NCBI RefSeq assembly: GCF_018977255.1
Contig: NW_024704769.1
Location: 1,798,001-1,862,000 of the forward strand
DNA length: 64,000 nt
Reading direction: 5' to 3'
Origin: Callorhinchus milii
Lineage: Eukaryota
Made by a program: the position numbers and the translations under genes. The number at the start of each line of letters is the position of its first letter. The first letter of the stretch is position 1. Below the pieces are notes generated by a model. The model was given only the letters and a program-made list of their open reading frames with translations. It was not told the DNA's origin and ran no database searches. Below, one piece after another: positions 1 through 64,000 of this stretch.

Positions 1-534
1 CATCGCGTGGTCGAGGACGTCTCAAAGCGCTTCGCGGGACACGCCGCCGAGCGGATTGACTGCTAACAAAGCGTGGGCTTTGTTGGGTCAAATTGGAAGT
101 TGTTCTTGTTTTTTTTTTTGACGGATTCCGATTTAATCGAAAAACAGGAAACATTAATTTGCACAAAGTCCTGTAGGGTATTGGTTAGAGCGAACCTGAG
201 GCGAGTTTCCTTACTCCCCACATACACACACACACCTATTTACCAGCAGTCAGTAGGAACCCGGTTGTTGGTCGATTGGCGGAGGGCTTTGCCGGGGGGT
301 AATAATCCCTCCAAAAAATTAATAATAATTTGGTCACTTCCATCCACACTGCTGTGGGCGATCGGCTGCCGCCAAAACACTTTGCGGTGTGTCCCGCGAA
401 GCGCTTTGAGACGTCTCGACCACGTGCTAAGGCGCTGTATCAAATGCAAGGATTATTATTGTTATTATTAATATTATTATTATGATGATTATGATGATTT
501 CTGACCCTCCCTCCCTCCCTCCGCTCCTCTCCAG

Positions 535-879
535 GCCTGTCCTCCGGGAACACAAGTGCAAACACAAGCAACAACTCCTACAGAGAATAAAGATGATCAA
601 GATATCAAAAATCATTTCCCCCATCCCCCCCCACAACCCCAACCCCAACCCTCAGCCAAATTTAACGGCCAAAAAAGGCCATCGCAAAATCTAATAAGTC
701 TTAAAAAGAAAAAAAAAAACTATTTTTTTGATAACACGGTAAGACAGTCACCACTTTTTTCGGACACCTCGTTCGAGCGACAGATATCACTGCAAGGGAC
801 ACGGGGCGAAGGAGCAGATTTCTTGAAGGTGGGGGCGGTGGGGGGGGGGGGTGGGGAGAGCGATAAACTAACTTCATCC
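535..879 (+). other. Candidate additional in-frame coding exon (115 codons) upstream of UBE2D exon 2
   Basis: CTGAC branch-like motif, polypyrimidine tract and CAG at 501-534. Open frame 535-879; GTAAGG donor at 880 and alternative GTAAGA donor at 739, both phase 0, matching the phase-0 acceptor at 1887. Confidence 0.4.
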
Positions 880-1886
880 GTAAGGTGATCAAAGCATCTC
901 CTCTGCTCCGAGAACTGATAGCCCAACGTCCGCGGTGTCTGCAGCTCTTAGGAACTAAATGGGAAAGCCACGCGATTTGGGCAACTCAAGGTCACTACTC
1001 GAGGTGGGTGGGGGGGTTGGGGGCGGGCAGGGGGTGGGGGGCGGGCAGGGGGTGGGTGGGTGNNNNNNNNNNNNNNNNNNNNNNNNNTAATACATTAATT
1101 CGATCGCTCAGTCCACGGCTGTTTGTGGGGACCCCGTTCTGCGCCATCGGCTGCCGCGTTTCGCCCACAAAATATAAAGTCAATTCACTTTACAGAATAT
1201 TCTGTGAAGCGCTTTGAGACGTCTCAACAATGTGATAAGGCGCCATATCAAATGCAAGTAGTAGTATTATTATTATTTGTTATATTACCTCCTAGTGTTA
1301 CTAGTCCGGAACCAGGGGAGGTTAGAAAACCATTCCTTAACACAGCGTGTGGTTGGAATGTGGCATTTTCTGATTCAAACTGCAGATGAATTCAACCCTT
1401 TTAAAGGGAATTAGGTAGATTTCCCTTTTAACCTGTTTGGTTTGAAGACTCTTAAATACAGTGATGGGTTTCCGCGTGTGTCAGACACCCGGCTGATCAA
1501 GAAAAAACTGTGAAAGTGACTGCTTAACTAAATGTAACTAGTGGAACCGTGCCGGTGACTTGCCAGGTGTGTGGGTGGTGGGAATCAGCCCGGTGTGAAG
1601 GAGGAAGGAAAGCCTGGGTTCCAACCAGCCCCAAGATTAAAGTCGCGATACCATTACAATGTCTAACAAGTCTTGTAACGAAATGAGGATAATTATTAGT
1701 AATTATTATTGAAATAAATGTTATCACGACTTTTTGGTCGCCCTGTACAGCCCCTACTGTGTGTCTGCGTGTGTGTGTGTGTATATACTGTCCTGTGTAA
1801 AGATTTAGTTAGTTAGTTAGTTAGTCAGTTAGTTAGGCAAAGTCAGACCAATGTAAGTGGGTTTTTTTTTATCTGTTTGTCTTCAG

Positions 1887-5007
<3,121 letters not shown>

Positions 5008-5667
5008 AAGGAAGGGGAGAGAGAAAAAAAAAAACGGGGGTTGGGGGGGGTGGGGGGGGGGAAAGACCCGAGGAAATTTGCCAGAGAGAGGAAGAAAAAA
5101 AAAATCTGCAATGCAAAATAAAAAAAAAAACTGTTTGCAGTTGTTTACTGAAACCACGTGCCATTTCCCAATGCATTTTATACTGGGCGGAGAACCTCCG
5201 AAGAAATCATTTGGTGTCTGCAAAAAAAAAAAAAGGAGATATCGTCTGTGTGTTGTGTTTTTTTTTTAAAAAAAACTGTGATACGTGTCATGTACGCGTG
5301 TGTGTGCGCGCGCGCGTGTGTACACACACGTGGAACATACCCGCGCGCGTGCGTGTGTGTGTGTTGTGTTTTTTTTTCTCTCTCTCCTGTTTTCCGAATT
5401 GCCAATTCCTGTGAGAATCTTTCTTGTGTCTCTTTTTTTTTTTCCCCCACCACCCACCCCCGTGTCGGTGACCAGAGAGAAAATTCTCGATCACGTACAC
5501 CTGGTTTTACTTTTGCGTGTGGGGTGGGGTAAGGAAGATCTCATGACGTTAACGGTACAATGTGTGCGCGCGCGCGCGTGTGTGTGTTTCTCCCCTCTCT
5601 CTCCTCTCTATCCCTCTCTCTAGACTAGTAATCACGATTAGGAGCCTGATTTTTTTTAAAAAAAACC

Positions 5668-5673
5668 AATAAA
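5668..5673 (+). terminator. Candidate poly(A) signal of UBE2D4-like gene
   Basis: AATAAA about 660 nt after the stop codon, at the end of a low-complexity 3' UTR; an earlier AATAAA occurs near 5117. Confidence 0.45.
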
Positions 5674-7234
5674 CTTATCGTAACACTGTTCTCTAATGGG
5701 CAAACGACCACATCCGAAGCAATACTGTAACCCCCGCCCGTGCGCGCGCGCATGTGTGTCCGTTTGCGCGCACGTGTGGGCGCGTATGCGTGTGCGCGCG
5801 CGCGCGGGAAGGAAGGAAAAAGCGAGACTCTTCGCTTTTTCTTTTTTTTAAAAAAAAAGGAAAAGTAAGCGAGACTGTGAACAGGTTTATTTTGCGAATG
5901 ACAAGCAGCGGATTCTCGCAGCCCCCGATCTGGGTTTGCGGGTTCATTCCAAGCTTTGTGTTTCCAGGGCTGACTTCCAGCTTAATCAGGGCCAACGTCA
6001 TCTATAATCGCCCCCCGCTTCACCCGCTCATTAAACAAGCGATCTGTGTCCTGACACTCCTGCCCTCCAACCAGTGCCCTCTGCCCTACATTAACTCCCC
6101 CCCCCAAATAAGCCCTCTTAGATAATAATAATCCTTGCGTTTGATACAGCGCCCGATCACGTCGTCGAGACGCCTCGAAGCGCTTCACGGGATACACTGT
6201 AAAGTGAATTGACTGTATATTTTGGGAGTGAAACTCGACTGCCAAATGGCCCGCAGCGGAGTCCCACAAACAGTCGTGGGATTGAGTGACTGAATTATTT
6301 TTTGAAGGGATTTTTAACCCCCCCCCTCCCCGGAAAGAGATCCGCCAATCGACTAACAATTGGGACCTACTTACTGCTGAGTAAAAGGCGTGTGGGGTAA
6401 GGAAACTTGCCTAAGGTTTCGCCCCGTTAAGGCGAGTCACCCGGTTATCGACGGTGGCGATACTATTCTGACTAGACTAGGTTTAGAAGCCCAGCCCCTC
6501 GTCACCGTTTGCCTCCTGAATAAGTCTGGCTTCACAGCGATCTCAGATAAGCGATCAAACGCGGTTATACCGCGTGCGGTTCAGGACTCCGGTGGCGCTG
6601 TCGTGAGCTACTCCGCAGCACCGATATGTCCTTTTAATTGTTGTAGTAATAATAATAATAATAATCCTCGCATTTGATGCAGCGCCTTATCATGTCGGCC
6701 AGACGCCTCAAAGCGCTTCACGGAATGTACTGTAATGTGCGTTGACTGTGTATTTTGTGGGTGAAACGCGGCAGCCAATTGCGCACAGCAGCGTCCCCGT
6801 CCCCCCCCCACAAACAGCCGTGGATTGAGCGACCGAGCCATTATATTTTTTTTACTCCGCGCCAATCAACTTAACAACTTCTCTCCCCTCCCAGACAAAC
6901 AAAAAAAGAGCTGGAAGCGGAGCGAGAGGGGGGGTTGTGTGCTGTCTCCGTGTCCATTTTACACTGTATTCCAAATGCCTTTTTTTTTTGTTAAGATCGA
7001 TGCGTTTAAGGAGACGCTGTGTGTCCTGTGTTTCTACCTTTGCTTGTGTATCGGGGCACATCTGCGTGTGTCTGCGTCTGTGCGTTGGTGTCCGTGTGGG
7101 TTGACGTGTGAGTGACAGCGAGAGAGAGAGGGGGCTGTTCACCACGTATGACCGTGTAGAGATGCTTCCCTTTGGCTGCCCCTTTAAACTGCATTACTAT
7201 GTTACCTGACAGCATTTTATTCTGCACAAGCGTC

Positions 7235-7440
7235 TGGTCTGGTTCAGCACTCGCCTCTGAGGCCAGAAGGTTGTTGATTCACGTCTGCACCCGGACTTGA
7301 GCTCACAACCTACGCCGACATTCCTGGGCAGACGTGGGGGAGCGCTGCATCTTCAAAAGCGGTGTCGTGCTTCGGACGAGATGCTAAACCGAGATCCCGT
7401 CTGACTGTGCTGAGGCTTTAGGCGGATGTTAAAGGTTTCC
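7235..7440 (+). mobile_element. Ancient DeuSINE-like (Deu-domain) SINE fragment
   Basis: tRNA-like head CACTCGCCTCTGAGGCCAGAAGGTTG followed by a Deu-domain-like core GCTGCA...TTCGGACGAGATGCTAAACCGAGATCCCGTCTG...GCGGATGTTAAAG; recognised from memory of the consensus. Confidence 0.6.
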
Positions 7441-8564
7441 CGGTTGGAATTTCTCTCTCCAATGTTAGCCTACAATTTGTAGAGTCCCGGAGCTCAGTGG
7501 TTAGAGCCCTCGCCTCGCAAGCGAGCGTTCCCTCGCTCCACGCACACGCCTCTACCCAGCAGTAAGTCGGAACGTGGTTGTTAAGTCGATTGGCGGATCA
7601 CTTTTACTGGGGTAATAATCCTTTTATAGCAAAAGATGCGGTCGCTCAATCCACGACACTCCTGTCCGGGACGCTGCCGTGCGCAATTGGCTGCCGCGTT
7701 TCGCCCGCAAACTAAAGCCAATCGATTCGCTTTACCGCGGACCCTGTCGAGCGCTTTTTGAGGCGTCTCCCGAGGATGTGGTTCGGGCGCCGGGTCAAGC
7801 GCAAGGACGGTCGTTGCAATTCGGATGTGTGGCTGCATCTCCACCTCAACTCGTTGGGTCGAAGCGCTCTTGAGATCTTGTGTAGCATAACGCGAGTAGT
7901 TTTATTTGTACCGCAGAGTTGTTAAGGCCGCTCCGGTAGAATGTGATGTGAATCCTGGAATATGTGAACCGAACTGCCCGTTCGAACCCCCGTATTAAAG
8001 AGCCTCTGTGGGTCTGAGCTCCGTAAAATGCCGGGCTGATGCTCGAAGCCGATTAGCGTCCGTATATCAGCCTTGATGTGTCTCTTGGTATCAGTGACTT
8101 GTTAGATTTAGCTTCTCTCTGTGTGTGCAGACCTGACCCCCCCCCCCCCCCCGCTCTCTTCCGCCCCGGTCGCGTGAACAGGGCAGCTCTGATCTTCGAA
8201 CGGCTGGTACGCGGACTGAGAGAAACGGCCGGAGATGAGCGTCCGCGCGCGCTCGCCCGCGCGCCCTGCTGTAGTTTTTTTTTTAACCGGAGAGGAGCCA
8301 GCGCCGGGCGAACTCCGAAGTAAGGAAGTAAATAAAGGCAATGTAAACGACTCCGAATGAGTGTTGCGTCTCTGTGCTGTCGGGAATACCACCGAGCGCT
8401 GCGTCACGCCCCAGCCTGGAGTTGGGGTGGGGGGGTGGGGGCGCGTGTGGTCTTCTTGAAGCCGAACTGGCTCCAAAACGACATGTTGGGCAACGTAATG
8501 TGGGAATCGACCCCCACCCGTCCCCCCCTCCCTCCGTGACGGTCTCGAGCCCCCGGTTCCTGAG

Positions 8565-8905
8565 CCGGGAGGGGCCGCGGTGTCCCGGGGCACTCGCTGC
8601 TGATGGCAGCACAGCCCGGCCCGGCTCATGGGCAGGACCTGGAAGGGCCGACCAGTCACTGGGGCCGGGAATCCTCCCCCTCAGCTCCGTTACCCCACAG
8701 CCAAAGCCCCAAATAACTAACGGGGAGGGGGGTCCGAGCCGGACAAGCAGCGGGAAAGCTCGGCCAGACAGCGACATCAATGGCTGAGCTGTGTGTGGGT
8801 TTAGATGGTCAGACTCCAGCAGTTACCCCAACGCACACTCTGTGGGGTACATGGAATTCTCGGTTGGGTTTGGAGACTCTTAAGCAATGGCGATGGGTTT
8901 CCGTG
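8565..8905 (-). mobile_element. Unclassified interspersed repeat family, copy inverted relative to 13210-13590
   Basis: Reverse complement matches 13320-13590 and 48345-48815 (e.g. GGGGTAACTGCTGGAGTCTAACCATCTAAACCCACAC, CCCCAGTGACTGGTCGGCCCTTCC). Confidence 0.75.
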
Positions 8906-8934
8906 TAGTTGCCGGAGGGCTCCTGCAGGTGGCG

Positions 8935-8970
<36 letters not shown>

Positions 8971-9051
8971 TTGCCGGAGGGCTCCTGCAGGTGGCGCTGT
9001 GTGTGTGTGTGTGTGTGTGTAGTTGCCGGAGGGCTCCTGCAGGTGGCGCTG
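8904..9051 (+). promoter_or_regulatory. Three tandem CTCF-like motifs separated by (GT)n
   Basis: Identical TGTAGTTGCCGGAGGGCTCCTGCAGGTGGCGCTG units; core CCTGCAGGTGGCGCTG at 8922-8937, 8984-8999, 9036-9051 closely resembles the CTCF consensus CCASYAGRKGGCRS. Confidence 0.55.
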
Positions 9052-9064
9052 TGGTCGGAGCCGC

Positions 9065-9156
9065 ATTCATTTGCAGGCGGCCCGCGGCCAAGATGGCGGC
9101 GGAGCTTCACTGAGGTGGTTTTCTCGGGTGACGGCGGCGGCTCTGAGCGGGTGAGT
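9065..9156 (+). promoter_or_regulatory. CpG-rich putative first exon/promoter with YY1 motif and 5' splice site; downstream exons not identified
   Basis: CAAGATGGCGGC (YY1 consensus) at 9089-9100; 6-codon ORF MAAELH* at 9093-9113; donor CGG|GTGAGT at 9150/9151; CpG-rich flanks. Confidence 0.5.
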
Positions 9157-9496
9157 GAGTGAGAGAGAGAGAGGGAGAGAGAGAGGGGGTCCGGGTCCCT
9201 GTGTCACTAACACCTCCCCCCTCCCCCCCTCCCCGGGGCCTGTCTCCCCCCCCGGGGGGAGGGGGTCTCCTCGTACCCGCGAGGCCTCGCAAGGCCGCAA
9301 AGCCTCGGGCTCGAGTAGCGCGGGCGGGAGCCGCGCCCACTGAGCAAAAGGGGGGAGTGGGAGTGGGAGGGGAGAGGGGGGAGGGGGAGGGGCTTCTCCT
9401 GATCAATAATAACGAATGATATTAACAATAATAAGGTTTATCAATGAGCTTTTGGGGTCCCCGGAGCCTCGGGAACGCCCTGACACTAAATGCCTT

Positions 9497-9676
9497 CTGT
9501 TGCTGTTGTTGTCGCTGTTGTTGTTGTTGCTGTTGTCGCTGTTGTTGCTGTTGTTGTTGTCGCTGTTGTTGTTGTCGCTGTTGTCGCTGTTGTTGTCGCT
9601 GTTGTTGTTGTTGTTGTCACTGTTGTCGCTGTTGTTGCTGTTGTTGTCGCTGCTGTTGTCGTTGTTGTTGTTGCTG
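9497..9676 (+). repeat. Compound (GTT/GCT/GTC)n trinucleotide microsatellite
   Basis: Direct reading; source of the poly-L, poly-C and poly-V pseudo-ORFs. Confidence 0.9.
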
Positions 9677-9679
9677 ATA

Positions 9680-10400
9680 ATCGACCCTCTGTCCGTCTGC
9701 GACCTCCGCCTCCTCGCTCGTCCCCCTCGACCTCGCTGCTGCCTTCGACCCCGTCGCCGCCCAGCGCCCTATTCCCCCCCCTCCCCCCCCCCACCCACCC
9801 CCTCCCCTCCCCTCCCCTCGACCTCCGCGGCTCTGCCCTCGGCCGGTTCCGCTCCCGCCTCTCGCCACCGCCTCCGCTTCATCTCCACCGCCGGCCTCAC
9901 CTCCCTCCGGCCCCCGGCACCCTCTCGTGCGGCGTTCCTCAGGGCTCTGCCCTCGGTTCCCCTCCCCTTCAGTATCTACACGCGCCCCCCGCGGTGGCAT
10001 CGTCCGCAGACACGGGGTCAACTCCTACCTCTCTGCCTCCGCCCTCGACTCCAGGACCCACTGCTGTGCTGACAGAGTGTCCGTCAGACATCAAGTCCTG
10101 GATGAGAGAGAACTTTCTACAGTTGAACGTCAACAAGACCGAGGCTCTGATTCGCTCCCGTCACCTCCTCACCTCAGGCGCTGACGGCATCACCATCCAT
10201 GGTCGCCCACTCCACCTCGCTGAGCCAGTCTGGAACCTCGGGGGTCTTGTTTGACCCCCAACTATCCTTTCTACCCCACATCTGCGCCATGACCCGCTCT
10301 GCCTTCCCCCCCCCCACCTCCGCCTTCGTCTCCCGGCTCCGCCACTATCTCGCACCGCAGGCCCCCGAGACCCTCGTACGCTCCTTCATTACGTGGAGGC
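9680..10400 (+). mobile_element. Degenerate L2-clade LINE reverse-transcriptase (ORF2) fragment
   Basis: Frameshifted peptide remnants CGVPQGSALG, DIKSWMRENFLQLNVNKTE, NLG/VLFDPQLSF..HI, LRHYL...ETLVRSFIT typical of CR1/L2 RT. Confidence 0.85.
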
Positions 10401-10969
10401 GTTGAGAGGTTACATCGTTGAGACGTCTCGAAGTGCTTCACGGGATGCACTGTAAAGTGGTGGGGAATTAAGAAATTTTCCGCAATTTTCCGCAAATTAA
10501 AAAGACGGCGCGGGCTAAAACCGGGTGGAATTTGGGGCCATGGGGGGGCAGGTGGTGCGATTTTTAATTTGACGTCCGGAACGGAAAGCGTTAGGAGAGA
10601 GAGAGAGAGAGAGAGAGAGCGGCGAGAAGGAGGCGGAACCCGGTGCGAAGGAATTCGGAAGTTCCCAATCCCAAAGGAATCAATCTCTTCCCTCCCGCGC
10701 TGTCCTTTTCGCTCACACAATTTTTTTTTTTTTTGCTGCACAGCGGGGAAATCAAGACTGTCCTGTCGGTTTTTTTGTGAATGAATGAAGGAAGGGGTCA
10801 CGACGCTGTTATGGCTTCTCGATGAGGGTTTCAAATGTAATGAATGCACTGATCAATGAGGATGTAATTAAAGAATTTAAAGAGTTTCCCCCGGCAGATG
10901 CGTCGGTGACAAGCAAATTCGACTGTAGGTTTCGAAAGGGAATTGGATAGGTATTCGAAGAGGAAAATA

Positions 10970-11635
10970 CTGGGGTAAGAGCGGGGGAGTGGGACTAGTT
11001 GGGGTTAGAACGGGGGAGTGGGATTAGTTGGGGTAAGAGCGGGGGAGTGGGGACTAGTTGAGGTAAGAGCGGGGGAGTGGGGACTAGTTGGGGTAAGAGC
11101 GGGGAGTGGACTAGTTGGGGTAGGCGGGGGAGTGGGACTAGTTGGGGTAAGAGCGGGGGAGTGGGACTAGTTGGGGTAAGAGCGGGGGAGTGGGACTAGT
11201 TGGGGTAAGAGCGGGGGAGTGGGACTAGTTGGGGTAAGGGCGGGGGAGTGGGGACTAGTTGGGGTAAGAGCGGGGAGTGGGACTAGTTGGGGTAAGAGCG
11301 GGGGAGTGGGACTAGTTGGGGTAAGAGCGGGGGAGTGGGACTAGTTGGGGTAAGAGCGGGGGAGTGGGACTAGTTGGGGTAAGAGCGGGGGAGTGGACTA
11401 GTTGGGTAAGAGGGGAGTGGGACTATATGGGGTAAGAGCGGGGGAGTGGGGACTAGTTGGGGTAAGAGCGGGGGAGTGGGACTAGTTGGGGTAAGAGCGG
11501 GGGAGTGGGGACTAGTTGGGGTAAGAGCGGGGGAGTGGGACTAGTTGGGGTAAGAGTGGGGGAGTGGGGACTAGTTGGGGTAAGAGCGGGGGAGTGGGGA
11601 CTAGTTGGGGTAAGAGCGGGGGAGTGGGACTAGTT
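10970..11635 (+). repeat. ~29-30-bp G-rich minisatellite (about 22 units) expanded inside a CR1-like LINE 3' tail
   Basis: Unit GGGGTAAGAGCGGGGGAGTGGGACTAGTT; flanked by ...GGGAATTGGATAGGTATT... and CAGCTCTTCCAAAGAGCCGGCACAGGCCCGATGGGCCGAATGGCCTCCCTCTGTGCTGTAA; same tail also at about 62380-62520. Confidence 0.9.
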
Positions 11636-12577
11636 GGCAGCTCTTCCAAAGAGCCGGCACAGGCCCGATGGGCCGAATGGCCTCCCTCTGTGCTGTAAAA
11701 TTCTACCACTTCTAACACACGAGCGGCACTGACACGTCCCGGGAGTCCCCACGCGTCTGGGGCGGAAATGCGCGCCCTCTCCCCGGAGGGAACCCGCGCA
11801 TCGCGGAGCGAACGAGAGAAGCGAAACCGGAGAGGAACCTGATCGCGGGTAACTCCATTTACTTATACGGCGCACCGCGCGTTTGCAATCCGGCTCGAGA
11901 CGCAGTCAGGAACAACAGCAACAGTCCACAGCTTGATACAGAGCCTGGATCCACTGGTAGCATTTGTGACGTGCGGGGGTTCGAGCCCTCGCCTCGCAAG
12001 CGAGAGGACCCGGGTTCGATTCCCAGGGACGGCGAAACCTTAGGCAAGTTTCCTTACTCCACACACACGCACACACACACGCACACACGCCTGTGCTTAC
12101 CGAGCTTTACCTTTTCCGGGGGTGATAAATCTCTCGGACTGGGTCGCTGGGGCGCAATTGTCTGCCGCGTCTTTCCCCAATACACGGTCGCTACTGCACG
12201 TTGCACTATTTTCCGCGAAGCGCTTTGAGTGAGACGAGGCTCTACATCAAAGGCAGAATATATTGTGAAGTGCATTGGACTGCGTATCGCGTGGGGCGAA
12301 ACGCGGCAGCCAACCCGCGCGCACAGCGGCGTCCCCCGCCAACAGCCGTGGAGTGGGCGTTAGTTAATTTATTGGTCGGAGGGATTATTACCCCCAGGGA
12401 AAGCGATCCGCCAATCGACTAACTCCCGAGTTCCTACTTAATGCTTCGTAAACAGAGGCGCGCGCGCGTGTGTGTGTGTGGAGTAAGGAAACTTGCCAAA
12501 GATTTCGCCCTGCCCGCCCGCCCGGGAATCGAACCCGGGGCCCTCTCGCCTGCGAGGCGAGCGCTCTAACCACCGAG

Positions 12578-13102
12578 CTACAGATTTTGCTGGTCCGTGA
12601 AGGGGAAAACCTCCTGCGTCAGCTTTGTAACGAAACAAGGCATCTGCTTCTTGCCTCCAATCTAAGAACAGGAGAGGACAGCATAAGGATCCGCCAGACG
12701 AAAGGAGACCCGAGATCCGTCCAGTTCGCCTTCCGCCATCCTTGCCCAAGTCACGTCCCAAACAACAACAACAACAACAACAACCGGAGGCAAGCGAGGG
12801 AGCGAGGCGAAGGGAATGTGGGATGGAGTTCCAAATATAGAGGCCTTATCACGGTCTGTTTCCCGAGGGAGCCGGTTGCAATACGTTGGCTCCTCGCTCT
12901 CACCTCTCTCCCCCTGGACAAGAAACGTGTGGCCACCATGAAGTTGACCCGCGTCATTATCCTCAGCAGCTCCCAGTGTCTCTGCTCTCCCTCCTCCAGC
13001 AAGTCGCACAGAGACTGGAAGAAAAATGACCCCGATGCGGTCAGGAACGCTGAGTAATCTGCGGGAGGGAAGAGACACGAGTTTAACTGTGGAGTTCCTC
13101 AA

Positions 13103-13135
<33 letters not shown>

Positions 13136-14353
13136 CGCGCACGCGTCTCTGTTCATCCAGCAGTCAGTAGATACCCGGTTGTTAGTCGATTGGCGGATCG
13201 CTTTTCCGAGTATTCCAGAGATGGAATGGACTGCAAACTCTCTCCCTGGAGGAACCTGTTTACCCAATTCCGGAGAGTATTAGGCGCAGGTTGGCGAGAG
13301 CCAAGGCTTGAGGGGGAGCCCCAGAGTGTGCGTTGGGGTAACTGCTGGAGTCTAACCATCTAAACCCACACACAGCTCCGGCCATTGATGTCCCTGTCTG
13401 GCCGAGCTTTCCCCCTCCTTGTCCGGCTCGGACCCCCCTCCCCGTTAGTTAGGGCTTTGGCTGTGGGGTTACCAGGAGCCGAGGGGGAGCATTCCCGGCC
13501 CCCAGTGACTGGTCGGCCCTTCCAGGTCCTGCCCATGAGCCGGGCCGGGCTGTGCTGCCATCAGCAGCGAGTGCCCTGGGACACTGCACAGAGATAGGGC
13601 GGTGCAAGGTCATGATGTGCGAGCGAGGATCTTGATTTAAATCCTCTGGGGATTCAGTGGGACTATAGTGTAACAGTAATAACAAGCCTCGCATTTGATT
13701 CCAGCGCCTTATCACGTCTTCGAGACGACTCAAAGTGCTTCACAGGATACACTGCAAAGTGTAGTGACTATATTTTGTGGGCGAAACACGGCAGCCAATG
13801 GGATTCCCCACAAACAGCGATGGATTGAGTGATCCAATTTTTTTTTAAGGCATTCTTACCCCCGGAACGGCGATCCCTCTGATCGACTAATAACCGGGTT
13901 CCTAACCACTAAAGCCACAGGACCTTAAAATAAATGAAAGTACGTCCGACACTGGGCTGTTGCAAAAGCAGTAGCGAAGCCATCATTTCAGACAGTGATA
14001 AGACACAGACACGGTAATTTTATACAGTCTTTTAAAAGCTCTTGAAACAAATCCGAATCGAGAAAGAGGGAGAACTTGCCCGACGTTTCACCCTGACCTG
14101 ATTCCTGCCCGGGAATCGAACCCGGGGTCCTCTCTCGCTTGCGAGGGGAGAGCTCTAACCACCGAGCTACAGGGAAACTCCACTCACCCGAAGTGGTAGA
14201 GAAGTGCACAGCGGTTGCTTCTGGTATGGCCTGGTAATGGGAGAAAGCTTCTTCCTGTGGGAGAGCGCTTTCCATCTCCACCATATGGTCAGTCTCCAGG
14301 GTTACCCCAGGGTCCAGTTGGTCTCCCCGGCAGGCCTGAGGGAGAGAGAGAAC

Positions 14354-14384
<31 letters not shown>

Positions 14385-16111
14385 AGGGGGGGGCGGGATG
14401 GGGAGACACGGGTTCAGTCAGTCAGTGGCTTTGCCCCTCATTACCTCTGCGACCTGCTCACCCCATGTCAACCTCTCCGCTCCCTCCGCTCAGTGGGCTC
14501 CGGCCTGCTCCACGTCCCCAGCCCGGCCCACCCCCCATCCCCCCGCCCGCCCGCTATCAGCGGTCAGGCCTTCAACATCACCGGCCCCCACTTTTTGGAA
14601 CTCCATCCCACAGTCCCTCCACCTCGCCCCCTCCCTCGCCTCCTTCAAGGCCCGTCTCAAGACCCTCCTTTTCGACCAACCGCACCTTCGGTCACCCTCC
14701 TACCCCCCACCCGCCCGCCCGCCCGCCAGAGGAAACAGTTGCACCCTTATCTACTCTTATAGTTATAATAATAATAATCCTTGCATTTGATATAGCGCTT
14801 TTCACGTCTTCTCGACGTCTCAAAGCGCTTCACAGAATAGACTGTAAAGTGAATTGACCGTATATTTGTGGGCGAAACGCGGCAGCTAATTGCGCACAGC
14901 AATGTCCCACAAACAGTCGTGGATTGAAAATGACCAATTTATCATTGCTTTGTTTTGGAGGGATATTATTAGGCTCTGTGTGGAGTAAGGAAACTTGCCC
15001 AAGGTTTCTCCCTCTGCCTGGAATTGAACTCAGGTCTCTCACTTGCAAAGCGAGTGCTCTAACCACTGAGCTACAGGACTCGACTTATTTACTTGGATGA
15101 AGAAGATCTTGGCTTTGCCGGCCAAGCTGGGGCTGTTCTGGGCTGTGAACAGGGAGTAGATGTGGCGGAGTGGGACCGGCTGACTGTCTGCCCCATATAT
15201 CACACCGTCTTCTCCGTGGCTGGAAATAATGGAGATGAAACAGGCTCCGTGCTGCCTCTGGCTTTCTGTGGGAAAAGGGGAACCAGCTCATCGCGGGGCC
15301 AAACCCATTACCCCCCCAGCCCCCCCAACTCCAGCCCACCCGGCTCCAAACCCCCAGACCCCAGCCCCCAACCCACAGCCCTCACGCCCAGCTCCAAACC
15401 CCCAAACCCAAACCCAATCCCCCACTCCAGCTCTCAACACAGCCCCCAACCCCCAACCCTGGGGGCTTTGAGTTCAGTCTAGGCTGAAACACAGGTGCAT
15501 GAAACATTAGGACTATGAACTTAAAGAGAGGGAAGTTTCTCCCCGTGTTTAGGCAAACAAACTCCCCCAAATAAAACTGGTTATTCACCAAGTAGCTGTT
15601 TGGAGGACTTTGCAGTATGCAAATTGGCTGCCACGTTCACCTGCAATATACACAGTCGCCCTTCACAGCAATTCGCAGTGAAACACCTCGAGACGATTCA
15701 GCATTATTGTTAATAATAGTAATTAAAAGCCCGGTATCAATGTAATAATCCTTGCATTTGAATGCAGCGCCTTATCACCTCGTCGTTGAGACGTCTCAAA
15801 GCGCTTCACAGGATACACTGTGCAGTGAATTATGCTGTAGAGTGAACTGAATGTGCACTTGGTGGGCGAAACGAATCAAAGAGAGGACTACTCTTACCTC
15901 TCTTGTACTCCTGTAGGATCTCCCGGGCTGTGTAGTCGATCTTTAGCCTTACCTCAAAGCCCAGGTTGGACAGCACGTTGTGCAGACGTTTTGTGTCTAT
16001 CGCAGCAAAAGGTCTTCTGCGTAAGGGGAATTGACCGTGGAATTGTTGCACCGTGATGATCAGTACCCGGGGTTTCCGGGGACACCCTGAATCGGGCGAG
16101 ATTTCCGTCAT
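12578..16111 (-). CDS. CASP17: Caspase, short-prodomain effector-type, most similar to caspase-17 (257 aa)
   Basis: Exons (minus) 16111-15898, 15265-15093, 14335-14188, 13058-12904, 12661-12578 (TAG), all AG/GT and in phase. p20: MTEISPDSGCPRKPRVLIITVQQF...RRRPFAAIDTKRLHNVLSNLGFEV...CFISIISSHGEDGVIYGAD...PSLAGKAKIFFIQACRG. p10: IPEATAVHFSTTSDYSAFLTASGSFFFQSLC...ELLRIMTRVNFMVA...KKQMPCFVTKLTQEVFPF. In-frame TAG upstream of the ATG. Caspase family is certain; the casp17 name is from recalled similarity. Confidence 0.88.
13210..13590 (+). mobile_element. Unclassified interspersed repeat family copy (caspase intron)
   Basis: Matches 48480-48810 and the reverse complement of 8565-8850. Confidence 0.75.
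14765..15081 (-). mobile_element. tRNA-derived SINE, internally shortened young subfamily
   Basis: Head AGTCCTGTAGCTCAGTGGTTAGAGCACTCGCTTTGCAAG with A and B boxes, diagnostic CACACAGAGCCTAATAAT junction, (ATT)n tail. Confidence 0.85.
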
Positions 16112-19100
16112 GTTTTGCTCAGCGAAAGAATTCTCCAAATAACTAACAAGTGGCTACAAGCGTGGCAGCCGGAGCCTGACAGACACCGAATGAGCATTTG
16201 GTTAAGACTATGATCGGACACACCTCAAATGAGTCACGTTTCCAAACAGAAATCAATATTCCAGTAATCAAGGCTTGTGTCCCAACCTCCGGGAACCTCA
16301 CCCTTTCACCCTCCGTGGATTTTAAAAGAGCAATTTCTCCCGGGATGAGAGGAATAATAATATTCCTTTCACAGCCACTACGCCCCGAGGCTCTGGAACT
16401 CCCTTCCTCACTCCCTTCGTCTCGCTCCCTCCCTTCCCATTTTCAGGTCTCCGCTGAAGACCTTTCTTTACGACCGCACCTTTGGTCACCTTCCCCACCC
16501 CCTGGCTTCCCCCCTCCCCCTGGGCTCGGTCCCGGGATCCGTTACTGTAAAGCGCTCTGAGACGCCGTCCGGCGTGGAGGGCGCTACATAAATCCAAGTT
16601 GTTGTTGTTGAGTAACAAGCGGGGTTCCTATTTACTGCTGGTAAACAGAGGCGTGCGGAGTAAGTGATCCAACCGGTTTGCCTTCCACTATCCTGTCGCT
16701 ACATCCCAAACTATATCCTGAGATGTTATTTCCTACAAGAATATAGGAAGGTTTTGTGCTTCCAAACATGCCAGAGCTTCTTGGCTGGGTGTAGTTTGCC
16801 GGTTATTTCATACTCAACCACGAAGAGAGTTCAGAGTTTGAATAAACACACTGTGAACTCCAGAATAAGAGCTCCAGATTAATATATAATAATCCTTGCA
16901 GTCGAGATAGAGCCTGATCACGTCGTTGAGACGTCTCCAAGCGCTTCATGGGATACGCTGCAAAGTGTAGTGACTTGTGCGTTTTGTGGGCGAAACAACG
17001 ATGTCCCACAGACAGTCGTAGATTGAGTGATTTTCAGACGGACGCCTTTCATGTCCTCCTGACGGGAAAGGCGCTGCGCAAAAGTAATTGGTTGTTCTCG
17101 TAATTACGTGTTTTAGGGGATTATTACCCCCGTAAAAGCGATCCGCCAATCAACTAACAACCGGGTTCTTGCTTACCGCTGGCTGGTAAACGGGAGCGGG
17201 TGTGGAGTAAGGAAACTTACCCGAGGATTGTATATTTTAAGACAGAAACGGGAACAAGACACGGAACACAAAGTGCCGTGCTGGACACTGGCTCTGTTTA
17301 ACAAGCGGCTTCGAAAGCTTTCCATTGCTTCCCACTACATTGCTGTCTGTGTTCGATCAGATAACATGAATTAAGCAATTACATTACAAGCGAGTAAACA
17401 GTCAGTGTGACCTGCGCTGCGGGGCATAGATTAACGTCACATCGTAAAGCAAAGGATGTGGCCCGAGACAGGCTCTTTAAAGTCACCTCTTGCGGTTAAT
17501 ACTATTACTAATCCTTGTGTTTGATACGGGCGCCTTATCACGTAGTTGAGATGTCTCAAAGCGCTTCGCAGAATATACTGTGAAGTGCAGTGGCTGTGTA
17601 TTTTGTGGGCAGTGTCACCCACAACCAGTCGTGGATTGATTGACAAAAGTTATTTCTTTTTCGAAGGGATTATTACCCCCGGAAAAGCGATCCGCCAATC
17701 GACTAACACCCGGGTTCCTACTTACTGCTGGTAAACAGAGGCGCGTGTGCGTGTGTGTGGAGTAAGGAAACTTGCCAAAGATTTCGCCCTGCCCGCCTGC
17801 CCGGGAATCAAACCGAGGATTTCCCTCAGGGAAGCTTTGCTGAGGTCCCTGGGTTTGGAGAGTTGTTGGGTACATATATATTGGTTAACAGAGAGGGAAG
17901 GAAGAGCAATGTTAAGGATTTTTGGAGTCCTCGCCTCGCAATCGAGAGGACCTGGGTTCGATTCCCTGATGGGGCGAAACTTTGAGCAAGTTTCCTCACT
18001 CCACACACACTCCTGTTTCCCAGCGGTAAGTGGGAACCCGGTTCTTAGTCGATTGGCGGATCGCTTTTCCGGGGGCTAATAATCCCTCCCACCCAAAAAA
18101 ATAAATAAAAACGTGGTCACTCGATCTACCACTGTTTGTGGGACACTGCTGTGCGCAATTGGCTGCCCTGAGGGTGAGAAGCACATAATGCTCATAGTCT
18201 GAAGGACAGAGATTCAGTTTCGTAAAGCTCACAAGTCAAGGCTACAATAATTCAGAACCATCCATCAAGCCATCTGTGGTGGTAGTGTAGATCAGTGGGA
18301 GCTCCGTGGATCTTACAATCCTCTGAGTTTTATAATAATAATAATAATAATCCTTGCATTTGATATAGAGACCAAATAATTATTTCAAAAACATTACTTG
18401 AAGGGACTATTGCCCCCGGAAAGCGATCTGCCAATCAACTAACAACCGGGTTCCTACTGACTGCTGGTAAACAGAGGCGCGTGTGTGTGTGTGTGTGTGC
18501 GTGTGTGTGTGTGAGTAAGGAAACTTGCCTAAGGTTTCGCCCTCCCTGGGAATCGAACCCAGGTCCTCTCGCTTGCGAGGGCTCTAACCGATGAGCTACG
18601 GGACTCCACAACCCTAACCGGATGCCACTTGCTCACTCAGCAACGAGAGCAAGTCCTTGCTCTCCTCTTGAAGTAAATGTTCCGGTCGTGCGAGGAATTC
18701 TTGGTGATGTTTGGGCCATTGCGCAATTCTGCTGAAACCTAAGAGATCTTTATCCCCAAAACGTCTTAATCCGAAGGCCAGAGAGACAATTAATTATGTT
18801 TGGTCTGAACATCTGGCTCTACGCTTGACAAGGACATTCCAAATGCAGGCGCCATGTGGGATGGTGAAACTTATGAGTTCATAATGTCATAACTGACATT
18901 ATGAGCTGAGAATTATGCAAGACTTTGGTGGGACTTGGACACGAGTGAGACTTGCCCCTTCACAGACGTTTGCAATGGGATTTTTGCAACCTGTTTGCGG
19001 AAGCCTTACACCCCTGTGGCTCAGTGGTTCGATCACTCGCCTCGCGAGCGAGAGGACCCGGGCTCAATTCCCGGGCGGGTCAGGTCAGGGCGAAACTTCA

Positions 19101-19132
19101 GGAAAGTTTCCTTACTCCCCACACGCAGACAG

Positions 19133-19164
<32 letters not shown>

Positions 19165-19543
19165 GCGCCTCTGTTTGCTCAGCAGTAAGTAGGAATGTTA
19201 GTCGATCGGTGGATCGCTTTTCTGGGGCATTAATCCCACCAAAATAAATGAGTAAATAATTTGTTCGCTGTTTGTGGGGACGCTGCTGTGCGCAATCGGC
19301 TTCCGAGTTTCGCTCACAAAGTGCACAGTCACTTGATTTTACAGCGTATCCTGCGAAGCGCTTTGAGGCTGTGCAGCCATCTCAAAAAAAAGCAAGGACT
19401 ACGATTACCATTACTAAATTCTGGTTGCTCTGAAACACTAATCGAGTCAATCTAGACACACGTGGAATTTCACCACAACAGCCGTCAAGACAAATTATTG
19501 ACCGTTCCCGAAATTCAGGGCTAACTGTCAACGAGATTTGTAT

Positions 19544-19630
19544 TGACCTTCTCTCTGTCCCTTCACTCCAACCTCCATCCATAAATTACGAGTTCCCTTA
19601 TCCACGTCCTTGAGAGAAGGTGTATATAGA
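19544..19630 (+). promoter_or_regulatory. STAR proximal promoter (NR5A/SF-1-like sites, GATA, TATA-like)
   Basis: TGACCTT at 19544-19550, CTTATC (GATA) at 19597-19602, GTCCTTGA (TCAAGGAC on minus) at 19606-19613, TATATA at 19623-19628, about 50 bp upstream of the ATG. Confidence 0.65.
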
Positions 19631-19678
19631 GACCGAGCAGAGACCGAGTAGACACAGAACCACGAGGAGACACTAAAG

Positions 19679-22600
19679 ATGATCCCAGCCACTTTCAAAC
19701 TCTGTGCAGCCATCTCCTACCAACACTGCCGGACTTTGTCAGGTAACTAACACCGTGTCTAAACCTACTCAGTGGGTTGTTGTCCAGCCTCAAGGTTTTA
19801 AAGTAGACGTGGAGTTCCCTATAGCTCGCATTGGTCATTCCACCCACGGCTGTTTGTGGAGAACGCTGCTGTGCGCAATCGGCTGCCGCGTCTCGCCCAC
19901 GAAATACACAGTCGCTACGCTTCACAGTCTGTCCTGCGAAGCGCTTTGAGACGTCTCAAACACGCGATGAATCGCCTTATCGTCTTCGCCTCGGCCCCTT
20001 CGAGGTCCGTCTCAAAGCCCTCCTCTTCGACCGCGCCTTCAGCCACCCTCCTAACCCCACCCGCAGCCCCCCCACCCTCCCCCGCCCTCCACCCTCTCCT
20101 GATCCCAACCCCCAGCTCGGGTCCAAATCCCTGACTGTCCAGTCCAGCGCCTCCCGACATGAAAGCCGCTGTTGTGTTCATGTCATTTTCGTCGTCGTAC
20201 CAAATGCAAAGGATTATTATTAATATTAATTATGGTACAGCACTGCCAGCTGTTTGAAGGCACGTCTCCCTCTCTCTCCCTCTCTCTAACGTGTCTCGTT
20301 GTCGTTGAAGGGGTGAGACACACAGCTGTCGCCGCTCTCGGCCATGAGCTGAACCTTCTGAGACTCCAGAGCCAGGGACCCAGCGGGTGGGTGAATCGGG
20401 TTCGCCGGAGGAGCTCCATGCTCAGTGAGTATCGCTCAACTCTCGCATACATTGAACGAAATAGAACATTCGGAGTTCCCTGCGGCTCAGGGGTTAGAGC
20501 CCTCTCGCCTCGCGAGCGAGAGAGGACCCGGGTTCGATTCCCGGGCGGGTCAGGTCAGGGCGAAATGTTGTCCAAGTTTCCTTACTCCACACACCTGTTT
20601 ACCGAGTGGTACGTAGGAACTCGGATGTGAGTCGATTGACGGATCGCTTTCTGGGGGTAATAATCCCGTCCATAAATAAATAATAATTCGGTCACTCAAT
20701 CCACGACTGTTTGTGGGGGACGCTGCTGTGCGCAATTGGCTGCCGCGTTTCGCCCACAAAATATACAGTCACTGCACTTTACAGTCTATTCTGTGAAGCG
20801 CTTTGAGACGTCTCGAAGACGTGATATCAAATGCAAAGATTATTATTATTATTATTATTACGATTGATTCTTCTGCTTTCTCTGGAATTCTCTGGGATTT
20901 CCCCGTGTAGGGGAGAGGCATGGAACGCTCAGTTGGGTTTGGAGACCCTTAAGCAACGCTGATGGGTTTCCGGCCGGGGGGGGGAAAAAAATACCTTGTG
21001 CCAACAATTCCGAGTCTTTCTTCCTTCCTTCCTCCCTTCCTCCGCAGGCAGCAGGCTCGAAGAGAAACTGTTCAGCGATGCTGAGATGGCTTACGTTAAA
21101 CAGGGAGAAGATGCTTTGCAAAAGTCCCTCTGCATTTTACAGGATACCAATGGCTGGAAGTCTGAGATTGAATCCGTGAGTACATGGCCTCAACGCTTAA
21201 GGGGAAGAATAAAGGAGACACAGTCGATCAATTCTAATATATTTGGTCACACTTTTTTGATCGTAAGTCCTGTAGATCAATGGTTAGAGCTGGGATTTCG
21301 ACCCGAGCTCGGGGTTGGGATCAGGAGGGCTGGAGGGCAGCGAGGGTGGGGGTAGGAGGATGACCGAAGGCTCGATCGAAGAGGAGGGTCTTGAGATTGC
21401 TGGGAGGGGGCGAGCTGGACGGACTGTGGGATGGAGTTCCAGAGGGTGGGGGCAGAGAGGCTGAAGGTCTAACCGCCGATGGTGGGGTGGGCAAGGCCGG
21501 GCGGGGGGGGGGGGGGACATGGAGCAGGCCGGAGCCCACTGAGCGGAGGGAGTGGACAGGTCAACATGGAGTTAGCAGGTCACAGAGGTAGGGAGGAGCA
21601 AGGCCATGGAGGGCTTTGTCAGCGAGGAGGAGGCTTTCGAACTCAATCCTCCGAGGGATGGGGTGGGGGGTGGAAGCCAGTGAAGCCAAGGAAACAAGAA
21701 AGTGACTTACATTCTCTCTAAATTTCACAGGCAAATGGTGATAAAGTGGCCAGTAAAATCCTTCCCGACCTGGGGAAAGTATTTAAGCTTGAGATTGTGT
21801 TGGATAATTCGTCGGACCTGCTGTACAGAGAGCTCTTCGACAAGATAGAACAAATGGGAGAGTGGAACCCGAATGTCAAGCAAGTCAAGGTAGGAGTGCT
21901 GCAGACCAGTGGTTAGAGCACTCGCCTCGTAAGCGAGAGAACACGGGTTTGATTCCCGGCAGGGTGAAACCTCAGGCGAGTTTCCGTACTCCGCACACAC
22001 ACACGCGCCTCTGTTATTCGATTAGCGGATCATTTTCCGGGGGTAATAATCCCCCCCAAAATATTAATTTTGCCTCTCAACCCACGGCTGTTTGAGGGGG
22101 ACGTCGCTGTGCGCAATCGGCTGCCGCGTTTCGCCCACAAAACACGCAGCCGATTCCCTCGACAGCGTATCTATCCTGTGAAGCGCTTTGAGACGTCTCG
22201 AAGACGCGATAAGGCGCTGGGTCGAATGCAAGCGTGGCGACCGTTTATTTTGTGGGCGAAATCAGGGTCGGTTGGTGGCTCCTGACCCACTATCGTTCAC
22301 GTGTGAATAGTGGTGACTATTATTGCTGGTGAAGGGTCTCGAGGTGTTTGATTTTGCTGTGAATGTTTCAGATACTGAAACGCATTGGCAACGAAACACT
22401 GGTGACTCACGAGATAGCGGCCGAGACTCCAGGCCACCTGGTGGGGCCACGGGACTTTGTGAGCGTGAGGTACTCCAAAAGGCGAGGCTCCACCTGCTTT
22501 CTGGCCGGGATGTCCACACACTGCGACATGATGCCCGAACAGAGAGGCGTTATCAGGTACAAAGCCTTCGTTTGGTACGTTCACGTATAGCTCAGCGGTT

Positions 22601-23635
22601 ACAGCAAGCGGGAGGACCCGGGTTCGATTCCCGGGCAGGTCGAAAAAATCAGGTAAGTTTCCTCACTCCACCCACACACACACGCGTGCGCACACACACA
22701 CACACACACACAGTAAGTAGGAACCCAAGTTGTTAGTCGATTGGCGGATCGCTTTCCGGGGAGTAATAAAAAAGAAAAAAAATAATTTGGTCGCTCAATC
22801 CACGGCTGTTTGTGGGGGACGCTGCTGTGCTGCCCTGCTTAATGGGGGGGGAGAGGGGGTGGGGGTGTATAAGTGCAAGTTGTTGTTGTTGTTTAGTCTC
22901 CAAGTGACAGGTGTACGTTGCCTCCCACCAGGGCAGAGAATGGACCCACTTGTATCGTCCTTCGTCCATCGGCAGATGATCCAAACAAGACCAAATTCAC
23001 TTGGCTGTTGAGCATTGACCTAAAGGTGAGTCATCTGCTGGTGCAACTAACACCCTAACCCCTCCCCGGTGTTCATATGGACTCCATATCATTGGGCTCC
23101 AGCCTGGACCCAACCCGGGCCTTCAGCCTCTCTGCCCCCACCCTTTGGAACTCCAGCCCACAGTCCCTCCACCCCGCACCCCCCCTCGCCTCCTTAAAGA
23201 CATGTCTCAAGACCCTCCTCTTCAACCATGACTTCGGTCACCCTCCTACCCCCAGCCTCACCGCCCTCCATCCCCTCCTGTTCCCAACCGCCAGCTCGGG
23301 GCCAAACCCCTGACCGTCCAGCGCCTTGGGACGTCCTCCTGACTTGCCTTTTCGCCCACAAAATACACGGTCGCTTCCGCTTGGCGGTAAAATCCTGCGA
23401 AGCTCTTTTGAGACGTCTCGAGCGCAAGGAATAGTGTTGTTACAATGACGATGTTGCTGCTGATCGAGTTGCTAATTGAAAAAGCGAAACTGTACCAATC
23501 ATTGTGAATTATGTTTGCACACAGGGTTGGCTGCCAAAGTCTCTCATCAACCAGGTTCTCTCTCAGACACAAGCGGACTTTGCTGAGCACTTGCGTCACC
23601 GAGTCCAGTCCTACAGCCCGGTCCTCAGCTGCTGA
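19679..23635 (+). CDS. STAR: Steroidogenic acute regulatory protein (StAR/STARD1), 284 aa, 7 exons
   Basis: Exons 19679-19742, 20311-20424, 21048-21175, 21731-21889, 22372-22556, 22932-23025, 23525-23635 (TGA). [16 protein letters not shown] mitochondrial presequence, RRRSS motif, START domain ([64 protein letters not shown]). Confidence 0.97.
20470..20860 (+). mobile_element. Full-length tRNA-derived SINE of the dominant family (representative; other near-full copies at about 4480-4830 -, 21900-22230 +, 31945-32385 -, 34280-34640 -, 35625-36015 -, 38330-38770 -, 47492-47850 +, 49229-49625 +)
   Basis: Head GCTCAGGGGTTAGAGC...GGTTCGATTCC (Pol III A/B boxes), body GGAACCCGGTTGTTAGTCGATTGGCGGATCGC, tail TGTGAAGCGCTTTGAGACGTCTCG...ATCAAATGCAAGG(ATT)n; dozens of fragments across the window. 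Confidence 0.9.
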
Positions 23636-26359
23636 AAGCATTGGCGTCTGACTTAAACCCTCCACCCACTCAAACCCCCTTTTTATACAATCTTATTTAT
23701 TTTAATTCACCCTCTCGTGCGGCGTGAAAAGGCCACTCTGCAAACGCAAGTTGTTGCGGCGTGTTCTGTGAGACGTCTCGATGACGTAATAAGGCGCTAT
23801 ATCGAATGCAAGGCTATTAATATTATTATTATTATTATATTATGCCTAGAATGCCAACACTCCATCAGCTCTGCTGTGCGCAATCGGCTGCCGCGTTTCG
23901 CCCACAAAACACACAGTCAGTTCACTTTCCAGTGTATCCTGTGAAGCGCTTTGAGACGTCTCGAAAATGTGATAAGGCGCCGGGTCAAAGGCAAGGATTA
24001 TTATTGTTGTTATCTCCCTGACGATATACACCCACAGGTCCATGTCTTCCCTGGTGACGGCCACACCAAGGTGAAGCGTAACAAATACGAGAAAAGCAAA
24101 AGATCCCGCGACCCATTCAGGGAAAAAAATATGATTACCTGGGGAAAATGCCAACCCGATTCCTGGAGGGAGTCAGCGAGCTGCGAGATGGAGGATGGAG
24201 ACGTCAGGAGCAATGCTCAAAAGACGTCCAAACCCTCTCTCCCCGCAATAGACATCTCACGGCAGATCAGGCTCTCCTGTCGGTCGGTCGTCCTGGATCC
24301 TTTTTAACCTTAAGAAAAATCTGTCTCGATTTCGCTCGATCGATGCTCTCGATCAGACACTGCAACAGAAGTTTTGCAAAGAATCAAAACATTGAAGGAG
24401 CCTTTCACGTCGGGAGGACGTCCCAAGGCGCCGGACAGTCAGGGATTTGGATCCGAGCTGGGGGTTGGGATCAGGGAGAGGGCGGAGGGAGGGGAGGGTG
24501 GGGGTAGGAGGGTGACCGAAGCCAAGAGGAGGGTCTCGAGATGGGCCTTGAAGGAGGCGAGGGAGGGGGAGAGGCGGAGTGAGTGTGGGGAGTTGTAAAG
24601 GGTGGGGGCAGAGAGGCTGATGGTGGTGCGAGTCGGGCAGAGGACGTGAAGCAAACGTCAAACCACAATCGATGCTTTAATTTACTATAAACTAGTTTCT
24701 GTCCTGGTTACAAAACCGTAACCTCGGTCCATACTAATCTCCGAGCCTCATCTTTACACCCAAAATATCCGGCCGTGTTGTGCGGAATTAATATTGAACC
24801 CGTAGTCTGCGCGTCCCAGCGACTTAGCTATTTATTTATTGACTGAATGTATTTTCCGTTAAGTTGTGTATTTCGTCACGGCATTGTTTTATTTATTACT
24901 ATTTATTACAATCAGTTTTAAGTCTGGAATTCCTGAAATCGTTTCTCTAACACATTTTCCCAAGCTGAACCTGGGCTGATCCGACTGCACAGCTCGAGGT
25001 AGAATATCAAATATCACTGGTTAATTAAATGGTCTCTCAGCCACGCACGTCTCTCTCGATAGTGCAATTTACTTCAACCAATATATTTCATCTAAGCAAA
25101 ACCACCCGCGTTTCTGAAGGTCTCGCGGTTTGGAATCGTACGGCACCACATTATTCTTACAATAAAAGGTTCAGACACAAACGTGGGTCGAGTTATTTCT
25201 TTGGAGGCAAAGCGCCTCCAACCTTAGGCAAGTTTCCTTCCGCCACACACACACGCACACGCACACACTCACGCCTCTGTTTACCAGCAGTACTTAGGAA
25301 CCCGGTTGTTAGTCGATTGGCGGATCGCTTTTTCTGGGGGTAATAATCCCTTCAAAAAAAATAATTTGGTCATTCAATCCACGACTGTTTGTGGGGACGT
25401 CGCTATGCGCAATTGGCTGCCGCGTTTCGCCCGGAAAATAGTCAATTCACTTTACAGTGTATCCCTTGAAGCACTTTGAGACGTCTCAAAGGATGATTAA
25501 TATTATTATTATTATTATTGAACCCTCAAGAGTTCCTCTCAGAGTGAGTCCTGGCCAACAATCCCCTGGATTAATGAACTGATCACATCACGTGGTTGTG
25601 GGTCAATGTGTACGAATCGGTTCCTGCATTTTCCTTAAACAAATCATGACATCCGACAGCAAATTAGCCGTGAAGCACTTTGAGCTGATTCAATACCTGC
25701 CGCACGGGAAAGCAAGACTGCAGGAGGGTCGGCAGGAGGTGTATAGTGTGCAACATGGCAAGCGACTGCCAGGATGGTGGAAGGCAAACTAGATAAGACC
25801 TTGGTCTTCTTTTGACGAGCTTATGGTTGGAACTCCAAACAAGTCCAGCCCTTGTTGGCTCCCTTAAACGAGGCACCTTTTTATTAGTCACAAGAAAACC
25901 CACACATACGTCAATGATCAACAGCAACTTGCATTTACACAGGGACCCCTCGCGCAGGGTAGCGACCCAGAGCGCTCGACAGTGAGAGGGAGAGGTGACC
26001 ATAGGCACGGTCAAAAAGGAAGGTCTTTTAGGTGCGATCTGAAGATGGGGAAGGAAGGGGAGAAGGCGGGGGGATACAGGGAGAGTTCCAGAGGTTTTTT
26101 TGGGGGGGTTTTAGGGGTCGTGGCCAAAGGTAGTGGAGCGGGGTAGGGGGCACAAGGAACAAGCAGGAGTTAAGGAGATAGAGCCAGCGGGAAGTGGATG
26201 GGGGGGGAATGAAGTGGATCAGAGAGGTAGGGAGGTGCCAGAGGTTGAAGGGCTCGTCTTATACACACGCGCGCACACAGGTGTAAAGCTTGTTCAAGCC
26301 CACACTTGATTTACGCAGATAGAAAACTCAAAAGACGTACACAAAAAAGAAATCCAGCT

Positions 26360-26365
26360 TTTATT
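26360..26365 (-). terminator. Candidate ASH2L poly(A) signal
   Basis: AATAAA on the minus strand about 770 nt after the ASH2L stop, followed by a U/GU-rich tract. Confidence 0.55.
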
Positions 26366-27134
26366 ACAGAATAACCACATCCAAATGCAAGCCTTCAGTC
26401 AGTCATGGCTGCCTTTCCACACGGGAGTCTGAGACAGACAGACAGACCTGCAGCGACATCCATGTTTCTGGGCACTTCACTGGGGGTGCAGTGCCAGGGT
26501 TGGGTTGGGGGTGGGGGAGCGAGGGGGGTTTAGCCTCACTCCTTGGCCTCCGAATCCCACCGCATCAGGGATCAGAATTCCCCCCACACGCACTCCCGGG
26601 TTGGGGTATTTGGTTGGAATTCTGTCGCCCGGATGTGTCTTGGCCAGCGGTGGATGAGATGGTAACTGGCTTGGCAGAGGTGGGGTGGGCCAATATGCAG
26701 TCAAGGCACTAAGGCCCTTTCCTTCAGCAAGCACATCCCACCAGCCCAGGCACCGAGGAATCCACTTCGTCAGAAGCACACGACACGTACAGCTAAATAT
26801 CTAGCTCGTCGCAAGGAACACCGGGCACAGGAGCACTTGGGCTGAAGAAATGGTCGTCCTGATCTCACCCACTGAACTTATACGTGATACAACTTAAATC
26901 CTGCTTGAGATACGGACAGTGCGTTCAGTGGCGTCAGTAGGTGCAGTGCTGGTACCATTGGGGTTCACCCCCTGCACCGAGTAAACAGAAACTGTTCCGA
27001 GACTACATAATTACTGGGTTTATGAGTCTAAGAGATGTGCAATGGGCTCTGTGCTTCCATTGCATTGATGTCCATACTTGCGCTACGTTTTGAGACGGAC
27101 GTCCCAGAGATTGTTTGTACAGGACGGAAGAGCA

Positions 27135-40113
<12,979 letters not shown>

Positions 40114-40275
40114 TTTCCTGACTCTTCCCGCGCTGGACTCCTTAAAGGCGCACAACCGCCAGCCCGCGCCCTTAAAGGCAAAGGCTCCCAAACCCAGCCG
40201 GTCGGCGAACAATAAATTCATACCCAACATTAGCCACAGTGGGGGGGTGGGGAGGAGGGGGAGGAGGTGATAGGT

Positions 40276-40602
40276 TAATAATAATAATAATAATCCTCGC
40301 ATTTGATATAGTGCTTTTCACGTCGGGAGGACGTCCCAAAGCGCTTCACAGAACACACTGTAAAGTGAAGTGACTGTATATTTGTGGGCGAACGCGGCGG
40401 CCAATTGCGCACAGCAATGTCCCACAAACAGTCGTGGATTGAAAATGACCAATTTATTATTGTTTTTGGTTTTTTGGAGGGAATATTATTAGGCTCTGTG
40501 TGGAGTAAGGAAACTTGCCCGAGGTTTCGCCCTCTGCCTGGGATTGAACTCAGGTCTCTCACTTGCAAAGCGAGTGCTCTAACCACTGAGCTACAGGACT
40601 CC
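40276..40602 (-). mobile_element. tRNA-derived SINE, young shortened subfamily, just upstream of the ASH2L start
   Basis: Near-identical to 14765-15081, 54386-54710 and 59793-60120. Confidence 0.85.
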
Positions 40603-43258
40603 CCTGTTAATAACAATAGGTTGTTGAAATGCCTCAAACTGTTTCACTGGCAATAATAATAATAATAATAATAATAATCCTCGCATTTGACCCGGAGCCT
40701 CGTCGGGTCTTCGAGACGCCTCAAAGCGCTTTGCGGGATACGCTGTCGAGCGTAGTGACCGTGTACTCTGTGGGCGAAACACGGCGGCCGATTGCGCCCA
40801 GCGGCGTCCCCCGCACAAGCAGTCGTGGGTTGAGTGACCCAATTTATTATTGTCGTGTAGTGACTGTTTTTTTTTTGAAGGCAAAGCCAACAACAACAAC
40901 AACAGCGGCACACGATGTTTACACGGCGCCTTTCACGTCGGGAGGACGTCCCAAGGCGCTGGACAGTCAGGGATTTGGACCCCGAGCTGGGGGGTGGGGT
41001 GTCGGGATCAGGAGGGGGTGGAGGGCGGGGCGGGTGGGGGTAGGAGGGTGGTCGAAGGTGCAGTAGAAGAGAAAAAAGCAGGGGGGGAAGCCCAGCAAAG
41101 TCCCACAAGCAGCTGTGAAGTGACTGAGCCATTTTATCCGGGAGAAACCGCCTTCCTCCTTTCTGATAACGAACGACACGGCATAAAAATCGATCGGCCA
41201 CAAATACGCAGTCACTACACTTTGCAGTCAAACCCCGCGGTGGGATCCGAGCTGCTCCAGTGACTCGATTAAAAGGAGTTGGATCAAACGCAATCTCAGA
41301 CGGTCATCAGTAAAATTAGAAGCGACAACAAATCACACTCGTATAGCGCCTTTCACGTCAAATATGTACAGGGGAAGTATTTACAGCAGAACGGGGTACC
41401 AGCAAAATGCTTTCATGCTTTATTTTGGGGGGGGGGGGAGGCTTCAGCCGGGTGTTTGGCACACGCGGAAACCCACCAGCAAGCACAGGAGTCTCCAAAC
41501 CAAGCCGAGAGTTTCTTTCGACCACCAGGTGTCAGTACGAATAAAGCAGTTGTAATTATAATTATAATAATAATAATAATAATAATAATCCTTGCGTTTG
41601 ATCCAGCCTCTGAGGTTCGATTCCCGGCGGGGTGTGGGGGGCAAAACCTTCGGTAAGTTTCCTTACTCAACGCGCCTCTGTGCACCCAGCAGTAAGTCAG
41701 AAGTTGGTCGTCGCTTTTAATCCCTTCAAAATATATATATATATACGTACACACACACACAAACCCCCCCCCCCCCAGTTATCTCAGCAAATCCTGCATT
41801 CAACATCATCCATAATCCCTTCGAAAAAAATTGTTCACTCAATCCCACGGCTGTTTGTGGGGACGCTGCCGTGCGCAACCGGTTGCCGCTGTTCCGCCCC
41901 CAGGATACACAGTCACTACACTTTACAGCAGTGCTTTCTGTGAAGCCCTTCGAGACCTCCGGAAGACACGGTAAGGCTCCGTGTCAAACGCCAGGATTAT
42001 TATCGTCATTAAAACGGGTTGTTATTTCGGAAGCTCGGAGGTCCCAACACTCCACAGCAGCTGAAACCGAGCAGCGAAACTAAACTAAACCGAGGAGATA
42101 AAGTCGTTAACGGGACCTGCAGTGTGTCCGAGACAACTTTGATATTGTAATTAATTTATCTGTTGAAGAGCTCGGCTTCTTGCCAATCACCAGGTGAGCG
42201 GTGAATGTGTAAGGCCACCGCCAGAGATCAAAAGGAGGCCATTTCTCACCTGCTCTCCCCTCGCAAAATCCTTTTGTCTGGTTCTGGCTTGAGGAGGAAT
42301 TCCAAAGGGATGGTTAACCCAATCCCCAATGGAGAGAAGCAATTTACTGGTCACAACAAGGTGAGAGAGACCAGACAGACAGATAGAGAGGGAGAGAGAG
42401 AGAGAGAGGGCTCGGAAACGCACAGAGCTCTCATTTCTGTGGGAAAAGTCTATCGGAGAGGAACGAGACTCCCAGTTCTTTGAAGTGTTGATCTGGTCGA
42501 GAGGAGCATCAGAACCGTCGTAGACAAGACACGTTCAGCTGAAATACATGATGATCGTTAATCATAAAGCCATTACTCCTCCCACCCCACCACCCCAAGT
42601 TTCCAAGCGTCTTACGCTTAGCTCGGGGGGGTTCGAGCCCTCGCCTCGCAAGCGAGAGGACCTGGGTTCGATTCCCGGGCGGGTCGGGTCAGGGCCAAAC
42701 GTTGGGCAAGTTTCCTTACTCCACACGCGCACACACCTCTGTTGACCAGCAGTCACTAGCAACCCGGTTGTTCGTCGATTGAGGGGGTTGGGGGGTCACT
42801 AACCCTCCCCTCCCCCGTCATAAAAAGACTTCTATCACAGGAGAGAGAAACCTCTGGTGATTATTGGAACAATTATCTACCCTTCATTGAGGGTGATTGA
42901 AAGCTCTCCACCTCCCACCCCCCACCCCATAATAACTCTCAAACCCACTCCCCTTTGGCTCTGAGTGTCACTGTCTCCAAACCCTGTTGGGGGTGAGGAT
43001 GGGGCAATAAAACCAAATACCCCCCAAAAATGCTTCCCTCCCCCAAATAAAACTATTAAATCCAATTAGAGCTGGTAACAATTTTACACCCTCCCTCCCC
43101 CTCTCTCTCTCTATCTCTAACTCGCCCTATTCCTGTAAAAGCACAGAAACAAGTCACTTTTACAAGGAAGAGAGAGCACTTGATGTCGTAAGTCTTTTTT
43201 TGTGAACGAGAGTAGAGTTGGGAGTTGTGGTTGGAGTTTGGTCTCAGTGTTGAGACTG

Positions 43259-43380
43259 TGTGTATTGAGCTCGATGGGGGTGGGCTGGGGGTCAAGGGGT
43301 GGGGTGGTGGTGGGGGGGGTTGATCAAAGAGATGTAGTGACTAGCCATCAGCCACTTCAAAGCTCTGTCCCACCTATAAA
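43259..43380 (+). promoter_or_regulatory. nodal proximal promoter (FoxH1-like site, two TCF/LEF sites, TATA box)
   Basis: TGTGTATT at 43259-43266; ATCAAAG at 43323-43329; TTCAAAG at 43356-43362; TATAAA at 43375-43380, about 75 bp upstream of the ATG. Confidence 0.6.
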
Positions 43381-43452
43381 ACGCCTCCCAACCACCAGCC
43401 CGACATTCAGTTAAGCTCTCCACACCTCCTCCTCCTAAACAGAGCAGAGCAA

Positions 43453-46400
43453 ATGGCTGGGGGTCAGCGCCTCCCAGGACTTTCCCCCTTAATAGTCCCC
43501 CTCCTCCTCTTGGTGGTCGCCACAACTCGGGCAGACCGAGGGGCTGGGGTCGCCCCGGCAGCCCGCGGGCCACTTGCCCCTGCTCGCGGGCCGCCAAGGG
43601 TTGCCCGCGGGCCGCCAAGCGTTGCGGGTTGGATACTCCGGCAGCGGCTCCCGCTCCAGCCCCGCTATCCCGCCTACATGATGCGCTTATACAGAGCGGC
43701 GACCGGAGGCGGAGATGTCCCGAGACAGCACCGGACAGCGGTCAGAGGGGCGGACAAGATCCTGAGTCTGGAGGCGGCGAGTAAGTCATTGTCAGCAGTT
43801 TGTCTGTGTGACTGTCTGTCTGTGTGTGTGTCTGTCTGTGTGTGTGTCTGTCTGTGTGTGTGTCTGTCTGTGTGTGTGTCTGTCTGTGTGTGTGTCTGTC
43901 TGTGTGACTGTCTGTCTGTGTGACTNNNNNNNNNNNNNNNNNNNNNNNNNNNNNNNNNNNNNNNNNNNNNNNNNNNNNNNNNNNNNNNNNNNNNNNNNNN
44001 NNNNNNNNNNNNNNNNNNNNNNNNNNNNNNNNNNNNNNNNNNNNNNNNNNNNNNNNNNNNNNNNNNNNNNNNNNNNNNNNNNNNNNNNNNNNNNNNNNNN
44101 NNNNNNNNNNNNNNNNNNNNNNNNNNNNNNNNNNNNNNNNNNNNNNNNNNNNNNNNNNNNNNNNNNNNNNNNNNNNNNNNNNNNNNNNNNNNNNNNNNNN
44201 NNNNNNNNNNNNNNNNNNNNNNNNNNNNNNNNNNNNNNNNNNNNNNNNNNNNNNNNNNNNNNNNNNNNNGGGGTTTGGGGAGAAATCCGGGAGTTGAGGG
44301 TAATGGCAACAGCTGTAATGGTGACAGTAATCGCGGCAACAATAATCCAATCGCATTTCGCTCACACGAAACCCACGGTCACAGTCGAACCCGGGTCCTC
44401 TCGCCTGTGAGGCGAGACCCCTGACCCCTGAGCCACATTAACTAACGCTGTTCTCTGTCTCTCTCCCACCCTCCAGGTTGGGCCTACAGAGGAGACAGGT
44501 GGGTGATCCACTTTGATCTCTCCTCCATTTCCGGGCAGGACAGCGTACAGTTTGCTGAGCTTCGGCTGCACTTGTCCCAAATCCCCGTCGGCACCAACGC
44601 AACCATCACCATCTATCACAGCCGCGGGAGAGAGTGCGCGGGGAACCAGAGCTGCCAGGATCGCTTCCTCCTGGGCTCCTTCACCGCTGACCCTTCCACC
44701 ACCGAGTCCTCCTGGAAGGTCTTCAACGTGACTGGTCTCCTGGACGTGTGGACTGGCCTCGAGCCAATCGAGAACGCTCAGGTCTCGCGTCCCCATCGAC
44801 ACATCGAAGCCCGAGACCACGAGGCGGGTGAGGAGCATCTCAAGGTCATCAGAGAAAAACTGGCTTCGGTCAAAGCCAAGAGATCGGGCACCAACCCCAC
44901 CACGCGCCCGTTTCTCCGAGCAATGGCCGTGGACCAGGTGATGATGGTGGTGTTCTGCAAGAGGAACAGCTCGGAGGGGCTGGGCGCCCCCACGCTGCTG
45001 CGGACGGTGGAGAGCTCCAAGTTCAGGACCTCGGGCAAGGGGAACGAGGACGCCAGCGGCAAGCGGCACAAGCGCAACAAGAAGGAGCGCTTGGCCGAGG
45101 GCAACAGCACCTCATCGCAGGCCGCGGGTCAGTCCCTGTGCCGGAGGATGGACATGGAGGTGAACTTTGACCACATCGGCTGGGGGGAGTGGATTATCTA
45201 CCCCAAAACCTTCAACGCCTACCGATGTGGCGGCCTGTGCCCCTCTCCCGTGGATGAGGTCTTCATGCCCACCAACCATGCCTACATGCAGGTAGGTGAG
45301 AGATGTCTCCAGGTCGCTCCCTATGGCCGTGAGGGTTTCTTAGCAGAGCAATGCCTTGTAGTGTAGTGGTCAGAGCCCTCGTCTCGCAAGTCAGGGCAAA
45401 ACGTTGGGCAAGTTTCCTTACTCCCCGCACACAAGGGCCAAAGGTTTTGCCCTGACCCGCCCGGGAATCGAAGCAAGCAGAGAACCGTCGTTAAACCAAA
45501 AGGCGCAGTCACTACGCTTTTACAGGAGAAACTCCGTGACCGACGTCCGGATGTTTTCACGTGAGAAGACATTATATCAAATGCAGGGATAACTCTTATC
45601 CCCGACACTTGAAATCCTGTGAAGTGCTTTGAGCTGTCTGATCATCAACAACAACAACACCGTTTATATAGCTTCCCTCAAGTGGGGTCGTGTCCGAGGG
45701 CTCTCGGGAGGACATCAATGTGCGTCTAAACAGGGTTTGTCTGTCCAAGGTGGACGTTTAAGATCCCACAGTGCTATTCAAAAAGAGAAGGGCACCTCTC
45801 TCTCTCTCTCTCTCGGTGTCCTGCCTGACAACCCCCCCTCCCCACCGCTCCCCCAGATAACATTCGGTCACTCACTCTCGATGGCTGTTTGCGAGATATG
45901 GCTCTGTGCGCAAATTGGCTGCCCGCAAAAATACACAGTCACCACACTGGATCCCGTGAGGCGCTTTGGGGGCGTGAACCGAAAGGCGCTGCAGCCGACT
46001 TTTAAGAATTATTGTTGGTTATTAATCGGGAGAAACCGTCCCAGATAAGTGACGAAACCACGGGTTAAAGTCTCTCTGTCATCAGACCGGATTGACAGCT
46101 GGTGACTGTGTTGTGTGCCAGTCACTTCACTCACCACTGTCGGTGAGGTGACTGTGACCAGTTAAGACTGTAGTGGCTGTTTGCCAATCCCCTCTGTGTC
46201 TGGGAGCATCGCTTTGTCACGCGTCTGCAGTACTGGAGCACGGTATCCCGAATACCCTGGAGTTCCCTGTGGCTCAGGGGGGTTAGAGCCCTCGCCTCGC
46301 CAAGCGAGCGAGAGGACCCGGGTTCGATTCCCGGGCGGGTCAGGTCAGGGCAAAGTTTTCTTACACCCCCCTCCCAACACACACACACACATACCTCTGT

Positions 46401-46808
46401 TCACCAGCAGTCAGTAGGATCGGTAGATGGCTTTTCCGGGGATAGTAATCCCTCCAAGGAAAAATTAAATAAATAATAATTTCTTTCAATATCTGGGGGG
46501 TGTGGGGGGGGAGATACAGTGTACAGTTTGGGGGACACATGTCGAGCGACTGGATGGACCAGCGAGTTCTTATGCCCTTAATTTGGACGTTGTATTATTA
46601 AGATGATTGTAATTATAACGACAACGTGCGTTTTACACTATCTTTCCTCCCCCAGAGTTTGCTGCAGTCCTTCCACCCGGAGCGGGTACCTTGCACGGCC
46701 TGTGTGCCGGTCAGGCTCAGCTCCCTCTCGATGCTTTACTACCGGGACTCGGAGGTGGTGTTGAGCCACCACAAAGACATGATCGTGGAGGAGTGTGGCT
46801 GTCGCTGA
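43453..46808 (+). CDS. NODAL: Nodal (TGF-beta family) preproprotein, EIF4EBP1-ASH2L locus paralog (squint/southpaw/Xnr1-type), 431 aa
   Basis: Exons 43453-43780, 44477-45291, 46656-46808 (TGA), phases 1 and 0. Signal peptide ([11 protein letters not shown]), [11 protein letters not shown] prodomain motif, RHKR convertase site, mature domain [35 protein letters not shown]...[11 protein letters not shown]...VPCTACVP...MIVEECGCR. Confidence 0.96.
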
Positions 46809-48344
46809 GGCCGGGCCGAGGGAGGGCGGCTGAACTGTGATCCCGGGGGGAAATCCAGTCCAGTCGCCTGAACATTTGACCTGAACCGGATTGGAGTGAG
46901 CGACGCTGTGAAAAGAGAGAGAGGGGGTGTGGGTGGGGGGGGGAGAAAGGGGTTGAGGCCACAACAGGACAGAATTGGCCTTCATTGTTTCGAGACACTC
47001 CGCCGTGGTTCTATCTCCTCTCACACTTATTTACAGCTCGGATTCTTGTGATGACACCACAGAGATCGGTGTTGTTCCCCTCTGATGTGTGTGGCGGTGG
47101 TGGAGGGGGGGGGGGCGCGGGAATGGGTGGGGAGGGGAAGGGGGTAAACTGACCACCAACATTAATTGTAAATTGTTTGATACGAGTAACTCAAATCCAC
47201 TATATAAAATTTTATATTTTTATGTAAATAGAGAGAGAGAGAAAAAGAAGTAATTTATTGTTTAAGTGTGACCGCTGTGTTGCGTGTGGGTTTTTTTTTC
47301 CTTGGGCGACCGAGCATGTGTCTGTCTGACACACATGGAAACCCATCACTGTGCTGAAGAGTATTCGAACCAGACTTGAGAATTCCATGCCCCGCATCTG
47401 ACGCCTGGAAATCCCAGAGATCCAATGAAAATAAAAGCACTTGATGTGGCCCCAAAACCTGTATCTGATCCTTTTTGTCTCTTCCGTTTACCCGGAGCTC
47501 AGGGGTTAGAGCCCTCGCCTCGCGAGCGAGAGGACCCGGGTTCGATTCCCGGGCGAAATGTTGGGCAAATTTCCTTACTCCGCGCACACACACACACTCG
47601 CACGCGTCTCTGTTTACCAGCGTCATTAGGAACCCGGTTGTTAGTCGATTGCTTTTCTGGGGGTAATAATCCCTTCAAAAACAATAATAATTGGTCACTC
47701 AATCCACGACTGTTTGTGGGGGACGCTGCTGTCCGCAACTGGTTGTCACGTTTTGCCCACAAACCGTAGTTATTCCACTTTGAGGTATATCCGGTGAAGC
47801 GCTGTGAGACGTCTCGAAGAAGGCGCTGGATCAAATGCGAGGATTATTATGTTAAGGATTCTTGTCGAGATAAAAACAACGTGTGAATAAACTGATGTCA
47901 GGAACTGGGGATAAAATCAGCCTCCGAGCCATGTCTCTCGATTCAGGAGAGAGAGAGAGTGAGAATTGGCCAATTATTTGCACAATCCCTTTTAAGCATT
48001 CACCTGCGATCGTCCCTTTATGGAACCACCGAGAGCATCAACTCTTAAACCACTGTTGATCCATATAAGCATTCGCACTTGAGTGTGATCCTTTGAAGAT
48101 GACAATTACATTTGATCCCTCTAAAAGCACCACCTGCGCATCATTCCTTTAAGCCTCGATGATTGTGCTTTCCCCTCTCCCACCCCCACCCCCCGGCTCG
48201 TTGTCAGACTCCGTCACTGTCAAGCCCCCCTCCCAGGACACTAACCCATGTGAAAGGCGCTATATAATTCCCAGCAGTTGTTGTTGTTGATCACTTTAAT
48301 CATACACCTCGAGTCTCATCCCTTGAAACCCACTTTGTTTGCCC

Positions 48345-48815
48345 GGCCGGGTGTCTGACACACACGGAAACCCGTCACTGTGACCGGCCGGGTGTCTGAC
48401 ACACACAGAAACCATCACCGTGGCTTAAGAGTCTCCAAACCCAACTGAGAATTCCCCACATCCCACCCCCACACCTGGAAATCCCAGAGAGAGATTGTCG
48501 GAATGGAATGTGCTCTCCCTCTCTCCCTGGAGGGACGCCCCCTCGCTTACCTAATTCGGGAGAGTATTAGGCGCAGAGCCAAGGCTTGAGGGGGAACCCT
48601 GAGTGTGCGTTGGGGTAACTGCTGGAGTCTAACCATCTAAACCCACACAGAGTTTGGCCATTGATGTCGCTGTCTGGCCGAGCTTTCCCACTGCTTGTCC
48701 AGCTCGGACCCCCCTCCCCGTCCCCCTCCCCAGGGCTTTGGCTGCGGGGTTAACAGGAGCTGAGGGGGTGGATTCTCTGCCCCCAGTGACTGGTCAGCCC
48801 TTCCTTTCACTGTAA
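48345..48815 (+). mobile_element. Longest copy of the unclassified interspersed repeat (others at about 1435-1495 -, 20880-20975 -, 34995-35315 +, 41445-41515 +, 47320-47420 +, 55345-55460 and 55835-55965 -)
   Basis: Shared blocks GGGTGTCTGACACACACGGAAACCC, AAGAGTCTCCAAACC, GGAATGGAATG, CCTAATTCCGGAGAGTATTAGG; 5' end locally duplicated at 48345-48420. Confidence 0.75.
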
Positions 48816-49342
48816 TACTGTGCGGAGGGCTGTTTGTCTGACTGTCATGGAGTCCCTTTAACTCAGTAGTTGCTACGAGTCGCAGCCCTGACCTGTCTCA
48901 GCGTTTGTCTTTGTCACTCGGGGAATTTCCTGTTGATCCCTGTGGTGAGAACTCAAATCAACATGTGCTATAGACAGCCCGACCCCCTGGGGGAGTGAGT
49001 TGGGGTGTGTGTGTGTGGGGGGGGGCAGAGAAAGGACACGACCTGTGTATTAACACCAGGGGACACGGTTTCACTGTCGGTCACTGAAAAGTGACCGAAA
49101 AGTCATTACAACGTCTGATAATAAGTCTTCAAGAAATAATGGTTTTTGTTTAGATAATGGGGTAGATATCATGACTTTTTGCTCACTCTGTATTTTTACA
49201 GTGCCTACAAAATCTCAACTATTCGAAGTGGAGTCCCGTATAGGATAACGGTTCGAGCCCTTCGCCTCGCGAGCGAGTGGACCCGGGTTCGATTCCCGGG
49301 CGGGTCAGGTCAGGGCGAAATGTTGGACAAGTTTCCTTACTC

Positions 49343-49374
<32 letters not shown>

Positions 49375-50029
49375 TCTGTTCACCAGCAGTCAGTAGGAAC
49401 CCGGTTGTTAGTATTCGCAGATTACTTTCCTGGGGGTAATAATCCCTTCACTAAAAAATAATAATAATTTGGTCACTCAATCTACGATTGTTCGTGGGAC
49501 GTCGCTGGGCCCAATTAGCTGCCGACAAAACACAGTCACTACCCTTCACAGCGTATCCTGTGAAGTGCTTTGAGACAGCTCAACTACGTGATAAGGCGCT
49601 GTATCAAACACAATGATTATTATGATCAGAGAGAGAGAGCAGCGTAAGTTTTATAAAGATGAGAGGACACAGCTGTCGGGACAAGTGGGAGATTTTCTCT
49701 CTAGTGTTGAGACGATTAAAGTGGGGTCTGATACAGGGGGTTTAAGACTATAAACGGATTAAGAGGCAGTTTCCACTTGTTGAAATATGATAAATAACTG
49801 ATCTAATAGGGAGTTTAGGAGCAATTTCTTCTATACCCCGATCCTACACCCCTCTGCTTACCTCCCCCTCAGCAAAAACTTGCATTTATATACCGCCCCT
49901 GCACATGGGACAGAGTCTCTCACGTATACATTGTGTTTATTATTAAATACATCGATGCTTTCTGCTTCAAGACAGCTCCAACATTCTCACATCAATGTGT
50001 TTAACAGGAAACTTAATGTTTAAGTGAAG

Positions 50030-50425
50030 GGGAGGAGAATAGAGGGGTGGGAGAGGGGAATAGAGGGGTGTGGGAGAGGGGGATAGAGGGGTGTGGGAGA
50101 GGGGAATAGAGGGGTGTGGGAGAGGGGAATAGAGGAGTGTGGGAGAGGGGGATAGAGGGGTGTGGGAGAGGGGGATAGAGGGGTGTGGGAGAGGGGAATC
50201 GAGGAGTGTGGGAGAGGGGAATCGAGGGGTGTGGGAGAGGGGAATCGAGGGGTGTGGGAGAGGGGGATCGAGTGGTGTGGGAGAGGGGAATAGAGGGGTG
50301 TAGGAGAGAGGGATCGAGGGGTGTGGGAGAGGGGAATGGGGGTGGTGGGAGACGGGGATAGAGGGGTGTGGGAGAGAAATAGAGGGGTGTGGGAGAGGGG
50401 ATTAGAGGGTTGGGAGAGGGGAACA
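50030..50425 (+). repeat. 24-bp G-rich minisatellite
   Basis: Unit GAGGGGTGTGGGAGAGGGGAATA/GATA, about 16 copies. Confidence 0.9.
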
Positions 50426-51179
50426 GAGGAGGACTGGTATGGAGCATAAACACCGGCATGGATAGTCATGTACTATGACCTACATTTTTTGCCCATTTCC
50501 TGTGCAAATGAGAGTGGGGGCAGGGGGAGGAGGTGGGGGCGGAGGGGAGGGGAGGGGGTGTTGGCGGGTGGGGGGGGAAATCAACTCCTAGGTGAAAAAG
50601 TGAAGCCTTTTTTTAAAAAAAGAGAAATTAGAACCGTCTCCCCACAGTGAGCGTAGCGTGTGTTTACTGCGGAGGCAGGAAGCCTGGCTCAGCCCCCGCC
50701 AGCCCCCACCAGCCCAGCAGCACTGAGCAGCCACCTGTTTGTTTAGCCAGACGATGGGAGATTAGTGAATCCACATCCCCTCCCTGGGGGGAGCGAGGTG
50801 AGAGGGGGGGTGAGAGGGGGGGGGGGGGGAGGGACACCTATCAGAGATTCTCACTGCATCTGTTTCTCTTACCAGATCTGTTAACAACACGTCCGTCAGG
50901 CGGACAGAAGGACGGATGACCCACATCTGTCCAGCCGTTTTCCTGCTCTGGTCTCAATCCCACTCTCGGCACTCCACGCGGAGCAAAGATTCTGGACGCG
51001 CGGGTCGGAATATTCTCCTGGCGTTGGAATACAGCGCCTCATCACCTCGTTGAGGGGCCTCAGGATTGACTGTTAAATGCAGTGACTTGTGTGTTTTGTG
51101 GGTGAAACTCGGCAGTCAGTTTGCGAGCAGCAGCGTCCCCACAAACACAAACAGTCGTGGGAGTGAGGGACCAGTTTTA

Positions 51180-51465
51180 TTTGGGGCCAGGACACCGGGG
51201 GGGGGGGGGGGGGAGAGAGAGAGAGACTCCTTTCTCTTTTCGAACAGTCGCTACAGGCTCTTTAACGTCCACCTGATCAGGCAGACGGGAGCTCAGTTTA
51301 ACGTCTCGTCCGAAGGATGGCGTCTCCGACAATGCAACACCCTCCCCCCCCCCCCCCCCCCCCCATCCCAGCATTGGAGCTTCAGCTTAGACTGTGTGAT
51401 TCCATGTCGCGACGTGGGGCTCGAACCCACAACCCCCTGAATCAGAGGCGAGAACGCTACCACTG
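51180..51465 (-). mobile_element. DeuSINE-like element; another fragment at about 45720-45830 (+) in nodal intron 2
   Basis: Reverse complement shows the head and TTCGGACGAGACGTTAAAC..CCCGTCTGCC..CAGGTGGACGTTAAAG...CGGTGTCCTGGCC Deu-domain-like core. Confidence 0.6.
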
Positions 51466-52851
51466 CGTGTAAAATATATATATATTACAAAATATAACAT
51501 GAAATCATACAGAACAGGACTGAAGACGCCCACGCAGCCTATTGTGTTGTTAAGTCGATTGGTGGATCGCTTTCCGGGGGTAATAACCCTCCCCCCGTTT
51601 GGTGATGCAACCCACGACTGTTTGTGGGGACGCTGCTGTGCGCAATCGGCTGCCGTGTTTCGCCCACAAAATATACAGTCACTACACTTTACAGTGTATC
51701 CTGTGAAGCGCTTTGGGACGCCTTGAAGACGTGATAAGGCGCCGTATCAAATGCCAGGGTTATGATTATTATTATTATGTTAAAGCCCGTGATCAGGTCA
51801 GCCATCAACCTGCTTTGTTCCAGCAAAAAACAGTCGAGGTTCCTCCAAGTCTCAGCTCATAGGCCAAACCACTCAACCCCGGTATCTTCCTCGTCCCGAC
51901 AGAACGACATCCCTCCTGCAGTTAAATCACCCGATTATCCAGCAACAACTCGGGACAAAAGTGAGAGAAGAGATGAAGGGTGTTTGGCACAGCATGAATT
52001 GCTTCAGATGTGTGAGTCCCAGATCCCGGCTTAACACAGTAACAGTTATTTACTCTGAATATGGTCTGAGTGGGGCAGACTGTTTTTCTTTGAGGTATGG
52101 GCTGGGTTACTGGCTCCTGCGGGAACCAGACAGGCATTTGCTTATTCATTGTTGTTGTAAGATGTGGATTGCAGCTAACGTCCCTCACTCAGCCTGACAC
52201 AGCAGGTCTGCCTGTCGCTGGCGTGGCTGGGACTCACCGTGATTGATCTCTCCCCAGCGTGCTGCTTACATCAACCCTGCTTCACCTCCCACCCCAGCTC
52301 CCTCGCTCTTCCCAGGCTCCGCCGCTTTTAACCGCTCCGAGACGCTACCCTGCCAAGCTATCGTGGGTTGTCGCAGCGCTGGTGGGGTGGGGGGGAGAGA
52401 GAGAGAGAGAGGGGAGGTGGGGAGACGCATTGTCAGAAACTCCATCCTCAACGGATGAGAACATTAAGCCAAACAGAGCAGTTCTTTGGGGTTGGGAGAA
52501 ACTCTCAGTTCTTTTTGTAGAAAAATTGATGTTATTTTTGTGGGTGACAATCGGGGTGGGTGGTGGGGGGGGGGTGGGCAGCAGGTACGTGGGGTCTCCT
52601 TGGGGCTGAACAACCGGGTTTCTTCTTACTGCCGGGTAAACAGAGGCGCGTGTGCGGAGTAAGGAAATTCGCCTAAGGTTCTGCCCTTCCCGCTTGCGAG
52701 GTGAGCGCTCTAACCCCTACACTACGGGACTCGACGACCTCTTGCCCGTGTGGAGCGCCCACCGCGCTGGGCTGCGTCTCGAAGCGCTCACAAAAGCACC
52801 AGCTCACGCGGACACGAGACTTGCGGCAAGCTCACGTTAAGAGAATTTGAC

Positions 52852-52857
52852 TTTATT
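52852..52857 (-). terminator. Candidate EIF4EBP1 poly(A) signal
   Basis: AATAAA on the minus strand about 420 nt after the stop. Confidence 0.55.
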
Positions 52858-53273
52858 TGTTCTGTTCACTCCCCCCCCCCCCCCCACCACTCTCCTCCTC
52901 TGACACGCCAGCCTTCAGAGCCGACGATAAAATGATACAAATTTGAAGCCGGATTAAAAGCGGATCATTAAACACCCCCCCACCCCACCCCCCGCCACCA
53001 AAGAGACGCTCGTCTTCCAAGGCGCGGCGAGAACCGGCCGGACCTGGACCGCGCTGGGTCCCGTGGTAACCGCAGGCCGGGCCATTCTCTCCTCGGATGC
53101 ATTCAAGAATTCCGTGGGTTTCCATTCGTGGCCGGAAACTTTGTTGTGGTGGTGGTGGTTGTTGTTGTCGTCGTTTTGTGAGCGAACGGCTTGGGAGACG
53201 TCGCGGGGGCTGGTGTGGAAGCCGGAGAGAGACACGCGGAGCCAACCTTCCGCCTCTCCATCAGGCCAGAGCC

Positions 53274-56200
53274 TTAAATGTCCATCTCAAACTGAGCGTC
53301 TTCTGTTAAACGAGAGAACGTCATCCAGTGAGGCCTCCGACCATAGCACGATGACACCTCGGCCACACACAATCTCAGGCCTCGCAGCCTCTCTCTCTCA
53401 CACACACACACACACTCATTCCCCCCCCCCCACACACAAACACTCATACCCCCCCGACACACACACACAGATACACACACTCATGTGTGCGCTCACACAC
53501 ACTCTTTCCCACACACACAAATCACGTGATCAGCCACGAGGAAAAGACTCCTGTGGGTGAGTGGGAATGATTTCAAGTGACCTCTTACCCCCCCCACACA
53601 CAACCACCACCCCCACCCCCTCCACCACCCCGAGTCTCAGTCTCTCTCTGTTACTCACACTCTCTCTCCCTCTCCAACTCCCCCTCTCACACACGTTCTC
53701 TCACATTTCCCCCACACCCCCCTCTCTCCATCACTCACGCTCACTTGACAACACAGCGAACAACACTCCAGAGACAGGAGTAGCTGAGCTGGCAGCGGGA
53801 TCGCGAGGGCGGTGGTGGAGGGGTTGGGGGTGTGTGTGTGTGTGGGGGGGGTAAGAGGTCACTTGAAATCATTCCCACTCACCCACAGGAGTCTTTTCCT
53901 CGTGGCTGATCACGTGATTTGTGGCTGGCTTGACCTTGTCTATGCAGGGGCTGGTCACCCCGGGAATTTTGGGAAGGTCTCGGGGCGGAGTCCTGGCCAC
54001 AGGGGAGTTGCGACACTCCATGAGGAATTTTCGGTCATAAATAATGCGAGTCCCTGGAAAAGACAAACATTACAGGTTACAATAGATTTTGGGGGACACG
54101 GGGGGGGGGGGGGACACATGAGGAAATCCGTCACGGTGATTCAAGATTTTATTTGGAGTTGAGGTACAGATCAGCCATAATTTAATAGAATGGAAGAACA
54201 GACTCGAGGGGCTGAATGGCCTCTTCCTGTTCCTATATTCCAGCCTGGAACCTCTGGAACACTCTCCCTCAATCCCTCTGCCTTGCTCCACGCTTCCCCA
54301 TCCTTAGGTCGAGCCTGAAGACCTCCGTTTTGACCGTGCCGACGGTCACCTCCCCCCTCCCCAGCATCGTGCTCCGCCACTGTCAAGTCCTGTAGCTCAG
54401 TGGTTAGAGCACTCGCTTTGCAAGTGAGAGACCGGAGTTCATTTCCAGGCAGAGGGCGAAACCTCAGGCAAGTTTCCTTACTCCACACAGAGCCTAATAA
54501 TAATCCCTCCAAAACCAAAAACAATAATAAATTGGTCATTTTCAATCCACGACTGTTTGTGGGGACATTGCTGTGGGCAATTGGCTGCCGCGTTCGCCCA
54601 CAAATATACAGTCAATTCACTTTACAGTGTGTTCTGTGAAGCGCTTTGGGACGTCCTCCCGATGTGAAAAGCGCTATATCAAATGCAAGGATTATTATTA
54701 TTATTATTATTTACACAGTACACAATCACTACACTTTATGGCACACCCTGTGAAGCGCTTTGAGACGGATTCCCCCAACGTGAAAGAAGATGCTGTATCA
54801 AGGATTTTTATTCTCAATAGACACCTAGAGACGTGTGCAAGTGAGCAAAGCTCCCGAGGTTACCAACAACCTTATCCACAGCCGGAGATAATATGAAACC
54901 TCAACACGATCAAACTTCGAAGTGCCGATACCCAGGTTCAAGGATAAAGCAAAGCTATTCAGCTATTCTTCTTCTGAGTTACCTCGCCACACAGACAACA
55001 TCAGAACAGCCTCAATTTGCACCTCGTATGCACAGTGATCAGAAGCGTTCACATGTCACACACAAAGCACAAAGCCCCTTTGTCCGGCTCCAGATCGAGT
55101 GTGAACTTCATATGATCACTCGATCGGAGGTGTCGATGAAACCAGACAATTTCAGCTCTCACGGACTTTGCTAACAAAGTCAAAGAATAAAGCGTATCAA
55201 AGAAAAAGTGCCTGTAAAATATGCATTGCAATAAACACTTTCTGATGTACAACAATAGCTGCTCACGCCATCAGCAGCTGCTCCGGGCCCTTTCTCCTGT
55301 CTGGGCCGTTGGTTCTGCTCGACAGGCAACGTTATCAGTTCGGTTTTAGCTGATTAGATTCCTGCAGTTACTTCAGCGCACACTCTGGGGTCCCCCCACC
55401 CCCCCAAGGCTTGGCTCTTGCCAACCCGAGCCTAATACTTTCCGGAATTAGGTAAGCCTCGAGATGTCTCACTGACGCGATGAGGCGCTAGATCCGATCA
55501 AGGATTGTTAATATTATTGTTAAGCAACAACAACAACAACAAGATTTCATTTATAGAGCGCCTTTCACGTCGGGAGGACGTCCCAAGGCGCTGAACAGTT
55601 GGGTCAGGGCCCGAGCAGTGGGGGGAAATGGTCAGGGGGAGGGAAGGGAGGGAGCGAGCGGGGGGGGGGGGGGAATAGTGAGGGGAGGGAAGAGAGGGAG
55701 CGAGGAGTGGGGAGATGGTCAGGGTGAGGGGAGGGAAGGGAGGTAGCGAGGAGGGGGTAGAGAGTCGAGAGGGGAGCTGAAGGCACGGTCGAAGAGAAAG
55801 GTCTAGAGACCGGCCTTGAGATCAGGTTGCATCCCGCCAGGGAGAGCGCGCGCATTCCAGTCCAACAATCTATCTCTGGGATCTCCATGTGTAGGTGGGA
55901 TGCCTGGAATTCTCAGTCTGGTTTGGAGACTTAAGTAAGGTGATGGGTTTCCGCGCGCGTGTGACTGAACCCCCCCTCCCACCAATGGATGAAATAACTT
56001 TCTCCAGTTGAATGTCGACGAGATAGAGACTCTCCTGCTTGGCTCCCGTCAGTGTCTCCTCAGCTCAGGAGGTGACAGCATCAATCTACCTCGATGTATT
56101 CTCCACCTCATGGAGCCAGTGCGGGAATCTCTGTGTCTTGTTCCGACTCTCAGCTGAGACCCTTATCCAAGTTTTCATCAGGTCCAGGCTGGACTACACC

Positions 56201-58461
56201 AGCGTTCGTTCCCCTCCACAGGCTGCAAACCATCTGCATCGAACTCTGCAGCTCGAGCATCACAGGATCCTCGATGTTCACTCAAAGAACAAAGTGACGC
56301 AAGAATCCTATCACAGCCGACAACTCTCTGGTCTGAATTGCGTTTGCTACGTAGAACACGTGGTCTCCCGTTGCGCTGGCAGCAAGCAAACGAATAGCCC
56401 ATCCCTCCAAATCTACTGGAAAACACTGATACCGGAGACAGGAGGCATTCCCACAAATTAACGGCAAGTTCCAGCAGCATATGGACCGGGTGGGTTGGAT
56501 CTACCGCCACCACCACAACAACAAACTACATTTGGATGGTTCCTTTCACGTTGGGAGGGTGTAACATGGCCCAATGTACTATAATGGCGCAGAATCGCTC
56601 ATGGGAAAGAAAAACAACCATCTCACGTTTCAGCGCCTTGGGACGTCCTACTGATGCGAAAGGAGGTACACAAATGTAATTTGTTGCTGTTGTTGTTGTT
56701 GTTGATGATCGATGTATTTAGGGCCATCAAGTGAATGCACTGATCACCAGTGTTTAGCTTGAGAACAACGGCCGTTAGTTGCTCAACAACAAGCTGCCAC
56801 GAGGCATTGTGTCACTTGAATGCATTGCTGTCAGTTTGGCTTAGTTTATTCGCATTATTATAATATTAATATAACAATAAAATATGATATTATTGTCGTT
56901 GGATATGTCTTGCTCCCAATGAAATAATATTATGTTAATATATATTATTCTTTTGAGACATCCAATGCAATTATTATTTCTTAAAATATGGATTCTATGT
57001 TATCGTAATATTAATACACACAATTAATATATAGTACTAAATAATATTAGGTTAATGATATATAATGTGTGGGACATGCCTTGCAACCATTGCAATAATA
57101 TTGTATCATAATATTAATATTGTGGAATGACTTGCAGCCAGTGCAATTAATATTTATTAAATACTGACATTCTACTATCATAGTAAGATAATAATATTAA
57201 TATAATAATATATAATTGTTGTTGTTTGGGACATGCATTGCAGTCAATGAAATAACACTGCGTGAGCTGCAGTGAGAGCCAATACAACATTATATTACTG
57301 TCGCGTTTCTGCCAATGCAATATTATATTACTGCATTATCATTATATTATCATTTATTATTGCTGTGTGTCAGGTCACCCGGCCCTACCGTGTGAGCTTC
57401 ATATTATTGTATATTATTATTGTGATCACTGTTGTGTGGGACACCGGCCTGTCCTGCTGTGTGAGCTGCAGTGAGAACCAATGCAATAATATATGACTGC
57501 ATTATTACATTATTCATAATAATTATTATTATTATGTCAGGTCAGTCCTGTTGTTGTGAGCTTCAGTGAGAACCAATACAATAGCATAGCATTATAATAC
57601 TCTAGAATTATTGATTATTATCATTGCTGTATGTCAGGCCAGTCATGTCTGGTGAACCATTGCAGTATTATATTACTTTATATATTATTATTAATTATTA
57701 TTATTCCTGTATGTCAGGCCAGGCTTGCTTTGTGGGCTGCAGTGAGAGCCAATGCAATATTATATTACTGTATTATTAGCAATAATATTGATTAGTATAG
57801 TATTAAGTATTATTATTGTTGTTGTGTGTCAGGCCTGACAGCCCTGTTGAGTGTGTGAGAGACAGACAGAGCCAGTGTAGTATTATATTACTGTAGTAAT
57901 AATATTACTAATTATTATTAACTATTATTACTGCTGTGTGCGTGTGGGTGTGTGTGAGGCGAGAGAGAGACAGACAGACAGCGCCTGTTGTGTGAGCTAC
58001 AGTCAGAGCCAGTGCAGCATTACATTACTGTAGTAATAATATTACTAATTATTATTAAGTATTATTACTGCTGTGTGTGTGTGTGTGTGTGTGTGAGCAG
58101 AGAGACAGACAGACAGACACAGACAGACAGCGCCTGTTGTGTGAGCTGCGGCGAGAGCCAGTGCAGCATTACATTACTGTATCAGTAGCAGTAATAATCT
58201 TAGTAATAATACTGCTGTGTGTGTGTGTGTGTGTGTGTGTGTGTCAGGGCCTGACAGCCGCTGTGTGTGTGTGTGTGAGGAGGGAGACAGACAGACAGAG
58301 CCTGTTACCCGGGGCCGCGCTCACCTACCTCCCGGGGTGGTGCTGAAGAGGGTGCCGCCGGGGGTGGTGCAGTAATCGTGAGGCAGTTGGCCCGAGTCGC
58401 TGACGATCACCCTGCGGGTGGGGATGGCTCGGCTCTCGGTTTTCTGCGCTGGGCCCGACAT
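53274..58461 (-). CDS. EIF4EBP1: eIF4E-binding protein 1 (4E-BP1), 110 aa, 3 exons
   Basis: Exons (minus) 58461-58329, 54053-53883, 53302-53274 (TAA). [80 protein letters not shown]...EDAQFEMDI: RAIP motif, TP sites, YxxxxLM eIF4E motif, TOS motif. Paralog 1 by synteny with ASH2L/STAR and FLMECRNSP. Confidence 0.95.
53516..53923. repeat. Perfect 87-bp inverted repeat (arms 53516-53602 and 53837-53923) spanning the EIF4EBP1 exon 2 donor
   Basis: Base-by-base reverse-complement identity of the two arms, 234-nt spacer. Confidence 0.9.
54386..54710 (+). mobile_element. tRNA-derived SINE, young shortened subfamily
   Basis: Near-identical to 59793-60120. Confidence 0.85.
56850..58305 (+). repeat. 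Degenerate AT-rich tandem repeat (about 100-130 bp period) in EIF4EBP1 intron 1
   Basis: Recurring GAGCTGCAGTGAGAGCCAATGCAATATTATATTACTG...TATTATT..TGTGTCAGG units. Confidence 0.7.
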
Positions 58462-58559
58462 CCTCGGGGTAGCGTGACGGGCCGAGCGGGGCCTCGGGGC
58501 GCTCTCTCCCGGCCTCTCCTCTCACGCGCGCACCGCACGGCTTCTTTCACTCACTCCCT

Positions 58560-59085
58560 CCCTCCCTCACTCACTCAGCTCGGCCGCCCTCTCCTCTCCT
58601 CTCCTCGCCTCCCCTCCCCTCGCCCGGCCCCGGCCCAACCCCCCGCCCGCCAGCGACAGCCACACCGCACACCACGCGACACGACACACGACGCCTCACG
58701 GAAAGAGCCGAGCGGCCTCTCGCAGCGGACAACATCCACCCGCCCCGAGCCCTCGCTTTCCCGCCCACTCCACCACCCGCTTCGGCGATTCCGACGGAAA
58801 GAGCCGAACGCCGCTCGGCTCCGGGCTGGGGAGGCGGGGCGGAGACGACCCCCAACACGTCATCTTCGGCAAACACCGAGCGCGCGTTCGGCCCCGGCGG
58901 GGACTTCCAACGGCGGCGCCACGGAAAGTACCGAGTGCCGCTCGGCTGGCTCCGGCGCGGACTTCCAATGACGTCATCTTCGGCGGCGCCACGGAAAGGA
59001 CCGAGTGCCGCTCGGCTCCGGCGGCGCCTTTCGCCTACGTCATCTTCGGCAACCTGACGGAAAGTGCCGAGTGCTTTCGGCCCCG
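58560..59085 (-). promoter_or_regulatory. EIF4EBP1 CpG-island promoter built from repeated CRE/ETS-like modules
   Basis: TGACGTCA at 58969-58976; ACGTCATCTTCGGC three times; ACGGAAAG..CCGA five times. Confidence 0.6.
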
Positions 59086-59792
59086 GGGAGGGGGGGGGGG
59101 GGAGCCAACGCTTTACTATCAGTGTAGCACTCGCCTCGCAAGCGAGAGGACCCGGGTTCGATTCCAAGCCCGGCAGCGTGAAAACTTATGCAAGTTTTCT
59201 TACTCCACAAGTCTCTCAATTGACGTATTTGCCGGGGGCAATAACCCCCCCCACCCCAAAAAAAAATAGTAGTAATAATAATATAAATAATAGTATTATT
59301 ATAATTTAGTCGGCCAATCCACGGCTGTTTGCGGACACGCTGCCGTGTGCAATTGGCTGCCGTGTTTCGCCCACCAAGTACACAGTCAATTCACTTCACG
59401 GTATATTCTGGGAAGCGCTTTGAGACGTCTCGACGACGTGATCAGGGGCTACATCAAATGCAAGGATTATTATTATTATTATTATTATCATTCACAAAGA
59501 GAAGGGAGTTTCTCTCTCTCTCTCTCACTCCCCTGCTGTCCTGGCCAACAATCCTACAGATCAATTGGCCACTCACGTCACGGCTGATGGTGCGAATTGC
59601 TGAGCGCACAAATTGGCCTGCCGCGTTCACAAAATATAGTCGCTACGCTCTACAGTTTATCAACCACTGCGACAAAATTATCCGACGATAAATGCGGGGA
59701 TCGTTGCTTATCGAAGTGACAGAGAAGTAAAGAGCAAAATTAATATGGGTGGACGTTTCAACGCTTCGGGGGGGGGGGGGGGGGGGTGTAGT

Positions 59793-60120
59793 GGAGTCCT
59801 GTAGCTCAGTGGTTAGAGCACTCGCTTTGCAAGTGAGAGACCGGAGTTCAATTCCAGGCAGAGGGCGAAACCTTGGGCAAGTTTCCTTACTCCACACAGA
59901 GCCTAATAATAATCCCTCCAAAACAAAAAAAACAATAATAAATTGGTCATTTTCAATCTACGACTGTTTGTGGGACATTGCTGTGCGCAATTGGCCGCCG
60001 CGTTTGCCCACAAATATACAGTCAATTCACTTTACAGTCTATTCTGTGAAGCGCTTTGGGATGTCCTCCCGACGTGAAAAGTGCTATATCAAATGCAAGG
60101 ATTATTATATATTATTATTA
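59793..60120 (+). mobile_element. tRNA-derived SINE, young shortened subfamily
   Basis: GGAGTCCTGTAGCTCAGTGGTTAGAGC head through (ATT)n tail. Confidence 0.85.
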
Positions 60121-62069
60121 TAGTGGCTGAAAACGCCAGTCGCGAGAATGCTGGAACCACCCACGGGGGTGACCATCCCACTTCAAAGGTTTCGCACTTA
60201 CATGACGGAGGTTTGTGCACTGAGCCGGGCAGATGGGGCGTTAATTGCTTCCCGAATGATAGGCTTTAAACTGAACATTTAAACTGCTACGCGGGGACTG
60301 TTGCAAAACACATAAGGTTTTGGAGTGCTTTTCTCCTTCCAAGTCCCACGGTAACATTTGATGTTATGTTTACTCTGCCACGGGTAGCCTCGTCTGGGGT
60401 TGATGAGGAGAGAGGTACGTTGTAAGGGAAGGAGATTTCCACCTCCACTACTCCTCCTCGCCAGTCTTTCCAGCTCCACTACCCGCAAACTGCAACCGAT
60501 TTCAGAACTCCGCCGCTGATATTCTCGCGCCCGTTAAACTCCACAGCCCTCATCCCATCAGTCCTCGCCAGGCTCCACTGGCTCCCCATCACCGAACTGC
60601 TTCACAATTGCTCCAGGTGAACCGACGTGGACAGCTTTCAGATACAAGAGGGCAGAAATCTGCCTGCAATTATTTTGCACTCCATTAGGCAGCGCCATTT
60701 ACTCAACGTGACCAAACTTGAGATGCCAAATTTCCATGGAAAATAATAATGCGGGTGTTTGCGTCCGATCACATCATTGAATTTCTTGAAGCACTTCACA
60801 GGAATTACTGTCGTACAACATTATCAATCATCCTTGCATTTGAGATAGTGTCTCACAGCGCTTCGCAGAATGTATTGTAAAGTGTAGTGACTGTGTATTT
60901 TGTGGGCGAAACGCGGCAGCCCATTGCGCACAGCAGCGTCCCCACAAACAGCCGTGGGTTGAGTGACCAAATGATAATTTTTAAAGATGTTGGGAGGGAA
61001 TATTGGAGTAAATAGGAACCCGGTTGTAAGTCGATTGGCAGATAAAGCAATCCGCCAATCATCTAACGACCTCGTTCCTACTTCCTGCAGGTAAACAGGT
61101 GTGTGTGTGGAGTAAGGAAAGTTGGCTAAGGTTTCACCCCAACTGGGAATTGGACCCGGATCCTCTCTCCTACGAGGCGAGCGTGCTAACCACTCTGCTA
61201 CGGATTAGAAGAAAATGAATACAAAAGGATTTATTTTTAACCTTTAATACGTGTACATTACGCATGCCCCATTGCCCCATTTCTGTTTCCTTCTCCCATA
61301 ACATAACAGCCAACATCAAGGTACAAAAATAGTGTTTTTTTTTTTGCAGTGAAAATATCAAACAGCAATTTTTTTCAAGACAACAAAAAAAAAGACATGA
61401 ATTAAACCAATGACCACCTCACAGGTATCTTACATTCAAATACAGGTATAAATTTGTGTTAAACAGAACTCAGATAGTACAAGTATCCAGCCCCTTCGCT
61501 CTTTAAATATCTTCGAATAATAATCCTTGCATTTGATATAGTCACGTCATTGAGGCGTCTCATGGTTGTTAGTTGATTGGCAGATCGCTCTTCCAGGGGT
61601 AATAATCCCCTGAAAAAAATGTGGTCAATCAATCCACGACTGTGGGTCACCGCTGTGCACAATTGGCAACGTTTAACCCACAATCGTCAATTCACTTCAC
61701 AGTATATTCTGTAAAGCGTTTTGAGACGTCTCAAAGAAGTGCGATGTCCAATGCAAGTATTATTATTATTATTATTAAATGCCTTGGCACCAATGTACCT
61801 CAATTTTCAGAGTTTAGTGTTGAACAGCCGCAATGATGATCTGTCCTTGTGTTCTTTTGACACATTGGGATGTGAATGGCAGCTCGATTGTGTTTAGTTT
61901 CTGGTGCACTGTCTCTCACACGAGGCTCCCCCAGGGAGAAGCCAACTCCATTTAGCTGATAATACTGAGGATATTTGAAAGCATTTCTGGCACATCGTGC
62001 TCTCACTGCACGGAAGTTATCTCATGCTGCACAGAACGTAACACAGAAACCGTTTCTATGGTGTCTCCA

Positions 62070-62590
62070 TCCCATCGACAACTCTGCCTCATCCCCTCTG
62101 TTATCGCTGCCTATCTCCTCCATTAACACTGCCTCCTCCCTTTGTTAATACACTGTCTATCCCCACTGTTCGCATGCCCTCCATCCCCTCCATTAACACT
62201 ACTTAACCCCTCGCTTCAACTGCATTTCATCCCTTCCATTGACACCGCCTCTATCACCTCCATTAACACTGCCTCATCCCCACTGTTCACATGCTCTCCT
62301 TCCCCTCCATTCACACTGTCTCAGCCCTCTGTTAATACTGCCTCCGAATGTCCCTTCCAGTAACACTGTCTCATCCCCTTTCAACCGAGTTGTTCAGATC
62401 TGGAATGCACTGCCTGAAAGAGTGGTGGAAGCGGATTCCATTAATTAATTTGGACAGCTCCTTTCAAAGAGCCAGCACGGGCACGATGCCCTGAATGGCC
62501 TCCTTCTGTGCTGTATAATTATGATTACACTGCCTCCACCCTCTCTGTTAACACTGCCACTCATCCCTTCCATGAACATTGCCTCAATCC
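62070..62590 (+). repeat. Degenerate AACACTGCCTCATCCCCT tandem repeat with an embedded CR1-like 3' tail (about 62380-62520)
   Basis: Direct reading; TGGAATGCACTGCC...CTGAATGGCCTCCTTCTGTGCTGTA. Confidence 0.65.
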
Positions 62591-63479
62591 CCCTTGGAGA
62601 TTGGCTCGTATGAGGCTATCCTTTCGCCTATCTGATCTCTTTTAACACTTGCCTCCATCGACATATCTTCATTCCTTCCACAAATTGCCAGGACAAAGTG
62701 GTAGGGAGGGAAAGAAAAGGGAAAGAGAGTGTAGAATAATGACAACAATTTGGCGGGGTAATTTACCATCCTCATATGCAAATTAAGGATTGCAAGTGGA
62801 CGTGTCCCCTCTTCGGCAACTGAGGGAAGGATTCTGACCATAAAAAGGCCCCATTTGCATCAAGTAATTGGTACAATACAATTACCATTGGGTACCCTAA
62901 TTCGGGGAGGGGCTCAATAACCAGAAAAGAACAAGCGCCATGTACTCTTAGTCGCTTTTACATGATAACATCTGAAAGGTACGAGCTTGAGGTACAAACC
63001 CTCTGAGTCAAGAGTTGGTTCAGTGAACATATATTAACCTCATATTTAATAGGCTGCTGTTAAAGTTGATTAATTATTTGTGTAATTCAATGCTATTTGT
63101 TGAAATCACTTGAGAACTATTTCCGAGGAGTTTTGGATTCTGAACAAACCACAATAAAGTTTTCTTAACCGTGTCTCACTCAAGCTCTGTTAATTCTCGA
63201 TATAAGGAGGGAATACACAAACAGGTTCAGCCTCGGTCACAGAGGTGTCCGAAAATAAATCTCTGGTTGACTTGTTTTATTTTAAATAGCAATTAGTAGT
63301 ATCTGTCGATGTGGAACAACTCATTAGTCAAGTTACACCTAGTTATAGGGACTTGCATATATTAGTGAGGATTGATTACAGAGGCCACCCAGTACACTCC
63401 ACAAGGGGGGGAACAAACCATATCGCGGAGTTACAAATTAAGGGTGTAGAACCATCTCACCCATTACCAATGCCCTTAA

Positions 63480-63596
63480 CGTTACCCAAACAATGACCTG
63501 AATCACTTGACCTGTTTGAGTAATCAGGCCACCTCACTAAGTAGATTACTTTTGCCCAGTCACTTGAGTGACCTGATTAGTGAGGTTCTACTGTAT
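63480..63596 (-). mobile_element. Possible Tigger/pogo-like DNA transposon terminal remnant
   Basis: Minus strand reads TA-CAGTAGAACCTCACTAAT, resembling Tc1/mariner-pogo termini with a TA target; partner end not found. Confidence 0.3.
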
Positions 63597-64000
63597 ACTG
63601 TATATTATTAATGTGATAAGGCGCTACATCAAATGTGTGTATTATTACATTCCACATTTAACTCCTGTAGCTCAGCGGTTACGCCAATCGACTAAAAACC
63701 GGGTTCCTACTTACTACTCGGTAAACAGGGGTGTGGAGTAAGGAAACTTACCTAAGATTTCGCCCAAGAATCGAACCCGATCCTGTTGCTTAAAGGCGAG
63801 TGTTCTAACCAATGTCCTGCACTCACTATTTAATGAGGATAAATGCACCCATACAACTTAAAACCATCAGCCGATGCCATTCAATGGCAGATCATCATTA
63901 CTGCAGCTGGACTGATCAATTCAACATGAACTGCATTGATTATTTCACTGCATCCGACGGCAATGCAACCACACATTAGACACACGCTCCATCCAAGACC

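Follow-up and report, generated by a model that had tools for sequence, protein, structure and literature searches.

Elephant-shark caspase-17: a caspase by descent without the canonical S1 pocket

Caspase-17 has been known since 2008. It occurs in teleosts, frogs, reptiles, birds, and monotremes and was lost in marsupials and placentals. In published papers its function is called undefined. The protein is defined as lacking a prodomain (PMC12292325), and expression in liver and intestine was reported for zebrafish, chicken, and bass (PMC5965869, PMC13067673). Two reviews attribute the Asp specificity of caspases to all three S1 side chains together (PMC4357240, PMC12550167). Replacement of a conserved substrate-binding Arg by Met is already in print for teleost caspase-17 from zebrafish and bass (PMC5965869, PMC13067673); in smallmouth bass the residue is Met176 (PMC13067673). 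The latter paper cites Eckhart et al. 2008 for 'distinct substrate specificity', and that work may already discuss the residue at this position.

The window analysed here comprises 64,000 nucleotides from the elephant shark Callorhinchus milii. Its caspase-17 gene lies on the minus strand and has five exons; all four introns are GT-AG with phases 1, 0, 1, 0. The spliced coding length of 774 nt translates into 257 aa with no internal stop, and Pfam Peptidase_C14 (PF00656) matches three of the five exons. The coding part of exon 1 (15898..16111; residues 1-71; E 2.5e-06) holds a 14-residue N-terminus, strand 1, loop L1, and helix alpha1, with Arg33 (codon 16015-16013) equivalent to caspase-3 Arg64 and Phe35 (16009-16007) to Gly66. 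Exon 2 (15093..15265; residues 72-129; E 5.5e-11) encodes Ser86-Ser87-His88-Gly89 with the catalytic His (codon 15218-15216) and ends on Gln129, the equivalent of Gln161; intron 2 splits the QACRG motif. Exon 3 (14188..14335; residues 130-178) starts with the catalytic Cys131 (codon 14332-14330) and contains the intersubunit linker with LETD145-H146 and VEME151-S152; Glu151 (codon 14272-14270) is Asp in the family. Exon 4 (12904..13058; residues 179-230; E 9.5e-05) encodes loop L3 and the start of L4 with Arg227. The caspase-3 equivalents in L3 are Tyr204 for Ser181, Trp206 for Phe183, Arg207 for Leu184 (codon 13044-13042), and Trp214 for Phe190. The coding part of exon 5 (12578..12661; residues 231-257, stop TAG) completes L4 and adds a dimer strand (residues 237-247) with Val241 (Val266) at its centre. 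A candidate polyadenylation signal AATAAA (12368..12373, minus strand) lies about 200 nt past the stop and is the sole such hexamer within 11000-12577. The motifs start at residues 33 (RPF), 87 (SHG), 129 (QACRG), 142 (LETD), 146 (HMVEMES), and 179 (DYSAFLTASGS). Neighbouring exons in the window carry UQ_con, START, ASH2 PHD/SPRY, TGF-beta, and eIF_4EBP domains.

Over 257 aa the spliced protein matches with 100% identity the entry P0021 (XP_007909239.1, V9L8Q8) of Callorhinchus milii, named in the database 'caspase-3(-like)', a label given by similarity only. Contig X1#3 joins all five exons with 1 other letter in 795 relative to the gene model; it covers exon 1 at 15898-16108 and has no differing letters over exon 3. 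Exon 2 is covered by both X1#3 and X3#14, i.e., by spliced contigs from two studies, from runs taken as RNA by guess. None of the runs X1-X4 is recorded as RNA, nor is a library or tissue description attached; runs X2 and X4 gave no exon cover, and their depth is dominated by repeats within the introns. There is a formal possibility that the joined exons stem from a processed copy. If the run is indeed RNA, X1#3 bears out the expectation that the gene is transcribed.

An in-frame stop lies 5' of the start with no earlier Met between. The first strand is preceded by 14 residues, compared with a median of 9 in the family and of 53 in caspase-3/7-like proteins (n=41). Thus, the elephant-shark copy has no defined prodomain, as is proper to caspase-17; the sequence-only reading had seen almost none. 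A further coding exon may exist upstream, as the database holds an alternative 280-aa model (P0247) and X1#3 ends at 16108.

It is most improbable that the gene model is wrong or that the elephant-shark copy is decaying under relaxed selection. Decay would fit the copy's own substitutions at otherwise conserved sites (Phe35, Glu151, Phe192, and Val16) and the exons uncovered in two of the four runs; it does not fit the open frame, the canonical splice sites, and the agreement of the model with database protein and X1#3. Further, the 6 deviations found here at 60 conserved columns lie within the range of 3-7 (median 5) seen in 14 cartilaginous-fish members.

Phylogeny confirmed the kinship with caspase-17 that had been suspected from the sequence. 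An IQ-TREE analysis of 43 of 260 proteins, in which only one row is named caspase-17, unites the query and this row, 'Caspase 17' P0056, in a 26-row clade apart from caspase-3/7 with 100/100 support. In a FastTree tree of 241 rows the caspase-17 split has a support of 1.0; the trees were built without caspase-6, -8, -9, -2, or -1 and without chicken, zebrafish, Xenopus, or platypus records. The protein does not group with caspase-3 or -7, and the YYSWRN-type L3 and the Trp214 of their orthologues are missing. By sequence comparison the elephant-shark gene is a member of the caspase-17 family on its cartilaginous-fish branch, and its database label 'caspase-3' is to be corrected.

Arg33, His88, Gln129, and Cys131 are all intact, and the caspase fold with the His-Cys dyad in SHG and QACxG, which marks C14A caspases, is present. 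The Arg-Gln-Arg triad of S1 is incomplete: Arg33 and Gln129 are retained and Leu184 replaces the second Arg. In the sequence alignment Leu184 stands in one column with Arg207 of caspase-3 from horse and Arg233 of caspase-7 from elephant shrew; 41 of 41 caspase-3/7-like proteins have Arg in this column. A family profile aligned with human caspase-3 (4qud_A) equally puts position 184 on Arg207, with a one-residue gap ahead of GSWF. Residues 179-191 contain neither Arg nor Lys; therefore, a register shift cannot supply one at Leu184. Intact SHG and QACRG motifs, an L1 Arg followed by Phe at the usual Gly site, and Leu for the second Arg in a loop one residue shorter had all been read from the DNA and recur in the spliced protein. 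No other scored member has Phe35; 193 of 198 carry Gly at this site. The gene is a caspase by descent without a canonical S1 pocket.

The missing second arginine is a family trait, not peculiar to the elephant shark. Among 200 clade members, of which 198-199 were scored at some columns, it is missing in 191 of 199. Position 184 reads M89, L62, T11, S11, R8, N6, Q5, I3, H2, K1, and V1, with one gap, and Leu184 aligns with Met176 of M. dolomieu (P0159). The earlier observation of a lost arginine stands, the singular interest attached to it does not: the loss is family-wide and published for teleosts, hence less surprising than first rated. The elephant-shark copy takes caspase-17 back to the base of the jawed vertebrates, and this arginine had gone by then.

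The rest of the active site presents a different picture. His88, Gly89, Gln129, Ala130, Cys131, Arg132, and Gly133 are unchanged in 200/200 members and Arg33 in 198/198 scored. For position 184 Fitch parsimony counts about 40 changes, for Arg33, His88, Gln129, and Cys131 none; the site-rate percentiles from a subsample of 61 sequences are 1-5 for these four residues and 74 for position 184. The root state at 184 is Leu, and Arg was regained seven times, on tip branches. Across the family no acidic or other new residue became fixed there. Leu or Met occurs in 151/199 members in a group-wise manner, Leu in 46/50 sauropsids and Met in 89/125 teleosts; judged from these sequences, position 184 is not wholly free of constraint. 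Other changes near the active site are family-fixed, Ser86 (200/200) for Leu119, Ala182, and Phe183. The Tyr204 position is G/A/V/S in 195/199 scored members, the Trp214 position V128, M45, I11, and a His at the 342-equivalent is present in 82/199. Asp192 and Met268 of caspase-3 are part of the loop bundle and the dimer strand; their family equivalents are Q/D/N and N/R/K.

Could another basic residue stand in for Arg207 in an ordinary caspase-3-like DEVDase? We consider this very unlikely. The database names caspase-3-like and caspase-7-like would agree with it, as would family-enriched basic positions 227 (Arg/Lys 96%), 211 (94%), and 38 (88%); in legumain an arginine of helix alpha1 can overlie the Arg207 site (PMC4357240). 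However, none of these positions is invariant, the elephant-shark copy has Ile38, position 227 corresponds to residue 250 of caspase-3, which belongs to L4, and position 211 is part of the predicted dimer interface. A search for a compensating arginine over all columns of the family alignment returned none that was both invariant and specific. Moreover, the S2 Tyr and S4 Trp, present in 41/41 caspase-3/7-like proteins, are missing in all 199 and 198 scored family members, respectively, and the clade stands apart from caspase-3/7.

The linker motif [EQKTV]xD[GSA] is found in 197/200 members. LETD followed by HMVEMES, as noted earlier from the sequence, is present; yet the LETD Asp145 is not the conserved linker Asp of the family because that column holds Glu151. 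The Asp is kept in 198 of the other 199 members, and the elephant-shark copy is one of only two in 200 without it. Its linker is longer than that of the family, with the extra LETD upstream and His at the P1' of this site. Glu151 and this His weaken the case, set out below, for activation in trans in the elephant shark.

The AlphaFold2 model has a mean pLDDT of 86.7 (50-60 in the linker) and a pTM of 0.86. Best fold matches are caspase-7 and -3 (TM about 0.76-0.80; Z 30.8, rmsd 3.4, 222 aligned). The homodimer prediction scored 0.61, the best of three controls 0.00; the runs share at least 72% of contacts at a pLDDT of at least 77. The dimer mark is reached by 21/30 solved pairs and 0/23 single chains (eukaryotes 17/29, animals 7/16, and just 1/7 where an older solved relative is lacking); the score measures likeness to solved caspase dimers and is not proof of binding. 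Predicted, then, are a caspase fold and a caspase-3-type homodimer via the Val266-equivalent strand.

The conservation pattern argues for a working protease with position 184 released from constraint. A fixed dyad, Arg33, and Gln129 beside a variable position 184 suit such a protease better than they suit a pseudo-enzyme or a pocket newly dependent on Leu or Met. Seven returns of Arg indicate that this residue is tolerated in a pocket fitting an acidic P1, hard to reconcile with one requiring Leu or Met. We give about even chances to a dimeric zymogen which is activated by another caspase and cuts slowly after an acidic residue, not at DEVD. An Asp-specific protease, e.g., caspase-8 or granzyme B, would activate it in trans at E-x-D-S/G, in the elephant shark at LETD145 or, poorly, at VEME151. 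Only Arg33, Gln129, and the oxyanion hole would be left to hold P1, so that efficiency would be lower and Glu perhaps better tolerated. According to one review, the lost arginine serves S1 and S3 alike, R341 anchors P3-Glu, and in inflammatory caspases the S2 and S4 walls consist of the small V338 and V/I348 (PMC12550167). Loss of the P3-Glu contact together with similarly small walls would thus yield a preference unlike DEVD. A narrow set of proteins would probably be cleaved after an acidic residue, with selectivity possibly from an exosite, e.g., the basic face of helix alpha1; against this, none of the basic positions of the helix is invariant, and the elephant-shark copy retains two of five. 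By analogy with zebrafish, chicken, and bass a role in liver and gut may be expected.

Chemical modification of this arginine in caspase-4/11 blocks autoprocessing and substrate cleavage (PMC11598138); taken with the joint role in S1 stated in reviews, the elephant-shark enzyme could have almost no activity. A Leu, though, differs from a bulky adduct. Usable kinetics of caspase Arg207/Arg341 point mutants were not found in the literature, and passages of PMC8748541 hold no Arg207 data; likewise no caspase-17 enzyme assay was found in a search outside the subscription journals.

Another reading is a regulator with little or no proteolysis, a cFLIP-like dimer partner or decoy for caspase-3, -7, or -8, which we regard as unlikely. 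cFLIP has lost its catalytic residues. Its fold is the same (Z 22.0, rmsd 2.5, 189 aligned), the Asp192 and Met268 equivalents are changed in caspase-17, and the elephant-shark linker is degenerate; the double duty of the lost arginine, by the review cited (PMC12550167), and the disabling of caspase-4/11 (PMC11598138) point the same way. But cFLIP is catalytically inactive (PMC12292325), whereas in caspase-17 dyad and flanks are unchanged in 200/200 members from sharks to birds, and there is no DED or CARD for recruitment. A long, domain-added form was not found; among 922 candidates only caspase-10 at 34-36% emerged, which is weak evidence.

An active protease with its P1 moved off Asp has a similarly low probability. 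With a single arginine in its pocket, like legumain, it would take Asn or Glu; alternatively, it would take an uncharged residue facing Leu184 and, here, Phe35. In clan CD the residue at the Arg207 site varies with P1 charge, Arg207 in caspase-3 and Glu500 in MALT1 (PMC4626109), and legumain, with one arginine and no charged residue there, accepts Asn and, at low pH, Asp (PMC4357240). The Leu root, the predominance of Leu/Met, and the family-fixed Ser86, Ala182, and Phe183 are compatible with such a shift, and Glu151 at the family processing site would fit Glu-tolerant self-processing. Against it, Arg33 and Gln129 never change, Arg returns at 184, the linker Asp persists in nearly all other members, and no new residue is fixed at 184. 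The full proposal is doubtful: caspase-17 would be no Asp-ase but a 400-million-year-old liver and gut protease, activated by the apoptotic cascade, with P1 Glu, Asn, or uncharged, Phe35 of the elephant shark filling the space of the arginine and Glu151 serving as a self-processing site that matches the pocket. Retained acidic P1 at lower efficiency would fit the conservation somewhat better than non-Asp cleavage or a regulator role. A P1 other than Asp would make caspase-17 an old exception to the defining rule of vertebrate caspases; a P1 of Asp, a low-activity specialist of modest interest. Natural pairs of close relatives that differ at the single site 184, Arg versus Met, Leu, or Ser, can show the worth of the second arginine.

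Among known systems, caspase-17 of other vertebrates is nearest: the elephant-shark copy shares the clade with P0056, the missing prodomain, the intact dyad, a non-Arg residue at the Arg207 position, and shorter L3 and L4 loops, and differs by Leu instead of Met, Phe35 for Gly, and Glu151 for the linker Asp. Among solved structures caspase-3/7 are nearest in sequence (zebrafish caspase-3a, E 6e-37) and in fold, with equivalents of Arg64, His121, Gln161, and Cys163, the E-x-D linker of the family, and the predicted dimer strand. Unlike them, at about 35-37% identity, the elephant-shark protein has other residues at the positions of Arg207, Tyr204, Trp206, Trp214, Ser205, and Met268, is one residue short in L3 and two in L4, and has an N-terminus shorter by about 40 residues. 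With the inflammatory caspase-1, -4, and -5 it shares small S2/S4 walls and, in part of the family, the His at the 342-equivalent, with roles as given in a review (PMC12550167); these enzymes retain Arg341, carry a CARD, and score lower in fold (caspase-4 Z 23.4, rmsd 2.5, 200 aligned). This resemblance, drawn from that review, is confined to the pocket walls; among the five matches listed of a PDB search with exon 4 no caspase-1 alignment appeared. Legumain (clan CD, C13) has the caspase fold (Z 18.4, rmsd 2.6, 193 aligned), an Arg207 loop without charged residue, and one S1 arginine (PMC4357240), yet at 10% identity, with another activation and a zwitterionic pocket with Asp231, it is an analogy, not kin. 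Finally, cFLIP has the same fold and likewise a substrate site that is defective; it is inactive and carries tandem DEDs, whereas caspase-17 of the elephant shark has neither the loss of catalytic His and Cys nor these domains, its dyad being invariant throughout the family.

The caspase-17-family gene at window positions 12578-16111 is encoded on the minus strand by five exons (coding part of exon 1, 16111-15898; exon 2, 15265-15093; exon 3, 14335-14188; exon 4, 13058-12904; coding part of exon 5, 12661-12578). The spliced model has GT-AG boundaries at all four introns and an open frame of 257 residues; three of the five exons independently match Pfam Peptidase_C14. A Callorhinchus milii record labelled 'caspase-3' or 'caspase-3-like' matches the product at 100% over its full length (P0021; XP_007909239.1, V9L8Q8), and UniRef holds a second, 280-aa model of the gene (P0247). 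A 795-nt contig of sequencing run X1, guessed to be RNA, carries the five exons in order, skips the four introns and has one other letter; across exon 3, including the linker, it agrees letter for letter. Run X3, which belongs to a different study, has a 238-nt contig that spans the junction of exons 2 and 3; the contigs of runs X2 and X4 compared with the window do not cover the exons. The spliced contigs therefore make it very likely that the gene is transcribed and spliced as modelled, and speak against the possible objection named by the sequence-only reading, a silent gene. Interspersed-repeat copies occupy the introns and the 3' flank (12290-12580, 13700-13900, 14080-14170, 14765-15080, 15750-15880). 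These repeats are abundant, and contigs from each of the four runs stack on them to very great depth; one copy starts directly after the stop codon.

The gene lies in a block with STAR, ASH2L, nodal-related and EIF4EBP1. Domain matches place exons of a ubiquitin-conjugating enzyme, UBE2D-like by eye, at about 3290-3400 (+), STAR-like START exons at 21000-22590 (+), ASH2 PHD and SPRY exons at 28300-40300 (-), exons for the propeptide and mature domain of a TGF-beta protein, judged nodal-related from its position, at 43345-46808 (+), and an eIF4E-binding protein exon at 53869-54069 (-). These neighbours agree with the nodal-related block published in a preprint (bioRxiv 10.1101/483974).

Exon 4 as a search query retrieved a basking-shark protein. 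Two broader searches, covering the best 120 of 365 and the best 120 of 326 matches, brought out a separate group with sharks, rays, frogs, teleosts, a lizard and birds among the matches listed; one protein in it bears the name 'Caspase 17'. In a maximum-likelihood tree built from 43 selected rows, the product sits among cartilaginous-fish members, apart from caspase-3, -7 and -10, with 100/100 support, and a tree of 241 rows repeats this split at support 1.0. The link to caspase-17 that had been proposed from the sequence thus holds: the gene adds a member to a family already known. The 2008 description of caspase-17, based on monotremes, chicken and frogs, presented it as caspase-3-like with undefined function (PMC2779465, PMC12292325). 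Caspase-17 is present in chicken and was not found in zebra finch (PMC2865498), and in zebrafish it is expressed in liver and intestinal bulb (PMC5965869). Our search of the open-access literature found neither a description of caspase-17 in cartilaginous fish nor any enzymology.

The motifs from which an intact caspase without the second Asp-binding arginine had been claimed are all found in the translated gene. Aligned with horse caspase-3 (P0107), Arg33 corresponds to Arg64, His88 to His121, Gln129 to Gln161, Cys131 to Cys163, and Leu184 to Arg207. A profile of 86 family members gives the identical register against human caspase-3, with one residue absent before GSWF, so that both the leucine and the shortened loop were read correctly. 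Loop 179-191 contains no basic residue, and Arg occupies the Leu184 column in 41 of 41 caspase-3/7-like proteins. Zebrafish caspase-17 is reported to carry Met197 where other caspases have a conserved substrate-binding Arg (PMC5965869), and bass to have the equivalent Met at 151, 172, 175 and 176 (PMC13067673). Met176 of smallmouth-bass P0159 falls into the Leu184 column, so the published Met and Leu184 are one position. The absence of the second Arg is therefore not new. The gene encodes a real, intact and very probably expressed caspase of a family whose odd residue is already published.

For a family tally, 260 proteins were reduced by 14 partial or mis-spliced entries, 41 caspase-3/7-like proteins, four caspase-10 and one alternative model of the gene to 200 members (125 teleost, 50 sauropsid including one lizard, 14 cartilaginous fish including ours, 10 frog, one unassigned), a sample biased toward perch-like fish and birds. 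The jawed-vertebrate split is taken as 400 million years old. His88, Gly89 and QACRG are present in all 200, Arg33 in 198 of 198 scored. Position 184 drifts (M89, L62, T11, S11, R8, N6, Q5, I3, H2, K1, V1, one gap). Parsimony puts Leu at its root, with about 40 changes and Arg regained seven separate times on tip branches, in eight members (P0019, P0085, P0148, P0161, P0191, P0192, P0195, P0220), and zero changes at Arg33, His88, Gln129 and Cys131. For several of these members, the species also has a duplicate that carries Met or Ser, which provides natural test pairs.

Judged from the aligned residues, the substrate groove is also rebuilt beyond position 184. From loop L3, one residue is missing in 171 of the 178 members that a motif matched (22 unmatched), and L4 is two or three residues short in all 200; the Tyr204 equivalent is Gly, Ala, Val or Ser, that of Trp206 is Phe in 194, and that of Trp214 is Val (128), Met (45) or Ile (11). 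The linker site [EQKTV]xD[GSA] is found in 197 of 200. Arg or Lys at helix alpha1 positions 38, 41, 42, 45 and 49 occurs in 71-88% of members versus 5-46% in caspase-3/7. Ser86 (15224-15222), two residues N-terminal of the catalytic His, is Ser in 200/200 versus Leu in 41/41 caspase-3/7, and Pro167 replaces Glu190 of caspase-3/7 in 199. Asp192, Met268 and residue 250 of caspase-3 have structural roles.

The AlphaFold2 prediction is a caspase fold of high confidence (pLDDT 86.7, pTM 0.86), in which the linker is disordered and L3 scores about 78; caspase-7 and -3 are the closest structures. An ordinary DEVDase is very improbable. The lost Arg also anchors a P3 Glu (PMC12550167). The predicted homodimer is of caspase-3 type via strand 237-247 (contact agreement at least 72%, pLDDT at least 77). 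Its score of 0.61 (best of three controls 0.00) passes a mark that 21 of the 30 solved pairs attained (17 of 29 in eukaryotes, and 1 of the 7 that lack an older solved relative), as did none of 23 single chains; this pass denotes likeness to solved caspase dimers only and may reflect memory of them.

We give about even chances to caspase-17 being a dimeric zymogen, activated when an upstream Asp-specific protease cuts the linker, which would bind an acidic P1 via Arg33 and Gln129 alone, cleave slowly, have open S2 and S4 and perhaps use basic helix alpha1 as exosite. A regulatory role is possible but unlikely. cFLIP has lost its catalytic residues; the dyad and flanks of caspase-17 are unchanged from sharks to birds, unlike the expectation for a pseudo-enzyme, which favours a working protease. 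An acidic P1 is further favoured because Arg33 and Gln129 are fixed while position 184 takes eleven residues and returns to Arg: a pocket dependent on Leu or Met should not tolerate such drift. S1 is assigned to three side chains in reviews (PMC4357240, PMC12550167, PMC4626109), and legumain's one-arginine pocket is a precedent for a P1 other than Asp (PMC4357240); such a P1 in caspase-17 is, too, unlikely. An uncharged P1 would be hard to reconcile with invariant Arg33. Against the favoured zymogen model stand the steadiness of Leu or Met within birds and teleosts, the poor linker of our gene, and the block of caspase-4/11 when the equivalent Arg is modified (PMC11598138). The literature searched yielded no kinetics of a point mutant at the second S1 Arg. 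The residue missing at the Leu184 codon (13044-13042) is the one bacterial effectors modify in caspase-3, -4, -7, -8 and -9 (PMC9239266, for caspase-7, -8 and -9, and PMC11598138); caspase-17 would lack the acceptor, and a link to the Arg loss is speculative.

Some features are private to the elephant-shark copy. Phe35 (16009-16007) is unique; Gly is found in 193 of 198 members and, at the equivalent Gly66, in 41 of 41 caspase-3/7. Elsewhere in the family the position holds Arg, in Heptranchias, or Ala, in three members (P0020, P0016, P0214, P0215). Glu151 (exon 3, 14272-14270) stands for the linker Asp of 198 of 199 other members, Pro in Scyliorhinus P0015 being the sole other exception. Upstream, LETD lies within an insertion that sharks also have, and is followed by His. 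I/L-E-T-D sites are cut by caspase-8 and granzyme B. In both exceptions the upstream ETD is kept, and its P1' is atypical (His here, Arg in Scyliorhinus). Our gene keeps two of the five basic helix positions. With six deviations at 60 conserved columns versus a median of five among cartilaginous fish, it is no more divergent overall than its kin.

With open S2 and S4, caspase-17 would resemble inflammatory caspases (PMC12550167). Legumain likewise has an S1 with one arginine, and its helix-alpha1 Arg44 overlies the space of the lost Arg (PMC4357240), a space which by analogy Phe35 or other Gly66 replacements may fill in caspase-17.
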